IMG/VR virus record: IMGVR_UViG_3300028887_000099
Span: 1-64,000 of that record
Length of the DNA: 64,000 nucleotides
Origin: a virus
Lineage: Duplodnaviria; Caudoviricetes
Direction: 5' to 3' (one strand)
Shown: one piece after another, positions 1 to 64,000 of the stretch
Layout: the number at the start of each line of letters is the position of its first letter
Position numbering within the stretch: the first letter of the stretch is position 1
Position numbers and translations under genes: made by a program
The notes under the pieces: generated by a model
What the model saw: only the letters and a program-made list of their open reading frames with translations
Database searches by the model: none
Told to the model about the DNA's origin: nothing

Positions 1-11
1 AGGATTTTTAA

Positions 12-833
12 ATGAAATGGTATCTTACGGGTGATTGTCATAGAGATTACCTACGTTTTCAAAATTTAGAGGAATATCGAACTGGCGCGCCTATAGGAAT
101 AATTTGTTTGGGAGATTTTGGTATCAATTATTTTTTAAATAAAACTGACACTAAAATGAAAGAATGGCTTCATGAAAAATATCCAAATTTTATTTTTTAT
201 CTTTTAAGAGGAAATCATGAGGCACGACCAGAAGATATACCAAATGTAGAAGTATTAGAAGATAACATTATTAAAGAATTTGTTCAAATAGAACCACGAT
301 TTCCAAATATTCGTTATTTAATAGATGGTTCTACATATTATTTTGGAGACTATAAATGTTTATGTATTGGTGGAGCATATAGTGTTGATAAATGGTATAG
401 GCTCATGCGTAGAGAATGCACAGAAGAAAATAATAACCCAAAAATAACAGGTTGGTTTCCTAATGAACAACTTACTGAAAAAGAAAGAGATGAAATTACT
501 GATATTATAAAATGGGCAAATGTAGATTTTGTTTTTACTCATACTTGTCCTTTAAGTATGATGCCTACTGATTTATTTCTTAATATGGTAGACCAGTCTA
601 CCGTTGATAATACAATGGAATATTGGTTAGAACAAATTAAAAATAGTTTTAAATGGAAGATTTGGTGTTTTGGACATTATCATGCTGATAGACTTGAACG
701 ACCATATATAGAACAGTATTATAAAGATATTGAAGATTTAGATGTAATTTGGAATAGATGGAAACAATATAAAACAACTGGTCAATTGGATGAATGGTGG
801 CTTAATAAAAGTCCAAATTTTTATTTAAATTAA
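12..833 (+). CDS. Calcineurin-like metallophosphoesterase
   Basis: Motifs GDCH, CLGDFG, RGNHE, FTH, FGHYH; 273 aa, TAA stop. Confidence 0.85.
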   Translation: MKWYLTGDCHRDYLRFQNLEEYRTGAPIGIICLGDFGINYFLNKTDTKMKEWLHEKYPNFIFYLLRGNHEARPEDIPNVEVLEDNIIKEFVQIEPRFPNIRYLIDGSTYYFGDYKCLCIGGAYSVDKWYRLMRRECTEENNNPKITGWFPNEQLTEKERDEITDIIKWANVDFVFTHTCPLSMMPTDLFLNMVDQSTVDNTMEYWLEQIKNSFKWKIWCFGHYHADRLERPYIEQYYKDIEDLDVIWNRWKQYKTTGQLDEWWLNKSPNFYLN

Positions 834-844
834 ATGGAGGTTTT

Positions 845-1354
845 ATGAAAGCATATCTTGCAGGGTCAATTTTTTATTATGGTGATGAACTACGAAATCG
901 TGAATGGGCTACTAAATTAAGGAAAGCTTTTCCCGATTTAGATTTATATAGTCCTATTGAAAATACAGATATTAATGGGACAGAAGGAAAAAAGAAATTT
1001 GGTAGTCCTATTATGATTGCTCATGCAGATAATGAAAGACTTGATCAGTGTGATATTTTAATTGCATGTTTAGATGGAGATGTAATTCCAGCTGGAACAA
1101 GTGCTGAAATTGGGAAATTTCATGAAAAAATCACACGCGGTGATTGTAAATTATTAATAGGAATTTTAACTGATAATAGACAATGTTACTTGACTTGGAG
1201 TGAAGAAAAAGATATAGGTGGCCGTGACGTTGGTGCGCAGCAATATAGTTATCAAAATATTTATGTTACTGGGCTTATAAAAGAAGTAGGTTATCTTGTA
1301 ACTAATATTGACGAAGTTATAGAAAAAATTTATTTTTGGCTGAATGGAGATTAA
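845..1354 (+). CDS. Nucleoside 2-deoxyribosyltransferase-like protein
   Basis: AYLAGS..., YSP, D..RLDQCDILIACLDG, GTSAEIG pattern of the NDT fold. Confidence 0.75.
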   Translation: MKAYLAGSIFYYGDELRNREWATKLRKAFPDLDLYSPIENTDINGTEGKKKFGSPIMIAHADNERLDQCDILIACLDGDVIPAGTSAEIGKFHEKITRGDCKLLIGILTDNRQCYLTWSEEKDIGGRDVGAQQYSYQNIYVTGLIKEVGYLVTNIDEVIEKIYFWLNGD

Positions 1355-1356
1355 AA

Positions 1357-1800
1357 ATGATAGTTAAGCAACAAGGAATAACTATTTTAGAAGCAGATAA
1401 CGCTTGGCATAATTATTGTAAAATGGTTAATATAAAAAATCCTTGGAATGAATTAGCAAAATTAAATCAAAAATATTTTCATAAAGAACTAATTAATGGT
1501 GTTATTTGCTATAAAATGTTTCCTTATAGTAAAGAAGATGAAGAAAAAAAGAAAAAAATTCGAGCAAAATTTCAGCCATATAGAAATTTAGAAGATCAAT
1601 GGTCTTTAATGTGGGTATATGAAAATAAAGGATATGAAGAGGCCGCGGCTTTTGCGAAGCTTCGTAACAACTCTCATAATGATTTAATGAAAATTTTTAT
1701 GAGTTTATGTCCTTGTGATAAAGGACAAAATTGTAGTATATTTTGTCATAATTTTATTAAATGTAAAGAGGAAGGTTTTAATAAATGGTCTATGGAATAA
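1357..1800 (+). CDS. Hypothetical protein with C-terminal Cys cluster
   Basis: ATG 1357 just after the previous stop; CPC...C...C...C near the C-terminus. Confidence 0.55.
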   Translation: MIVKQQGITILEADNAWHNYCKMVNIKNPWNELAKLNQKYFHKELINGVICYKMFPYSKEDEEKKKKIRAKFQPYRNLEDQWSLMWVYENKGYEEAAAFAKLRNNSHNDLMKIFMSLCPCDKGQNCSIFCHNFIKCKEEGFNKWSME

Positions 1801-3017
1801 ATGATAGATTACCAATTGGTAAAACTATTTTATTTGCATTGCAAATAATGTTGAGTTGCTTTACTGCAACTGCTTTAATTGCTTAGATTTGTGGGGTACC
1901 ATTATCTGGAGCTTTTATAGGAGCAGGATTAGCTACTTTAATTTATAGTATCGTAACAATTGAAAAATCTCCAATGTTTATTAGTAATAGTGGTGCATTT
2001 GTTGCTCCAGTACTAGCTGCATTGGCAATTGGAGGATATACAGCAGTTGCAATTGGTGGAGTAGTTACTTGTATTGTATATACTATTTTTGGAATTATAT
2101 TTAATTATATTTCTGTTGATAAACTTTATAAGTTTATGCCAAAAGTTTTAATTGGATCAGTGACAATAGTAATTGGTATTAATTTGATGGGATTTATTAC
2201 TGGGTATATTGGTGATACAGGTAATTTAGGTGTCATAATTGCCTTTATTACTGTATTAGCAATTGCACTTTCAAGCCATTACTTTAAAGGCGCGCTCTCA
2301 ATGTTTCCATTTCTAATTGGCACACTCGTAGGATATATCATTGCAATTCCTTTTGGATTAGTAGATTTTTCTAAATTTAATGGAATTCATTTGTTTACTA
2401 TTCCTACTGTAGCTTTTATGAATATGGGGCATGTAGTTTTTAAAGATATGATACCAATTATTGTAGTATATATTGCATTTACCATTAGTGCTATTTGTGA
2501 ATGTTTGAGTGACCATAAAGTATTAGGTAATATAATTGGTATTGATTTATATAAAACGCCTGGTTTAGGGAGAATTTTTATAGGAGAAGGTGCCGCCAAT
2601 CTTATGACTAGTCTTTTTGGTGGATTAGGTGGTTGTAGCTATGGTGAAAGTGTAGGAGCAATTGGTTTTAGTAAATGTGCTTCTGTAAAAGTAACTCGTT
2701 TAGCTGCTATTTTTATGATTTCTCTTGGTTTTATTGAGCCGATTCAAGCTTTTATTAGCTCAATTCCATCATGTGTAATTGGTGGTGGTACAGCTTGTAT
2801 TCTTTATGGTTTTATTAGCTCTAGTGGTATTCGCGTATTACAAGAAGTTAATTTAAATAATCAGAAGAATCTTATTATTTGTTCTGTAGTATTAGCTTTA
2901 GGTATTAGTGGAATTGTAATTGGTGGTTCTACTTTTAGCTTAAGTGGAACTGCATTAGCATTAATTGCTGGAATTATATTAAATTTAATTTTAAGGGGGA
3001 AAGAAAATGTAGGTTAA
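1785..3017 (+). CDS. uraA: NCS2 family uracil/pyrimidine permease (UraA/PyrP-like), code 15
   Basis: Reading through TAG 1884-1886 gives 410 aa starting MVYGINDRLPIGKTILFALQ; SGAF, GLGRIFIGEG, SYGESVG motifs; many TM segments. Confidence 0.85.
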
Positions 3018-3273
3018 AGTTTTTGAATGTGATAAAAATGGGAAAATTTCTTTTACTAAGAGTGAATTAGAAAAACTTTTAAATGAAGTTTATAATGGTG
3101 GATATAGAGATGGAGAAAAGAAATGGTGGACCTGGACTTCACCAAGTATTACAACTCCATATTATGCCACAACAATTAGTAATACTACTACTAATCCATA
3201 TACTATTACTGGAAGTAGCACTAGTGGTGTAGTCACTTTAAATAAAACAGCAGGAGATAATTTTAATGCTTAA
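3007..3273 (+). CDS. Hypothetical protein, code 15 (TAG is codon 2)
   Basis: RBS, ATG-TAG, then an open frame of 88 aa to TAA, filling the gap between neighbouring genes. Confidence 0.55.
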
Positions 3274-3481
3274 ATTAAAAGTTACCGAAGAATGGCGCTG
3301 TGAAGATAAAAATGAAGCTGAAAATTTTATTCGTGCACAGCGTGAAAATGGTGGAAAAGATGGTTATTATGTAATTAAAGCTGGGTATACTCACAAAGAA
3401 AAAAAGGCAAAAGGTGAAATAATTGATGAGTGTGAAGTTGTTTCTATTACGAAGCAATATACAACAGTATGGAATATATAA
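3266..3481 (+). CDS. Hypothetical protein
   Basis: RBS CAGGAG; 71 aa. Confidence 0.6.
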   Translation: MLKLKVTEEWRCEDKNEAENFIRAQRENGGKDGYYVIKAGYTHKEKKAKGEIIDECEVVSITKQYTTVWNI

Positions 3482-3924
3482 TAAATCCACGTTTTAAAAT
3501 TGATTATTATCCAATTTATTTTGATAAACCTTATGATTGTAGATATTATATAGGTGGTCAATGTATTGGAATTGAACGAGTAGATCCTTGTGAAGGAAAA
3601 ACTTGTATGGAATATTAGAATCGTACTAAACCTCCTATTATTACTTTATGTGGTTCAACCAAATTTAAAAATTTATTTTTAGAAGCTGCACGCGATCTTA
3701 CTTTTTAGGGATGGATAGTATTGATGCCAGGGGTATTTGGACACGCAGATAATATCAATTGGAGTTTTGGTGAAAAGAAAAATTTAGATGAACTTCATCG
3801 TGAAAAAATTAGAATGTCTAATGCAATTTTTGTACTTAACTATGAGGGGTATATTGGAGATTCTACAAAATCTGAAATAGAATTTGCAAAATATTTAAAT
3901 ATGCCAATATATTATTATGAATGA
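3469..3924 (+). CDS. NDT/DUF4406-like Rossmannoid protein, code 15
   Basis: Reading through TAG 3616 and 3706 gives IITLCGSTKF...LTF(Q)GWIVL...LDELHREKIRMSNAIFVLN..GYIGDSTKSEIEFA. Confidence 0.65.
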
Positions 3925-4231
3925 GGATTTTGAATATATTGATGTGGATGATGAAAGTTTCTTAGGTGAAAATGAAGAAATTATCTGTTCTCATTGTATA
4001 GTAATTTCTTATGTAGAATGTAATGCATCTGAGGAAAAAGAAATAGTAGATTTTTCATAGTTTAATTTTCAAAATAATACTGGTATTGTATATTGGCAAA
4101 ATTACTATACCGGTGAAGGGGTAAATGAATTAACAATTAATAGTAATTGTATGGTAAGTTAGAAAATAATAAATGGTCAATCTGAATTTTATTGGTGGCC
4201 AGCCGGAACAATCACTTTTTTTAAGGAGTAA
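3917..4231 (+). CDS. Hypothetical protein, code 15
   Basis: 104 aa with two in-frame TAGs; fills the gap before the holin. Confidence 0.45.
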
Positions 4232-4237
4232 TTTAAA

Positions 4238-4597
4238 ATGGGTTGGGAATAGATAATGTCTTTAATAGTTTCAATTTTTTCAGCTTTAGCAGTTATAATT
4301 CCTTTAGGAATTAAATTATATAAAACTGTTAGAGAATTAGTTGAACAAAAGAATTGGCCTCGGCTTGTTACAGCGGTTGCAGAATATATGGAACAAGCTG
4401 AACAACTATTTGAAGAGGGTGCAGATAGAAAGGCTTGGGTTATGACAATGATACAAGCTACTGCAGATCAATTAAATTATACTCTTACATCTGCTGATAT
4501 AAGGAACTTAGAAGACTTAATTGACAGATTGTGTAATATGAGTAAAATAGTCAACCCTCCACTTTTAGAAGAAGAATATGAAGAGGCCGCTCGTTAA
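4238..4597 (+). CDS. Putative holin (LL-H-like), code 15
   Basis: RBS AAGGAG, ATG 4238, TAG 4250; N-terminal TM, then AVAEYMEQAEQLF..GADRKAWV. Confidence 0.55.
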
Positions 4598-4612
4598 TAG
4601 CGGCCTATTTTT
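4584..4612 (+). terminator. Rho-independent terminator
   Basis: AGGCCGC/GCGGCCT hairpin followed by a T tract. Confidence 0.7.
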
Positions 4613-4640
4613 TGACTTTTTTTAAATTTTATGATATAAT
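4612..4640 (+). promoter_or_regulatory. sigmaA/sigma70-type promoter (one of a recurring family)
   Basis: TTGACT-17bp-TATAAT with extended TG; same pattern at 6999, 9597, 15363, 17246, 23295, 23891, 26485, 39578. Confidence 0.8.
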
Positions 4641-4673
4641 TTTATTAGAAAATGAAGCGGGAGGTAAAATGAA

Positions 4674-4904
4674 ATGAAGCGTTTGATTTTAATTGCAATT
4701 TTTGATGATAAGAAAAACGTAGTAAGATTTCGTTCTGCCCCTGATTCAAAAATTGCATTACAAATACTTACAAACGCACGTGAGCAAGGATTTTTAACAG
4801 TAGCGGGTACTATTACATATGAAAATTCATATGACCGCGCGCGGGCACAACTTAAGTATCGACTTAAGCAAAAACTTTTAGAGAAAATGCGTGCTAAAAT
4901 TTGA
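4674..4904 (+). CDS. Hypothetical protein
   Basis: Behind a promoter and GGAGG RBS; 76 aa. Confidence 0.6.
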   Translation: MKRLILIAIFDDKKNVVRFRSAPDSKIALQILTNAREQGFLTVAGTITYENSYDRARAQLKYRLKQKLLEKMRAKI

Positions 4905-5040
4905 AATTTTTAAAAAAATATGATATAATTATTATAGAAAGTAAGGGAAGATTAAATTCTTTTATTTTTTATAATTTGAGGTTGATGGGAGGTCTACCTT
5001 TCTACCTCCCATTAGCTTACTATGGAAAGGGGAACAACTC

Positions 5041-5313
5041 ATGAGTGGTATTTACATCACCGGCATTGAGATGCCGACAAACAGCGAGCTTTTATGCATT
5101 AACATCTATCCGGATGGCAAAGTGTGTATTGACCTCGATTTGCATTGTCAACAGGTCGCAACAGCCATCCCCGTCCCTCCGCATGGACGGACGATAGACG
5201 CGGATGCGCTTTTACTAAGAGCAATTCCACTCGGCTGGTCTACTCCTAAATGGGTTAGCGACATTATGATTGATGATGCGCCAACCATCATCCCAGCGAG
5301 TAAGGAGTACTGA
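5041..5313 (+). CDS. Hypothetical protein
   Basis: RBS; 90 aa, higher GC than its neighbours. Confidence 0.6.
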   Translation: MSGIYITGIEMPTNSELLCINIYPDGKVCIDLDLHCQQVATAIPVPPHGRTIDADALLLRAIPLGWSTPKWVSDIMIDDAPTIIPASKEY

Positions 5314-5315
5314 AA

Positions 5316-5498
5316 ATGGAGTGGAATGATGGGATTCCTCAGTTCAGTTATTTCCCGGAATGGGTGGACACAGAATTCGAATGCCCGTATTGCGGCGGAG
5401 TGATGCAGAAGAATTAGATGAAGGTACTGACCTCGAATCCACCGAAGTACGAATACCGCTGTAAAGAGTGTAAGAGAATTCGATACAGGTTTCAGTAA
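5316..5498 (+). CDS. Small zinc-ribbon protein, code 15
   Basis: CPYC and CKEC pairs are joined only if TAG 5415-5417 is read as sense; 60 aa. Confidence 0.7.
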
Positions 5499-5499
5499 G

Positions 5500-6100
5500 G
5501 AGACGATTTGGTGTGAGAAGGCAGATAATGAAACAGCTTTCTTCCTCCCACCCTTTCTGATGTAACCCCACTAAAACCGTAGTGCAAGTCGGTAAATTCA
5601 GCAGGTAATGGACTGAGAGAGAAGCTAAGGCGAAGGACTCCAGCGACGCAAGCTGTGAAGGGTGAGCACATCGTATAGTGAGACGAGAGGTAACGTGAAC
5701 CACTCATACAATCGCGCGCCGTAAGTTGGCGGCCGGGTAGATTAAGCCCGATAATAACAAAGCCTATAGGGAGTCATGACCCTTAGAAGCAATAGCCAGA
5801 TAACAAAAAGGGGTCTGTGCAAAGATGCGATTCTATACACCAGTGAAATTGGGGACTGGTAAAAATATCACCCAATCGTTTCGGAAAACTTCACCGAGTT
5901 TCGTAAACTTAAAAAGAAGTAAAATATCGAAATAATCGAAACGGTAGAACGTAGAGTAATCGTCCATAAGCTCTCGCACACCTTAGCTAAGTGTGGAATA
6001 GTGGTGCAGGGGCGTCCCACTCGCCGCAGTAGAAAGTAGATATTGCGCTTTGGCGCGTCGTGAACGGGTGCGCGACATAAAATAAAGAAACCCGTTTTTA
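5500..6100 (+). ncRNA. Candidate large structured ncRNA
   Basis: No plausible ORF; 5500-5513 pairs with 5869-5882 (13/14); multiple GC hairpins; precedes the tRNA array. Confidence 0.5.
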
Positions 6101-6101
6101 T

Positions 6102-6175
6102 GGGGAGTTCGTATAATGGTAGTATACCAGATTTCCACTCTGGTGGCACGGGTTCAATTCCCGCACTCCCTTCCA
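6102..6175 (+). tRNA. tRNA-Gly(TCC)
   Basis: Cloverleaf, loop TTTCCAC, encoded CCA. Confidence 0.95.
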
Positions 6176-6182
6176 TTAATAT

Positions 6183-6260
6183 GGTGCGGTAGCCCAATTC
6201 GGAAGAGGCAATTGACTTAAAATCAATCAAGTATGGGTTCGAGTCCCATTCGCACTACCA
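6183..6260 (+). tRNA. tRNA-Leu(TAA), short variable loop
   Basis: Cloverleaf, loop CTTAAAA, CCA. Confidence 0.9.
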
Positions 6261-6267
6261 TTTTTTT

Positions 6268-6342
6268 GTGGGTGTAATACAATGGTAAGTATGCAAGCTT
6301 GCCAAGCTTGATATGAGGGTTCGATTCCCTTCACTCACTCCA
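6268..6342 (+). tRNA. tRNA-Gly(GCC)
   Basis: Cloverleaf, loop TTGCCAA, CCA. Confidence 0.95.
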
Positions 6343-6345
6343 TTT

Positions 6346-6421
6346 GGGCAGTTAGCAAACTTGGTGGATGCGCACGGCTGAAGCCCGTGAGAAAGAGGGT
6401 CGGTACCTCTACTGCCCACCA
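6346..6421 (+). tRNA. tRNA-Phe(GAA), atypical T-loop
   Basis: Cloverleaf, loop CTGAAGC, T-loop GTCGGTA, CCA. Confidence 0.85.
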
Positions 6422-6452
6422 TTTATAGGTAAGATAGGGTGATAAATAAATA

Positions 6453-6995
6453 ATGTTTTCACTATAGACACTTTGTAATGCAATAGTTTTAGTTGGAGCA
6501 GTAATTATTGCAATTAAAAATATATATCATTTCTTCAAAAAACCTGTTACAGATTTATAGGAAAAAGCTAATACTAAAGAAGAAAAACATATTGAAGAAA
6601 TTATATAGAAAAAGGTACCTGAACTTTTAATTCAACATGGTCAAAATGTTGCTGAGTCACGTCGACTTGAAGATTAGAAACGTGATGCAGCAATAAAATC
6701 ATCTATTATAGATGCGATAGATATTAAAATTAATGAATTAAAGATGTTAAATAATGATATATAGTCTTCTTTAAAAGCTTTAAATATGGCTTAGTTAAAT
6801 ACTATGCGTTATAATTTGGATAGTATTTATACGAAATATTTCCCTTATAAAAAAATTACAGCCATAGATAAATAGGCATTTATTAAAATGTATGAAGATT
6901 ATAAAACTATGGGTGGAAATACCTGGGTAGATACTCTTTATAATGAATTAATTAATTGGGAAACCATCCAAGTTGAAGAAGATTTACATAATTAA
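6453..6995 (+). CDS. Membrane-anchored coiled-coil protein (possibly lysis-associated), code 15
   Basis: 180 aa with 7 in-frame TAGs; N-terminal TM; C-terminal YKTMGGNTWVDTLYNE motif. Confidence 0.6.
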
Positions 6996-7057
6996 ATTTT
7001 GACTTTTCATAAAATTTATGATATAATATATATAGAAAATGAGAAAGGGGTATAAAA

Positions 7058-7285
7058 ATGAAAACCTTTGATGATTTTGATACTCAGATTCAGAGCGATG
7101 AAATTATCCCCGAAGAGTATGAGGATTGGCTTCAGAGTATCGGTGTAACTCTTGAGGAGTTTGAAGCTGATATGGAAGCACAAGACAAGCTTCTGGATTG
7201 GATTTTCTCTCCTTGGCAGACTTATGAAGTAGATTGCGACGATGGAACTTATGGCGACGTAATCTATGAGTATGTTGGTGTTTAA
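7058..7285 (+). CDS. Small acidic hypothetical protein
   Basis: Own promoter (6999) and RBS; 75 aa. Confidence 0.7.
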   Translation: MKTFDDFDTQIQSDEIIPEEYEDWLQSIGVTLEEFEADMEAQDKLLDWIFSPWQTYEVDCDDGTYGDVIYEYVGV

Positions 7286-7288
7286 TTT

Positions 7289-7363
7289 GGTGCTTTCGTC
7301 TAATGGCGAGGACGCGAGATTCTCAATCTCGTAATACGGGTTCAAATCCCGTAAGCATCACCA
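7289..7363 (+). tRNA. tRNA-Glu(CTC)
   Basis: Cloverleaf, loop TTCTCAA, CCA. Confidence 0.95.
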
Positions 7364-8277
7364 GCCGTACCTTTAGTCTTTTGAGTTCGTTAACGAGGAG
7401 AAAAGACAGCGAGATTTGAGGATGAAAATCGCTAAACAATAACCCTTGGTGGAGTAGAAAGCCGGCCACGATAAATATTGGGGCGAGCAGTTGGCGAACT
7501 GTGAAAGAAAAACGCTTGGCAAAAGGGAACGAGAAGGAACGCTCAATCCTGCCTAATCCTGGTGAAGTAGGGATGAAAAACAACAACTTCACGTCAGTGA
7601 TACGTAAACCACACCGAGGGCGTGCGGGGTTAAAAAGAGACGCCAGCATTGGTGAACGCTTGAGATTTCACCATCATATAAGTGTTAGGCTTGCCGCCGT
7701 GACGCACTATAAAATGTCAAAACAAGCGGATTTGCCAGTTCCGTCCTCTGCACAGGATGGTGAGTAGTGTGCAGACTACAAAAGGTTTATGCGTCCACCA
7801 TAGTATGACGTACGGACAGCTCGCCCGTTGAGGAGCAAAGACAGAGGAGTAGGGATCGGGCTTCTGCGCCAGAACACGATGGCAAGTGGGAAGGTTTAAT
7901 GTCCTCGGGGTATAGTACGAGCCTCTTGATTTATCGTACTCGGCGGGGCGCGGCGCCGTAGTAAAAACGCGTTAATGGTCACGTAGGGAATCTCCTCGTG
8001 GTGTGACTGGACGGACAGTAGTATGCGATTACTGAGCCGAGAACAAACTCCCAGATAGTTTCAATCTAATATCGCATAGGATTGGAGCGTTGCTTACAGG
8101 AAGCCACCCTGTCAGGTTGAGATACCTGATACATACAGTACCTCGGAAGCGCAAAAATTTCGGCTATAAAAGACTAAGAGAGGGAGCCGTGGAAAAGCAA
8201 CAACTATCGACCGCGGTCTGGGTAGCGGAATAAAAAAGAACTTAAAGGGGCTGGCACGGCACCCAACCGCCGAGCCA
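7364..8277 (+). ncRNA. Candidate giant (~900 nt) ornate ncRNA
   Basis: Nested long-range helices 7364-71/8253-60, 7373-82/8168-77, 7460-64/8161-65, 7538-50/8078-91; GC-rich, no credible ORF; lies between two tRNA-Glu genes. Confidence 0.7.
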
Positions 8278-8284
8278 TTTATAT

Positions 8285-8361
8285 GCTCCCATCGACTAAC
8301 AGGAAAAGGTCGGTAGCCCTTCAAGCTGCAAATACGGGTTCGAGTCCCGTTGGGAGTACCA
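8285..8361 (+). tRNA. tRNA-Glu(TTC)
   Basis: Cloverleaf, loop CTTTCAA-type with TTC, CCA. Confidence 0.9.
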
Positions 8362-8432
8362 GCAAGTTCTCGATGTATAAGACTTGAAATCGTATTAAAA
8401 GTTTAGCTAACCTTTAAGCTTTGGCTCTAAAT

Positions 8433-8509
8433 GGGCAAGTACCCCAATTGGAAGAGGGAATAGGCTCAAACCCTGTGAAGTGTGGGTTCGACTCCCACCT
8501 GGCCTACCA
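8433..8509 (+). tRNA. tRNA-Leu(CAA), short variable loop
   Basis: Cloverleaf, loop CTCAAAC, CCA. Confidence 0.9.
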
Positions 8510-8511
8510 AA

Positions 8512-8783
8512 CGTTTTTGTAAATTGGACGTTAATCAATTTACCGTGTGAGAGGATGGATTTTTAGGTTAAACTACCACTGGCACTCTCAACTTTGGCGT
8601 CCAAAGAGATATGCGAGTCAGAGTGATATGTGGCTTAGTCATTTGAAAACACGTTAAACAAAAACGAAAGTAAACCTAAGACTAGTTAGATGGAGTGATG
8701 CGAATGAAATATGTCCAAATCTCCAATGGCGAGGAAACGCCGATTGGCTAGTAGCAGACCTGGGTAAGTCTTTAAACTACCCA
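8512..8783 (+). ncRNA. Candidate ~270 nt pseudoknotted ncRNA
   Basis: Helices 8512-20/8658-66, 8524-30/8598-8604, 8548-53/8585-90; pseudoknots 8563-69/8673-79 and 8756-8783. Confidence 0.6.
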
Positions 8784-8789
8784 TTATAT

Positions 8790-8865
8790 GGGCCTGTAGC
8801 TCAATTGGGAGAGCGCCTGCTTTGCACGCAGGAGGTAGCGGGATCGTAACCTGTCAGGTCCACCA
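8790..8865 (+). tRNA. tRNA-Ala(TGC)
   Basis: Cloverleaf, G3:U70, T-loop ATCGTAA, CCA. Confidence 0.92.
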
Positions 8866-8963
8866 TCGAAGCGAGAGAATCTGTAGAGTTAGTATTACGT
8901 ACTACGGCTTTATGGAGAAACAGATTTGCATAGATATCTCGTAAGGCACTTCGAACCATCTAT
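8866..8963 (+). ncRNA. Candidate small structured RNA
   Basis: TCGAAG/CTTCGA and AATCTGT/ACAGATT stems; ATAGAT/ATCTAT pseudoknot. Confidence 0.4.
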
Positions 8964-8965
8964 AT

Positions 8966-9039
8966 CGCGGTGTAGAGGAGCGGTTCCTTACCAGCCTCAT
9001 AAGCTGGAGACGCAAGTTCGAATCTTGCCATCGCACCCA
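8966..9039 (+). tRNA. tRNA-fMet(CAT)
   Basis: C1:A72 mismatch typical of initiator tRNA; loop CTCATAA; CCA. Confidence 0.88.
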
Positions 9040-9042
9040 AAT

Positions 9043-9117
9043 ACCAGTCTAGCACAATGGGAGTGCAATTCCTTCATACGGAAAAGGTTGTCAGTTCAAG
9101 TCTGGCGGCTGGTACCA
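9043..9117 (+). tRNA. tRNA-Met/Ile2(CAT)
   Basis: Cloverleaf, loop TTCATAC, CCA. Confidence 0.88.
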
Positions 9118-9173
9118 TAATACAGCAAAGAATAGGATGCTGTATAAATTTTTGTAAAGGGAGGAATTTACAA

Positions 9174-9479
9174 ATGAAATTTTATAGTGAAAAAATCAAT
9201 AAGTACTATGACACTGAAAAAGAATGTCTTAGTGCAGAAAAAGACTACGAAGAAAAGCTTGCAATTGAAAAAGCAAAGAAGGAAGAACTCGCTGCTACTC
9301 GTAAGGCGCGCGCGACTGAAATTGAGGAAGCTTATAAGGCCATTCTTGAAGCGCGTAAGCATTATAATGAACTTATGGATAAATTTGTAAAGGACTATGG
9401 TTCTTTTCATATGACTATCCGTACTGGAGACGACAATCCTTTTAATTTTTTTGATAAATACTTCAAGTTTTTCTGGTAA
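9174..9479 (+). CDS. Hypothetical coiled-coil protein
   Basis: RBS GGAGG, ATG 9174; 101 aa. Confidence 0.7.
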   Translation: MKFYSEKINKYYDTEKECLSAEKDYEEKLAIEKAKKEELAATRKARATEIEEAYKAILEARKHYNELMDKFVKDYGSFHMTIRTGDDNPFNFFDKYFKFFW

Positions 9480-9520
9480 TTAAAAAAGTAGAAAGATTAA
9501 TTAAGTCTTTTACTTAAAAT

Positions 9521-9591
9521 TAGACCCAAACAGCAACATATAAATCTAAAATTGTTATTTATTTATTTCTTGATTTGGAAATTAGGGTCTA
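9521..9591 (+). ncRNA. ACAGCAA-box RNA, dispersed copy
   Basis: TAGACCC-AAACAGCAA...GGGTCTA; same box and closing stem as the 18814-19208 array. Confidence 0.6.
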
Positions 9592-9660
9592 GAAATTTGA
9601 AACTTTCTAAAATTTATGTTATAATAATATTAGAAAGTTGAGGGAGACCTTTTTGAACTT

Positions 9661-10272
9661 TGAAAATATAAATAACTTATACCTCGGTGAAAATCTGGAT
9701 GCGATGTCTAGTCCGAGGCGCACCGAAAGTGCTCGGGTCTAACGAAACAAGGATACTTGTGGATAGACGACCGCATTTTTAACGTGAGTGAAAAAATGAA
9801 TTCCTGTTGGAAGAAAGTAAAGGTGTGGCGCAAAAGTTATCGCAAATAAAAGCAGCCGTGGACAGGCGAGAGCAATAGACAGCAAGCGTTAAAAGCGTAG
9901 CCGAATCCAAGTTAGGAGTTAGCGAGTGGTGTCGGACTTAAACCTTGGAAATACCACTAATCTCGTGTGCGGTGAAGCAGAGAAATCTGTGTATAACTGT
10001 CTACAGCGTCCGAGTAGCGGAAATCGCAGTGACTTACTGAACATATAGATATTCTTGAAGATTAAGGTCTTTGATTAACATCTTTTCTGAATATCCCGTG
10101 AAAGGTAGAGGTAATCATTCCTCTGATGGACTTGGTCAAGGGAGGTAACTCCCGACTGGGGTAAGAAGTGTATTGGGGACGCCTGGTATGCTCAGACTTA
10201 TCTCCCATGTGGCTGAATATGTTTGAAGATAACGGATGTAAGGCGAAGGCTTATATTTTATTTATATTTTCA
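9661..10272 (+). ncRNA. Large ~610 nt ncRNA, probably ROOL-like
   Basis: Own promoter 9597-9625; perfect 15-bp terminal helix 9661-75/10258-72; size and tRNA-array setting match ROOL; family assignment is from recall only. Confidence 0.65.
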
Positions 10273-10462
10273 AGGGACAAAAAAGGATACTAGTTAAGAT
10301 TTTTGTTCCTAGATTCCTGTCTATCATCTCTTTTTAGAAAAGTACGTGTTAAAGGGGAATTTTAGGTCAAATATCATAGGGAATAGACCTCATATAGTCA
10401 GCTGGCGAGTGCGTCGTTCCAGAAAGCTGACTATAAAAAACACGGGGCTGGCGCAATTATAT

Positions 10463-10539
10463 GGGTTATTAGTCCAATTGGTAAGAACGATAGACTGTTA
10501 ATCTATGAGTTACAGGTTCGAGTCCTGTATAACCCGCCA
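10463..10539 (+). tRNA. tRNA-Asn(GTT)
   Basis: Cloverleaf, loop CTGTTAA, CCA. Confidence 0.95.
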
Positions 10540-10541
10540 TT

Positions 10542-10616
10542 TCCGGAGTAGCGCAAAGGAAGAGCGGCTGACTCTAAATCAGCAGGTTGAGATATCGTAA
10601 TTCTCCTCCGGTGCCA
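10542..10616 (+). tRNA. Amber suppressor tRNA (CTA), probably Gln
   Basis: Stem GCTGA/TCAGC, loop CTCTAAA (anticodon 10574-76), G73, T1:T72 mismatch, CCA. Confidence 0.92.
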
Positions 10617-10677
10617 AACTCCAGGGCGTACGTTTAGACGCGCGCCCTCAATATACTATTTGAAAGGATTTAATAAA

Positions 10678-10869
10678 ATGCTAAATGGTTTTGCAAAAAT
10701 TTATAATATTACTCCAAAAAAAGATAGTAAACGCCAACAGCAACTTAAAGATATACAGAAAGATACTATATATGTAACCTGTGCAGAATGCGGCGAAAAG
10801 CATACAACTCTTTATAAAGTTGGAGAACAATATTATTGTAAAGAACATAAAAATAGAGTTGTAACATAA
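10678..10869 (+). CDS. Small Zn-finger-like protein
   Basis: CAEC...C..H; 63 aa. Confidence 0.55.
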   Translation: MLNGFAKIYNITPKKDSKRQQQLKDIQKDTIYVTCAECGEKHTTLYKVGEQYYCKEHKNRVVT

Positions 10870-10883
10870 TGGAATATATTTAT

Positions 10884-10958
10884 ACCCATATAGTTCAATG
10901 GTAAGAACCGGCGACTTATAATCGTCAGATGAAAGTTCAACTCTTTCTGTGGGTACCA
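10884..10958 (+). tRNA. tRNA-Ile(TAT)
   Basis: Cloverleaf, loop CTTATAA, CCA. Confidence 0.9.
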
Positions 10959-11111
10959 TTAGAGAGGGAGTAAATATACGTTATACCTCTGCTTAAATGC
11001 CGTTTAGTATTAAGGAGACTACACTCCGGCTAAAAATAGAGTCAAACTCCGAATAATAGTGTTTTTGCGGACGGAGCTAGACAAAAACTAAGCCCGTCCG
11101 GCTTTTTATAT

Positions 11112-11187
11112 GGGGAGATAGTACAATTGGTGAGTATAGACGACTGATAATCGTCCGATATGGATTCAAGTTCCATTCTCCCTACCA
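11112..11187 (+). tRNA. tRNA-Ile(GAT)
   Basis: Cloverleaf, loop CTGATAA, CCA. Confidence 0.93.
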
Positions 11188-11190
11188 AAT

Positions 11191-11265
11191 GGGTGTGTGG
11201 CGCAATGGAAGCGCAGAAGACTTTTAATCTTAAGGTTGTCGGTTCAAGTCCGGTCACACCCACCA
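11191..11265 (+). tRNA. tRNA-Lys(TTT)
   Basis: Cloverleaf, loop CTTTTAA, CCA. Confidence 0.95.
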
Positions 11266-11271
11266 TTATAA

Positions 11272-11347
11272 ACGTCGCTGGTGTAATGGAAAACATCACA
11301 GTCTTCTAAACTGTAAGATGCGCGTTCAAATCGCGCGCGGCGTACCA
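11272..11347 (+). tRNA. tRNA-Arg(TCT)
   Basis: Cloverleaf, loop CTTCTAA, CCA. Confidence 0.92.
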
Positions 11348-11355
11348 ATTTAATT

Positions 11356-11430
11356 GCGCCTATCGTTCAATGGAAAGGACATAAGTCTCCTAAACTTAAA
11401 ATGTAGATTCAAATTCTACTAGGCGCCCCA
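11356..11430 (+). tRNA. tRNA-Arg(CCT)
   Basis: Cloverleaf, loop CTCCTAA, CCA. Confidence 0.92.
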
Positions 11431-11459
11431 CTCAATTTTTTTTATGGAGTGTAATATAA

Positions 11460-12440
11460 ATGTCTGATGAAAATAATGGTTTATATGTAAATAAAGTTAT
11501 ATATAACGATGAGTCAATAATAGACATTACTGATAGCACTGTTACAGAAAATTCTTTAATGTCCGGTGCAAAAGCTTATGGAGCAAATGGATAGCCTATT
11601 TATGGTATAGTAATTTAGGTAACTCCTGGTGATAAGTTACCATTAGTAGATGGTGTAGCTTCTGCTGGTAGTAGTATTTATTTATCAAGAGAAGACCATG
11701 TGCATCCTGCATATCCAACTGTTAATAGTAGTGCAGATGGTTTAATGAGTAGTGCAGATTATTAGAAATTAGCAGCTTTTAGCTCAGCTTCTAATTATGC
11801 TTTATTATCTGCAGTTCCTTCTAATACGAGTAATTTAAATAATGATAGTGGTTTTTTAACTATTAATACTTTACCAGATTTTTATGGAACTTGTAACACT
11901 GGCACTAATACTAATACTAAACAAATTACTATTAGTAATTTTCCCACTACTTTAGTAGCAGGATAGCGGATATATATAAAATTTGATTATTCGTGTTCAG
12001 CAGTAAATTATGTAACTAGTTTTGTAATTAATGGAACTTTTACAAATTCTGTTACTGGTGTAGTAGCAATGTGGAAAGCAGGTGAAATTGTTGGTTTTAT
12101 TTTTGATGGAACTTATTGGCATATTATAAATGAAACAGTAGCTGATCAAAGTCATTATGGGAAAACCATTCTTACAAATAGTGTAAATACTAATTCAAAT
12201 ACAATGGCCGCCAGTGCGGCAGGTTTAAAAGCAGTTTATGAAGCTATTCCTTCATAGATAAGTGAACTTAATAATGATAGTGGTTTCGTGAATGCTTCTG
12301 GTGCAGCTTCTGCCGCTCCGGTTTAGAGTGTGAATAGTTATACAGGTGATGTAGTTTTAGCCATTCCATCTATTGCTTATGGAAGTGCTCTCCCCTCTAC
12401 AGGAACACTTGGTGATATTTTTCTTTTAAAACGTTCATAA
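11460..12440 (+). CDS. Tail-fibre-like virion protein, code 15
   Basis: 326 aa through several TAGs; SREDHVHP, S.LNNDSGF (x2) and V(Q)SVNSYTGDV fibre motifs. Confidence 0.7.
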
Positions 12441-12453
12441 GGTAGGTGGTACA

Positions 12454-15360
12454 ATGGGCACTTGGAGTATAACAGGTAGTAATTTTATTGTAAATGGTAC
12501 GTATGCTAATATAACGGCTGTTACTGGATATGATCCTTCTGGTTATTATGCAGGCGGCGCCCTTATAGGGTGGGTGTACAACAACTCAAAGTATAATCCA
12601 CTTTGTATGCGTTTAACAATTCATCCTACTCAACGTATAAATAAAATTAGTGTAAAAGTTACTCACCAGAGTAAAGTTGCAGGATATGATAGTCGAGTTA
12701 AGTACTATGCTGCAGTAAGAACTTCTTGGCCAACTATTACTACTACGGGGACACAATTAAGTTGGACATCTGCTACTACAAGTACAATAACATTAGATAT
12801 TACTGCGACTTCTAGTGATTTTTATTTATATTTGTGGGGTGTTAATACCTCCACAACATACGTAGGCGAAGCAGATATAAATATTACTAAACTTGCTTCT
12901 CCTACAGGTACTCGATCATACGCAGTTTCGTATGCAAATGGCGGTCATGGTACAGCCCCTGCAGCACAAGAAAAAGTACATGGAACTGCATTAACATTAC
13001 GTTCTTTTATTTCTCCCGTTACGGGGACTACTGCAAATTATACCATTACCGGTAATGCAAATGGTAATACTTGGAGTGGTTCTAACGGTAGTGCTACACG
13101 TACTCCTAAGTATACCCAATCTTCTTGGAAATCTACTGCGGGTACTACATATAGTAGTGGTGGTTCGTATACAGCAAATGAAGCCACCACAATGACAGCT
13201 CAGTGGGGAACGAGTTATACATATACATATACTCTTCCTACAGGAACACCTTCAAAAGCATCAACTACTAGTAGCTGTACGGTAACTTTTAATGCTAATG
13301 GAGGATCGACAACAAAAACATCACAGAACGCGTCTAGAACAACAACTTATACTTTCAAAGGTTGGTTTACAGCTTCTACTGGAGGAACACAAAGAACGAC
13401 CAGTTCACAAGTTAGCGCAAGTGAGACTGTATACGCACAAATGAATTCTACAACTGGTGCTTATGGAAGTGTTACTTTACCAACAACCTCTCAATGTACT
13501 AGAGCGGGATATAAATTACTTGGATTTAGTACAAGTAGCACAGCAACGACTGCGTCGTACAATCCGGGAGCTTCTTATACGCCCACAGGAGCTATAATTT
13601 TATATGCAGTATGGCAAGCGTATAAAGTAACAATGACTTTCAACGTAAATGGTGGTACTATTACAACAGGTACTGGAACAACTCGTTATCGTGCATCAAG
13701 TAATATTGTACAACGTTCACAAGACAGTGGTAGCACTTGGTCAAATTTAACAGCAACATTAGCTACAGATAGCAGTACGGGTTATGTTGATTTGTGGAAT
13801 GTTGCAACCTATGGAGCTACTAAAACAGGGCATCATATAACAAACGCTACAGCATATCGTGCAGGGTCAGCTACCGGTACGATTATTAATCAGCAAACAA
13901 CTTCAACTACGGATACGAATGCTGCAACTATTCAAAATTTAACTGGTAGTGCTACACTAACTTCAGACGTGTCTGTTGTTTTATATATTAACTGGACTGC
14001 AGATACATACACAGTTAGTTATAATGCAAATGGTCATCCCGGAACGGCTCCATCATCTCAAACAAAAACATATGGCACTAATTTAACTCTACGTGCTTTC
14101 ATTGCTGATTCTGGTGGAACAGCGGCGACCGTAACTATTACAGGTAACGCAAATGGTAATACGTGGTCTGGTTCAAATGGTAGTGCGGGATATACAACAA
14201 CTAAGTATACTCAAAATTATTGGAATACAGAGTCTGACGGATCGGGAACTAATTATGCCTCTCAGGGTACATATTCAACTAATGCTGCTGCCACAATGTA
14301 TGCTCGTTTTACAACTACTGCAGCCGCTGGCACATCATATACTCTCCCGACAGGTACTCCATCGAAAGCCTCAAGTAGCACGGATAGTTTTACAGTAAGT
14401 TATAATGCTAACGGCGGTACATCTACTCCGTCTACTCAAACCTCTACTATTACTACATCTTATACATTTAAGGGATGGTTTACTCAATCTACTGGAGGAA
14501 CTCAACGTACAACGTCTTCTAGAGTAACTGCTGCGGAAACTGTATACGCGCAGATGAATTCTACAAATACACAGAACGCAGTCACTTTAGCCAGTGCTAT
14601 TAGTAAAAGTAGCACAACAGAAGATGGTTATACTATTTCTTATAATGCCAACGGGGGAACTTCGACACCTTCTTCGCAAACAGCCACTCGAACAATCGGT
14701 TATACTTTTGATAAGTGGGCGCTAAATTCTGCAACAAGTACAACAAAATACAATGCAGGCGCTAGTTATACACCATCAGCAAACGCAACAATGTATGCTA
14801 CTTGGACCGCAGGTACTACTAGTGAAGGTTCTGTAACGTTAGCAGCCGCCATTGTTAAAAACAATACTACGGAAGACGGCTATACTATTACGTTTAATGC
14901 TAATGGAGGAAGTACTTCAAAAAGTTCTGAGACAGCTACTCGTACTATCTCATATACTTTTAATAAGTGGGCTAAAGGTTCAGCTACTAGTACAACAACA
15001 TATAATGCAGGAGATTCGTATTCTCCAACAGCTAATGCTACGATGTATGCAACATGGAATTCAAGCATAATAAGTGAAGGAGACGTAACTTTACCAACAG
15101 CTTCTGAATGTACTCGTTCTGGTTATACTTTACTTGGTTTTAGTACTGATTAGAGTGCAATTATAGCGACATACGCACCGGGCGCAACGTATACACCAAC
15201 TGCTGCAATAATTCTTTATGCAGTATGGGCATTAGATTTGGCTCCAATTTATGTTTATACTACTGAATGGGGTGAATATGATGGGTATTATTATGAAAAC
15301 GGTTGGCAAGGTGCGGATGCATATATTTGGACTGGAAGTAGTTGGGAAAAGTATACATAA
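12454..15360 (+). CDS. Large Ser/Thr-rich repeat protein (Listeria-Bacteroides/InlB B-type repeats), adhesin or fibre-like, code 15
   Basis: Repeats of V.YNANGG...YTF.GW...(L/M)YA.W; one TAG at 15151 inside a repeat; 968 aa to TAA 15360. Confidence 0.75.
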
Positions 15361-15417
15361 TTTTGACTTTTTTAAAAATTTATGATATAATATAATTAGA
15401 AAGTGAGGAAAGTCGTT

Positions 15418-15567
15418 ATGAATAAAAAATTTTTGAAGAAAAATTCAGAAGAACTTGCGGCTTATCTTCAATTTAAACGCCGCGGTTCTCAAGTTCCTGC
15501 ACTTAAAGGGCGCGGCGCGCAGTATAAACGTAAACCAAAACATTTAAAAAGAGAGGAAGAATATTAA
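15418..15567 (+). CDS. Small basic protein, ArfA-like
   Basis: Own promoter (15363) and RBS; 49 aa with KGRGAQYKRKPKH, resembling the ArfA KGKGSYxRKxKH motif. Confidence 0.5.
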   Translation: MNKKFLKKNSEELAAYLQFKRRGSQVPALKGRGAQYKRKPKHLKREEEY

Positions 15568-15568
15568 A

Positions 15569-15769
15569 ATGCCTTATGCGGATTGTGAAGCTTGGTGTGG
15601 GATTGGAATGAATAAGTGTAAAAATAAATATTGTTCTGCAAATCCTCATTATATAAAACCCACCCCCAAACAAAAGTTAAAGGGTGGCCCCGGTAAGCCT
15701 CCACACACGACTCGTTCAAGAATTCGTAAAGATGATGGACGAGGTTGGCAATTTTTTGAATTTGAATAA
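15569..15769 (+). CDS. Small basic Cys-containing hypothetical protein
   Basis: 66 aa, coupled to the previous ORF. Confidence 0.5.
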   Translation: MPYADCEAWCGIGMNKCKNKYCSANPHYIKPTPKQKLKGGPGKPPHTTRSRIRKDDGRGWQFFEFE

Positions 15770-15793
15770 AAGGTACATTTAATGTACCTATTT

Positions 15794-15868
15794 GGGTTGC
15801 TAGTATAATGGTAGTATACCAGACTCTTAATCTGTGAGGTTGGGGTTCAAGTCCCCAGCGACCCACCA
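15794..15868 (+). tRNA. tRNA-Lys(CTT)
   Basis: Cloverleaf, loop CTCTTAA, CCA. Confidence 0.93.
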
Positions 15869-15876
15869 CTTTATAT

Positions 15877-15951
15877 GGGACGTTGGCATAATTGGTAATG
15901 CATCTGACGCTTAATCAGTATGATGGGAGGTTCGAATCCTTTCACGCCCCA
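15877..15951 (+). pseudogene. Degenerate tRNA (CTT loop with G33)
   Basis: D and T arms intact; loop CGCTTAA; acceptor stem shortened/mispaired. Confidence 0.6.
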
Positions 15952-15962
15952 AACTTTTAAAT

Positions 15963-16038
15963 GCCCTTGTGGACAATCGGTAAAGTCAACAGCCTGTCAC
16001 GCTGTAGGTAGCGGGGTCAGCACCCGTCAGGGGCGCCA
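15963..16038 (+). tRNA. tRNA-Asp(GTC), atypical T-loop
   Basis: Loop CTGTCAC, T-loop GTCAGCA, CCA. Confidence 0.9.
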
Positions 16039-16311
16039 GTTGCCTATTATTAGCCAGTAATAATAGGAAGTACGATAAATAATATACTGGAAGTCGTGTT
16101 GTTAAAGTTCAATTTTGGAAGAAGTTGACACGGTGCGCATGGTTCGTTTCGAAGTCCTTTCCATAATAGTTAGCGCAGACTAAATAGGATGGAGGGAACC
16201 CCAGCTAGCAAAAACACATCCAAAAGTGGTGCGAAGTGGGTTAACGCACATCCCCTGGCCGGAGTTAGGAGTTGCAAACGCTTTATCCGTAAGACAAAGC
16301 GGTAGACATAT

Positions 16312-16367
16312 CCAGGTGTAAGTCAATTGGTAGACGGCATGCTTTGGGAGCATATCCCAAAACCTGG
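16312..16367 (+). pseudogene. Truncated tRNA-Pro(TGG), 5-prime remnant
   Basis: Acceptor 5' strand, D arm and TTTGGGA anticodon arm present; no T arm or CCA. Confidence 0.75.
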
Positions 16368-16416
16368 TTTTTAACCAAAATTTTGTATTCTCTTATTATT
16401 TTTTCTACTTATATAA

Positions 16417-16495
16417 CGGGAAGTAGGGGAAGAGGGACCCCGCCTGTTTTGGGAACAGGACGTCACTGCAGCTTCGAGCGCTGTCTTCCCGACCA
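16417..16495 (+). tRNA. tRNA-Pro(TGG)
   Basis: CGGGAAG/CTTCCCG acceptor, loop TTTGGGA, CCA. Confidence 0.88.
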
Positions 16496-16520
16496 TTAGA
16501 ATAATAGGAGAATACAAAAT

Positions 16521-17093
16521 ATGGGGAAAAGTTTAACATTAGAAGAAATCAATTCTCGGTTTGAAAGTAGTTTTGATCAAAAGGTTGTTGCAACTAAATA
16601 TTTAAACAAGCGTTCTCCAATTGAACTAAAATGCTTAGAGTGTGGATATGAATGGTCACAACCGGCCGCGTCTGTACTATTTAATGAGCATCACAAATGC
16701 CCAAATTGTGGTATTGTTAAAAAAATAAGGCTTAAATGTGCTTATTGTGGAAAAGAATTTGAACGACATCAGAGCGAGATTAGAAAAAACAAAACTGGTT
16801 ATTTTTATTGTAGTCATATTTGTGGCAATCGTCATAAAAATCAATTACGCATGGAAAGTGGCGAATAGGATAATTCAGTAAATTATCGCTATAAAGCTAT
16901 GTATAATTTACTACATAAATGCGCTGTATGTGGTTGGGCAGAGGATGAACGTATTTTAGAAGTTCATCATAAAGATGAAGATAGAAGTAATAACGCATTA
17001 GACAACTTAATTATTTTATGTCCAACTTGTCATAGAAAAATTACACTTGGATATTATAAATTAACTGAGGATTATAAGTTAATTGAGATATAA
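16521..17093 (+). CDS. HNH homing endonuclease with Zn ribbons, code 15
   Basis: TAG 16866 read-through fuses the two track ORFs (190 aa); CxxC pairs, EVHHKDEDRSNN..NLIILCPTCH. Confidence 0.85.
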
Positions 17094-17095
17094 AT

Positions 17096-17156
17096 ACTGC
17101 GGCGGCTCAGTTTGAATAGAGCGGTCTATATGGCTATTCTATGTTTATAACCGCCA
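17096..17156 (+). ncRNA. 61-nt pseudoknot RNA, copy 1
   Basis: Same length and ends as 17739-17799, with a compensatory GGCGG/CCGCC stem. Confidence 0.5.
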
Positions 17157-17163
17157 TTTATAT

Positions 17164-17237
17164 GGGCGATTGGTGTAACGGCAACACATTTGGCTCTGAC
17201 CCAAAAGTTTAAGGTTCAAATCCTTAATCGTCTGCCA
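17164..17237 (+). tRNA. tRNA-Gln(CTG)
   Basis: Loop CTCTGAC, G73, CCA. Confidence 0.93.
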
Positions 17238-17287
17238 TTAAAAATTTGATTTTCTATAAAATTTATGATATAATATTTATAGAAAGT

Positions 17288-17414
17288 AAGAGAAGAAATA
17301 TCGCTCGCAATTATAGTTCCGTGCGACTTGAGCAAGGGTAAGAGTACCCCAGGATACTTACCTGGCTCCTACTGACATATGACGGAAGTCGGTGCAAATC
17401 CGATAACTTCTCTT
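17288..17414 (+). ncRNA. Candidate multi-hairpin RNA with T-loop-like hairpin
   Basis: Directly after promoter 17246; closing AAGAGAAG/CTTCTCTT; hairpins GGGTA/TACCC, CCAGG/CCTGG, TCGG-TGCAAAT-CCGA. Confidence 0.45.
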
Positions 17415-17422
17415 CTTTATAT

Positions 17423-17496
17423 ACCGCCATGGAGTAATGGTAACTCTAAGGTCTTTGAAGCCTTTGTTGTTGGTTCGAATCCAACTGGCGGCGCCA
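17423..17496 (+). tRNA. tRNA-Gln(TTG)
   Basis: Loop CTTTGAA, A1:C72 mismatch, G73, CCA. Confidence 0.93.
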
Positions 17497-17499
17497 TAT

Positions 17500-17575
17500 G
17501 CCCGATTACCCCAACGGAAGAGGGAGCTGGCTTAGAACCAGTAAAGTGTGGGTTCAAATCCCATGTCGGGTACCA
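17500..17575 (+). tRNA. tRNA-Leu(TAG), short variable loop
   Basis: Loop CTTAGAA, CCA. Confidence 0.9.
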
Positions 17576-17649
17576 AGAAATCCTCCTTATCGAAGCTTAT
17601 TTATTCTCGCGGTGCTGGGCATCACTCAAAACTGCCCGTGTTTTTCTCT

Positions 17650-17733
17650 GGGCGAGCCGAGTGATGGTCACTCAGCGGGCTGTAACCCCGTGGTCTAACG
17701 ACATTGTAGGTTCAAGTCCTACCTCGCTCACCA
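17650..17733 (+). tRNA. tRNA-Tyr(GTA)
   Basis: Loop CTGTAAC, long variable arm, CCA. Confidence 0.93.
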
Positions 17734-17738
17734 TACAA

Positions 17739-17799
17739 ACTGCGGCAGGTCAGTTCCAATCTACTGGTGCCCGTACCAGTTAAAGTTTTACAACTGCCA
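17739..17799 (+). ncRNA. 61-nt pseudoknot RNA, copy 2
   Basis: AACTG/CAGTT plus GGCAG/CTGCC; paralog of 17096-17156. Confidence 0.5.
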
Positions 17800-17806
17800 T
17801 TTATAT

Positions 17807-17883
17807 ACGTCAGTAGCTCAATGGACAAGAGCACACGGCTACGACCCGTGAGGTTGGGAGTTCAAATCTTCTCTGGCGTACCA
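17807..17883 (+). tRNA. tRNA-Arg(ACG)
   Basis: Loop CTACGAC, CCA. Confidence 0.93.
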
Positions 17884-17887
17884 AATA

Positions 17888-18069
17888 TGTCGGTAGGCAA
17901 GCATTAAAAGCCACTAAGACAATAGGAGCCTCAAAAGCTGGAACACAAAGGGAGAGAACCCTTAGCTACAACGACGTAGCAAACTAACATCTGTGCAATC
18001 CAGCGAGGATGCGCGTGATTGAGGTCGAAACTGCGAAAGCTGTGAAGTACACCGACTGCACGCTCGACA
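17888..18069 (+). ncRNA. Candidate ~180 nt structured RNA
   Basis: GTCGGT/ACCGAC, CCTCAA/TTGAGG and GCTGG/CCAGC nested helices. Confidence 0.45.
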
Positions 18070-18077
18070 TTTTATAT

Positions 18078-18153
18078 ACGGATTTAGCTCAACTGGAAGA
18101 GCACGGCCCTTACAAGGCTGAGGTTATGGGTTCAAGTCCCCTAGTCCGTACCA
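18078..18153 (+). tRNA. tRNA-Val(TAC)
   Basis: Loop CTTACAA, CCA. Confidence 0.95.
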
Positions 18154-18157
18154 TCTA

Positions 18158-18213
18158 AAGACCCATACAGCAATTTACTAAAATATATTGGGTATATATA
18201 TTTAACGGGTCTT
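18158..18213 (+). ncRNA. ACAGCAA-box RNA, short copy
   Basis: AAGACCC-ATACAGCAA...GGGTCTT. Confidence 0.6.
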
Positions 18214-18221
18214 GTTATTAT

Positions 18222-18308
18222 GCACGAGTGCTGTAATAGGAAACCAGGCATGGTTGAGGTCCATGTGTCTAATAAGACGTAGGGGTTCAAGTCCCCTCTC
18301 GTGTACCA
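18222..18308 (+). tRNA. tRNA-Leu(GAG)
   Basis: Loop TTGAGGT, long variable arm, CCA. Confidence 0.9.
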
Positions 18309-18314
18309 CTAAAA

Positions 18315-18809
18315 TTGAAAGAAGTGAGATCAGTGATAAGTCCAACACATGGAGAAATAACTCTCCATAAAACAGCAATTCTAATTAAAAATTTTATAGA
18401 AGGTGACCCCGATGGTCAGTATGCAATTTATATCGGTTCTGATAGCCAAAACACATACTACACCAAAATGGTTACAGTAGTTGCAGTCCATAAGGTCGGG
18501 CATGGCGGTCAATACTTCTATGAAATTTCTAAGTATGACAAAATTAAAGATATTCGTACAAAACTTTATACAGAAACTCAACTTAGTCTTGAAATGACCG
18601 ATAGACTTTTTGAGGAATTTCATAAACTGGATTTTAATTATGATGCAGATAATATTGCGTTCTGTATTCATATTGATGCTGGCAACGGCGGTCCAAGTGG
18701 TCAAGTAATTCCTGAAGTAGTTGGTTATGTTCATGCTATGGGTTATGAATGCGAAGTAAAACCTTCATCACCAATAGCTAGTTGTATTGCTGACCGAATT
18801 AGTAAATAA
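18315..18809 (+). CDS. RNase H-like fold protein (YkuK/DUF458 family)
   Basis: IGSDSQ, VVAVHKVGHGG.YFY, TETQLSL, IHIDAG, KP.S.IAS.IADR. Confidence 0.75.
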   Translation: MKEVRSVISPTHGEITLHKTAILIKNFIEGDPDGQYAIYIGSDSQNTYYTKMVTVVAVHKVGHGGQYFYEISKYDKIKDIRTKLYTETQLSLEMTDRLFEEFHKLDFNYDADNIAFCIHIDAGNGGPSGQVIPEVVGYVHAMGYECEVKPSSPIASCIADRISK

Positions 18810-18813
18810 AATA

Positions 18814-19208
18814 AAGGCACATACAGCAAAGTTTCTTAGGATGTTAAAATATTTGAAAATTTTAAAAGTCTTAATCCAAATCGTGCCTTGAATTATTAAA
18901 AAGACGCACACAGCTAAATTTTATTATAGCATAATGGTAATGCACCTGACTTATAATCTGGATATACGGTTCGAATCCGTTTATTGCGTCTTGAAATTAA
19001 AAAGAAAGACAGTTACAGCAAACTTTTTGAATAATGTTACTGCAGATAACTTGTAATCTTATTTAACCCATAAGCTGTCTTGAATAAAGGTTTAGACCCA
19101 TACAGCAAATTACAATGAAAATTGTGTTATTGGTTCAAATCCAATTATGTAAGCCATTTAATTTTACATATCGCCCAATGGGTAGGGCAAATTTTTTTCA
19201 CGGGTCTA
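18814..19208 (+). ncRNA. Tandem array of four ACAGCAA-box, Y-RNA-like tRNA mimics
   Basis: Units 18814-92, 18901-95, 19006-84, 19093-208; each has a 7-8 bp closing stem with compensatory changes plus (A)(T/C)ACAGC(A/T)A; interiors carry tRNA arms. Confidence 0.8.
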
Positions 19209-19261
19209 GTTCTTTATCTCGTTAGAGATAAATCATTTTGGAGAAAAAGGAGAAAACAACA

Positions 19262-20794
19262 ATGAGATATGTAAACGCTCTCGAAAACGAGTTTAACTAT
19301 AAGCGCACCGAAAATGGTGGCTTGGCGCATAAGTCTACTTGCGATGCGCTCTATGATATGTTTGCCCTTGGTGGCGCATATCGTAGTCGTAGCGATGAGG
19401 ACTGTGTCTTCCTTTTTATGAAGGCATTTAAGGAAAATCCTACTTATGCTATGAAGTGCCTCTTCTATCTGCGTGATATTTTGCAGGGACAGGGAGAGCG
19501 CCGCTTCTTCCGCGTCTGCATTAAGTGGGCAGCGGATAATTATTCCCTTGAGATGGATCGCAATCTCAAGCACATCCCTGAGTTTGGTCGTTGGGATGAC
19601 CTCTATGCCTTTGTTGGCACCAAGTTGGAAGCCTCTATGTGGGCTTTTATGTACGAGCAGTTTCGTTTGGATATGGGTTCTCGTACTCCTTCTCTACTCG
19701 GAAAGTGGCTCAAGTCTGAGAATACTTCCAGTGCAGAGTCTCGCGCCCTTGGCGCAAAGACTCGTAGAGCCTTTGGCATGACTCCCATGACCTATCGTAA
19801 GACTCTTTCCAGCCTTCGTAAGCGCATCAATGTTCTTGAGCGTCTTATGAGTGAGCGTCGTTGGGACGAGATTGAGTTCGATAAGATCCCCTCTAAGGCT
19901 GGTCTTGTCTATAAGAACGCTTTCGCACGCCATGATGTGGAGCGTATGAAGGCTAAGGCCATTCAGTCTTATGCCGACTTTGCGAAGGATAAGAACGCTA
20001 AGGTTAACATCAAGGCTCTTTATCCTTATGAGGTTGTGGAGAAGGCTATTAAGGTTCTTTGTGGTGGTAGTTACTACTACTCTTGGAGAACTGTGAATGT
20101 AGCCTTGGGCGATACTGATCGTCTTATGGTCAACAAATATTGGGAAAATCTGGCAGACTATATGTCTAAGCTGAATATGAACGCCCTTTGTGTTGTTGAC
20201 ACCAGCGGCTCTATGCATGGTACTCCTATCAACATTGCAATCTCTCTCGGTATGATTGCGGCTGATAAGGCACGTGGGCCATTTCATGGTCGTTATATCA
20301 GCTTCAGCTCTCGTCCTCAGCTTATCAAAGTAGAGGGTGTGGACTTCGTTGATAAGGTAAAGCGTATCTATGATACCAACCTTTGCGAAAATACTAACCT
20401 CGAGGCAACCTTTGATATGCTTTTGGATGTAGCTTGCCGAAATCACATGAAGCAGAAGGATCTGCCAAAGTCTATTATCGTCATTAGCGATATGGAAATT
20501 GACAATGCTTACGGGATGTATAGCTGGGACAGCAACAGCGAAAAAGCTCGTGCAAAGAACCGCACCATGATGGAGAATATGAGACTCAAGTGGAAGCGTT
20601 ATGGTTATGATCTTCCTAAGATGGTATATTGGAACGTGAGTGCACGTCATGATACCTTCCTGGACGATGGCCCTGACGTAACCTACGTAAGTGGTGCCAG
20701 CGCGATTCTCTTTGAGCAAGTCGCAAAGGGTATCACTGCGCAGGATCTCATGTTTGAGAAACTGGATAGCGAGCGTTATGCTTGCATCAGATAA
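19262..20794 (+). CDS. DUF2828-type Ro60/TROVE-like protein with C-terminal vWA domain
   Basis: RTENGG, LFYLRDI..GQGER, FGRWDDL, GKWL, vWA MIDAS VVDTSGSM, IIVISDMEID, YWNV; RBS AAGGAG; 510 aa, no TAG. Confidence 0.8.
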   Translation: MRYVNALENEFNYKRTENGGLAHKSTCDALYDMFALGGAYRSRSDEDCVFLFMKAFKENPTYAMKCLFYLRDILQGQGERRFFRVCIKWAADNYSLEMDRNLKHIPEFGRWDDLYAFVGTKLEASMWAFMYEQFRLDMGSRTPSLLGKWLKSENTSSAESRALGAKTRRAFGMTPMTYRKTLSSLRKRINVLERLMSERRWDEIEFDKIPSKAGLVYKNAFARHDVERMKAKAIQSYADFAKDKNAKVNIKALYPYEVVEKAIKVLCGGSYYYSWRTVNVALGDTDRLMVNKYWENLADYMSKLNMNALCVVDTSGSMHGTPINIAISLGMIAADKARGPFHGRYISFSSRPQLIKVEGVDFVDKVKRIYDTNLCENTNLEATFDMLLDVACRNHMKQKDLPKSIIVISDMEIDNAYGMYSWDSNSEKARAKNRTMMENMRLKWKRYGYDLPKMVYWNVSARHDTFLDDGPDVTYVSGASAILFEQVAKGITAQDLMFEKLDSERYACIR

Positions 20795-20820
20795 GGGAAG
20801 AGAAATCTTCCCTTTGATAT

Positions 20821-20907
20821 GCCGCGTTAGTCTAATGGTAAGGCCCTGGCCTTGAAAGCCATGAGGGATGAAAGTCCATGAGCGTTCAAGTCGTTCACGC
20901 GGCGCCA
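20821..20907 (+). tRNA. tRNA-Ser(TGA)
   Basis: Loop CTTGAAA, long variable arm, CCA. Confidence 0.93.
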
Positions 20908-20909
20908 TA

Positions 20910-21038
20910 AGTAGCAAGGGTTAAGCGAATATGGAAACGGCAAATCCACTAGCCAAGAGCTAGGAGCTAAAATCCGAGATACCCGTTGAGCAATCGCAGG
21001 CTCAGTCGTGTAGGCATCACGAATTAAAAAACTGCCTA
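20910..21038 (+). ncRNA. Candidate structured RNA ending in an H-type pseudoknot
   Basis: TCGTG/CACGA plus TAGGCA/TGCCTA with an A-rich loop. Confidence 0.4.
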
Positions 21039-21044
21039 TTATAT

Positions 21045-21133
21045 GTAGACGTAAGCATAATGGTACTGCCACGGATTGCTAATCCGTTCATCCCATGCGG
21101 GATGTGCAGGTTCAAGTCCTGTCGTCTACGCCA
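21045..21133 (+). tRNA. tRNA-Ser(GCT)
   Basis: Loop TTGCTAA, long variable arm, CCA. Confidence 0.93.
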
Positions 21134-21136
21134 TAT

Positions 21137-21212
21137 GGCGAAATAGTATAAATGGAAAGTATAGCGGTTTCGTAATCCGCAGATGTGGAATCGTACTCCA
21201 CTTTCGCCTCCA
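21137..21212 (+). tRNA. tRNA-Thr(CGT)
   Basis: Loop TTCGTAA, T-loop ATCGTAC, CCA. Confidence 0.85.
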
Positions 21213-21225
21213 ACCTACCTTAAAT

Positions 21226-21300
21226 GCTTCCATAGTATAAAGGCGATTATAAGGCACTTGTAATGCTTAGATTACGGTTCGACTCCGTATGGAAGCCCCA
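21226..21300 (+). tRNA. tRNA-Thr(TGT)
   Basis: Loop CTTGTAA, CCA. Confidence 0.92.
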
Positions 21301-21303
21301 AAT

Positions 21304-21379
21304 GGTACTGTAGCTCAGAGGGAAGAGCACGTCCTTGGTACGGACGAGGTCGGGATTTCGATATTCCCCAGTACCTCCA
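21304..21379 (+). tRNA. tRNA-Thr(GGT)
   Basis: Loop TTGGTAC, CCA. Confidence 0.92.
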
Positions 21380-21382
21380 TAT

Positions 21383-21458
21383 GCGGACGTGGTGTAATTG
21401 GTAACATAACTGACTCCAAATCAGTAAGATGAGGGTTCGAGTCCTTCCGGTCGTGCCA
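21383..21458 (+). tRNA. tRNA-Trp(CCA)
   Basis: Loop CTCCAAA, G73, CCA. Confidence 0.92.
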
Positions 21459-21495
21459 GCGCGCAAGCGCAATCTTATTAAAAGGTAGGTTAAAT

Positions 21496-22890
21496 ATGGA
21501 GAACTTCTTTGGTTTGAAACAACGCGGTACAACCATTAGAACAGAAGTTTTGGCTGGTATTACCACCTTTATGGCGATGGCATATATTTTATTTGTAAAT
21601 GCTGGTATGTTTGCCAATCTTGGTACTGTCAGTTATGAAGCAATTTATATTGCGACCGCTCTATCGGCGTGTGTCGGCACAGTTCTTACTGGTCTAATCG
21701 CAAATCTTCCTCTCGCGCAAGCATCAGGCATGGGCCTAAATGCTTTTTTTGTTTTTACAATGTGTTTTGGTTTTGGGTTTTCTTATCAAAATGCACTTGT
21801 AATGGTATTGTTAGACGGAATAGTTTTTACAATTCTTACAGTTACAGGTTTGCGTAAAATTATTTTTGATGCAATTCCTTCGGTTGTAAAGATGGCAATT
21901 CCAGCAGGCATTGGATTGTTTATTGCTTATATTGGACTTCAATCTGCTGGTATTATTATTCCAGATAGTTCAACTGCCTCAGCTATGACATCACTCAATA
22001 TTATAAGTGGTGGAATTACATGGGCTACACTTATGCCAATTTTAGTAAGTATTATTACTATTTTGGTTATTGCAGCACTTGTAGCTTTACGTAAGCGTGG
22101 CGCGGTATTAATTGGAATTTTAATTGGAACTATTCTATATTATGCAGGCGGTTTTACTATTCCAAGTTTTTATAATGCTTTTGCTCTTTCTTCAATTAAT
22201 TTTGGTGGAGCATTTAAAGCATTTAATGATGAAGCACTTTTTGCCGTATTTAGGTCTGGTTTTGATTTTAGTGGTTATATCACCGCACATGGTGAAGTAA
22301 GTTTTATTTTTACTTTAATTACATCAATGCTAGCCTTCTGTTTAGTAGATATGTTTGACACAATGGGCACTTTATATGGAGCGTGTTCTCGTGGCGGTCT
22401 TATGACAGAAGATGGAGAAGTTTTAAGTCTTAATAAGGCTATGTTAAGTGATGCAATTGCTACTATTTTTGGTGCAATTTGTGGTACTTCAACTGTTACT
22501 ACTTATGTTGAAAGTTCTACTGGTGTCGCTGAAGGCGGCCGCACTGGACTTACTGCACTTACTACTGCTGGACTTTTCTTTATTGCGATGTTCTTCGCGC
22601 CGATTGCTTCATTGATACCTGGCGCAGCTACTGCGGCCGCACTTATTTATGTTGGCGCGCTTATGTTATCTTCAGTTCTTAAAGTTGATTGGGATAATGC
22701 TGAAGCTGCGGTCCCCGCATTTTTAACAATTGCATTTATGGCATTTAGTTATAGTATTTCTAATGGTATTGGTATCGGAGTTATTTCATATACTCTTATT
22801 AAAATCTTTACAGGGAAAATAAAAGAAGTTAATATTGCTACTTGGATTATTGATATACTTTTTATAGCAATGTTTCTATTTAGTCATTAA
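21496..22890 (+). CDS. NCS2/AzgA family guanine-hypoxanthine permease
   Basis: F.LKQRGTTIRTEVLAGITTF, LAQASGMGLNAFF, DMFDTMGT, TSTVTTYVES.GVAEGGRTG. Confidence 0.9.
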   Translation: MENFFGLKQRGTTIRTEVLAGITTFMAMAYILFVNAGMFANLGTVSYEAIYIATALSACVGTVLTGLIANLPLAQASGMGLNAFFVFTMCFGFGFSYQNALVMVLLDGIVFTILTVTGLRKIIFDAIPSVVKMAIPAGIGLFIAYIGLQSAGIIIPDSSTASAMTSLNIISGGITWATLMPILVSIITILVIAALVALRKRGAVLIGILIGTILYYAGGFTIPSFYNAFALSSINFGGAFKAFNDEALFAVFRSGFDFSGYITAHGEVSFIFTLITSMLAFCLVDMFDTMGTLYGACSRGGLMTEDGEVLSLNKAMLSDAIATIFGAICGTSTVTTYVESSTGVAEGGRTGLTALTTAGLFFIAMFFAPIASLIPGAATAAALIYVGALMLSSVLKVDWDNAEAAVPAFLTIAFMAFSYSISNGIGIGVISYTLIKIFTGKIKEVNIATWIIDILFIAMFLFSH

Positions 22891-22929
22891 TAAGATAGTC
22901 AGGCTGCCAGACTCTAACTGGCAGTATAT

Positions 22930-23006
22930 GCAGAAGGTAGTTTAATTGATAAAAATACTGGATTGTGGCTCCAGTGATACGGGTTTGATCCCCGTCCATC
23001 TGCCCA
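22930..23006 (+). tRNA. tRNA-His(GTG)
   Basis: G-1:C73 8-bp acceptor, loop TTGTGGC, CCA. Confidence 0.92.
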
Positions 23007-23007
23007 T

Positions 23008-23081
23008 GGGAGATTAGTCGAATGGAAAGACAGATGATTGCAACTCATCAAGTATCGGTTCAAGTCCGGTATCTCTCTCCA
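23008..23081 (+). tRNA. tRNA-Cys(GCA)
   Basis: Loop TTGCAAC, U73, CCA. Confidence 0.93.
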
Positions 23082-23353
23082 TTTATTTAAAAGGTGATGT
23101 ATATGTTATCGCTTTCACGTACAACTCTTCTTTCTTTAATTCAATCTACTACACATGATGAAGTCCCTAAAATTGTTGTAGATTATTGGTTTACAGTATA
23201 TGGAAAAGAAATACCACAAGACGAAGGGGCGCAACTTGCAAAAGAAGAAATAAAATTTTAAGACTCATAATTTATGGGTCTTTTATTTTTAAATTTGACT
23301 TTTTTTAAAAATTATGATATAATTATAATAGAAAATAGGAGAGGAGTAAGAAT

Positions 23354-23863
23354 ATGAATTATTATCTTGCGCCGAGTTTTAGAGATAAAAAAGTTTTATG
23401 TGAGCCTTATGAAAAAGATGGAAAATTATATGTTAAAATACAAGGCAAAACTAAACCTCGTGAAGTGCGTGCATATACTACTCCTTTAGCTTCTTGGCAA
23501 AAAAATAAAGAAACAGCTATTTATGTTGAATGGTTTGAAGACTATGTTGTACCACATAATTATACCAATGAACATTATAGTGAAGTAATCGGTATTCGTA
23601 CTGATAAAGAAGGACGTAGAGGAGTATGGTTTTATAGACGACTCCCTAACGCTTTTGAATATAAAAGAGGAGATAATATTATGTTATCTCCAGTTTTAGG
23701 ATATCATGGTTCTATTGAAGAGGAACCTATTGAAAAATTTGATCCTATTTTTGTGAGTGAAGATGAAATTATTTTTGAAAAAGGATTTAAACGATTAGTA
23801 ACTGCAACATGGTGGGAAGAAGAGGTCGCGCGCATCCATCGAATTTATACAGAAGAGGAGTAA
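23354..23863 (+). CDS. Hypothetical protein
   Basis: Promoter 23295, RBS GGAG; 169 aa. Confidence 0.7.
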   Translation: MNYYLAPSFRDKKVLCEPYEKDGKLYVKIQGKTKPREVRAYTTPLASWQKNKETAIYVEWFEDYVVPHNYTNEHYSEVIGIRTDKEGRRGVWFYRRLPNAFEYKRGDNIMLSPVLGYHGSIEEEPIEKFDPIFVSEDEIIFEKGFKRLVTATWWEEEVARIHRIYTEEE

Positions 23864-23942
23864 TTTTACTTCTCTTTTTTTATTTGAAAATTGAAAAAAT
23901 TTAAAATTTATGATATAATATAATTAGAAAATAGGGAAAGGA

Positions 23943-24680
23943 TTGATAATTGTGGCTACCTGTGAAACCATATTTCAAACCACCAATATAAGTCAATATA
24001 ATAAATACTGTGATTTTATTTATAAATTGGTTTCAGATTATTTTGAAGCCAATGGAATAGACTCATGGGAAAATTTTTGTTATGGTGATGATGTAGAAAA
24101 TGAACCTATTTATTTTAATGGTGAAATTTGTTCTGGTGCCACAAAAGTAGTTCTTGTCCCTTATGATATGCCTTTTGTTATTAAAATCCCTTTTTCTGGT
24201 TGGCGAGAAGATTGGGATGGAGAATGTATTCCTTTTGAAGAAGGATTTAATTCGGCTCTTGAAGAATTGGGATATTCTACGCAAGGCAATAATTATTGTG
24301 ATCTAGAAGTTAATGTATATGCAGCAAGTGTGCAAGAAGGAGTTTCTCAATTTTTTGCACCCACTATCTTTTTTGATGAAATTAACTCTTTTCCAATTTA
24401 TATTCAGACTAAAATAACTGCTAATACTTGGGCTACTCGTAAAATTAAACCTAAGGATAATGATACCTATACCTACGCTTCTATTAAAAATAGTGATATG
24501 ATAGATCCAGAGTGTGGTACACGGCTTCTACAATTTTATAGTGTTGAAGAAATTGCTCGATTTCTATCTTTTGTTAAAACTTATAATATTGTTGATATTG
24601 ATAATTTTAGGAATGGTGGAGTAGCTGCTGAAATAGGTCGCTATATTTTCTGGGATTATTCTGGATATTATGAGAGGTAA
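23943..24680 (+). CDS. Protein-kinase-like fold protein
   Basis: SGATK Gly-loop, FVIKIPF Lys, CDLE.NVY helix-C Glu, D...N loop, DYSG. Confidence 0.55.
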   Translation: MIIVATCETIFQTTNISQYNKYCDFIYKLVSDYFEANGIDSWENFCYGDDVENEPIYFNGEICSGATKVVLVPYDMPFVIKIPFSGWREDWDGECIPFEEGFNSALEELGYSTQGNNYCDLEVNVYAASVQEGVSQFFAPTIFFDEINSFPIYIQTKITANTWATRKIKPKDNDTYTYASIKNSDMIDPECGTRLLQFYSVEEIARFLSFVKTYNIVDIDNFRNGGVAAEIGRYIFWDYSGYYER

Positions 24681-24682
24681 AA

Positions 24683-25099
24683 ATGACTTATACTTGGTAT
24701 ATATGCGATGATGGAACTCTTGAGTTTGAAATAATAGAGAAAATTGGGAATCAAACTTTATTACTTGCGGCGCAAGAGCTTCATCATACTTCTGACACTT
24801 ATTATTGGAATTTATGGCTTACTCTTGCAAACAAACGTTCACAGCGCGCTTTCAATGAAGAGCATATACTTTTAACTGGTGTTAATCCTTTTTTGACTTA
24901 TAAAGTTGCTATTAGACTTCTTCAATATTTAGAAAAAAATGTTTGTAAAGAATATAAGCAATATAATCATCAATTTATTGCTCATTGGGTAGATAATCGT
25001 AGGCGTGATGCATATATTAAAGTATTAAGTAAATTTGGTTATAAAATAGGACAATATAAAGGTCAAAAACGTTTAATAAAAACAATAAAGAAAGGATAA
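24683..25099 (+). CDS. Hypothetical protein
   Basis: 138 aa, coupled to the upstream gene. Confidence 0.65.
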   Translation: MTYTWYICDDGTLEFEIIEKIGNQTLLLAAQELHHTSDTYYWNLWLTLANKRSQRAFNEEHILLTGVNPFLTYKVAIRLLQYLEKNVCKEYKQYNHQFIAHWVDNRRRDAYIKVLSKFGYKIGQYKGQKRLIKTIKKG

Positions 25100-25102
25100 A
25101 AC

Positions 25103-25477
25103 ATGCGATATACTTCAAAGTATTCAAAAGAATTTACAAATGAAATGACAGGACGAATTGCTGTTATTTTAGCAGAAGAACAGCAGGCTCTTACAATTTC
25201 TGATATTCAATCTAAGGATATTAGATTAACCGGTATTACTTCTCAAAAAATGGCACGTATGATAAATCATTTAGTAGATGTTGGTTTTGTTGCTAAAGCT
25301 AAAGGCCGTGATGGGCGAATGGTTTACAAATGTTTGGCTATTTTGGAAGAAGAAGGAGTAGATCCTGAAATTTATAGATATGGCGCGAACACTTATGATA
25401 AAGTAAATGAATTTAAAAAGGAGTATATAGCAAATCATCCAGAGTATAAGGCTTTAATTTATAGAGAAAAAGAATAA
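25103..25477 (+). CDS. Winged-helix DNA-binding protein
   Basis: LTISDI...ITSQKMARMINHLVDVGFV.K....GRMVYK. Confidence 0.6.
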   Translation: MRYTSKYSKEFTNEMTGRIAVILAEEQQALTISDIQSKDIRLTGITSQKMARMINHLVDVGFVAKAKGRDGRMVYKCLAILEEEGVDPEIYRYGANTYDKVNEFKKEYIANHPEYKALIYREKE

Positions 25478-25494
25478 CACAAAAGGAGTTAATA

Positions 25495-25704
25495 ATGAAA
25501 GTAAGTATTTGTGATAGATGTGGTACTTTAATTGAGCCTTGGCCACATGATGGAGAATTTTATAATAGAGTAATTCAAGTAGGAGAAGATTCTTTTTCTT
25601 TGTCAACACCAGAAGGAGAAATTTTTGAAACTTATGATATTTGTGATGAATGTTATAAAAGTTTTAAAAAATGGATGAAACATAAAGGATTGGAGAATAA
25701 ATAA
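25495..25704 (+). CDS. Small Zn-finger protein
   Basis: CDRC...DICDEC. Confidence 0.65.
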   Translation: MKVSICDRCGTLIEPWPHDGEFYNRVIQVGEDSFSLSTPEGEIFETYDICDECYKSFKKWMKHKGLENK

Positions 25705-25706
25705 AA

Positions 25707-25925
25707 ATGAAAAAGAATATTTTTATTAGTTTTATTATTTGTGCTTTGCTTACATTTGTATTAATTTATATGGCTAATTATCATTTCCTCATTTTTCATG
25801 TAATTAAAAATATTTTATTTGGTTTGGGTTGTATTACTTTGTTTTGGCTTGTATATAAAATGGTTGAAACCCCTTGGGGCCAAACCTCTAATACAAAATT
25901 TCTTGTAAATTATAGAGGGAAATAA
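25707..25925 (+). CDS. Small membrane protein
   Basis: Two hydrophobic segments; 72 aa. Confidence 0.55.
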   Translation: MKKNIFISFIICALLTFVLIYMANYHFLIFHVIKNILFGLGCITLFWLVYKMVETPWGQTSNTKFLVNYRGK

Positions 25926-25998
25926 AATGTGGTGGCTTATTCTTGGTGCTATTTTTTATATTTTTATTATTCTTGTTTTAATTGGAGGTTCAGATTAA

Positions 25999-26481
25999 AT
26001 GGATACAGTACATGCTTTCTATACTCCTTATAAATTTTGGAGAACCCCAATTAAGTGGATTAAAGATTTCTTTTGTAATTGTTCAATCGCGCGCGATCGT
26101 ATTCGTAAAGGATGGAGTCCTAATGATATATGGAATTTAGAAATGTATCTAAGTTCTATTATTGGAGAGAGTTTAGATTTTCTTGCTTCTCATCATATGG
26201 GGTATCCTGGTAATGAACCTTTTGAAACTTCTGAAAAATGGGAAGATTGGCTTCGCGCGCAAGCTTATCCATTTAAACATTATTTAGAAGATAATGATAA
26301 TGAAAACCCCTTTAGTGAAGAATTTATAAAGTGTTTAGATATTGATACACTAGATTTAATATCTGATGAATTACGTAAAAATTATAATGAAACAGATAGA
26401 AAAATTCAAGAAAAAAAATATCAAGAAGTCCAAAAAGCTATGGAAGAACTTGGTAAATATTGGGGACATCTTTGGGATTAA
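25999..26481 (+). CDS. Hypothetical phage protein
   Basis: 160 aa; D.WNL..YL...I...L and C-terminal WGHLWD. Confidence 0.65.
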   Translation: MDTVHAFYTPYKFWRTPIKWIKDFFCNCSIARDRIRKGWSPNDIWNLEMYLSSIIGESLDFLASHHMGYPGNEPFETSEKWEDWLRAQAYPFKHYLEDNDNENPFSEEFIKCLDIDTLDLISDELRKNYNETDRKIQEKKYQEVQKAMEELGKYWGHLWD

Positions 26482-26656
26482 AATTTGATTAATCCCAAAT
26501 TTTATGGTATAATATATATAGAATAGAAAAGGAGATATAAGATAATGGATCATTGGATTTGGATTTTCTTTTGTCTCGGTATCTGTGTTGGTATGTTAAT
26601 CGGTGTTGGTCTTGTATTTTTTTTGGACAAACATTTTTAAGAAAGGAATATCTAAA

Positions 26657-26872
26657 ATGCCAAATGAATTTTATTGCGCTTATTTTGATAATGGTGAACA
26701 ATATTTTTTTAGGAATAAGGATAAAGCTTTTGATTGCGTATGGCAACAATTTTTAAATGCTAATGCAGGTTATTTAGAAGAGATTGATCTTAAAGAAGCA
26801 AGGGTAGAATTATATGAATTATACTTCATTGAAGGTTTTGGTGGAGTAGGAGTGTGTGGTTTCCAGGATTAA
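26657..26872 (+). CDS. Hypothetical protein
   Basis: RBS AAGGA, ATG 26657. Confidence 0.6.
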   Translation: MPNEFYCAYFDNGEQYFFRNKDKAFDCVWQQFLNANAGYLEEIDLKEARVELYELYFIEGFGGVGVCGFQD

Positions 26873-26885
26873 GGAGAAACAAAAA

Positions 26886-27134
26886 ATGAGAGACCCTAAT
26901 CGTATTGATGAATTTTGTGAACAAATTAAGCGCACTTGGCATCATTTTCCAGATTGGCGTTTTGGACAGCTTGTAGCGAATATTTTTGGAATCTATGATA
27001 ATCCTTCTTTTTTCTATATTGAAGATGAAGATGCTTTACGGTATTTTAAAGCTCAGGAAACTCCTATGAGTGAAGAAGAAGCAGAGGAATTTTGGAATAA
27101 AGCCCACGGGTTATGGGAGAGAAAAAAACTATGA
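26886..27134 (+). CDS. Conserved phage hypothetical protein (MRDPNRI...PDWRFGQL type)
   Basis: RBS AAGGAG, ATG 26886; 82 aa. Confidence 0.7.
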   Translation: MRDPNRIDEFCEQIKRTWHHFPDWRFGQLVANIFGIYDNPSFFYIEDEDALRYFKAQETPMSEEEAEEFWNKAHGLWERKKL

Positions 27135-27544
27135 ATTTGAAAACTAGTCTAAATCCTAAAGTACATCAGCGTGCAGTTAATAGAGTACTACGTGACGTTA
27201 ATAAAAATATTGAGAATGACGAATTGTGGCAGGGTCGTTTTTTTATTCGTCAATGGGCGCGGCAGGTAGTAACTTATGAAGACCATAGTGGGATGCTTCT
27301 TTATCTTGAATTGCGTTTTTATGATAAAAAAACCAAAAAGTTCATTCGGTATTTTTGTGACTCTCTTGATGTAATTGCATGGGGCGGTTCTAGAATTTTC
27401 TATAAAATGAATGATTTTATTGTATTAGATCTTGATGTATGGCGTAATGAAGACCCTCGAAATGAAAGATTTGATTGGCGCACGATTCCAGCAGAGAAGA
27501 TAATAAAAACAGCGACAAATTTAAAAGAGGATTGGATACGTTAA
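27131..27544 (+). CDS. Hypothetical protein
   Basis: ATG overlaps the previous stop; 137 aa. Confidence 0.65.
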   Translation: MNLKTSLNPKVHQRAVNRVLRDVNKNIENDELWQGRFFIRQWARQVVTYEDHSGMLLYLELRFYDKKTKKFIRYFCDSLDVIAWGGSRIFYKMNDFIVLDLDVWRNEDPRNERFDWRTIPAEKIIKTATNLKEDWIR

Positions 27545-27759
27545 TGAAAATAATAATTTATGGTGGAAGAGTTGGTCAAGGAACCGAATGGAGTGAAGAA
27601 TTTGACTTCAACGAGGATTCTACTATAGAGGATATTAATTATTTTGCGTGCGGTCTTTCAGAAGATTTTATAGAAGAAACCTTAGCTTATGCACCAGATA
27701 TGTATGATTTTTGGTATGAATGGGAAGAAGAAAAAATAGAGTATACTAATAAGGAGTAA
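27544..27759 (+). CDS. Small acidic hypothetical protein
   Basis: TAATG coupling; 71 aa. Confidence 0.55.
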   Translation: MKIIIYGGRVGQGTEWSEEFDFNEDSTIEDINYFACGLSEDFIEETLAYAPDMYDFWYEWEEEKIEYTNKE

Positions 27760-27763
27760 TAAA

Positions 27764-27988
27764 ATGAAAAATCTTGCTATGGCTAAAGTTCGCTACTGGA
27801 ATGAAGTTGAAGGGTTGACGGAAAATTGTAATGTTTTGTTGTACTGTAATAGTTTTGTAGATGGTGTAGAACAGCTTGAAGAATATTATGGAAAAGAACT
27901 TGAAAAAGTAGAGATAGAGTTGTTTGATACAGGATTGTGGCATGTCTCAGATGAGGTTGCTGCATCACTTATAAAAGATTTTGTATAA
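27764..27988 (+). CDS. Hypothetical protein
   Basis: RBS AAGGAG; 74 aa. Confidence 0.65.
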   Translation: MKNLAMAKVRYWNEVEGLTENCNVLLYCNSFVDGVEQLEEYYGKELEKVEIELFDTGLWHVSDEVAASLIKDFV

Positions 27989-28023
27989 ATTTGATGACGG
28001 CGCGCCTTCAACATAGAATAAAA

Positions 28024-28056
28024 AAGCTAAGTAGGTTCGTCTACTTAGCTTTCTTT
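28024..28056. terminator. Bidirectional terminator
   Basis: AAGCTAAGTAG/CTACTTAGCTT hairpin flanked by A and T tracts between convergent genes. Confidence 0.7.
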
Positions 28057-28428
28057 TTAATCTGCGCCGTTTCTATAAGGATAGTCCTCTAATTCTTCAG
28101 CCATATATTCAGTACAACTTCCATCAAGAGAAGTCACAAATTTATAACGTCCGTTCCATGTACGAGTTGCCTCAATTAAAATACTATTATATAATGATGT
28201 GTCATCATTTTCAAATAAAAAATAAACTAAACCATTATTAAATCCTTCTAAAATTTCTGCAGCGGTTTTATCACATTCAAATATATTCTATTCATAAGTT
28301 ACTGTAACTATCATGCTTTTACCTCCAGAACCACCTTGATTTAATTGTTCCAACATCCCTCGTAAAATCCATGGGTTTGGATTTGAAGGAGTTTCCATTA
28401 TATAGTTCACAATTTCTTCTATCTCCAT
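28057..28428 (-). CDS. Hypothetical protein, code 15
   Basis: RBS AGGAG; MEIEEIVNYIMETPSNPNP...; one in-frame TAG; 123 aa. Confidence 0.6.
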
Positions 28429-28541
28429 AATAGGTAAAACCTCCTATAAATCTTAATTACCCTAATATATAAGTCTAAAATTTTCCAAAAAACTTTAAGA
28501 AATATATGGCTGGATGACCTAGCCGTCCAAGGAGTAATTTT

Positions 28542-28766
28542 ATGGAATTTTGGTATGAAGTTCCATTCATTGTATCTTATTTTAATGTTGAGGGCGCGCA
28601 GTCTATTGGAGTAGCATATCACGAATATATAATTGATCTAAAAGAACGGCGCGCAACTTCAACAAAAGAAATTTTAGAAGCGGGTATAAAAAGAGGTCAA
28701 GATCCTGATGATATAATTATTGAATCTGAAAATTATGAAATTTATGTGGGTGCGTTTTAGGCATGA
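28542..28766 (+). CDS. Hypothetical protein
   Basis: RBS AAGGAG; TAG 28758 followed by GCA TGA. Confidence 0.6.
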
Positions 28767-28799
28767 CCGGGCGCACCTTAAAATTTTCCAGAAAATTTT

Positions 28800-29410
28800 C
28801 CTCAAAATTTTGTAAAAACGTTTAAAGAAGTTTACATTAAAGTGTAAACGATGAAGAATATACTCAAAATTATAATTAAGCGCAAGCTTTAGGTGTAAGT
28901 TTTAGGCGTAAGGTTTGAAGTAAGTTTGAAGTAAGCTTGAATCTGTTAACGCTACTGCCAGCGCGAAGCGCTGGCGTGGGGGGTTGAAGGGGGGAAGAAC
29001 CGGGGAGCGAGAGCGCGAAGCGCTCTCGTGGAGCGGTTCTGTGCCTCCCCCCTGGAGCGAGCGCGTAGCGCGGAGCGCTACGCAGGGAGCTTCTATAAGT
29101 AATACTTATAAGTAGTACTTATAAGTAGAATCTAATACGGCTCAACCTTAATTTTGGTCGGTGGCAATGGAAGCTGTCGGTGGCATAGAAAAAAACTAAT
29201 TGAAGGAAGTTTTGGAGGAGAGGTTTAGTGGGTTTTTGGGAAGTTTTGGTAAGTTTTAGTGAGTTTTGGTGAGTTTTGGTGAGTTGTTCCTGCCCTCAAA
29301 TTTTGAAAGTTAGCAAATTTTGAAAGTTGTCAAATTTTGGAGAGAAAAAACAGAGGGAGCTTTCGCTCCCTCGTATACGTTGTACTTATAAGTAGTACTT
29401 ATAAGTAGGG
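28800..29410. repeat. Non-coding origin-like region: GCGAAGC hairpins and 26-bp direct repeats
   Basis: Hairpins 28957-75, 29008-28, 29063-83; TACTTATAAGTAGTACTTATAAGTAG at 29103-28 and 29383-408; TTTTGGTGAG repeats. Confidence 0.7.
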
Positions 29411-29411
29411 C

Positions 29412-29780
29412 TTAAGCCCGCTTGTATCCAACGACCTTACGACCGTCGACCTTCAGCTCGCCCTTCTCGACTCCCTCCATCTTGTTGAGCAGAGTGGAAG
29501 CCTTAGACGGGGTAATATCAAGGGCTTCGGCGAACACGGTACGAGTCTGAAACTCGTCAGTCAGAATTTCTGCGAGAGCTTCCTTCAGCTTCGCATCGTA
29601 CTCCTGAGCAGCCAGCTGCTTTGCGGAAGGCTTGCGCTCAGCGTTCTTGCGCTTCTCATTCTGCGCGTCATGCTTCTCCAGACGACCGCGCACCATCTCC
29701 AACAGCTCGTCGCGGTTGGCCTCGGTCTCGCCAGTCTCCAGAACGTTAATCAGCTCTACGTACATCTCACGAATAGTCAT
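29412..29780 (-). CDS. MTxRE-family winged-helix protein, paralog 1
   Basis: MTIREMY; C-terminal HTH and wing ...KVDGRKVVGYK. Confidence 0.65.
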   Translation of the reverse strand: MTIREMYVELINVLETGETEANRDELLEMVRGRLEKHDAQNEKRKNAERKPSAKQLAAQEYDAKLKEALAEILTDEFQTRTVFAEALDITPSKASTLLNKMEGVEKGELKVDGRKVVGYKRA

Positions 29781-30306
29781 GGTTGGTCCTTTCTGCGCCT
29801 GTGCGCAAGCGTTGGTCGCTACCCATCTGATGTCGCCAGATTCTTAAGCCTTTTAGCGACGATAAGGCTCGCATTTCAGTCTTTCTCTCTCACTTTCTAT
29901 ATATATTATAGCACGAATTTTAAAATTTTTCAAAGTTTAAAAGAAAAAATTTAAAAATTTTAAAATTTGACAAAAAATTTCCAAATTTTGACAACACGCA
30001 GCTTATATTTCTCCTTATATTATAACATAAATTTTAAAAAATGTCAAATTTTTGCAGCTCTAGGGATTGTTTCAAACGCAGCTCAGGCGCAGCTCAGCTG
30101 CTATGAACGGGTGGCTTCGTTAAGTAAAACGCACCCGCGAATCTCATCGAGTGGAACGCTTGTGCTTCGGTTTACATAATATGGTGTTATGTCAACCTGC
30201 GGGCATAAGATTACAAATAGTTACAAAATTTGACTTTTTTAAAACTTGACATAAAATGGAATTTAGACGTGCACGTCTAAAACAACATATAAAAAAAATC
30301 TGTCTA

Positions 30307-30963
30307 TTACCAGACAGATTTTTTCATTTTTTTATGTTGTGACATACACCGCGCGAAAATCTCTTTTTCGATTAGTACATCTTCAAGACCTGTATGACTT
30401 TCAATAAAGTCATTATTTAAGGTGATGTACCGATATAAAATTTCGGCGGTCGCGCGTGGAGTACCGTTTTTCTTTAAATAATCATTGCGTGCACACCAAC
30501 GAATGTATGTCGGTTGGCAACAAATAGTATCTTGTGCCATCTTCAAAGTATCCCACAAGGGAATGCCGTATGGAAGAAAATAACGTGTGCGCGACTTCGT
30601 CAAGTATCGAATAGTGTATGCGGTTGACCGATAATCAAAACGCGCATTGTGTGCAATGATTGCGCGCACGTTCCACTTCTCGCACAATTCACGCACAATT
30701 TTACGCGCAGTATAAATAGATACAATTTTGCGCGTACCTTGCCGGATTTGCTCTTCATACATCGCGCGCTTTTCGGCGTAATAAGCGGTATCAAACAGGG
30801 CGCGGTCAGCACAAAAAACCTCATAAATAATGAGGCTAAAAGTTTCATAAATGCGCCCGTGCTTATCGACAATTGCTCCACCAATGTCATACATAATAGG
30901 GTCATCCAGAGAATTTGCCGTTTCAGTATCAAGTACCATATAATAGGAAATGCGCCTGTCCAT
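30307..30963 (-). CDS. DEDDh 3'-5' exonuclease (DnaQ-like)
   Basis: VLDTET, AHNARFD, WDTL, HTGLED. Confidence 0.8.
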   Translation of the reverse strand: MDRRISYYMVLDTETANSLDDPIMYDIGGAIVDKHGRIYETFSLIIYEVFCADRALFDTAYYAEKRAMYEEQIRQGTRKIVSIYTARKIVRELCEKWNVRAIIAHNARFDYRSTAYTIRYLTKSRTRYFLPYGIPLWDTLKMAQDTICCQPTYIRWCARNDYLKKNGTPRATAEILYRYITLNNDFIESHTGLEDVLIEKEIFARCMSQHKKMKKSVW

Positions 30964-31066
30964 ATCTAAGACCTCCTTTTAAGATATACTAAGTTTACCA
31001 TAAAAAAGGAATAAAAGCAAGAGTAGTTTTTAGACGTTACACGTCTAAAATTAAGGGAAAGACGGA

Positions 31067-31348
31067 TTACTCCGTCTTTTCCTTTTTCTTGGCATCCGCC
31101 TTGGCCTTGCGCTCCGCTCGCTCCCGAAGCTTGTCAGAGTACTGCTCCCGGGCGGAAACATAATCGTCCTCGCCGGACTTGAGGATGGACACGGTCACGA
31201 CCATGATGCCTTCCTCACCATCTTCGACCACAGGCAAATTGAGCTTGTTGGACTCAATATAACCCACGTCCTCACCGTGCTCTTCCAGAAGATTATAAAT
31301 TGCCTCCAGATAACGAGCACGACACTTATTCGCAAGGGACAACTTCAT
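31067..31348 (-). CDS. Hypothetical protein, paralog of 32587-32874
   Basis: GEDVGYIESNKLNLPVVEDGEEG. Confidence 0.65.
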   Translation of the reverse strand: MKLSLANKCRARYLEAIYNLLEEHGEDVGYIESNKLNLPVVEDGEEGIMVVTVSILKSGEDDYVSAREQYSDKLRERAERKAKADAKKKEKTE

Positions 31349-31478
31349 GAGAAACACCTCCTTAAACTGTACTTAAAAGATACCATATTTTTTAAAATTT
31401 GTCAAGAAGTTTTTTTAGACGTAACACGTCTAAATTATTTTTTTATGAAAAGAGGACACTTTCGTGTCCTCTTTCGTT

Positions 31479-31856
31479 TTACTCCGCACGCTTGTACGTG
31501 ACCTTGGAGTGCTTGGAGTCAATCTTGCGCTTGCCCTTGACGATAGAATTGCCCATCGTCCGGACAGCAGAAGCGACCTGCGGAGCGGTCAGCCCAGTCT
31601 GCTCGGCGACCTCGTCAGCGGTGTACTCGTCGCCGTTCTCCTCAAAGAACTTGACGACCTTGGCGCGCCGGTCAGCAACCTCGGCGTTCTCCTTGCGCGG
31701 ACGCTCCTTAGCCTTGGCGTTCTTGGCATCCATCGCGGCGATAAGCCCATGCGCCTTTTCAGCCATAGCCTTGGTATCCACACAGCCAGTGGGGTCATCG
31801 CTCTCAATCACGTCAATCAGATCGAGAACATTCACATAAAACTCGCGGGTAGTCAT
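31479..31856 (-). CDS. MTxRE-family winged-helix protein, paralog 2
   Basis: MTTREFY; YTADEVAEQTGLTAPQVASAV...KIDSKHSKVTYK. Confidence 0.7.
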   Translation of the reverse strand: MTTREFYVNVLDLIDVIESDDPTGCVDTKAMAEKAHGLIAAMDAKNAKAKERPRKENAEVADRRAKVVKFFEENGDEYTADEVAEQTGLTAPQVASAVRTMGNSIVKGKRKIDSKHSKVTYKRAE

Positions 31857-32003
31857 GGGGAACTCCTTTCATAATTGGCGTCGGTCGCCACCCTTTTTTG
31901 TTCCTTCCCTTGGAACAATTATAATATAACATATTTCTTTTTCTTTGTCAATGATTAATTTAGACGTTACACGTCTAAACTAATCAATAAAAAAAATGCG
32001 CCG

Positions 32004-32483
32004 TTATGTCAACGGCGCGCAAGTGTAAGCAGAAATCTTTCCATTGTATTCTTTTGCCAACATTTGGCACTTTGCAGTTTGTTCTTTACTCATACAGTAA
32101 CAGTTGAAAATGTGCCATTTACCAAGAGTTTGGTAATTATTTGGAATTTTATAAACATCGGCAAGTTTCACATGAATGTATTCGGCAGAATTTTCATAAG
32201 GTATTGCCATTTCAATTTTCCATAATTTTTCTTTTTCTGTTTTTTGCTCTATCCATTTTACACAAAAAACACCGATAAAATTTGCAGTTGCTACAATTAG
32301 AATTTTTTCCCAAAGCGGTAAATCGCATACAGTATATACAATAACTACTGTATAAAGACCATATGCAATTGCATTTGCCAGAGCAGCGACAGTTTTACCA
32401 CCTTTTACAGTAGCAATAGATTTTACAGTTTGGAAAATTACATTTGCAATATTTAGAACAACAAAAACCACCAACAATTTCAT
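32004..32483 (-). CDS. Membrane protein (DUF2179/DUF5698-like)
   Basis: Three to four N-terminal TMs (LNIANVIFQTVKSI...A..NAIAYG), soluble C-terminus. Confidence 0.55.
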   Translation of the reverse strand: MKLLVVFVVLNIANVIFQTVKSIATVKGGKTVAALANAIAYGLYTVVIVYTVCDLPLWEKILIVATANFIGVFCVKWIEQKTEKEKLWKIEMAIPYENSAEYIHVKLADVYKIPNNYQTLGKWHIFNCYCMSKEQTAKCQMLAKEYNGKISAYTCAPLT

Positions 32484-32586
32484 TTTCGGAAACTCCTTTC
32501 TAATTTCTATACATACTATAACATATATACTTTTTTTTGTAAAGAGTTTAGTTTAGACGTAACACGTCTAAAACTAAAAAGGTGGA

Positions 32587-32874
32587 TTACTCCACCTTTT
32601 CCACAGTCTTTTTCTTTGCGGCGGCTTTTGCAGCACGTTCTGCACGTTCGCGCGCCTTATCAGCATAGACTTCACGCTTCATATAGTTATCATCTCCGCG
32701 GTCTTTCGGTACTTTGACAACAACTTCAATAAAGCCCTCTTCACCATCAATTACAATCGGGAAATTAAAGCTGTTGCTTTCAATCATCCCAACATCTTCC
32801 CCAAGACTTTCGACAAAATCAAAAATCTTCTTCACGTATTCGGCGCGCGCCTTATCAGCAAACTTAATCGCCAT
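32587..32874 (-). CDS. Hypothetical protein, paralog of 31067-31348
   Basis: GEDVGMIESNSFNFPIVIDGEEG. Confidence 0.65.
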   Translation of the reverse strand: MAIKFADKARAEYVKKIFDFVESLGEDVGMIESNSFNFPIVIDGEEGFIEVVVKVPKDRGDDNYMKREVYADKARERAERAAKAAAKKKTVEKVE

Positions 32875-32986
32875 TTTTAAGAACCCCTTTCTTTATTTTC
32901 TAATTTATTTTAACATAAATTTTTAAAAAAGTCAAATTTTAATTTAGACGTAACACGTCTAAATTGGATGGGAAGAAAAATGGGAA

Positions 32987-33859
32987 TTACTCCCATTTTT
33001 TTCCAGTGAAATCTTGAACTGTTCCCAAAATTTTGAATGGAAAAGCAATAATTCCAATTTCAAAATTGTGTTTAGTCTTTTTTCCTATCATGGAAAAAAT
33101 TTGACTCTCAATATCGGCATCATCAATTGCCATATGCATTTCGTCAAAATCGTGTTCTCCCATGATATAACGGAAAGTAGATTCTGCACTTGTTTTAAAA
33201 TATTTTCCGCTTGCCGTTGTCCAATTTTTATCAATACAAGTCTGCTTGTATTCTGGGGTATTAATAAGATGCTCACAAGACAAGCCCCAAAGGTCAAACA
33301 GGGGATAAATTTTATTACGAAAACGGAAAAGGTCAGATTCAAAAGTTTTTGCACTATCATGCCGTTTGCCATTTGCGATATCTGCGGCAATTTTGTTTTG
33401 TGTTTGCTCCCATTCATAAAAATCGGGAGAATAAAGCTTATTAATATAAAGCTCAGTAAAAGGAATAGCTTTCTTGAAATCAAACATGGAATTGAAAGCT
33501 CCGACAGCTTGAACTTCTGCTGCATCATGCTCGAAAATTTCAACAGCTTCATTCCAATTTTTCAAAGTGGTTTCACCATTGGAAAGTCTTTCCAAATACA
33601 AAGGTCTTTTCCAAGCATAATAAGCCGTATCAAAAATTGCCGGAACAGAAAAGATTTCCGTAATAAGAAAAGAGCGGCGGCGATAAACTTTTCCCTTAAT
33701 ATCTACGATATTCCAAGCGAAATCGTAAATTAAAGGCTTTGCAATAGCTACATTCTGCTTTGCAATAGCAGTTTCAAGCGTGGCTGCAAAAGGCAAAGTT
33801 GCCGTTTCACAATCCAAAACCATATAATACTTGCGGCGTCCATCAAGTTTTTTTTCCAT
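32987..33859 (-). CDS. DEDDh 3'-5' exonuclease (DnaQ-like), second copy
   Basis: VLDCET, AFNSMFD, FDLW, HMAIDD; ATG 33859 with RBS. Confidence 0.8.
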   Translation of the reverse strand: MEKKLDGRRKYYMVLDCETATLPFAATLETAIAKQNVAIAKPLIYDFAWNIVDIKGKVYRRRSFLITEIFSVPAIFDTAYYAWKRPLYLERLSNGETTLKNWNEAVEIFEHDAAEVQAVGAFNSMFDFKKAIPFTELYINKLYSPDFYEWEQTQNKIAADIANGKRHDSAKTFESDLFRFRNKIYPLFDLWGLSCEHLINTPEYKQTCIDKNWTTASGKYFKTSAESTFRYIMGEHDFDEMHMAIDDADIESQIFSMIGKKTKHNFEIGIIAFPFKILGTVQDFTGKKWE

Positions 33860-34314
33860 TAGAAAAACTCCTATACATAATGTCAATCAAAGTTGGCGTC
33901 CCTCTCTTGATTGCATCTTAATATTACCATAGATTAAGAAAAAATGCAAGACCTGTTTTTAGACGTAACACGTCTAAGTTTGGGTGACGATAAAAGCGTG
34001 AATGGCCAATTCACGCTTTTTCGCCCCTTTTCAATCGTCTACAACTTTGGACATTGTAGACGCTGGCCATTTTTGGGCGGGCTGGTCAGCCACCACAAAG
34101 ATAACACATATGTAGGTCATCCTTTTCTATAATATTCAAGAGATTTCCCAAAAGACGTCCTTTACCTGTTTGGGTCAAAAGTCGGGAGTTTCTGCTGTCC
34201 AAAGGCGTTGTTTCTGTTCGCTCCACTCTCCCTTGACAATAACAATATAACATATCATATGGTTTTTGTCAATGCGCGATTTTAGACGTTACACGTCTAA
34301 GAATTTTTCAAAGG

Positions 34315-34560
34315 TCAAAACTGACCTTTGAAGATTTCTTCAAACTCCTCTGGAGCACAAGTTGGGTGTGCTTTAAGAAAATCAATGGCTTCTTCAAAAC
34401 CATCAAACTGGCAAAGACAGTCTTTGCGCTCCCCCAAAGCATAGCACAACATATCATAAGCGGTAGCATAGGCAACTGCTGCGTCAAACCTCTTCTGGTC
34501 GCTCCAGTACTTTTCACGATACAGAAAGATTACTGCAAGTACTTTCATCAATTCATTCAT
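34315..34560 (-). CDS. Hypothetical protein
   Basis: Cassette with promoter and palindrome; 81 aa. Confidence 0.6.
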   Translation of the reverse strand: MNELMKVLAVIFLYREKYWSDQKRFDAAVAYATAYDMLCYALGERKDCLCQFDGFEEAIDFLKAHPTCAPEEFEEIFKGQF

Positions 34561-34703
34561 TTCTTTATCTCCTTTTCTTTTTATATTTATATACTACCAT
34601 ATTTTCGTAATTTTGTAAAGTAGTGTTTTTAGACGTAACACGTCTAATTTTATTTTTTTAAAAAATGAGGGGAAACTTTTATTTCCCCTCTGCCGGAATG
34701 GGG

Positions 34704-35060
34704 TCACTCCCCAATGTAACGGTAAATCGTCTTGCGGTGCTTGGAATCCACCTTAATAGTGGACTTCTCCACCTTGCCCGCCGTCACGAGGGCACGCAGA
34801 GCAGACGGCACCTGACCCTTGGTCACATTAGCAACCTCAGCAAGAGCCTCGGCATCAACCGCATCCTCAGCCTGCATAATGCAAGCAATCACACGGTCAC
34901 GGGCAGCAGCAGCCTCAAGCTGCGCCTTGGTGGGCTTGTCGCTCTCACGCCGCTTGGCGTTAACAGCATCCATCTTCGCAAGCTCGGTGTTTGCATACTC
35001 GGTCATCTCCTCAGAGATGGCGGCACTGGCTACGGCACTCAGAAATTCACGCTTGGTCAT
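34704..35060 (-). CDS. MTxRE-family winged-helix protein, paralog 3
   Basis: MTKREFL; DAEALAEVANVTKGQVPSAL..LV..GKV...KVDSKHRKTIYR. Confidence 0.7.
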   Translation of the reverse strand: MTKREFLSAVASAAISEEMTEYANTELAKMDAVNAKRRESDKPTKAQLEAAAARDRVIACIMQAEDAVDAEALAEVANVTKGQVPSALRALVTAGKVEKSTIKVDSKHRKTIYRYIGE

Positions 35061-35213
35061 GGTTTTTACCTTTCTCCGTTTTACGGACTGTCGGCTGTCC
35101 TTTTTAATTTTGGGGTTCTTTCTGTCCCCTTTGTGATTATAATATAGCATAGATTCTTTTTTTTGTCAACAATTGATTTTAGACGTAACACGTCTAAACT
35201 TAAAAAGGGAAGA

Positions 35214-35375
35214 TTAAGAATAATCTTCCTCTTCCCAATCACTTGGATAGTCTTCTGGTTCATCAGCACCACAGTACCATTCACAATTCACATAGTCTCC
35301 ATCATCACAATAAGGACAATGGTAATGACCATCCCAACCTACTTCATCACAAGGGGTAATAGACCGCAAACTCAT
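35214..35375 (-). CDS. Small acidic Cys-rich peptide
   Basis: RBS GAGG; MSLRSITPCDEVGWDGHYHCPYC...; 53 aa. Confidence 0.5.
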   Translation of the reverse strand: MSLRSITPCDEVGWDGHYHCPYCDDGDYVNCEWYCGADEPEDYPSDWEEEDYS

Positions 35376-35608
35376 TTTATATCCTCACTTTCCATAGTAT
35401 ATGAATTAGATTAAAACGTGCTATGACTTGATAAAAATTTTTCCCAATTCTGATAACTCCGGTATTTTTAGAGGGGAGTTTTTCAATAATTATTTTCATT
35501 TTTAAATTTTTCCTTTCTTTGATGATATTACTGTATCATATTTTTTAGAAAAAATCAAATTATTTTTTAGACGTTGTACGTCTAAATTTAAACTTTTGGG
35601 AGATTTTT

Positions 35609-36070
35609 TTAATCTCCCAAAAATTCTGCCAGAAAATTGACTATATTAATTTTTTCTGGATTGATACGAATCGCACCCGCCCGCTTTGAAATTTCTTTAG
35701 CGACATCTTCTGAATCATCAAAAAAGATGTTGATTGCATCCGATACCATGTATTTACTTTTTGGCGTGCCATACTTTACCAAATGAATTTCATCAAAAGG
35801 AAAATCATAAGTTTTCAGCCAGTCACGCTTGGCTTTTCGAGTAGCTCGATTATATTCAAGGTTAGATTCACGAGAGAGCCAAGAAACAATCGTCACTCTA
35901 TGACCGAGGGCGCGCAATAGCTTTAGTGTAGCGGTCAGCTTCTCCATATCCCACATGGGGGAAGCATCAACATAAGGCGTAGGGTCACTGGCGCGCAGTT
36001 TCTCCAACCAACTTTCAACATGATACAAATCGGCGATTGTACCATCCATGTCAAAGATAAAATTGACCAT
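35609..36070 (-). CDS. HAD-family phosphatase/5'-nucleotidase-like protein
   Basis: FDMDGT motif I, K..WL, FFDDS. Confidence 0.75.
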   Translation of the reverse strand: MVNFIFDMDGTIADLYHVESWLEKLRASDPTPYVDASPMWDMEKLTATLKLLRALGHRVTIVSWLSRESNLEYNRATRKAKRDWLKTYDFPFDEIHLVKYGTPKSKYMVSDAINIFFDDSEDVAKEISKRAGAIRINPEKINIVNFLAEFLGD

Positions 36071-36205
36071 AACCGGAAAACTCCTCTCATATATTGTAAT
36101 TATATTATACTACTTTTATTTTTTTTGTCAAATTCTTTTTTAGACGTAACACGTCTAACTTTATTTTTTGGAGAAAATTACTACTTGTAATTTTCTCCAA
36201 AACTT

Positions 36206-36406
36206 TTAGTATTCATCAAGTCCGGACATTTCGGCTTCTTCATCAGAAATTTCACCGTTACTTGTCAGAACATATTCGCCTTCATTCCATTCGGCGGCGA
36301 TTTCTTCGGCAATAATTTGCGCTTCAAGAAGAGCAACAAATTCATCATTTGCCCCCACAATGAACTGTTCACCGGACATTTCTTCTGTAAAAAGATAATG
36401 TTTCAT
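36206..36406 (-). CDS. Small acidic hypothetical protein
   Basis: Cassette with promoter and RBS; 66 aa. Confidence 0.6.
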   Translation of the reverse strand: MKHYLFTEEMSGEQFIVGANDEFVALLEAQIIAEEIAAEWNEGEYVLTSNGEISDEEAEMSGLDEY

Positions 36407-36527
36407 TTTTGGAAAATTCCTTTCTTTTCTTTATTTTGTAATTGTAATATATCATATTTTTTTTAAAAAGTCAAATTATTTTTTAGACGTAATACGTCTA
36501 AATTAAAAAGAGGAGAAAATCCTTCTC

Positions 36528-36707
36528 TTAAATAAACCAATGGAGATAAATTATAAGAAATGCAATCGCTGGAATATAAATTGACTGCAAAATTATAAAA
36601 ATAATAACTAAAAAAGATGGATAACACCAATTCTTTTCTTGAATACATTTCCCAAATCGGACAAGTACCCATATCAAAAGTACACTAAAAATTATCCCCA
36701 TTTTCAT
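36528..36707 (-). CDS. Small membrane peptide
   Basis: 59 aa hydrophobic; ATG overlaps the stop of the upstream gene. Confidence 0.45.
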   Translation of the reverse strand: MKMGIIFSVLLIWVLVRFGKCIQEKNWCYPSFLVIIFIILQSIYIPAIAFLIIYLHWFI

Positions 36708-37021
36708 ATTTTTGCCATCCCTTTTTCATATTTTTTTTGAGCTTGCTCAATTAATTTTAGGATTGTTTTGTTGGGTTGATGTCTATAAATCCAAGCTACT
36801 TGTTCTTTTCGAGGAATAAATCCAGTCACAAGCTTTTTTTTGTTTGCGCTCCAAACTAAAACTATACCACTATCCATAAAACAAAGCCAGCTTCCTTTTT
36901 TTTCACTATATCGTTCCCGCAATACTTCATTGCCTAAACCGCACATTGCGCTCAACAGTGCAAATCTTTCATTTCTATCTATCATGATATGCCGCGAAAC
37001 TTGCGAAGTTTTAATATTCAT
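36704..37021 (-). CDS. Hypothetical protein
   Basis: Cassette ORF; 105 aa. Confidence 0.65.
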   Translation of the reverse strand: MNIKTSQVSRHIMIDRNERFALLSAMCGLGNEVLRERYSEKKGSWLCFMDSGIVLVWSANKKKLVTGFIPRKEQVAWIYRHQPNKTILKLIEQAQKKYEKGMAKI

Positions 37022-37138
37022 TTTTATCTTCCTTTCTTTAAATTCTAATTATATTATACTCTTTTTCTTTTTTTTTGTCAATTATATAGTTTAGACGTAA
37101 CACGTCTAAATAAAAAATCCGGAAAAACTTTTTCCGGA

Positions 37139-37423
37139 TTAAGGTAGAAATTTTCTTTTTCCATTAATTTTCCAAGATAAAGGATTTGTTAATTTTATAT
37201 AACAAAAGTCTTGTTTATCTTGAAAATTATTTTTACGTTTTGCCATAATCATTTTGATAATCAAAAATTGATATAATGGCATTTTTCCTAATTTCCATTC
37301 CCCTATATAGGAATTTTTTTCCCAATCAAATCGCATATCGCTTAACCAGCATAGCTTTACATATACGATTGTAAAAGGAAGCAGCCCCAAAAATAGGAAA
37401 AAAAGTATAACTCCTAAATTCAT
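37139..37423 (-). CDS. Membrane-anchored hypothetical protein
   Basis: RBS AGGAG; N-terminal TM. Confidence 0.55.
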   Translation of the reverse strand: MNLGVILFFLFLGLLPFTIVYVKLCWLSDMRFDWEKNSYIGEWKLGKMPLYQFLIIKMIMAKRKNNFQDKQDFCYIKLTNPLSWKINGKRKFLP

Positions 37424-37666
37424 TTATTTAGCTCCTTTTAATTTTGGGGAAGTAGTAGGTGGCTTTAAGTTTATCTTGTGGCTCTATGTCGCACGTTTCT
37501 TATCCGTTCCTACTTTTACCTAATTTTCTTATTTCCCTTTCGGTACTTTGTCAATCTTGACTTCCCCTTTACGATATTATATTACCACTTTTTTTGAAAA
37601 TTGTCAAGAAACTTTTTAGACGTAACACGTCTAAGTCGCGCCTTTACGGCGCGCAGCTTCAATTTT

Positions 37667-37858
37667 TTATACAAATTTTGCAAGAAGAGCTTCGACACGA
37701 GCCGCAGCTTCAATTGTACAATCAATATGGAATTCAAAGCTTACTACATCATAGGTGGGCATAGCAACGCCAGGAATTTCTAAAAGTTTTTCCATAACTT
37801 TTTCGGATTCAAAAACAGTTGCAATATCTTCATCAATGTAGTAGCATAAAGTTTTCAT
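37667..37858 (-). CDS. Hypothetical protein
   Basis: Cassette ORF; 63 aa. Confidence 0.6.
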   Translation of the reverse strand: MKTLCYYIDEDIATVFESEKVMEKLLEIPGVAMPTYDVVSFEFHIDCTIEAAARVEALLAKFV

Positions 37859-37976
37859 AAAATTCTTTCCTTTCTTAAAGTGGTTTTTTCTTTCTGTAAG
37901 TCTAATATACTACTTTCTTTGAAATATGTCAACTTTTGGTTTAGACGTAACACGTCTAAAAAAAAGAAGGGGAGGA

Positions 37977-38156
37977 TTACTCCTCCTCCTTCTCCTCGGG
38001 CTTGACCCCCCAGTAGCGCACATAGTAGCTAAGCCGCTCAGCGGCCTTAGCCTTGGCGCGCTCATAGGCGTCCGCGCCCTCGAAATGCTCCACCAGCTTA
38101 GAGCCACGGAACACATCCACCCCACGGGTGACATCGATAGTGATAGAAGTAGACAT
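37977..38156 (-). CDS. Hypothetical protein
   Basis: MSTSITIDVTRGVDVFRG...; 59 aa; RBS GGGG. Confidence 0.6.
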   Translation of the reverse strand: MSTSITIDVTRGVDVFRGSKLVEHFEGADAYERAKAKAAERLSYYVRYWGVKPEEKEEE

Positions 38157-38359
38157 AATAACCCCCTGTAGGCGGCGACCCTATCGTTCGCTCACGCCCT
38201 CTTTGATGGTACCATTATACCACACCTGCCATTAGAGTCAAGACCCTATCTTAGACGTAACACGTCTAAGTTTGATGGTAACACGTCTAAATCATACTAC
38301 TTTAGCACTTCATCGTGTTAAAGCATGAAAGTAAAAAAAGAGCGGAGATCTCTCTCCGC

Positions 38360-38656
38360 TTAGTTCAGACTGTCGTGAAGCTTGGAGTCAATCCGGTCGC
38401 ACACCATGCGAACCTGCTCGACGGTAACGCCCTCACCGCACATAATCAGGGCGATATTGTACACGCCCAGACCGCCAGCCCGGAAAAGTTCGATAGCGGT
38501 TTTCTTGCTGCGGCGATTAGCAAGGACACTTTCAGCAGCTTTGATGCAAGCGGTTTGCATCTCATTAGCAGATAGAGCATTCCAATCTTTCCAGTGGGGC
38601 AGCCCATAGCGGCAGCCAGTATGGTAGGCGCGGACAGAGAGAGAGAATCTATACAT
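38360..38656 (-). CDS. Hypothetical protein
   Basis: 98 aa. Confidence 0.55.
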   Translation of the reverse strand: MYRFSLSVRAYHTGCRYGLPHWKDWNALSANEMQTACIKAAESVLANRRSKKTAIELFRAGGLGVYNIALIMCGEGVTVEQVRMVCDRIDSKLHDSLN

Positions 38657-38710
38657 ATCTATACCCCTTTCTTTTTTTAAGGGCAGGGCTTGCGCCCTGC
38701 CCTTTCGGTT

Positions 38711-39205
38711 TTACTGAAAGAACTCTTTGAACGGAATCGCGCCCATCTCTTCCCACATCGCCGACAGCTTAAAAGCTTTCGCGCCGTGGAAATCGTCCTT
38801 GCTGTAGTTGTACAGCGTCTGCAAGGACATTTTCGCATTGCCCTTGCTGTCCGTCTTTTCCTTACGGATATGATTCAGAGCGTATCCGCACTGACGGAAA
38901 ACTTCCATCGGCATAACATAACCGAACTGACCGGACAGGGGCTTGTTGCTGTCAATATAAACAGCATAAGCGATGAAAGACGACCCCTTGCACTGGTAAC
39001 GGAAATCTCCGCCATTCTGCTTCACTTCCAGACGGCGAAGTCTGCCGTCAATCTTGACGGACAAATCAACTTTGCCCGCCTTGCTGATAACAAGCTTTTT
39101 ACCACAGTAGTCTTTAACAGCCAACTCAAGCAAGTAGCCGTTAATGGCATCAGTAGCGGAAAGCTGTTCAGCACTGAGAAACTGAGAATAATTGCCAAGA
39201 TTCAT
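38711..39205 (-). CDS. PD-(D/E)XK nuclease-like protein
   Basis: E-helix, then VD...LEVK catalytic-like pattern; 164 aa. Confidence 0.5.
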   Translation of the reverse strand: MNLGNYSQFLSAEQLSATDAINGYLLELAVKDYCGKKLVISKAGKVDLSVKIDGRLRRLEVKQNGGDFRYQCKGSSFIAYAVYIDSNKPLSGQFGYVMPMEVFRQCGYALNHIRKEKTDSKGNAKMSLQTLYNYSKDDFHGAKAFKLSAMWEEMGAIPFKEFFQ

Positions 39206-39327
39206 GTTAAAACTTCCTTTCTTTAATGCTTTAACTTGATAAAGTGCTTTCTCTTTTTCCTTATTTACTTGTCAAGGTTCACTTGCTTTGGACAATGTAA
39301 ATATAACACACGTCTATATAGAAGTAG

Positions 39328-39566
39328 TTACAAAACGATTACAAAACAGTTATAAAACAGTTACAAAATCGGGAGTAAAGGTAACAAAAGGTTACATATA
39401 CCGGAGGGTCTGATCTATGCAAAATGCACAAAAACAATACCCCTGTGGGGCGTGCTTTTGGGATTTTGACCAATTGGAATTTTCCAACCCGCGGCTCGTG
39501 GTAACAAATTCTCCAGAATCAAAATTCTACAGAACCAAATTCTACAGAACCAAAATTCTCCAAAAC
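39328..39566. repeat. Two short tandem-repeat arrays in the divergent intergenic region
   Basis: 4x ~11-bp TTA(C/T)AAAA(C/T)N at 39328-68; 4x 15-16-bp CAAATTCT(A/C)CA(G/A)AA at 39505-66. Confidence 0.75.
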
Positions 39567-39632
39567 TACTTTAAAATTTGACTTTTCCGCCCCAACGTGT
39601 TATAATTATACTATAGGGAGGAAAATCATATT

Positions 39633-40949
39633 ATGCCAAAAAATAGACTCAAATTAAATTTCGAATTAGAAAGTGCAGAAGACCGCACTCAATTCGTCAC
39701 ATCTTATCTCGACTCAATTAAATTTATTCCAACCGAAGCAGAACTTGAAACCATTTCCAACTATATTTTATGGGGTAAAAACTCAAAAGGAAAAAACGCC
39801 CAACAAAATAAAGAAATTGAGTTGAAAAAATGGACAAGCGCACCTGTTGAAAGCCTTGAAGGTCTAATTGAAACTCCTGGTTTCTAGGAATCTAGTGTGC
39901 GTTTATTATCTGACCCTCCTACGCGTTTATCTCGTGCAACTTTCGACCGCAAGGCCGCACTTGAAAATTCTCCTCCTTATTTGCAAGAAACACTTATAGA
40001 CCTCTGGCGTCAAATTGACGAGTTAGAACTTCAACTAAATTATTATGAACTTTGGGTTGGGAAAAGAAAACTTCCTCCTCGTTCTCAACTTGAAAATCTC
40101 TTCACTGAAGAAGAACGCTGCGCCATCAACGAAAAGGCTCTTCGTCTTTCCCAATTTAAGTATTTAAAATTAAGACATTAGCTTATAGAACTTAGAACCC
40201 AACAATATATTTATCAAGACTCCTATAAAACCCCAATTCTTCCTCATTTTGGAAGTTAGGTTACAACTTTTAACTCTGAAAATCTTTTTATAGGCGAAGA
40301 TATTACGGTTTATCCTGCAGGCCTTAAAACATCCTCAAAACTTAGCCAAAAACTTTTTCCAACTGATAGGATGTGCGCGCCGCAAGACTTTACACCAGAA
40401 GATCTCATCACTCTTTCAAAACTTCTTTGGGAGAAAACCTCAACATTTTTTTTAGATTTTACTAATCCAACTCACGTTTTAAGCCTTTATAAAGCATGCG
40501 CTGATTTAGAAGATGCACGTGTTATTGACCCACACAACATCTATGGGACAGCTTCATATTTATTAGAAACACTTTTCTATTATGAAGCGCGCGCAAACCT
40601 TACTCCTCTTCAAAAAGATCTTCTTACACTCAAACTTACAAACACTCCTAACCTTGAAATTAGTAAAAGGTTGAATTCAACATATAATAAAACTTATAAT
40701 GAAAATTATATTTCCACAATTTTTCATTAGAAAATTATTATGTAGGTCGCGGCCGCGGCCTCTCTTCATCGTGAAGTTCTCGAAAACATCTTCTATCCTG
40801 AAAACTTTAAAAAATGTAAAGATTGCGGGCAAGTTTTACTTATGAATACGAATAATTTTGTGAGGTAGAAAAAATCTAGTGATGGTTTTTCTCCACGATG
40901 TAAGTAGTGTGAAAAAATTAAACGAAGCAAAAAAAAGGAGGTCACATAA
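39633..40949 (+). CDS. Putative transcription regulator (HTH plus C-terminal Zn ribbon), code 15
   Basis: 438 aa through 7 TAGs; EIS..LN..Y...YIS.I helix pair; CKDC...DGF...CK(Q)C; host-type promoter at 39578. Confidence 0.55.
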
Positions 40950-41195
40950 ATGAAATAGACAGAAAAATTTATACAATAGATTTCGAAATTGGAAGTAACT
41001 GAATTTATAGGCGTCGCGCGCATTCTTAAAGTTCCTCTTGTTGAATTATCGGAAGAAGATCCAACCCATTATGTCGCGCGCGACTTCACAACTGTCCTCA
41101 ACGACCTCCTTCAAAATTATGAATTAAGTTCTCGTACACGTCGTCGTGAACTCCTTGAGTTAGTGCGCGCAGCCGCACATAAGGAGGTTCCCTAA
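40950..41195 (+). CDS. Hypothetical protein, code 15
   Basis: ATG 40950, 2 TAGs; 81 aa. Confidence 0.6.
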
Positions 41196-41197
41196 TT

Positions 41198-42184
41198 ATG
41201 CCGATAATTCCAAAAATTCCGCATCCTGCGCACGGTCAAACCAAACCATGTAATTGTTGTGGTAAAATTTTACCACTTTCACAATTTTCATAGACTCATA
41301 ACTATTTTTATATAGATGGATATTTACCATATTGTAATGGATGCATTACAGAAGAAATTGAAAAAAATGGGGGAGACTGGAAGTTTATTGATTAGTTATG
41401 TATGTGGGCTGGCATCCCTTTTATTGTGAAGGAATGGGAGAGAATTTAGTAGATTACATTACCTACTGAAACTTGGGCAACATACGCGCGCGTTTTTAGT
41501 GGATAGGAGTATGAAAGTTTGGGATGGGGTGATTATTATAAACAATATAAGAGATTGAGAGAAGTTGGACTTTTAGAAGAAGAACTCCCCGAAATTAGGG
41601 AATAGAGATATAGAGATTTAAGAAGAAAATGGGGAGAAAATTATGATGATGAAGAATTAAATCATCTTGAAGATCTTTATAAGGGACTTCTCAATACTCA
41701 AAATATTAATGGCGCGCTTCAAATAGATTAGGCTTAGAAACTTTGTAAGTTATCTCTTGAAATTGATAATAGAATTAGAGCAGGAGATAAAGAAGTTGAT
41801 AAGTTTATGTCGTCTTATGATAAAATTATTAAAAGCGCAGAATTTACACCTAAAAATACTAAAAATGCAACTGATTTTGATTCTTTTGCAGAAGTAGCAT
41901 ATTGGCTGGAGAAACGAGGCTTTGTTAATAAGTTTTATGATAATGTTACGAGAGATGTATTGGATGAGACGCTTAAGAACATAGAAAATTATAATTAGAG
42001 ATTATATATAAATGAAGGTGGAATCGGAGAAGAAATTACGTAGAGGTTGCGCGCGCTCGAATCGGCAAACAACCTAGAGGAAAATTTCTATAACATTCAA
42101 CCCGACTTTAATGAAGATGAATATGATAATGCGGCCTATATTTTAGATGAAGAAGAAGAATTTAACCCGGAGGGAAATTTCTAA
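41198..42184 (+). CDS. Putative terminase small subunit (Zn-finger N-terminus), code 15
   Basis: 328 aa with TAG read-through; CNCC...CNGC; directly upstream of TerL. Confidence 0.55.
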
Positions 42185-43959
42185 TGGCAGTAATTTAGTT
42201 AATGGACCCTAATATAGTCCAATTTAATACTAAAGACCGTCTTTATCATGATGACATTGAATTAGAAAAAGGAGTTGTAATTACTCCTTATTTTTTAGAA
42301 AAGAATGAAGAGCTTATTTAGCAATATATATAGATTTTTACTGCTTATCCTGATGTTTTTCTTGATTTGATTACTCCTCTTGATTCAAATTTTACTTTGT
42401 TTCCTTATCAACGTTTATTCTTGCGCGCGTGCATGAGATATACAAAAATATATATTACCGCGGCTCGCGCAACTTCAAAAACTTTTCTTTCTATTCTGGC
42501 AAAATATTTGTAGTGTATGTTTTTACCAAATCATGTTGGCTCAATTGTAGCACCAAATAAATAGCAAGCCGCGAAAATTAGTAGATAGAAAATTGAAGAG
42601 ATTTGGCGCATTTGGCCTCTTCTTGAAAAAGAAATTGATAAGGCTAATTTTGGTAAAGACTATGTTGATATTTTCTTTAAAAATGGAAGTCGTCTTTCTA
42701 TCGTAGGTGCATTAGATTCAGATCGTGGTATTCGAACCCACGCAACTTTAATTGATGAAGCACGTGATCAAGATGGAGATGCAATTAATGAAATTATTTT
42801 ACCATAGATGAATGTGTCTAGACGTATGCATAATGGTTTAATAAATCCATATGAAAAAATAAATACATAGGTTATATATGCAACTTCTGCTGGTACTAAA
42901 TCTTCTTATGCTTATGAAGCTTTAATTGATACCTTTGAATAGGCTATAATTGATCCTAAAACTGCTTTTTGTATTGGATTAGATTATCGTGTACCAGCGC
43001 AACATAATTTAATTGACCCAACTTATGTTCGTAATTTAAAAATGTCACCATCTTATAATGAAGCTACTTTTGCAGCAGAATTTTTAGGTTAGTGGCTTGG
43101 AGGCAGTGATGAATCTTGGTTTGATTTTGAACGTCTTACTAAATATAGAAAAATAAAAAATCCTGAATGGTATCCAAAATTTAGAGAAGATCCAAATGTT
43201 TTTTACTTAATTTCAGTAGACGTAGGCAGACTTCATGACCAAACAGTCGCTTTTATATGGCGAGTTAATATTCGTGATAATAAATATTATGGAACTGTAG
43301 TGAATTTATTTGTCCTTGGACGTCAAGCAGAATCGAAAACTTTCACTTAGCAGGCAATTGATTTAAAACGTTTAATTGAAATTTATACACCGCGCGAAGT
43401 CGTAATAGATACAAACGGACTTGGTATTGGTCTTGCAGATGAAATGATTCGGTCTCAACTTGATGAATTTGGAAAAGAATTAGTACCATATGGCTTTTTT
43501 AATAATGAAGATTATAAAAAGATATAGCCAAAAGAAGCACCACAAATTCTTTATTCCCTAAAAGCTAATGGCCCTCTAAATTCAAAAATTCATAGTAATG
43601 CCTACTCTCGTATTAATAGTGGTATGGTTCGCTTTTTAATAAGCGAACAAGATGCGCGCGCCGCGCTTCTTGCAACAAAACTAGGTCAAAAAATGTCCAC
43701 GGAAGACCGCATTAAGCGTTTAATGCCGCATGAACTTACCACAAAATTATTTGAAGAAATGGCGAATTTACGTTTACGTAAAACGGGACTTGATATAGTA
43801 CTTGAATAGATTAATGCGCGTTTCCCAAAAGATAAATATTCTGCTTTTGCTTATGGGCTATGGCGCATTAAAGAAATTGAAGAGGAAAACTATAAAAAAG
43901 TTAGCCGTAGATAGGGCGGTATTCGTAAATTAATTTTCTTTACTGGAGGAAAAACCTAA
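42184..43959 (+). CDS. terL: Terminase large subunit, code 15
   Basis: 591 aa; PYQR Q-motif, Walker A variant AARATSKT, Walker B LIDEA, TSAG coupling motif, nuclease SVDVGR and DTNGLG, KD.YSA. Confidence 0.9.
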
Positions 43960-45419
43960 TGGCAGAAATGGATATGGAATTATTCAAAAAATCCATAAAT
44001 GCAATGATTGTAAAGAATGGTTAGTCTTGGAGTAATTGGGATAATGCTTGGAGACGTAAACAATTTTCAAAAGAATATAGTAAAGAAGAAGTAGAACGTG
44101 TTTTAACTTCAAATAATCCAAAAGCATTGTAGCAATTATCTCGTTCTTTTTTTTATAAAGATGGGTTATACAAGAGAATTTTAATTTATTATGCTACACT
44201 TTTACGTTATGTAGGTATTTTAATCCCTAATCCAAATGCGGGCATTGAACTCTCCACCCCCTATGTAATTAAAAAGTATAATAATGCTTTAGATTATATT
44301 GATAAGATGAATTTGTCAATTCTTCTTACTAATTTTTCTCTTGCTGCATTAGTAGATGGCTGCTATTATGGCGTACTACAAGATGTAAATAAAACTAATT
44401 TTGTTTTATTAGATTTACCTTTTGAGTATTGTCGTTCAAAATATAAAGATTTTTATGGTAATGATATAATTGAATTCAATGTATAGTATTTTGATTCAAT
44501 TGGAGATGAGACGGCGCGCAAGCAAGCCCTCAAAGTATATCCTAAAATAATTTCTGACCATTATAATCGCTATCATCGTGGGACTGTACACAAATATTGG
44601 GTAAAGATTCCTGCCGATATGGGTTTTTGTTTTTCCTTTTTTGATGATTGCCGACCACTCTTTTTAGATATTATACCTGCATCTATTGATTATGATGATG
44701 CAGTTGAACTTAATAAAGAGCGTGATTTAGAAGAAATTCGTAAAATTCTTGTATAGCATATTCCTCATTTAGCTGATGGTACTCTTGTTTTTGAGCCAGA
44801 TGAAGCTCAAGTAATGCATGATGGTGCTGTCGGAATGATGAAAGGAAACAAAAATATTAGTGTTTTAACAACCTATGCAGATGTAGAGGCTGTTATCTCT
44901 AAAACTTAGTCTGAAGCAGTTACCAATACTCTTGAAAAATCATTATAGAATGTGTATTCAAAAGGTGGAGTGAGTGGGCAATTATTTGCACCTACTGGTA
45001 GTCAAGCACTTCCAACCTCTATTACAAATGATATGGCATTAATGATGATTTTAGGAAATAAATATGGGAAATTTATTAGCTATATAATTAATAGTTTATT
45101 TGCAAATTCTAATGTGAATTTTAAATATACAATATTACCAGTTAGTTGGTATAATATGTTTGATTATATTACTAATACATTAAAAATGGCTTCAAGTGGA
45201 TATAGTTTTCTTCTACCTGCAATCGCGGCCGGCCTATCACAAAAAGACTTAATGAATGTCAAGACATTAGAAAATGAAGTTTTAAAATTAAAAGAATAGT
45301 TAATTCCATTAGATTCTTCATATACTTAGTCAAATGGAGAAGTAGGTAGACCTTCTCTTCCTCTTGAAGAAAAATCTCCCAAAACTCTTCAAAATGAAGA
45401 ATCATTAAATAATTAGTAA
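43959..45419 (+). CDS. Portal protein, code 15
   Basis: 486 aa with TAG read-through; position between TerL and the protease. Confidence 0.7.
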
Positions 45420-45430
45420 TGGAGGCTCAT

Positions 45431-46780
45431 ATGGATAAATCTATTTACGAGTTTCCAGTAGCTGTTTATGGAAGCTTAGAAAAATATAATGAAGTTTTAA
45501 GTAAAGCAAGATGCCGTATTTTTTATAAGTATGAAAATCGAAATGGGACTTATATTACGGATGAATTTGCAGAAAAGCTTCTAAATAGTTTACCTTATGC
45601 GCCTGTTAAGGGTATTTATAGTGTAAATGATGATGATTACACTGACCATGGTACAGAGCGAGACCAAGGGCGCATTTATGGTATTGTACCTGAAAATCCT
45701 AATATTTCATGGGAACAACATATAGATGAAGACGGGGTAACTCGTACTTATGCTTGCTCTGATGTTTTAATTTTTACTGCTCTTTATAAAGAAGCAAACG
45801 AAATTATTGGAAAAAGTTAGTCTATGGAATTATATCGTCCTTCACTTCAATATCATGAAGCCATGATAAAAAACCAACGTTATATTGTATTTGATGAAGG
45901 TTGTTTCCTTGGATTATAGGTTTTAGGTGAAAAAATTGAACCTTGTTTTGAAGGTGCTTCTTTTTATACTTTACAAAGTACAATTGAATATGCAATTAAT
46001 GCAATAAAAAATTACGGAGGTACTAAAATGCCAGTAATTAATTTTAAACTTTCTGATGATGAGAAATTCCGTGCGATTTGGAATTTACTCAATACAGAGT
46101 TTAATGAAGAAGGCAACTGGACTGTAACTTATAGTATTTTTGCCGTATATGATGACTATGCACTTGTATTTAACTATGAAACCGGTGATTATAATCGTGT
46201 TTATTATACTAAAAACGACGAAAATGATATGGTTGAATTGGGTGAAATTATTAAGTGCTATGTTGTTGATGTAACAGAGAATGAAAAGCAGACTCTTGAT
46301 ACTCTGCGCGCTCTTAATGGCGGAACTTATGAGTTAGTCAGTGAAGTTTTAGTTAATGCTCAAGAAAATCTTGATAAAAATTCTGAATATTTCACCAAAA
46401 TTGAAGAGTTAACTACAACTATTGCAACTTTAAATACAGAGAACGAAAATTATAGCGCACAATTAACTGAAGCTAATAATTAGATTGCTTCTCTAACAGA
46501 AGAAAATAATTCTTTAAATGCTTATAAACTTGATATTGAGGAACAATAGAAGAACGCTGTTATTGAAGAATATAGTGAAATTTTAGATGAAGAAATTCTT
46601 AATACTTATCGTTCAAAGATTGCAGATTATACTGTTGAAGAACTTGATATGCATTTGGCTTATGAGTTAAAAAAGAATAATACTTCTGTATTTACTAACA
46701 CTGGAGATAATTCTGGTTATACTCCAAAAAACACTCCTCTTGAAGGAATTTCCGCAATTTTATCTAAATATAAAAAGTAA
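45431..46780 (+). CDS. Prohead protease/scaffold fusion, code 15
   Basis: 449 aa; DHG, S(Q)SMEL, GL(Q)VLGE..EPCFEGA, then an acidic coiled coil. Confidence 0.75.
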
Positions 46781-46797
46781 TTTAGGAGGCTATTTAT

Positions 46798-47361
46798 ATG
46801 GCTAGAATGGTTATTGATGGTTATGGCCAAGTTGAACTTAACAACGTAGCTTTCCGTCGTGATGGCCGCATTGAGGCTCAGTGTGCTCTTAGTACCACTG
46901 ACTTCGTAAGTGCGCCTGCTGAGAATGGAATGATTCTTCGTGTTAAGAAGGCCAACCACGAAATTTGCTTTGCAGATGCTTCTGCTGCGAATTAGCTTTA
47001 CGCTCTAAATTATAGTAGCGAACATATGTATGATGAACGCAATCCTGGCTTAAAGAATTTCAAGCTTAATGCTACTAATGATTTTTATCCTCGTGTAGGT
47101 TATCTTGCTGTTGGTGATCTTTGGACTTCTAACTGCGTTGATTTTGGTAGCTATGCTGGTGCTTCTAATACTGAGGCCGGTCGTATTGCTGCTGTTGCTA
47201 GTGCTCTTGCTTCTGGCGCAGTTTATGCTGCTGTTGGTACACAGGGTGCCCCAGTACTTGCTTCTTCAGCACCTGTTGCTGGTCCTGTAATTCAAGTTAT
47301 TAAGAAAACTACTATGCCTGATGGACAGGATGCTTTCCAGTTCCAGGTACTTAGTGTTTGA
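46798..47361 (+). CDS. Capsid decoration/stabilisation protein, code 15
   Basis: 187 aa, one TAG (46993); strong RBS; precedes MCP. Confidence 0.6.
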
Positions 47362-47380
47362 TTAAGGAGGGTATAATATA

Positions 47381-48430
47381 ATGACACTTAAAGAGTTTAG
47401 AGATATTGCCCTTCATGCCGCTAAGGGTACTGCTCCTGCCGAATTTACCGTAGAAAACGTTAATGACGCTTTTGTTGATGGTCTTAAGGAGCTTGCAGGT
47501 TCTTATAATTAGTTTATGAAGAACCGTTATGATATTTATGATATCATTATTGAATCTATTGATGACATCCTTCCAAAGAATGTTATTGATGCAGTTGGCG
47601 CTTTTGCTGAGGTTAAGCAAGTAGCATAGGGCGACAAGGCTATGTTCCGTGTTAAGAAAGGCCGCGCTCGTGCAAAGAAGTTCCTCACTCAAGTTGGTTT
47701 AAGTGGTGTTTATGAGACTTTCCGTCTTGATGCTGACACTTTTGAAATAAGCGCACATGCTGTAGGTGGAGGCGCTACTATTGATTTCGAGCGTATGCTT
47801 GATGGTGCTGAATCCCTTGCTGAAGTTGTAGGTATTGTTACTGAAGGCCTTGAGAATGCTGTATATGTTGAAGTACAAAAGGCTCTTATGGCTGCCCTTT
47901 CTGTAATGCCTGCTACTAATGTTTATTCTGGTAGTTGGAGTGCAGACGAAATGGTTCGTCTTCTTACTACTGTTCGTGCATATGGTAGTCCTGTTATTTA
48001 TGCTTGCCCCGAATTTGTGGCTGATATGGGACCAGATGCAATCGTTCCTGTTCTTATGAATAGTACTACTAATGTTGCTCAGGGTATTTATAGTCCTAAG
48101 GATATTGAAGCTATTCATGATTATGGCTTTGTTAACGTATTCCGTGGCGCGCCTATTGTTTAGATTCCTTAGAGTTTTGTTGATGAAACTAACACTGAAA
48201 CCTATGCAAATCCTCGTCTTGCTTATATTTTCCCTGCAGGCCAGGAAAAGGTTGTTAAGGTTGTTCTTGAAGGAGCAACTCAAATTCGTGACCATGAGAA
48301 TAAGGATAATTCTATGGAAGTTTATGCTTGGAAGAAAATGGGCTGCGCAATTCTTACCCATCACAACTGGGCAATGTATGAGAATACTAGTTTAACCGAT
48401 ACTTCCGCTAAGGATATTTACGGTTTCTAA
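47381..48430 (+). CDS. Major capsid protein, code 15
   Basis: 349 aa, TAG at 47510, 47627, 48161, 48170; AAGGAGG RBS; highly expressed codon style; V(Q)IP(Q)SF.DE.N. Confidence 0.8.
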
Positions 48431-48442
48431 TTTTGTTTTAAA

Positions 48443-48465
48443 GGGGAGGGGTTATTCCCCTTCCC
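48443..48465 (+). terminator. Hairpin terminator after MCP
   Basis: GGGGAGGGG/CCCCTTCCC. Confidence 0.5.
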
Positions 48466-48513
48466 TATAATTATATTATGCGTAAAACGCAAGGAGTAAA
48501 AGGAGAAGATATT

Positions 48514-48990
48514 ATGTCAGATAAAATTAAAGTTATTAGTACAGTAAATGGTCGTTGTGGTATTGATAATGTAGACCTACACATTTCCCGTCGTTGGCCC
48601 GCGCGCGGTTCAGTTGTTACTTTTACAAAAGAGCAAATCGAAGAATTGATGTTTGATTCTGCTTTTAGTAATATGGTTAAAGAAGGGCTATTATATATTG
48701 AAGATATGGAAGTAAAAAAAGAGATTGGAGTTGAACCTGAAGACGCAACCACTCCTACTATTATTTTACTTGATGAAAAAGCTTTAAATCGTTTATGGAA
48801 AATTATTCCATTCGCGCAATTTAAAGTTGAAACAAAAAAACTTACTAAACAATAGATTGAACTTTTAGCTCAATATGCTATTACTCATGGGGAAGATGGC
48901 TCAATTGATAAAGCGAACTATCTTTCAACAATTAGTGGTTATCAAATTTTAAAGGGGATTGAACTTAATAAACAAAGTAAGGAGGGTTGA
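48514..48990 (+). CDS. Head-associated hypothetical protein, code 15
   Basis: 158 aa, one TAG. Confidence 0.6.
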
Positions 48991-48992
48991 AT

Positions 48993-49421
48993 ATGACTGA
49001 ATTTTAGGTCGTATATGATGCTTTCCTAGCAAAAATGTTAGATGATGAATGGGCCAATTGGTATGAAGAAGATTTACAAGCCGATTGGAAGGCTCTTCTT
49101 ATGGGAGCACTTACATGGTTTAAATTTCCACGCGTTTCCTTAGATTATACTGATGAAGGGTTTATAAGTGATTTAAATAACGATGAAATTTAGATTCTAG
49201 CCACTTACATGAAATGTGAATGGTTAAATAGAACGATTTTAACTTGGGAAAATATTAAACCTCTTTATGAGGAAAGAGATTTTTCATAGGCTAATTTATT
49301 AAGTAAATTTAATGAAACTTTAGCGGCTGAAAAGAAGAATGCCGCGCGCCTTGAAGCGAAATATTATCGTTCTATTAATCATAAACCATTTGATTATACA
49401 TAGTTGGCGCGGCAAGGATAA
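48993..49421 (+). CDS. Head-tail adaptor-like protein, code 15
   Basis: 142 aa, 4 TAGs; EI(Q)ILA..M..EW, DFS(Q)ANLL. Confidence 0.55.
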
Positions 49422-49672
49422 TGGAATATTTAGAAGGCTATAATAATAATTTAAAAAATCGTTTGTTTGGTCTTTTATGTGAATATGAAAAAGGAAGAGA
49501 ATGGGAGAAATTTCTTGATTCTATCCTTATTGAATTAATTTCTTATCCAGATGAACGAAAAACAATAAATTATTATCGTCTTTATACAAAAGTTTCTTCA
49601 CTTCGTTATTTAAGTTATGAATATTTTAGGACTACAGTATTTGACTGTATGAGTCTTTTATCAAAGATATGA
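49421..49672 (+). CDS. Hypothetical protein
   Basis: 83 aa. Confidence 0.6.
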   Translation: MEYLEGYNNNLKNRLFGLLCEYEKGREWEKFLDSILIELISYPDERKTINYYRLYTKVSSLRYLSYEYFRTTVFDCMSLLSKI

Positions 49673-50406
49673 GTGAATATTTTGATATTTATAAATAGAG
49701 ATTAAATCGGTTTGGAACTGATTATTAGTCTCGCATTTAGGGAGAACGCGAGCATAATTTTGACCTTTATTTATTAAAAACTTTATATCGAGTTGATTTT
49801 GAATATTGTGGATGCCCACATGCGGGCAGTCTTGAAAAATATAAACAAGATGATACTAAAACTCTTCAATATTTATTAACTAATGTCCATTTAGATATTC
49901 CAAATGGGACTATATTAGAATTAGTTGATAAAAATAATGAAAAATAGCCTTGGATGATATATTATTTAGAAAATATAAAAGCTAGTGGTTATAATCGTTA
50001 TATTATGTTAAAGATGACTCATTTTCTTACGTGGATGGCACGTGATGGTAGTGTTTAGACTTCTTGGGCATATATGTATGGACAAGAAGATAATATGCTA
50101 AAAGATGAGATTCGTTCTCGTTCTCGTATGGATGCACTCTATGCTGAAAATTTGAAATCAAGTTTTTTTGTAATGCCACGTAATGAATTTGTGAAAAAAG
50201 ATAGTTATTTTGTTATTGGTGATAAACCTTTTCAAGAATATTACCGAGTTACTGGATATGATATTTAGTCTAGTGAAGGGGTAGAATATGTAACTATTGA
50301 CCCTGTTTATGAGTTTGATTTGACTGCTGCGCCAGAACAAACTTCCACTGAAGAACCAGAAGATTTCTTTTGGATTAATGGGGGTGTAAATAATGGCGAC
50401 TCGTAA
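49669..50406 (+). CDS. Head closure/neck protein candidate, code 15
   Basis: 245 aa with TAG read-through; called from synteny. Confidence 0.5.
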
Positions 50407-50884
50407 TTTAGCAGATTTAGGCACAAATCTTCAAAAAATTATTACTCGTTTATAGGCTAATTAGACCCTTTTAAAATTATTATATTATACAAATAAAGAC
50501 CCGTATTCAGAAGAAAATTTAACAGAGTAGCAAATTAAAAATGAAGTTTTTGAAAAACTTATAAAAATTGTTCCTCGTGTTGGACCAAAAGAAACAGCAC
50601 AAAGTTTATTAGCCTTACGTGTTGTGCGTGGTCGTTCTAATGAAGAAAATAATGAGTTTCGTGACTTTGAGATTGATATTGAAGTTTTTGTTCCAATGAC
50701 TTAGTGGATTATAAAAGACTCTAATTTACGTCCTTTTGCAATTATGGGTGAAATTCATAAATCTCTTAATAATAAAACAATTGATGGATTAGGAAAAATG
50801 ATTGGGGGAGATTTTCAAATTAATTTCTTAACAGATGAAATGAGTTGTTATGAAATGGTTTACTATATAACTAGTTATGATTAA
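50393..50884 (+). CDS. Tail terminator/completion candidate, code 15
   Basis: 163 aa; called from synteny. Confidence 0.5.
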
Positions 50885-51623
50885 TCCTAATTTTTTTATT
50901 GGTTAGCCAGTTGCTTTTTAGTCAGTATGTACAGTATATCCACCTAAAATTACTGAAATTTTAGCAGATATAAATTACCCTGTTTATAGAAAAATTTTAT
51001 TTAATACTTAGGAAGATTTAGAAGATGAGTGGGTAGAACAAAATTTATCAATGGAAGAATTACCCACTCCTTTAGAATATATTTTTGCTATGGCAGCAGT
51101 TGATACTGCAATTAAAGCAGTTATATTAAAAGGATTTGAGTTTTTTATACATGAACCAGTAATATTGTTAAGTGATTAGAAGAAAATTATAATTGGAGAT
51201 TTATAGTAGACTTTACAAACAATTAAATCTATAGATGAATTACGTATTATTGATGAATCTAATTTTTTTGAATTTTAGAATTTATTGCGTTAGTCTATAG
51301 GTGAAAAAGAAGCTGAACCCTATAACCCAAATGAAAATCCAAAAATTAAATATTTTAAGGCGAAGGCGCGCCTTCGCGATAGAGTAAAAGCAAAATCTAA
51401 AGATGCTTTAAATTTAGGTACTACTTTAGCTACAATTTGTTGTATGAATTTTGGCCTTAATCCACTTAATATTGGAGAGTTAAGCTAGGCAGCAATTAGT
51501 GTTTTAATTCGTTATTATTAGGAAAAAACTAAATATGAAACGGATATTTCTGCTTTGTTGGCTGGCGCAGATAGTAAAAAAATAAAACCGCAAAATTGGA
51601 TTAGAAATATAGAAGATTTATAA
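50877..51623 (+). CDS. Tail assembly (chaperone-like) protein, code 15
   Basis: 248 aa with many TAGs. Confidence 0.5.
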
Positions 51624-51642
51624 AATAGGAGGTCATTTCTAA

Positions 51643-52536
51643 ATGGCTAGTATTTTAGACCGTTATGGTATTAAAGAGGTTGCAGACGTAACATTCTATG
51701 AAATTAATTCAGATGGTACTGCTGGTAAGCCAGTTCTTTATCTTGATACCCTAAAAGTTTCTACTATTGAATAGACTGCTGAGCAAGTTGATGCCCGTGG
51801 TGGTAAGGGTAACCCAAAACTTATCACTTGGGATTATGGTAAGGAGATTACTATTAATATTGAAGATGCTCTCTTTAGCCCAAAGTCAATGTCTATTATG
51901 CTTGGTGATGGCACTGTAACTCATGCAACTACTCAATATATTCAACATACTGCAGTTGTTCGTCTTGATAATACAGGTAAATTCCCTGAGTATTTTATTG
52001 CAGACGTATATGATGCTAACCAGGGTTCTGCTCGTAAAAAGATTTATATTGGTGCGAATGCTTCTGCTCCTGCAGGTATGGTAAAGCTTGCTGACGCAAA
52101 CATTGCTCTTGCAGATAATAGTGCTTTTGCCAATGCGCAGTTAGTAACAGAGGCAGGTACTGTAGTTGATAGTAACTTTACTTCTTCTGATTTGCTTGGT
52201 GCTGCTGCATCTGCACAATATAGTACTTATGCAGGCTAGAAGATGATATTTACTTATGCTGTAAAGGCAACTACTAATACTATTACAATTTCTGGTGATA
52301 GCTTCCCTGGTACTTATTATGTTACTGGCGACACTTATGCTCGTTCTGATGTTGATGGTAAGGACCAGTTCTTCCAGTTCATTATTCCAAAGGCAAAGAT
52401 GAGTGCAGAAAATACGATTACTCTTGAAGCTGAAGGCGATCCTTCAACTTTCAATATGAATCTTACCGTACTTCGTCCAGAGTCTGGTGATATGATGAAG
52501 CTTGTACAGTATGAGCTTGAAGGTAGCGCAGGCTAA
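51643..52536 (+). CDS. Major tail tube protein, code 15
   Basis: 297 aa; YGIKEVADVTFY, STIE(Q)TAE...ARGGKGNPKLITWDYGKE; TAG at 51772 and 52237. Confidence 0.75.
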
Positions 52537-52598
52537 TAAAAATTATTTGAAGGCGGAGGGAGGATTCCCTCCGCTATTTTATTAGGAGGAAAAGGAGC

Positions 52599-53384
52599 AT
52601 GGATGAAAGTTTTGTTTCATTTAAAAGTTTAGAGGATGTACACTTAAAAGCTACTTATGAAATGAAAGCTAATGGGAAAACTTTTCAAGAAGGCGAAACT
52701 ATTGCTTTATTTGATAAAATTTAGATTAGTAAGTTAGATGAAATAAAAAATTATATTGCTGCTCGTGGAGGTTTTGATAATCGGGGGCACGTATTTTGGG
52801 AGACAACTAAAGAAATTTAGTTTACTTTTTCACAAGGAGTTTTCTCAACTTTATAGTTTGGTATTTTAAATAATGCTAATGTTATTTAGATTGAAGAAGG
52901 AGAACCAATTTTAATTACTAAAATAGAAGAATTAGAAAGTAATGCCGTTGGTAATATTATGACTACTGAGGAAGCAGTAGACCAAATTTTTATTTATAGA
53001 AAATCTGACGGTGAACGGCTTTCTTGGAATAGAATTGGACGGTATTTAAAAATAAATGAAGCCTATTTAGATGTAATTGTATTTTATAGATATAATTATG
53101 TTGGTGGCGCAGGTGTTGCAAAAATTGGGCAACAATTTCTTGGTGGATTTTTGGAATTAGAGGGAAAAACGAGAGTAAAGGACGATACGTCTGGACTAAT
53201 TACTACGGGTATTATAAAAATCCCGAAACTAAAATTAATGTCTGGCTTATCTATACGAATGGGCGCGCAGGCTAATCCAGTGGTTGGAACATTTTCCGCT
53301 GTAGGCGTACCAGTAGAATTACGACATAACAGTTATGTTATGGAATTTGAATTCTTAAATAATGATATAGATAGTGATATGTAA
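52599..53384 (+). CDS. Tail-tube paralog, code 15
   Basis: 261 aa; N- and C-terminal segments align by eye with the tube protein. Confidence 0.55.
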
Positions 53385-53450
53385 ATTCCATTTACTTTAA
53401 GTCAGCATTAGTTTTAGCTAATGCTGATTTTTTATACATGAGGTGGGAAA

Positions 53451-56400
53451 ATGGCAAGTCATAATTAGAGATATACTTTAACTTTTGACGCTGAATTAAA
53501 TATAGGGTAGATGAAAGGAGCACTTAATAATATTTAGAGTGCTTTAAATAAACTAAATATCCCATCTACTGCTACAAAAGGGTTAGAAGATACTTTTCAT
53601 AAATTATCAGAAGAACTTCGTAATTTTGAAACTCTAAATGGGAAAGGAATTAAAAGTTCTGGTGATTTTAAGAAAATTGAAACTTCTGTTGAAAAACTTA
53701 TTACTTTATATGAACGTTTAAAAGTATAGGCAAAAGATTTGGGTAAAGCTTCTGGAAAAGATTTAGAGAAACTTTTCCCAGCAGGAGTAACTGAAAATAT
53801 TAATAAAGCTACTACTGCAATGTCTACTTATATTAATAAAGTTAAAGCAGCATAGACTGAAGTAGATAAATAGAATAAAAAAGTTCGTGAATGGACTGCA
53901 CAATTAAATGCTAGAGAACAAAAGAAAGCTTCAATCGAATAGACTTTAAATACAGCAACGGCAAATGTTGGTGCTGCTGAAAATGCAATAAAATCTAAAG
54001 CTAGAATTGATGATATTGCGGCTGCTTATGATAAAGTCCGAGAAATGGCTGATAAAGCTGCGGCTTCAGCATAGAAATATGAGGCTGTTGTTGCAGCAGG
54101 AACTGCGACTTCTGGTTAGAAGAGTGTAGTGACTAGAGCAAAAAATTTATAGACATTAATTAAAGAATATGATAATGCAAAAGCTGCTGCAAAAACAGCA
54201 ACCACAGATTTAGAAAAAACTGATAAAGAAATTGAGAACGCGCGCCGTGCACTTGAAAAATATTAGGCATTAGTAGCAGACGCTTTAAAAAATCAACCAG
54301 TAGCTGAATCTACTGCTTTAAATAATCTTTTTCAAGATTTAGAAAAATTAAATGGTATAGATTTATCTAATTATGACCATACTTTTGAAGGAGCTAAAAA
54401 AGCTTTAAGTGATTTTGTTTAGGCTAATGGCTCTGCTGCAATTCAAGAAATTAACGGTTTTATTTAGGTTTTAGAAGCTGAAGGAGTTAATTGTGATGAA
54501 TTGCGTCAAAAAATAGAAGCAACACGTATTGAGGACGAGCGTCTTCAAAATTAGATGCGTGAAATTGGCGCGATTAAATAGCGTATTTAGTATTTCTTTG
54601 GCCTTCAAAATACAATTAATTTAGTAAAGCGTGCTATTCGTAGTGCTTTTAATACAATTAAAGAACTTGATAAAGCTATGACTGAAACAGCAGTTGTTAC
54701 TGACTTCTCTGTTTCTGATATGTGGGCATAGTTGCCTGAGTATACAAAGCGCGCGAGCGAACTTGGAGTTACTACATTAGAAGCATATCAAGCTGCTACA
54801 CTTTATTATCAGTAGGGTTTAAAGACAAATGAAGTAAATGCATTGTCTATTGAAACATTAAAGATGGCGCGTATTGCAGGTCTAGAGGCTGCTGATGCTA
54901 CTGACCGTATGACTAACGCTCTTCGTGGTTTCAATATGGAATTAACTGAAGCTAATGCATAGCGAGTGGATGATGTATATTCAGAACTTGCTGCAAATAC
55001 TGCATCAAATGTTGATGAAATTTCAACTGCTATGACTAAAGTTGCTTCTCTTGCTAATAATGCAAATATGGAATTTGAAACTACTGCGGCTTTCTTAGCA
55101 CAAATCATTGAAACTACTCGTGAAAGTGCAGAAACTGCTGGTACTGCATTAAAAACAGTTGTTGCACGTTTTTCAGAAGTTAAAAAATTAGTTGATGAAA
55201 ATACTATTCGTGGTCAAGACGAAGAAGGTTAGGTTATTGATGTTAATAAAGTAAGTACTGCTTTACGTTCTGCTGGAATTGATTTAAATAAGTATTTTCT
55301 TGGCGAAGTTGGCCTTGATGATATTTTTATTGAACTCGCTGAAAAATGGGATTCTTTAACTTCTTTATAGCAACGTTATATTGCAACTTAGGCAGCTGGT
55401 TCTCGTTAGCAATCTCGTTTTATTGCATTAATGTCTGATTATGCACGTACTTAGGAATTAGTTGGAAAAGCATATAATGCTAATGGAGCAAGTGCGCGTT
55501 AGTTTGAGAAAACACAAGACTCATTATAGTCTAAATTAGCTCGTCTAAAAAATGAATGGAACGAATTTTTAATGGGCTTAACTAATAACGTTGTTATTAA
55601 AACAGCAGTTGATTGGTTAACTAAATTATTACATGGATTTAATTCCCTTACTAGTGCAATTGGTGAAGGTACTAATGGTTTAGTAAAATGGGGTGTAGAA
55701 TTAGGTATTGTATTAGGTACTCTTAAACTTGCTAAAGGTATATTTAAAACTGGTGGTATTTTAGATGCAGGTTTAGGACTTTTAACTGGCGGTACTGTTG
55801 TTGGTAATGCTTTAGAGAAAATAGGTTTAACTACTAAAGCTGGTGCAGGAGCTACTAGTGCAGCAGCACGGGGTGGTGCTCATTTAGCAGGTGCGGCTGG
55901 TACAGCTGGAACTACAGGCACAGTAGCCGGTACAGGATTAATGGGCGGTTTAGCCAAAATGGGGGCAAAAATCGCAGGAAAAGAATTGGCAACAAGTGCG
56001 GCTGCTATGGCTCCTGGAATGATTTCTTCTCTTGGTGCGATTGCGACTGCTTTAGGTGTTGTGGCTGCTGCTGTTGGAGCAGTTATTGCAGCATATTAGC
56101 TTTGGTTACATTTTTCATTAGCTGGGCAATTGAAATAGGCTGAACAATTTGCTGATATAATGAATAAAAATGCTAAAAATGCCAAGAAAGCTTCTGAAGA
56201 AATTAAGGCTATGTCAGAGTCTTACGAAAGTTATACAGAAGCAGTTCAAACTGCCTCTAATATAGAAGAAAGAAGCGCAGCAATAAAAGAACGTAATGAT
56301 TATATTACTTCTTTATTAGAATAGAATTCAGCATATGCTTAGTATTTGGAAACTGAAATTTAGAATGGAGAAATTATTTTAACTTTTGATACTGAAAAAT

Positions 56401-59400
56401 TAGAGGAAGGAATTAAGAAAGCCGAAGAAGGTGCAGAAAAAGCATAGGTTGGAGCAGATATGGCTACAGCAGTAGCAGCAGGTAAATAGGCTGATATATA
56501 TGAATAGTAGTTACGAAGTGCTGGTATTGATTTAGAAAAAGGTACAAAAACTACTGAATATCAAACAGCAAATGGAGAGATTCAAACAATTGTTCAAGAT
56601 TTAACTAAAGAAGAAATTGCTAAATATAGTGCAATTTCTTTAAAAGCTGAAGCTGCAAGAGCAGAAGAACAAAGTTATGCATAGATGGCATATCTTCGTA
56701 ATTTTACAACTTCAGATTTAAATATAGATGATAATTTAGCTAGCTTATTTGCTGAAGGTTTCGCATAGACTTTTTCTGAACAATAGGGTGAAGATGAATT
56801 TTTAGAAAACGTTAATAAGAAGCGTTTCCAAAATTGGTGGAATGGTTATGCTACTAAAGAAGAGTTATAGAGATAGTATAAAGAATTATATGGTACTGAT
56901 GCTGGGGATTTAAAAAGGGGAGAATTAGCCAAACTTGTAGCAGAAGCCTAGGTAACAGAAGAAGAAGTAGGAAAATCTGAAAATACTGTAGCAGAATTAT
57001 TAGCAAGTGATTAGGCTGAGTTATATAAAACAATTGCTGATGCATATTAGAAAGCTGGAGAAAAAACTACTGAATCATTATTAACCTTAGATATTGAAAA
57101 TGATACTGAATTAGCAGAATATTTAGGTTTGGAAAATTTAGTAGATGGTTTTAGTGAATTAGAAAAAGCAATTGGTTTAGATGAAGGTGCTCTACGTGAG
57201 CACATGAAAACTTAGTTAAAACTTCAAAAATAGGCTTAGCAAGAAGCTGTAAATGCTACAGCAAAACGAATGCTTACTGCTGGGGCCTATTCTGATGAAT
57301 AGATTATTAAGTTTGAGTTATTAAAAGATACTGCTGATTAGGAATATATTAATAAACTTTTAACTCAAGTTGAAGATTTTAGTTTTGGAGATAAAATTGT
57401 TAATTCTATTATAGATGCTATGGCAGAAGAGGATTGGTAGGATTCTGCTTTTTAGAGTTGGTTTAATAATCTTGATTTATCAAATCCAATTCAAGCATCA
57501 AATGAATTAAATAATGCTTTAGAATCAACTGATGAACGAATTCGTCAATTAGCTGAAGATATTTTAAATAGTGGAAATGCTGTTGCAGAATTTTCTGATA
57601 GCGCGCAAATTCAATATTTTTTAACTAGTGAGTCCTTTGAAAATTTAAGTGAGTCTTTAGATGACTTTAAAGAGAAAAATGGAGAAATTACTTCTTCTAA
57701 TATAAAAGAGTTAGCTAAATCTAATAAAGATTTAAACACTTTATTAAAAAATAATGTTGTCACAGCCAAAGGATTAGCTAATATACTAAAAGGGTTAGAT
57801 GATGGTAAATTTACCTTTATGGATATTAATGATGCTATTTTAGCAGCAGTTAATAGTCTTGATGACCTTGATGGTATGGTTAGTGATTTAATTGATGACC
57901 TTAATAGTTTTGACCCTGGCTTTGATGAAGATGATATTACTGGTTTTATTAATAAAGTTTATGATTTTTCTAAAGAAAAATTAGAAAAAGGTGCTTATGG
58001 CAATAATGCTATGGGTAACTATATGCGCTATATTTTTGGTGATCCTAAAGAAGGAGAAAAATATGGTGAAGGATATATCAATTGGTTAAATCGAAATCTT
58101 GCATGGCTTGAAGCAAATAAAGAAAATATGTACTCTGCCTGGACTGAAATTGCTGGAAGTTCAGAAGAGGGTGCTAAAATTTATGGCGATGGTGTCAGGT
58201 TATGGGAAGAAAACGGTGAAATTTTTATTGACACTTTAGGTCATACTACAGAAGAAATAGTTCAAATTTTAACAGAAGGATCTAAAGGAACAGCCAATTA
58301 TACGGAACAACAAATCCGTATGATGATTGGAGATTTAAAACAATATTCAGCAGATTTAGCCTAGGCTCTTTCAGAAGCAGACTTGCCAAAAGCCATTGAA
58401 GCTTGGTATGAAGAACTAGATGAAATTCATGGAATTAAAATATTTGATGAGGCTCAAGTTAAAACATTATCTTCAGTATTAAATGTTTCAGAACAAGAAA
58501 TTTGGACCGCTATTCAAAATCTTGCAAAAGATGCTGATGATTTACGTAGAATTGAATGGGATATTAATACTGATGGTATAGTTGATGGTTAGGAACGTTT
58601 AAAAATTTTAGAAGATTTAGGTGCAAAAATACGTGGATATTATACCATTGCAGGAAAAGAAGCTGATGAACGAGTATATTTAACATAGCATACTTTAGGT
58701 GGCAAATATACTAGTACTGGTCAATATGAAATTATCAATGCTGATAATTTACGTCAAGAATTACAAAGTGCAGGATTGGTAGAATATTTTAGTTAGATTT
58801 TAAATGATTGTATTAAAGAAGGAGATCATTTTGTTCAAACCATTCGAGGTCAATTAACTGATATTGAAGTTCAAGCTGGCGAAACAGCTGGAGATGCTTT
58901 AGCCAGAGTAACTAGTGAAGTTGCAGATGAGGCGTTGGCTACTGCAATTAGTGAAAAATTAGCTGATGCATTAACAGATCTTAAAGTTGGTCTTGATACA
59001 ACTGAATATGATGAGTAGTCTGCAGCAGTAAAGGAAGATTTGGAAGTTATAGATAATACTGAAGTTGCTCCTACTCTTACTGCCAATACTAGTCAAGCTG
59101 ATGCAGCAATATAGACTACTACTTCACTTTTAGATGGTTTTGCTGCAAGACCTAATGTAATAGAAAAGACTATCCGTATGAGATATGAAGTAATGCATAC
59201 GGAAGTTACTGATAGAGCAGCCACAGGAGGTATTGTACCTTCATATGCTAGTGGTAGTCATCGTTTACATGCAGGATTTGCTTTAACAGGAGAAGAAGGA
59301 CCAGAAATTATTTGGAATAAAAAATAGGGTTATAGTTATATTACTGGTTAGAATGGCCCTTAGTTCCAAAATTTAAATGCTGGAGATAGAGTATTTAATG

Positions 59401-61016
59401 CATAGGAAACGGCGCGAATTTTACGTAATTCTGGTTTGTTTGGGTCATTTGCTAGTGGTAGCCATGTTGCTCGTGGTTATGGAGGAACTGTTAAGACAAC
59501 GGTTACTGGTTCTCCAGAAAATCCTGAGGCAGAATATGAAAAATAGTCTACTTGGTATAATGATTTAGATTGGTTATATAATCTTATGGAAGATATAGCT
59601 GAGCTTGAACGTTAGCAAAATTTCCTTCAAACTCAACACAATATTTATCTAAAAGATATTAATGCAACAGGTCGTGACCTTTATAATACAACGCGTTCAG
59701 AATTAAATAATTTAGCTACTCAGCTAGATAATGAATAGGTGGCTTAGTTAAAAAGACTTTAGTAGATGCGTGAACTTTTTACTATGTTTCCACAATATGC
59801 TTAGTATGCTTGGTGGAATAGTAGTGATTAGACTCTTGAAATTAATTGGGATGCAATTGAAGCGATTCGAGATAAAGATACTTATGATGAAGTAACTGAA
59901 CTTATAAGTCGCGCCGAGGCTATTCAAGGGCAAATTGATGACGCTGAATCTGCTATGTGGTCTATAAAAGAATAGATTCAAGAACTTCAAGACCGTTACT
60001 TATAGAAATATTTAGATTTCCAAGACCGCGTATTAAATGCTTTAGTTGCACAATATTAGGCTACAATTGACAATCTTTCTACTTTAAATGATACAATTAA
60101 TGATTCTAATAATGCAATTTTAAATTCTATTTAGAATGAGATTGATTTAGCTCGTTAGATTCGTGATAATACTGATACAGAAAAAGAATTATCTGATTTA
60201 GAGGCGCGCCTAGCCTATTTACAACGCGATACAACTGGTGCGAATGCATAGGAAATTCATCAACTTCAAGAATAGTTAGATGAAGCTCGTCAAGGATATA
60301 GTGATACATTAATTGATTAGTCTATTGACCGTTTAGCTTAGGCAAATGATAAAGCTGCCGAATAGCGTGAAAAGCAAATTGAGTTAATGCAGGCTTAGTT
60401 AGATTATTTATAGAAATCTGGTAGTTTATGGAATGAAGTAGCTACCCTAATGGAAGGTGGTTTTGCTGGAGATGGCACCGTTATTCGTTATTCATAGCTT
60501 GAGTAGGTTTTACGTAATGCTGAAGATTGGGATGCTATGTCTTAGGCGCAACGAGATAATTGGGCTAATGAATTAATTCTTGAAACTAATGAAGTTGGCG
60601 CGCACCTTATCCAAATTAGCGAAGGACTTGATTCAATTAGTGCTGGTGTATGGGCTTCTATTCCTGCTCATTCCTATACAGCTACAAAGGTTGAAGAAAA
60701 ATATGCTACTGGTGGACTTAATACTTATACTGGTCTTGCGCATTTAGATGGTACACCTAGTGCACCCGAATATGTATTAAATGCTCGTTAGACAGATGCA
60801 TTTTTACGTTTGGCTGAGGTTCTTCCAACTTTTATGGGAACCAATACAAATACAATTTCTAACTCTTATGGTGGAGATATTTATCTTGATATAAATATGC
60901 ATGTAGATGAAATAGGTAGTAATTATGACGTAGATAAAATTGCAGAACGTGTAAAGGATATAATTTATGATGCAAGTTCTTATCGTAATGTAAATACATT
61001 GAATTTTATACGTTAA
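53451..61016 (+). CDS. Tape measure protein, code 15
   Basis: Single frame of 2521 aa joining track ORFs 54966, 55572, 57819, 58383, 60810; TP901-type core (LDKAMTETAVV...ETAGTALKT), YATGG...LDG.PS.PE.VLN tail. Confidence 0.88.
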
Positions 61017-61076
61017 AAACTACTTAAATACGGAGATAGAGGGGACGAAGTCCCCTCTATAAAAGGGGGAATTTTA

Positions 61077-61883
61077 ATGAGTGTTTTTTCAGGAGATTTC
61101 TTAGGATTTACATTAGGGGATGTTCATTCAGAACAATTAAATATTACTAGGGTTAGTTCTGGTGATAGATATGATGATATTTTATTACCTAATTTTAAGG
61201 ATACTACTGTTGAGGTACCAGGTGGGGATGGTCTTTATTATTGGGATACATTTTATAATTAGAAGCCTTTTACTTTAAATTTTGCTTATGATGATTTGCG
61301 TGATGAGGATTTACGTAAACTTAGATAGATTTTTGGTTTTAAAGGTATATAGCCTTTAATTTTTGATGAAACACCATATAAAAAATATATGGTGAAATGC
61401 GCGGCGCCACCTACATTTCGTTATATATGTTTTGATCATTTAGAAATGAGGTTATATAAAGGAGAAGGAACTGTAAATTTAATTGCTTATTATCCTTATG
61501 CATTAGCTACTTTTTCACCTAATTTTTTAAATGCAACGACAGCCGTTATTAATAATACTGGAGATTTAGGGGCTTTTATAAAGATTTTTTATACTATAAG
61601 TAATGCTACAGGTTTAACCACAATTCAATTAAAAGATATGAATAATAATCAATTAAACGAATTAAAATTTAGAGGTTTTACAAAATAGGGTAATGATAGT
61701 TATATTATGCTTGATTTTAGAACTCATCTAATTGAAGGTTTAAATTCAAGTTTTTAGAAAACTGGTAATTTATATAATAAGTTTATATAGAGTGGAGATT
61801 TTTTCAATGCACCTGTTGGGCGTACCCAATTTTCTTCTAATAAAAGTTTTTATAAATTAGAGTATACTCCACTTTATTATTAA
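61077..61883 (+). CDS. Distal tail protein (Dit), code 15
   Basis: 268 aa; FLGFT...S..LNI, VEVPGGDG.YYW, LIFDETPYKKY.VK. Confidence 0.75.
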
Positions 61884-61894
61884 GGAGGCAAAAT

Positions 61895-64000
61895 ATGGAT
61901 AAATACGAAATTAGTTTATGGGAAGATTATTCTGCCTCTAATTCTACCTATTTTAATGAACGGAAAATATGTGTAATTGGTTCTGACACAATGACGTCAT
62001 AGTCGCGCGCTCACGAACCTAATTTAGTGGAAGATATTAATGGTACGCATACTTTTACCTTTAAAATGTATATTTATTATACTGATGGTATAACAGGAGA
62101 AAAAATTAAAAACCCTTTTATATAGTATTTAATTAATGAGAGAAAAATAAAAGTATTTTGGAAAAATGAATGGTATGATTTAGTTATTAAAAAATGTTAG
62201 GAAGATTCTAGTGGAAAAATCATCACTTATACTTGTACTGATTTATTTATTAATGAATTAAGTAAAAGTGGCTATTCTTTAGAATTTTCTACAGAGTTAG
62301 AAAATAATATTGGAACTATTGAAGAATTAGCAACAGCAGTATTAAAAGGTTCTACATGGTAGTATGATAGTTAGTAGTCTGATTATATTGAATAGTATTG
62401 CGAAGGGACGGTTTATGAAGTTGTTGTATCTCGTGGCTTTACCGCAACTCGTTAGGCTTATGATACTACAGCAACTTAGAACATTAATAGTGGTCAAAAA
62501 ATATTAATTTTTTATGATTCTGTAGCTAGTTATTTTGATTTGAGTGGTAGTTAGTCTGCTACAATTTAGTTTTGGTATTCTGATAGCTATATAACAGATG
62601 TTAATGATATTTTAGTCACTACAGGAAATTGTTATAAAGCAGATTTTATTCTTAAGAAAAATGGAAACTACTTAGAAGGTTATATTAATAATATTAATAA
62701 TATTAATAATAGAGTTTTTCAACTTGATTTTTCCCAAGGGGTGTCTTAGAATTATCGCGCACGCCGTATGATTTAGTCACAAAAAAGTGAATATGACGAT
62801 TTACTTGGTAGATATGTATTGCTTTGTAAAAAAGATGGTAAAGAAATTTATGAAATTGCTACTACTGAATATTCTGACCCATTAGCAGTAATTAATTTAA
62901 TTGCTAATCCTAAAGATTTTACTAGTATGGAAGGGTGGATTGGTGGAGATGGAGTTATAACTTGGAAAATATATCCGGAATTTACAAGTACTACAACTAT
63001 TAGCACTTATACTGCCACTTCTTATTTAAAAATAAATGGTTGGTGGGCTGACACAAATACAGGTTATATATATAATACTGGTTTATAGTCAAATATTTCT
63101 TATTTTACTCCAACTGCGCTTGAAATTAAAGATGGTAAAATCGGTGGGATTACAAAAGGGGAGAAATATGTTAGCCGCTTTAAAGCTAAAACCGATAATA
63201 ATAATAATCCAGGTTCATATGTAAAAGCTGAAGATGGTAAAAAAATTTTTTGTTAGCTATTTAAATATGATAAAAATACTTATAAAGTAATTAATAAAAA
63301 TGAAGGTGTTTTTGTTGTAGGTTCTATGACCGATAATGATAAGTGGGTTGAAGTAATTTTAACAGCTAATTAGTCTATTTCGGCTCAAGAAATGAATGAT
63401 TATGGTTTATTTATTTATTGTAATGGTACTTATTGGATTGAAGATATATAGTTCTTTAAATATATGGAAGGTATTACTTCTTATAATAGTACAGATTATA
63501 AGCGAATGAACCCTGGGGAAATCTCTCTTCAATCAGTTGCACGCCCAGTATATAAATATTATAATAAAAACCATTCAAATATTACAGATCCAACTCAATT
63601 AACTTATCTTGGAGTTTTTGATACAGAGCAAATTACAACTTACCCACCAGTATATAATAATTATGAAAAAATAGCTACTATTGAAGCAAAAGAATCTAAT
63701 CGTTTCAATATTTTATAGTCTTTAGCTGAAACGTTTTAGGCTTGGGTAAGATTTAGAATAGAACATAATGATGATGGTTCTATTAAGTTTGATAATAAAG
63801 GGATTCCATAGAAATTTGTTTATTTTAAAAAAGAGATTGGAGAAGACACTGGCATATCTTTTGAATATGGTATTGATTTAAAATCTATTAGTCGTACAAT
63901 TGATTCTGATAAAATTACTACTAAAATTATAGTTTAGAATAATGCAAATGAATATGCTTAGAATGGTTTTTGTTCAATCGCGCGCAGTAAATAGAATTTT
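61895..64000 (+). CDS. Tail-associated baseplate hub/Tal-like protein, partial, code 15
   Basis: Follows Dit; open frame with TAG read-through to the window edge; EDINGTHTFTF, YGIDLKSISRTIDSDKITTK. Confidence 0.7.

Follow-up and report, generated by a model that had tools for sequence, protein, structure and literature searches.

A 921-nt non-coding region between two tRNA-Glu genes of a TAG-recoded phage reads as a mosaic of folded RNA modules, one of them with an HDV-like ribozyme fold

Here, we describe a region of 921 nt (7364-8284) that separates two tRNA-Glu genes of a tailed phage (Duplodnaviria; Caudoviricetes). The window, that is, the whole stretch of DNA analysed, is 64,000 nt long and covers positions 1 to 64,000 of IMG/VR record IMGVR_UViG_3300028887_000099. 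The phage is TAG-recoded and has a CUA suppressor tRNA, and its tRNA array contains 37 tRNA genes (ARAGORN). A preliminary description, made from the sequence alone, had placed the region between two tRNA-Glu genes with its start right after a CCA, and had called it richer in G+C than the coding DNA and free of credible open reading frames. All of this is borne out: the encoded CCA of the upstream tRNA ends at 7363 (ARAGORN), the G+C content is 49.1% in the gap versus 35.8% across the window, and translation with table 11 yields only short, unsupported ORFs, none of them credible. A reading of TAG as glutamine (Q) opens a 132-aa frame at 7501-7899, which was rejected as coding on the grounds that it has no Pfam or PHROG match and overlaps RNA with compensatory pairing. 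The region is non-coding. No paralogue of it was found elsewhere in the window, and an ORF-free block at 4930-6101 is unrelated to it. The window also encodes a DUF2828/DUF7788 protein at 19238-20794 (Pfam matches). Minimum-free-energy (MFE) z-scores were uninformative, at -1.07 for the whole 921 nt, -1.78 for the minus strand, -0.38 for the linker M3 and -0.91 for a sub-region. The features of the region are collected in Table 1.

Table 1. Features of the region and its borders, in window coordinates.
Feature	Positions	Strand	Details
Promoter-like site	6999-7027	+	TTGACT-17-TATAAT with TG; upstream of the 75-aa ORF; likely transcript start
tRNA-Glu(CUC), CCA encoded	7289-7363	+	ARAGORN; Rfam tRNA 64.8 bits; 5' boundary of the cassette
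Module M1	7364-7447	+	hairpin 7376-7382/7401-7407, then hairpin 7408-7412/7429-7433
Module M2	7448-7514	+	hairpins 7449-7452/7466-7469 and 7488-7492/7497-7501
M3, variable linker	7515-7729	+	no demonstrated structure; MFE z-score -0.38
Module B	7730-7910	+	multi-pseudoknot RNA, ~180 nt; alignment of 17 homologues
Module B, stem a	7741-46/7755-60		
Module B, stem b	7765-68/7775-78		
Module B, loop a-loop b pairing	7748-53/7769-74		
Module B, middle hairpin	7784-86/7797-99		loop 7790-95 pairs with 7807-12
Module B, hairpin c	7819-22/7833-36		conserved loop GCCCGTTGAG
Module B, hairpin d	7842-47/7861-66		
Module B, hairpin e	7868-70/7893-95 and 7875-77/7886-88		loop e TGGCAA (7880-85) pairs with the 5' tail TTGCCA (7732-37)
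Decayed tRNA-like piece	7911-7976	+	hairpin 7914-7920/7934-7940, loop GCCTCTTGATTTA; alignment of relatives
HDV-like ribozyme fold	7977-8053	+	predicted cleavage 7976/7977; parse table of 11 copies
Domain D	8054-8208	+	~155 nt; alignment of 9 copies; closed by P-I 8054-60/8202-08 and P-II 8089-93/8197-8201
Domain D, inner helices			H1 8062-66/8080-84; H2 8096-8100/8108-12; H3 8113-17/8124-28; H5 8161-65/8185-89
Self-complementary GCGC	8149-8152	+	junction between CAGTA.C and H5; possible site of pairing between two RNA copies
3' tail	8211-8268	+	hairpin 8211-14/8225-28
tRNA-Glu(UUC)	8285-8361	+	ARAGORN; Rfam tRNA 50.4 bits; 3' boundary of the cassette

For homologues, whose collection the preliminary description had proposed, blastn of the region against 50,697 GenBank phage records gave no match; about 30 related loci, designated here by L numbers, were gathered from IMG/VR through the neighbouring 75-aa ORF and two DNA patterns. 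The alignments built from them draw on few independent lineages, and every one of these comes from similar IMG/VR samples. Across these relatives, similarity to the window comes in patches (blastn, nhmmer). Sequence similarity to M1 (match span 7364-7446) is limited to L026, L020 and L010, at 84-87% identity, and that to M2 (match span 7445-7514) to L016 (98%), L006/L007 (91%) and L023 (83%); M2 is absent at its position in L026 and L020, though M1 and the 3' RNA are shared there. Module B (match span 7729-7905) is found in 19 other distinct loci and domain D in 10. The segment 7977-8250 matches L026, L020 and L002, with partial matches in L004, L008, L023, L029 and L030. No homologue of M3 was found by nhmmer; only 65 nt of it (7608-7672) resemble L023, at 69%.

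The modules also occur independently of one another. Module B stands alone in short gaps between tRNAs (317 nt in L015/L028, 372 nt in L021 and 474 nt in L012), lies immediately before a tRNA in L031 and L022, and often ends 10-50 nt ahead of one. L006 carries M1, M2 and B without D (the 3' RNA), and L004 carries B and D without M1 and M2. In L008, module B (6624-6846) and the ribozyme with D (8282-8500) have three tRNA genes between them, and an 11-of-12 promoter-like site lies 12 nt upstream of the ribozyme. L063 has D without a ribozyme, behind a promoter-like sequence read by eye. Within the clade in which the modules lie between two tRNA-Glu genes their order is constant, and tRNA-Glu(UUC) is also found 3' of D in L002, L004, L010, L020, L023, L026 and L029.

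At the 5' end, the loop of the second hairpin of M1 (GAGG, 7418-7421) can pair with CCTT (7444-7447), which would give an H-type pseudoknot. On inspection of the alignment, the first stem of M1 reads CCACC/GGTGG in L002 and CTTAC/GTAAG in L006, and the second reads AGTGA/TCACT in L020 and CCTGA/TCAGG in L027.

The fold of module B is established by covariation. RNAalifold gives six helices, with compensatory change in 19 of 27 pairs; in a model-based alignment of 19 distinct rows, 96.8% of cells are paired versus 36-43% with slid partners, a value reached by none of 500 shuffles. The pairing between loops a and b comprises 6-8 bp in 17 of 17 copies and is written in at least seven different words, among them CTGCAC/GTGCAG, TGCGGC/GCCGCA, TTGCCG/CGGCAA and GTTACAG/CTGTAAC. 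Support is weaker for pairing of the 5' tail with the last hairpin loop (TTGCCA/TGGCAA in the window, ATGCC/GGCAT elsewhere) and for pairing of loop d with the 3' tail, seen in most copies. The single-stranded stretches GGACACCTCGCCCGTTGAGGAGGGAAG and CCAGAACATAAGGGCATATGGAATGG are almost invariant. A model of the module (R3) scores 128.9 bits on the window copy, and each record has one copy. RNase P-like and glmS-like readings, suggested by GAGGAGGGAAG and CCAGAAC, were rejected: a P4-type pairing is unsupported by the covarying stems, and there is no Rfam score. With the tools used, the family is seen in viral contigs only, because a pattern scan of the genomes of 185,579 species returned a single chance match, inside a response-regulator gene, and a scan of JGI metagenomes returned none.

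Between module B and the ribozyme lies the decayed tRNA-like piece. It retains an anticodon-arm-like hairpin (7914-20/7934-40, loop GCCTCTTG...), a G+C-rich hairpin (7941-7945/7954-7958) and a tail, TTAAT, which abuts the predicted cleavage site; it has no T arm and little of the D-arm-like part. At the same position, the tRNA-like element of L026, L020 and L002 is closed, circularly permuted and carries a T arm (GTGGGTTCGAACCCCGC), and in L003, too, a permuted tRNA-like element is paired with a ribozyme.

Judged by its modelled pairing, the module at 7977-8053 has the fold of an HDV-like self-cleaving ribozyme, as the window segment GGTCAC-GTAGGGA-ATC-TCCTCGT-GGT-GTGACT-GG-(P4)-...-TCCC gives the full HDV layout. 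P1 (7977-82/8003-08, GGTCAC/GTGACT) opens with a G1.U pair and has eight different sequences among the 11 copies, all of which start with G.U at the predicted cleavage site. P2 (7986-89/8049-52, GGGA/TCCC) crosses P1 to form a double pseudoknot and has nine different sequences, such as GAGA/TCTC in L026 and AGGAA/TTCCT in L002. P3 (7990-92/8000-02; ATC/GGT in the window, with ACC/GGT and GCC/GGC as the other variants) closes the 7-nt L3 TCCTCGT (7993-99). P1.1 joins C7994 and C7995 to G8009 and G8010 (CC/GG; TC/GA in L004, GC/GC in L023 and L030), and P4 is formed by 8012-14/8037-39 and 8016-20/8031-35, with a base that varies from CGG/CCG to CAG/CTG. P1, P1.1, P2, P3 and the base of P4 all covary over the 11 copies, and P1, P1.1 and P2 are kept by compensatory changes within the clade of the window and its close relatives.

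The junction between P4 and P2 (J4/2), whose first nucleotide in HDV-like ribozymes is the catalytic cytosine, sets this clade apart. It reads P4-A-G-A-A-C8044-A-A-A-C-P2 in the window, P4-A-(G/T)-A-A-C-NAA-P2 over the window, L026, L020 and L002, and P4-(A/G)-C-NRA-P2 in every other copy. Right after the P4-closing A, canonical copies have C, and this clade has T in L002 and G in the other three copies. A 3-nt insertion ahead of a retained candidate catalytic C8044 is the favoured reading of these sequences, because the C-N-R-A junction is then kept in all four copies; alternatively, the catalytic C may have been replaced, leaving the fold inactive in the clade. A covariance model (R1) built from five ribozyme copies also finds ribozymes at, or within one base of, the 3' end of a tRNA-Met (L003) and a tRNA-Arg (L008). 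The Rfam HDV_ribozyme, CPEB3, HDV-F-prausnitzii and drz models do not match the window copy at E<=10, also in a 111-nt search; the L004 orthologue scores 29.6 bits on CPEB3_ribozyme (E 6e-4), below the cut-off of 35. A ribozyme pattern scan of viral sequences found no further copy with a long P4, only a separate clade of minimal ribozymes.

Helix P-I of domain D follows directly on the 3' strand of P2, so that the ribozyme is fused to a previously uncatalogued RNA of ~230 bases. In the nine aligned copies of D, 96.8% of cells are paired versus 21-48% with slid partners, none of 500 shuffles reaches this value, and five pairs show compensatory change. P-II alone reads GTTGC/GCAAC, GTTAC/GTAAC, GTACT/AGTAC, GTCAT/ATGAC, GACAC/GTGTC and GATAC/GTATC across copies, and a strand GATACA..CAGTA.C is conserved. 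A model of D (R2) recovers a copy outside its training set directly behind a ribozyme in L009 (48.8 bits). Because an HDV-like ribozyme heads 10 of 11 D copies and the eleventh, in L063, has promoter-like sequence instead, the arrangement fits a ribozyme that would make the 5' end of D when D sits inside a longer transcript. At the junction ahead of H5, a palindrome of at least 6 nt occurs in 9 of 11 D copies, versus 7.5% for other windows of the domain, in five words (TGCGCA/ATGCGCAT, GCGCGC, GGTACC, GCTAGC and GTGCAC); in the window and L026 it is only 4 nt long. Palindromes that change yet stay palindromic supported intermolecular kissing loops in OLE and GOLLD (10.1101/2024.12.08.627333), and since the same signature appears here, domain D may by analogy pair with itself. 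In the 3' tail, the hairpin stem is CCGC/GCGG in the window, L002 and L026 and CCGT/ACGG in L004 (by inspection), and its loop TGGGT (8219-23) may perhaps pair with ACCCA (8261-65); the corresponding words are TAGCGG/CCGCTA in L020 and TGGGA/TCCCA in L026.

The region 7364-8284 is real folded RNA, and it was compared with known families. No Rfam family is found in it, whether the cut is the gathering threshold or E<=10. With permissive thresholds applied to the region, the ribozyme alone and eight relatives, the matches are tRNAs, the ROOL outside the region and two that stay below threshold, YrlA in L002 and CPEB3 in L004. The preliminary description had recognised no signature of GOLLD, RNase P, tmRNA or introns. 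This stands, with no Rfam match at E<=10 and no tmRNA by ARAGORN, but it had missed the HDV-like fold, which by its modelled structure is of a known kind. GOLLD (RF02032, for which Rfam models the conserved 3' region over 416 positions with a cut-off of 150 bits) was rejected because a search at E<=10 drew a blank not only in the window but also across all 85.9 kb of the record and in eight related loci. ROOL (RF03087) sits at 9659-10271 (333.7 bits) instead of in the region. RNase P RNA, tmRNA, group I and II introns and other small ribozymes gave nothing at E<=10 (Rfam). YrlA, a Y RNA (RF02553), has no match in the window and reaches 35.3 bits in L002 against a cut-off of 69. The closed, permuted tRNA-like element before the ribozyme in L026, L020 and L002 is to this extent comparable with YrlA; the window copy, by contrast, has lost its T arm and most of the D-arm-like part and is not a Y-RNA-like element. 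Module B and domain D have no match in Rfam 15, and no published description of either was found, with the catalogue of 10,006 viral candidate RNAs (PMC10690425) outside the comparison.

The preliminary description had read the region as one giant RNA of ~900 nt, possibly of a new class, with at least four nested long-range helices. The four that it listed are all present in the sequence: 7364-71/8253-60 (helix 1, 7 of 8 pairs, one A.C), 7373-82/8168-77 (helix 2, a perfect 10 bp), 7460-64/8161-65 (helix 3, 5 bp) and 7538-50/8078-91 (helix 4, 13 bp with one bulge). They do not exceed chance, since a perfect long-range helix of at least 10 bp appears in 21% of shuffles of the region (z-score of the region -1.07), and they are not conserved: in relatives that retain the 3' strands, the 5' partners are altered, unpaired or missing. 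For helix 1, L026 and L020 keep the 5' strand, and the 3' partner is altered or deleted there. Complementarity in helix 2 is lost in L020 and L002; its 5' strand lies instead in the local hairpin 7376-82/7401-07, and its 3' strand is the loop of H5. The 3' strand of helix 3 (CGGCT, 8161-65) belongs to H5 itself, an invariant local helix of domain D. The 3' strand of helix 4 spans hairpin H1 and helix P-II and is conserved in phages that lack the homologue-free stretch holding its 5' strand. On a five-sequence alignment the four helices are 73% paired, a figure that is too high because the window itself is included, as are two near-identical relatives. The H5 loop is also complementary to M1, over 12 bp with G.U in the window, 8 bp in L026 and, at a shifted place and at chance level, 7 bp in L020; it may form a long-range contact specific to the clade between the two tRNA-Glu genes. 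Thus a non-coding, structured region kept in related phages and absent from Rfam is upheld, and its reading as a single giant molecule is not, as its helices are not conserved and its modules are separate in other phages.

We therefore favour, with moderate confidence, a cassette of RNA modules that fold independently and are inherited separately, lying in a phage tRNA operon and cut into separate RNAs; it is with the same moderate confidence that we take the region for a string of separately conserved modules, mosaic across phages, rather than for one giant molecule. The cassette would be co-transcribed with its flanking tRNAs, probably from the promoter-like site at 6999-7027, and such a transcript would likely carry the 75-aa ORF, tRNA-Glu(CUC), the RNA cassette and the downstream tRNAs. 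The region is read as part of one precursor because this is the only strong promoter-like site nearby, with none of similar quality and no plus-strand terminator-like site within 7364-8284, and because a scan of sites near the cassette found no plus-strand terminator-like site ahead of the next tRNAs. The precursor would be cut at the tRNAs, by host RNase P at 8284/8285 and by 3' processing after the CCA at 7363, and the internal HDV-like ribozyme, if active, would cut itself at 7976/7977. One product would be a 5' RNA of ~613 nt ending in a 2',3'-cyclic phosphate and holding the hairpin and pseudoknot modules, module B and the decayed tRNA-like tail. The other would be an RNA of ~308 nt with a 5'-OH, running from the ribozyme through domain D to the small hairpin or pseudoknot, its 3' end formed by the RNase P cut at tRNA-Glu(UUC). 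We take these products, at least two, for stable structured RNAs that the phage would produce together with its tRNAs. Phage tRNA clusters are known to contain small stable structured RNAs that are not tRNAs, namely species 1 and 2 of T4, which are co-transcribed with the phage tRNAs and freed by the tRNA-processing machinery; unlike these, the modules here are larger, have more pseudoknots and include one whose release by a ribozyme is proposed.

Cleavage is the step on which the nearest alternative turns. The modules could be real and yet stay uncut, if the fold in the clade of the window is no longer catalytic and acts only as a structural domain at the 5' end of D, so that a single RNA of ~920 nt would lie like beads on a string between the tRNAs. 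This we judge unlikely, though not negligibly so. It is consistent with the G (window, L026, L020) or T (L002) at the canonical position of the catalytic C, where changes to G, U or A inactivate HDV-like ribozymes (PMC10879173), and with the absence of any score for the window copy from the Rfam HDV-family models. Yet a conserved C8044 lies 3 nt further on, followed by AAA or TAA, which restores the C-N-R-A junction; the substitution reading breaks the junction consensus at two positions; and compensatory changes keep P1 with its cleavage-site G.U, P1.1 and P2 in this clade, as expected of a working ribozyme. More doubtful still is a single integrated RNA of a new class comparable to GOLLD, with a variable 5' and a conserved 3' region, a tRNA-like insert in its linker and long-range pairing closing the whole. 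The order from M1 through B and the tRNA-like piece to ribozyme and D, kept in six Glu-Glu gaps of 845-1018 nt, speaks for it, as do the presence of the four helices in the window, the complementarity of the H5 loop to M1 in three close relatives, and the example of GOLLD, where the 5' region is also variable, the 3' region conserved and the linker sometimes holds a tRNA (10.1101/2024.12.08.627333). Against this, the helices are within chance and lost in L020, L002 or L027, conserved local structure occupies their 3' strands, an HDV-like ribozyme fold lies in the middle, and the GOLLD model finds no match. One integrated fold of 900 nt is disfavoured above all because of the distribution of the modules among relatives, with B and D each found without the rest and split by tRNA genes and a promoter-like site in L008.

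That the region is mostly non-functional spacer, in which decayed tRNA genes and mobile RNA elements are tolerated between tRNAs and whose products have no role, we hold to be very improbable. The tRNA-like piece at 7911-7976 is indeed decayed relative to its relatives, M3 has neither homologue nor folding signal, and close phages differ in module content. However, module B, the ribozyme and domain D keep their pairings through many compensatory changes, together with long invariant single strands, and these RNAs therefore appear to be under purifying selection.

Within the favoured cassette, two compact families with clear boundaries and covariation behind them can be delimited, module B (~180 nt) and the ribozyme with D (~230-310 nt), the latter with a possible dimerisation palindrome. 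A tentative proposal, which we consider possible but rather doubtful when taken as a whole, makes both of them new phage RNA classes. The invariant single-stranded core of module B, set in a scaffold of four pseudoknots, would mark a site of catalysis or of high-affinity binding with a link to tRNA biology, and the ribozyme would be both the 5' end-maker and the 5' domain of an ornate RNA of ~230-310 nt whose copies pair through the junction palindrome, as in OLE, ROOL and GOLLD. The setting in a phage tRNA island and the many pseudoknots are shared with GOLLD and ROOL, the same array has a true ROOL 1.4 kb downstream, and the palindromes of domain D vary yet stay palindromic as in GOLLD and OLE (10.1101/2024.12.08.627333). 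There is no match to GOLLD or ROOL in sequence or structure, and the pieces here are much smaller than these RNAs, at ~180 nt and ~230-310 nt, and separately inherited. In a phage tRNA island, then, GC-rich DNA that forms a large block without ORFs does not have to encode a GOLLD-like giant; what it encodes can be a polycistronic RNA 'operon', with tRNAs and self-cleaving ribozymes standing between the units.

The closest known relatives of the ribozyme are the tRNA-linked, HDV-like theta ribozymes described in TAG-recoded gut Caudoviricetes, which were shown to cleave (Kienbeck et al. 2024, PMC10879173). The nested double pseudoknot of P1, P1.1, P2, P3 and P4, the cleavage-site G.U and L3 TCCTCGT are the same, as is the setting in the tRNA array of a phage with TAG-to-Gln recoding; in relatives, moreover, the ribozyme directly follows a tRNA-shaped element, and R1 picks up copies at tRNA 3' ends. 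Unlike theta ribozymes, the copy here has a long P4 (28 nt) that is not minimal, a putative 3-nt insertion before the candidate catalytic C and no Rfam HDV-family match. It also follows a permuted or decayed tRNA look-alike rather than a true tRNA, and its 3' end is fused without a spacer to a conserved domain of ~155 nt, so that it would also be the 5' end of another RNA. Published theta ribozymes trim the 3' ends of tRNAs (PMC10879173). The HDV-like copies described here lie behind tRNA look-alikes and stand, in addition, at the head of a conserved RNA that is not a tRNA. This would extend the known use of such ribozymes in recoded gut and rumen phages, and an arrangement of this kind may account for some of the theta ribozymes reported as 'isolated', far away from any gene.

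Features in the window and in related phage contigs
Feature	Sequence	Position	Detail
Promoter-like site	window	4901-4929	directly before an ORF-free block
75-aa acidic ORF	window	7058-7285	upstream of the tRNA/RNA cassette
Promoter-like site	window	9597-9625	accompanies ROOL RNA
ROOL RNA, full-length (RF03087)	window	9659-10271	333.7 bits
tRNA, CUA anticodon	window	10542-10616	ARAGORN call: Pyl
RNaseH-like protein	window	18315-18806	PF04308 (Pfam); inside tRNA region
DUF2828/DUF7788 protein	window	19238-20791	Pfam hits; inside tRNA region
Minimal HDV-like ribozyme	L003	9053-9107	starts at or ≤1 base from 3' end of tRNA-Met
Minimal HDV-like ribozyme	L008	10875-10939	starts at or ≤1 base from 3' end of tRNA-Arg

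The placement of the minimal HDV-like ribozymes in the related phage contigs L003 and L008 is that published for theta ribozymes at tRNA 3' ends (PMC10879173). A distinct clade of near-identical minimal HDV-like ribozymes (L041-L062) occurs in about 12 IMG/VR contigs (e.g. L043 6934, L051 6892), with the sequence GGTTGC ... TCCTCGT ... GCAACT GG ACTAAGAC TAA AAACAC, a strong hairpin 5' of each ribozyme and a TTGACA/TATAAG promoter-like site 3' of each. In L008, what appears to be only the 5' half of a tRNA-Glu(UUC) lies 3' of domain D, the closed RNA domain joined to an HDV-like ribozyme fold, at ~8520-8560; this apparent half comprises acceptor strand, D arm and anticodon stem, and ARAGORN called no tRNA there.

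The tRNA array with the RNA cassette at 7364-8284 also carries the ROOL RNA, a copy of which is found at the matching relative place in related contig L002. The CUA-anticodon tRNA is an amber suppressor, consistent with the TAG recoding noted in the preliminary description.

Another GC-rich block without an ORF lies at 4930-6101, with tRNA-Gly as its 3' neighbor. Parts of it are 77% identical to L002 (5537-6098) and 84% identical to L026, a further relative (5655-5845); the block has no sequence relation to the cassette and no Rfam match.

The 75-aa ORF, with no Pfam match, precedes the tRNA/RNA cassette in at least 8 related contigs, and in the relative L009 its stop codon is followed after 18 nt by the ribozyme start.

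What the first reader, a model, noticed from the sequence alone, without database searches (positions are those of the whole stretch)
19093..19208. Circularly permuted tRNA inside the fourth unit (YrlA-like topology)
Seen, in 5'-to-3' order: anticodon-stem-like strand TGAAAATT; variable GTGTT; T arm ATTGG-TTCAAAT-CCAAT (19129-45); acceptor stem TATGTAA/TTACATA closed by a loop (19146-70); 2-nt linker; D arm GCCC-AATGGGTA-GGGC (19173-88); then AATTTTTTTCA pairing back. The order T, closed acceptor, D is a circular permutation of tRNA in which the RNA ends exit through the anticodon stem into the box stem. Known: this is the architecture described for YrlA-class bacterial Y RNAs. It is the strongest independent support that the array is Y-like.
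Basis: partly seen in the sequence, partly recalled or inferred. Interest (0 to 1): 0.82.

Follow-up and report, generated by a model that had tools for sequence, protein, structure and literature searches.

The report
Rearranged tRNA look-alike on phage Y-like RNA
A rumen/gut phage encodes a 116-base RNA that is a tRNA with its parts in rotated order, held by a short conserved "handle" and placed just before a gene for a Ro60-shaped protein. It looks like an undescribed cousin of the bacterial YrlA/Ro60 particles rather than YrlA itself.

Summary
Window 19093-19208 (+) folds into a 7-bp closing stem, an ACAGCAA box, a T arm, a 7-bp acceptor hairpin, a 2-nt linker and a D arm. A tail can pair back in the tRNA 27-31/39-43 register.

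In 53 distinct relatives, 96% of cells pair and 22 of 23 pairs show changes on both sides. tRNA tertiary nucleotides are kept: U8, A14 and GG in 53/53, and the Levitt 15:48 pair in 42/53.

The next gene (DUF2828+DUF7788) is predicted to fold like Ro60 (Z 10.3-13.4 over about 380 residues).

So the YrlA-like topology and the Y-like reading are supported. It is not a YrlA member: Rfam YrlA gives 26.8 bits against a cut-off of 69, and CAGCAA replaces the CGAA box.

Three refinements:
- The "closed" acceptor loop reads GCCA plus an AU-rich spacer, the same form as this phage's own tRNA-tRNA junctions, so RNase P may open it.
- A local hairpin competes with the anticodon-stem pairing.
- Distant relatives keep a 7-nt anticodon loop on a split stem.

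This scan has already noted the same handle family on other DNA (at least 75 genomes). I found no paper or Rfam family describing it.

The parts
19093..19099 (+). closing ('handle') stem, 5' strand TAGACCC
   Evidence: Pairs with 19202-19208. All 7 pairs show changes on both sides across 53 relatives, 97.3% paired.
19100..19109 (+). handle box ATACAGCAAA (ACAGCAA at 19102-19108)
   Evidence: CAGCAA is invariant in 52/52 relatives that have a box, and the preceding A is present in 48/52. AYACAGCWAA occurs 5 times in the window against 0.94 expected.
19112..19125 (+). local hairpin ACAAT-GAAA-ATTGT, in the position of a shortened anticodon arm; competes with the next feature
   Evidence: Part of the minimum-energy fold. 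Close relatives keep a hairpin here with different sequences.
19119..19123 (+). AAATT, tRNA positions 39-43 (3' strand of the anticodon stem)
   Evidence: Pairs with 19190-19194. Register supported in 53 relatives.
19124..19128 (+). variable loop GTGTT (G46, U48)
   Evidence: G46 in 40/53. Position 48 covaries with position 15 (A:U 28, G:C 14).
19129..19145 (+). T arm ATTGG-TTCAAAT-CCAAT
   Evidence: 99.6% paired, 4 of 5 pairs change on both sides. The loop is TTCRANY in nearly all relatives.
19146..19170 (+). acceptor hairpin: TATGTAA (positions 66-72), loop GCCA+TTTAATT (19153-19163), TTACATA (positions 1-7)
   Evidence: All 7 pairs change on both sides. NCCA starts the loop in 12/53 relatives. 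The loop has the same form as this phage's tandem-tRNA junctions.
19171..19172 (+). linker TC (U8, C9)
   Evidence: U8 in 53/53.
19173..19188 (+). D arm GCCC-AATGGGTA-GGGC
   Evidence: 96.7% paired, all 4 pairs change on both sides. A14 in 53/53 and GG in 53/53.
19189..19201 (+). A26, then AATTT (positions 27-31), then linker TTTTCAC
   Evidence: Position 26 is a purine in 52/53. Pairing of the tail with positions 39-43.
19202..19209 (+). closing stem 3' strand GGGTCTA plus trailing G
   Evidence: The base after the stem is G in 42/52 relatives.
19213..19232 (+). hairpin TTTATCTC-GTTA-GAGATAAA just before the ribosome-binding site of the next gene
   Evidence: A hairpin at this place with different sequences is seen in most related loci. 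Not analysed further.
19262..20794 (+). gene for a 510-aa DUF2828+DUF7788 protein, predicted Ro60-like ring plus vWA domain; putative partner
   Evidence: Pfam hits. AlphaFold2 model with pLDDT 74. Ro60 structures fill Foldseek ranks 1-13 and VIA-align ranks 1-10.
18158..18213 (+). other handle unit (plain hairpin cargo)
18814..18889 (+). other handle unit, first of the four-unit array
18902..18991 (+). other handle unit carrying a normal-order tRNA body without an acceptor stem (D, anticodon and T arms)
19007..19080 (+). other handle unit (hairpin cargo)
9521..9591 (+). distant copy of the handle with the same stem, TAGACCC/GGGTCTA

Best explanation
The unit is a non-coding, Y-RNA-like partner RNA made of two modules.

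Module 1 is a constant 'handle': a 7-bp closing stem of free sequence, a single-stranded A-Y-ACAGCAA box right after its 5' strand, and a G after its 3' strand. I infer that it docks the Ro60-shaped DUF2828/vWA protein encoded 54 nt downstream, as the CGAA-bearing stem of Y RNAs docks Ro60.

Module 2 is a circularly permuted tRNA body in the order variable loop, T arm, acceptor, D arm. It can form the L-shaped tRNA core and so presents a tRNA elbow to enzymes that recognise tRNA.

The acceptor hairpin is capped by G73-CCA plus a 7-nt AU-rich spacer, a preserved tRNA-tRNA junction. RNase P and 3' trimming probably open it, leaving a two-piece, CCA-ended tRNA mimic held together by the acceptor stem and the handle.

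A likely role is to tether or gate the Ro-like ring in tRNA or RNA quality control or repair during infection.

Shown here: the structure, its conservation, its strand-specific linkage to the gene, and the predicted fold of the protein. Inferred: binding, cleavage and biological role.
For: - Structure and covariation.
- tRNA tertiary nucleotides, including Levitt-pair covariation.
- Anticodon-stem register.
- Handle conservation.
- Linkage to the gene: in 76 distinct DUF2828 loci there are 80 handle units on the gene strand against 7 on the opposite strand.
- Reverse test: of 118 loci fetched by an RNA-only pattern, 31 hold a DUF2828 homologue, always on the same strand in the cases I inspected.
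- The pairing recurs in cultured phages. Mycobacterium phage Douge has three handle units in the 376-nt gap after its 'Ro-like RNA binding protein' gene, the middle one a permuted tRNA (R1 47.9 bits). E. coli phage wV8 has a unit scoring 44 bits.
- Protein fold: Ro60 structures fill the top ranks, Z 10.3-13.4 over 372-398 residues spanning both ring and vWA, well above vWA-only hits at Z 8.7 or less.
- The YrlA model aligns end to end at 26.8 bits, matching mainly the T, acceptor and D parts.
- The acceptor loop GCCA-TTTAATT has the same form as the window's own tRNA junctions, for example ACCA-ATTTAATT.
- Precedents: M. smegmatis YrlA, which has a 7-bp acceptor stem, is cut by RNase P and receives CCA (PMC4201824). 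Thermus phage phiLo Ro60 binds phage Y-like RNAs and host PNPase (PMC12135203).
Against: - No binding, expression or processing data exist for this RNA or this protein.
- The protein matches no TROVE Pfam model and no PDB sequence. The Ro60 likeness rests on a model of moderate confidence (pLDDT 74, TM about 0.5).
- The handle lacks the CGAA motif, so the mode of docking may differ.
- The 2D energy model prefers a local hairpin to the anticodon-stem closure in this unit.
- Only 12 of 53 relatives carry NCCA in the loop, so cleavage cannot be general.
- Many DUF2828 loci show no handle unit within 3 kb (32 of 76).
Confidence: 0.62

Rival explanations
1. It is a permuted pre-tRNA or split-tRNA gene. 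The handle would be a processing or ligation signal, analogous to the bulge-helix-bulge junction of the permuted tRNA genes of Cyanidioschyzon. The product would be a working tRNA, circularised and reopened or in two pieces, rather than a protein-docking RNA.
For: The gene encodes G73-CCA plus a spacer and a 7-bp acceptor stem. In 19 distant relatives the anticodon arm keeps a 7-nt loop, with U33 in 16/19 and a purine at 37 in 19/19, on a stem split between the 5' strand and the 3' tail. The unit sits inside a tRNA array.
Against: This unit has a GAAA tetraloop where the anticodon should be. The same handle also closes plain hairpins and tRNA bodies without acceptor stems, which cannot become tRNAs. 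The handle tracks the Ro60-like gene, not ligase genes. No bacterial or phage enzyme for such splicing is known (own knowledge; also stated in 10.1101/312249).
Confidence: 0.1
2. It is a free decoy or sponge. The tRNA-shaped body would soak up a host tRNA-targeting nuclease or a tRNA-modifying enzyme on its own. The handle would only stabilise the ends, and the neighbouring protein would be unrelated to it.
For: tRNA core nucleotides are conserved. Relatives display real anticodon loops, including GUU, UUU, UCU and UGU. Phage tRNA arrays are thought to counter tRNA-cleaving defences (PMC7824862).
Against: An invariant single-stranded CAGCAA and a trailing G are not needed for end stability. 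The strand-specific linkage to DUF2828 genes holds across very different phages.
Confidence: 0.12
3. It is a cis-acting leader of the DUF2828 mRNA, for autoregulation or mRNA stabilisation, rather than a separate RNA.
For: It lies 54 nt before the start codon with no terminator between. In L019-L022 a promoter-like site, the RNA, a hairpin and the ribosome-binding site follow each other.
Against: In many loci the units lie downstream of the gene or 1-3 kb away among tRNAs. Four different units are stacked here, and one copy lies 9.5 kb away.
Confidence: 0.08
4. It is a decaying remnant of two tandem tRNA genes with no function of its own.
For: The covariance model also scores real tandem-tRNA junctions in the window at 30-32 bits. 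The loop looks like a tRNA junction.
Against: Compensatory changes occur in every helix across 53 relatives. The unit is enclosed by the conserved handle. It has no close similarity to any of the phage's own tRNAs. It scores 102.5 bits against about 32 for true junctions.
Confidence: 0.03

Closest known systems
YrlA, the tRNA-like Y RNA bound by bacterial and mycobacteriophage Ro60/Rsr (Rfam RF02553; Chen et al. 2014, PMC4201824; structure in bioRxiv 10.1101/312249)
   Same: Circularly permuted tRNA in the order variable region, T arm, loop-closed acceptor, UA-type linker, D arm. The ends leave through the anticodon stem into a protein-binding stem. tRNA tertiary nucleotides are conserved, including Levitt-pair covariation. 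It is encoded beside, and on the strand of, a Ro60-shaped ring plus vWA protein. The signs of origin from a tRNA dimer fit the published model.
   Different: Scores 26.8 bits against a gathering score of 69. The box is A-Y-ACAGCAA after a simple 7-bp stem, with a trailing G, instead of GNCGAAN0-1G within a bulged helix. The partner belongs to Pfam DUF2828+DUF7788, not TROVE. The acceptor stem is a full 7 bp with an encoded NCCA and spacer. Relatives keep anticodon loops, which YrlA lacks. The same handle carries several other cargo types in tandem arrays.
Yrl1/Yrl2 with Ro60 of Thermus phage phiLo (PMC12135203; PDB 9KOP, 9L5Y)
   Same: A phage-encoded Ro60-type ring with partner RNAs encoded just upstream on the same strand. 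9KOP is the best structural match to the window protein (Z 13.4).
   Different: The phiLo RNAs are stem-bulge-stem with CGAA and have no tRNA-like body. Binding and the PNPase complex were shown by experiment there; nothing has been shown here.
Permuted tRNA genes of Cyanidioschyzon merolae and some archaea (as cited in 10.1101/312249)
   Same: The 3' half lies before the 5' half. The acceptor is closed by an intervening stretch that RNase P and RNase Z open.
   Different: Those mature into decoding tRNAs through a bulge-helix-bulge splice and a circular intermediate. This unit has no anticodon loop and no such motif.
Class I RNAs of dictyostelid amoebae (Rfam RF01414; PMC7919456)
   Same: A short covarying stem joins the ends, an unpaired ..UUACAGCAA box follows its 5' strand, the interior is variable, and the 3' end reads C-U-G-U.
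   Different: The only match is weak: 20 bits against a cut-off of 41.5, for the neighbouring unit at 18159-18214. There is none for this unit. Class I RNAs carry no tRNA-like cargo. Their known binder is an RRM protein.

Membership tests
YrlA (Rfam RF02553) | Score at or above the curated gathering score of 69 bits | tested here: not met
   Window unit 26.8 bits. Relatives 34.8, 34.3 and 32.4 bits.
YrlA (Rfam RF02553) | tRNA-like domain in the order T arm, loop-closed acceptor stem, D arm, with tRNA tertiary nucleotides | tested here: met
   U8, A14 and GG in 53/53; R15:Y48 in 42/53 with both A:U and G:C forms.
YrlA (Rfam RF02553) | GNCGAAN0-1G (CGAA) motif near the 5' end, the presumed Ro60 contact | tested here: not met
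   The box is ATACAGCAAA. CAGCAA is invariant in 52/52 relatives and there is no CGAA. In relative L017 the YrlA model aligns ACAGCAAAU to acggCgaAU, 7 of 9 identical, so remote kinship of the boxes is possible; in the window unit it aligns a different register with fewer matches.
YrlA (Rfam RF02553) | Encoded within about 4 kb of, and on the same strand as, a Ro60 (TROVE+vWA) gene | tested here: inconclusive
   The unit lies 54 nt upstream on the same strand. The protein hits DUF2828+DUF7788, not TROVE, yet its model matches Ro60 structures best.
YrlA (Rfam RF02553) | Bound by Ro60; carries pseudouridine 55 and dihydrouridine | not testable with these tools
   Needs immunoprecipitation and modification mapping.
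ACAGCAA-handle RNAs beside DUF2828 genes (no published name; noted repeatedly by this scan) | 7-bp covarying closing stem, CAGCAA box right after its 5' strand, trailing G, on the strand of a nearby DUF2828 gene | tested here: met
tRNA (RF00005) | Cloverleaf in standard order with an open acceptor end and a 7-nt anticodon loop | tested here: not met
   No ARAGORN call. 12.8-17.7 bits against a cut-off of 29. The loop is GAAA.
Permuted pre-tRNA genes (Cyanidioschyzon type) | Matures to a decoding tRNA; has an anticodon loop and a bulge-helix-bulge junction | tested here: not met
   There is no 7-nt anticodon loop in this unit. The junction is a plain 7-bp stem plus box. Maturation itself cannot be tested here.
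Dictyostelid Class I RNA (RF01414) | Score at or above 41.5 bits; about 60 nt; stem plus 11-nt CCUUACAGCAA | tested here: not met
   No match for this unit at E up to 10. The neighbouring unit scores 20 bits. No matches at E up to 1 in 9 related loci.
Ro60/TROVE proteins (for the neighbouring gene) | HEAT-repeat ring followed by a vWA domain with a MIDAS motif | tested here: met
   Predicted only. Ro60 chains align over model residues 10/28 to about 492/510, Z 10.3-13.4. DTSGS is invariant at residues 313-317. Sequence-level TROVE membership is not met.

The most novel reading that the evidence does not exclude
The unit is a preserved tRNA-dimer junction that the cell's own tRNA-processing enzymes convert into a split, CCA-ended tRNA body. 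That body stays clamped by the ACAGCAA handle to a Ro60-like ring. The duplicated 27-31 strand, one copy before and one after the body, lets the RNA switch between a hairpin form and a cloverleaf form. The phage would use this tethered tRNA mimic to sense, decoy or repair damage from host tRNA-targeting defences. By extension, the handle and DUF2828 pairing would be a second, widespread Ro/Y-type particle, whose handle may be the one seen in Dictyostelium Class I RNAs.
Probability: 0.18. Interest if true: 0.82.

Novelty: new variant of a known kind. Interest (0 to 1): 0.62.

Why it matters
Ro60/Y-RNA particles are known from animals, about 5% of bacteria and a few phages, and what the tRNA-like YrlA domain does is still open.

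This unit belongs to a second, apparently undescribed lineage with its own handle and its own Ro60-shaped partner. Homologues of the partner occur in 704 cultured phage records, including Felix O1-like coliphages, Listeria, Staphylococcus, Campylobacter and Vibrio phages, and mycobacteriophages. I confirmed a permuted handle unit beside the gene in two of them, wV8 and Douge. That makes the question testable in easy laboratory systems.

The unit also preserves visible traces of an origin from two tandem tRNAs: an NCCA plus spacer in the acceptor loop, and a duplicated 27-31 strand. This is direct sequence support for the dimeric-tRNA origin model proposed for YrlA.

Tried and rejected
- Rfam at gathering thresholds finds nothing here except tRNAs and ROOL.
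- blastn of 18100-21000 against cultured phages gave no match.
- A profile search of PDB sequences with the protein alignment gave only chance-level hits.
- The term 'DUF2828' occurs in five papers, none on phages or RNA (four on plants, one on a tardigrade genome). 'Permuted tRNA' plus 'phage' returned nothing relevant.
- The large protein search returned more than 7000 unnamed metagenomic relatives and no names. The Atlas added only 'DUF2828, mostly viruses'. So I could not test whether Dictyostelium has a DUF2828 protein, or whether DDB_G0281243 is one.
- The upstream RNase H-like (YkuK, PF04308) gene is not a conserved neighbour: 4 of 80 loci, and none of 118.
- Promoter-like and terminator-like sites around the array are no more frequent than in shuffles, so transcript ends are unknown.
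- No phage tRNA in the window is a close source of the unit.
- I considered reading the hairpin before the T arm as a YrlA-type variable arm with a separate anticodon stem. I rejected this because the closest relatives have no complementary strand for such a stem.
- My first regex scan also returned chance hits inside coding regions. I did not use those.

Full report
**Context.** The window is the first 64 kb of an 85.9-kb IMG/VR phage record, estimated 71% complete. It carries 37 tRNA genes, all on the + strand, and a ROOL RNA. The finding lies at the end of four tandem non-coding units (18814-19208). These sit between an RNase H-like gene (18315-18809, PF04308) and a 510-aa gene (19262-20794) that hits Pfam DUF2828 and DUF7788.

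**The observation.** The unit is 116 nt. It reads:
- closing stem TAGACCC/GGGTCTA
- box ATACAGCAAA
- a short hairpin region
- variable GTGTT
- T arm
- a 7-bp hairpin in the acceptor position
- TC
- D arm
- A
- AATTT, then a U-rich linker

RNAfold returns the closing stem and the T, acceptor and D hairpins as the minimum-energy structure (z -2.67). Read in tRNA numbering, the unit can form U8-A14, A15-U48, G18/G19 with U55/C56, U54-A58, G53-C61, C13-G22-G46 and A26-G44. This is direct reading.

**Relatives and covariation.** A protein-based scan of viral contigs returned 80 loci. The four closest carry the orthologous unit with compensatory changes in every helix. An RNA-only pattern (box, gap, T loop) fetched 118 more stretches.

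A covariance model built from 10 units, without any anticodon-stem pairs, found one full match in the window (102.5 bits; real tandem-tRNA junctions score about 32). It found 55 matches in 100 sources and 30 more in a further 100.

On the 55-match alignment, 96.1% of cells pair and 22 of 23 pairs change on both sides. 0 of 500 shuffles reach this, and slid registers give 36-47%. G-U pairs are frequent, which fixes the + strand as the RNA strand.

Tertiary positions are kept: U8 53/53, A14 53/53, GG in the D loop 53/53, G46 40/53, purine 26 52/53. The Levitt pair covaries (A:U 28, G:C 14).

**Anticodon stem.** Scored in the fixed tRNA register, the tail after A26 pairs with the strand before the variable loop at 27:43 (41/53), 28:42 (44/53) and 29:41 (33/53). 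0 of 2000 shuffles reach these values, and several pair types occur. Two things were missed.
- In the window and its closest relatives, a copy of the 27-31 strand also lies upstream and forms a local hairpin with the same 39-43 strand. Both pairings covary across at least five different sequences. The 2D energy model favours the hairpin here. I cannot say which form exists in vivo.
- In 19 distant relatives, the hairpin is a true anticodon arm with a 7-nt loop (U33 16/19, purine 37 19/19). Its stem is split: 2-3 bp come from the 5' strand and the complementary 2-3 bp from the 3' tail. In those relatives the permutation break lies inside the 5' strand of the anticodon stem.

**Acceptor loop.** The cap of the acceptor hairpin reads G-CCA followed by TTTAATT. 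NCCA opens the loop in 12 of 53 relatives, all of them among the longer loops (8-14 nt); about 1 would be expected by chance. The window's own tandem tRNA genes all end in NCCA followed by an AU-rich spacer of 1-13 nt, for example ACCA-ATTTAATT.

The loop is therefore a tRNA-tRNA junction. Together with the duplicated 27-31 strand, this fits the published idea that YrlA-type RNAs arose from dimeric tRNA transcripts (10.1101/312249).

M. smegmatis YrlA has a 7-bp acceptor stem, is cut by RNase P and receives CCA (PMC4201824). I therefore infer that this unit is opened too. That step is inference only.

**The partner protein.** The AlphaFold2 model (pLDDT 74, pTM 0.67) matches Ro60 structures first. 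These are Thermus phage phiLo Ro60, Xenopus and human Ro60, and Deinococcus Rsr.
- Foldseek: E 4e-8 to 1e-3, ranks 1-13.
- VIA-align: Z 10.3-13.4 over 372-398 residues covering both ring and vWA. vWA-only hits follow at Z 8.7 or less.

The MIDAS motif DTSGS is invariant. There is no TROVE Pfam hit and no PDB sequence hit.

Homologues occur in 704 cultured phage records. Mycobacteriophage copies are annotated 'Ro-like RNA binding protein'.

**Linkage.**
- In 76 distinct DUF2828 loci there are 80 handle units on the gene strand and 7 on the other strand.
- Of 118 loci found by RNA pattern alone, 31 hold a DUF2828 homologue, on the same strand in all the cases I inspected.
- Mycobacterium phage Douge has three handle units in the 376-nt gap after the gene; the middle one is a permuted tRNA.
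- E. coli phage wV8 has one in its tRNA cluster, under a CDS annotated on the opposite strand.

**Comparison with YrlA.** Rfam holds YrlA (RF02553). It aligns to the unit end to end at 26.8 bits, against a gathering score of 69, matching mainly the T, acceptor and D parts. The two outer helices of the model are largely unpaired in the unit. Relatives reach 32-35 bits.

The defining GNCGAA box is absent. CAGCAA is invariant instead. So the unit works like YrlA in architecture and gene context but is not a member of that family.

The handle resembles dictyostelid Class I RNAs (PMC7919456), but only weakly by score.

**Mechanism.** The best-supported reading has three steps.
1. The handle docks the Ro60-like ring.
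2. The permuted tRNA body offers a tRNA elbow to tRNA-recognising factors.
3. The acceptor junction may be opened by RNase P.

A role in RNA quality control or repair during infection is plausible. The evidence is the tRNA-array setting, the Salmonella rsr-yrlBA-rtcBA precedent (PMC7790460) and the phiLo Ro60-PNPase complex (PMC12135203), but it is unproven.

**Earlier notes of this scan.** These describe the same handle family in at least 75 other genomes, with the same reading, and also raise the Class I lead. They are unchecked AI notes. I reached the points above from my own calls and used one note only as a lead to Felix O1-like phages.

**Verdict.** This is a real, conserved, permuted tRNA-like RNA. 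It is a new variant of a known kind.

Noticed in passing
window 9659-10271 (+): Full-length ROOL RNA (333.7 bits, E 3.7e-76) inside the tRNA array.
   Followed up: no
window 19213-19232 (+); same place in L001-L040: A hairpin 10-30 nt before the ribosome-binding site of the DUF2828 gene recurs in most related loci with different stem sequences (for example CCTCTTGTCCAAGAGG). It could be an autoregulatory or mRNA-end element. Rfam 'freshwater-2' gives only 17 bits here.
   Followed up: partly
window 18159-18214 (+): A handle unit gives the only Rfam hint other than tRNA and YrlA: Dictyostelium Class I RNA at 20 bits (cut-off 41.5), sharing stem plus UACAGCAAU and a C-U-x-G-U 3' end. One of four proteins pulled down with a Class I RNA, DDB_G0281243, has no known function (bioRxiv 10.1101/2020.04.05.026054).
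   Followed up: partly
window 10542-10616 (+): tRNA with anticodon CTA (ARAGORN labels it Pyl), that is, an amber suppressor.
   Followed up: no
L207 5365-5490 (+), E. coli phage wV8 (EU877232.1): A permuted tRNA handle unit (R1 44 bits) lies under the annotated hypothetical CDS 48 on the opposite strand. That CDS is probably a mis-annotation.
   Followed up: partly
L206 3950-4215 (+), Mycobacterium phage Douge: Three handle units with stems GGACGCA, GGACCCC and GGACACG fill the unannotated gap after the 'Ro-like RNA binding protein' gene, followed by a terminator-like hairpin.
   Followed up: partly
L016 784-909; L081 5121-5247: A variant permutation: after the D arm comes a complete anticodon arm (loop CUGUUAA in L016), and a separate hairpin precedes the T arm. 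Here the break lies in the variable region rather than in the anticodon stem.
   Followed up: no
L066 1647-1904; L070 1397-1742; L071 839-918: tmRNA genes, some matching the permuted tmRNA model, sit in the same tRNA/handle-RNA clusters of related phages.
   Followed up: no
L188 1923-3146 and 5422-7140 (-): A divergent DUF2828-like protein (Pfam E 7e-4) next to two permuted units, with a Band_7/SPFH gene nearby.
   Followed up: no
window 11284-11398, 15815-15922, 6203-6309 (+): True tandem-tRNA junctions score 23-32 bits with the permuted-unit model. This is the expected false-positive class, also warned of in PMC4201824.
   Followed up: yes
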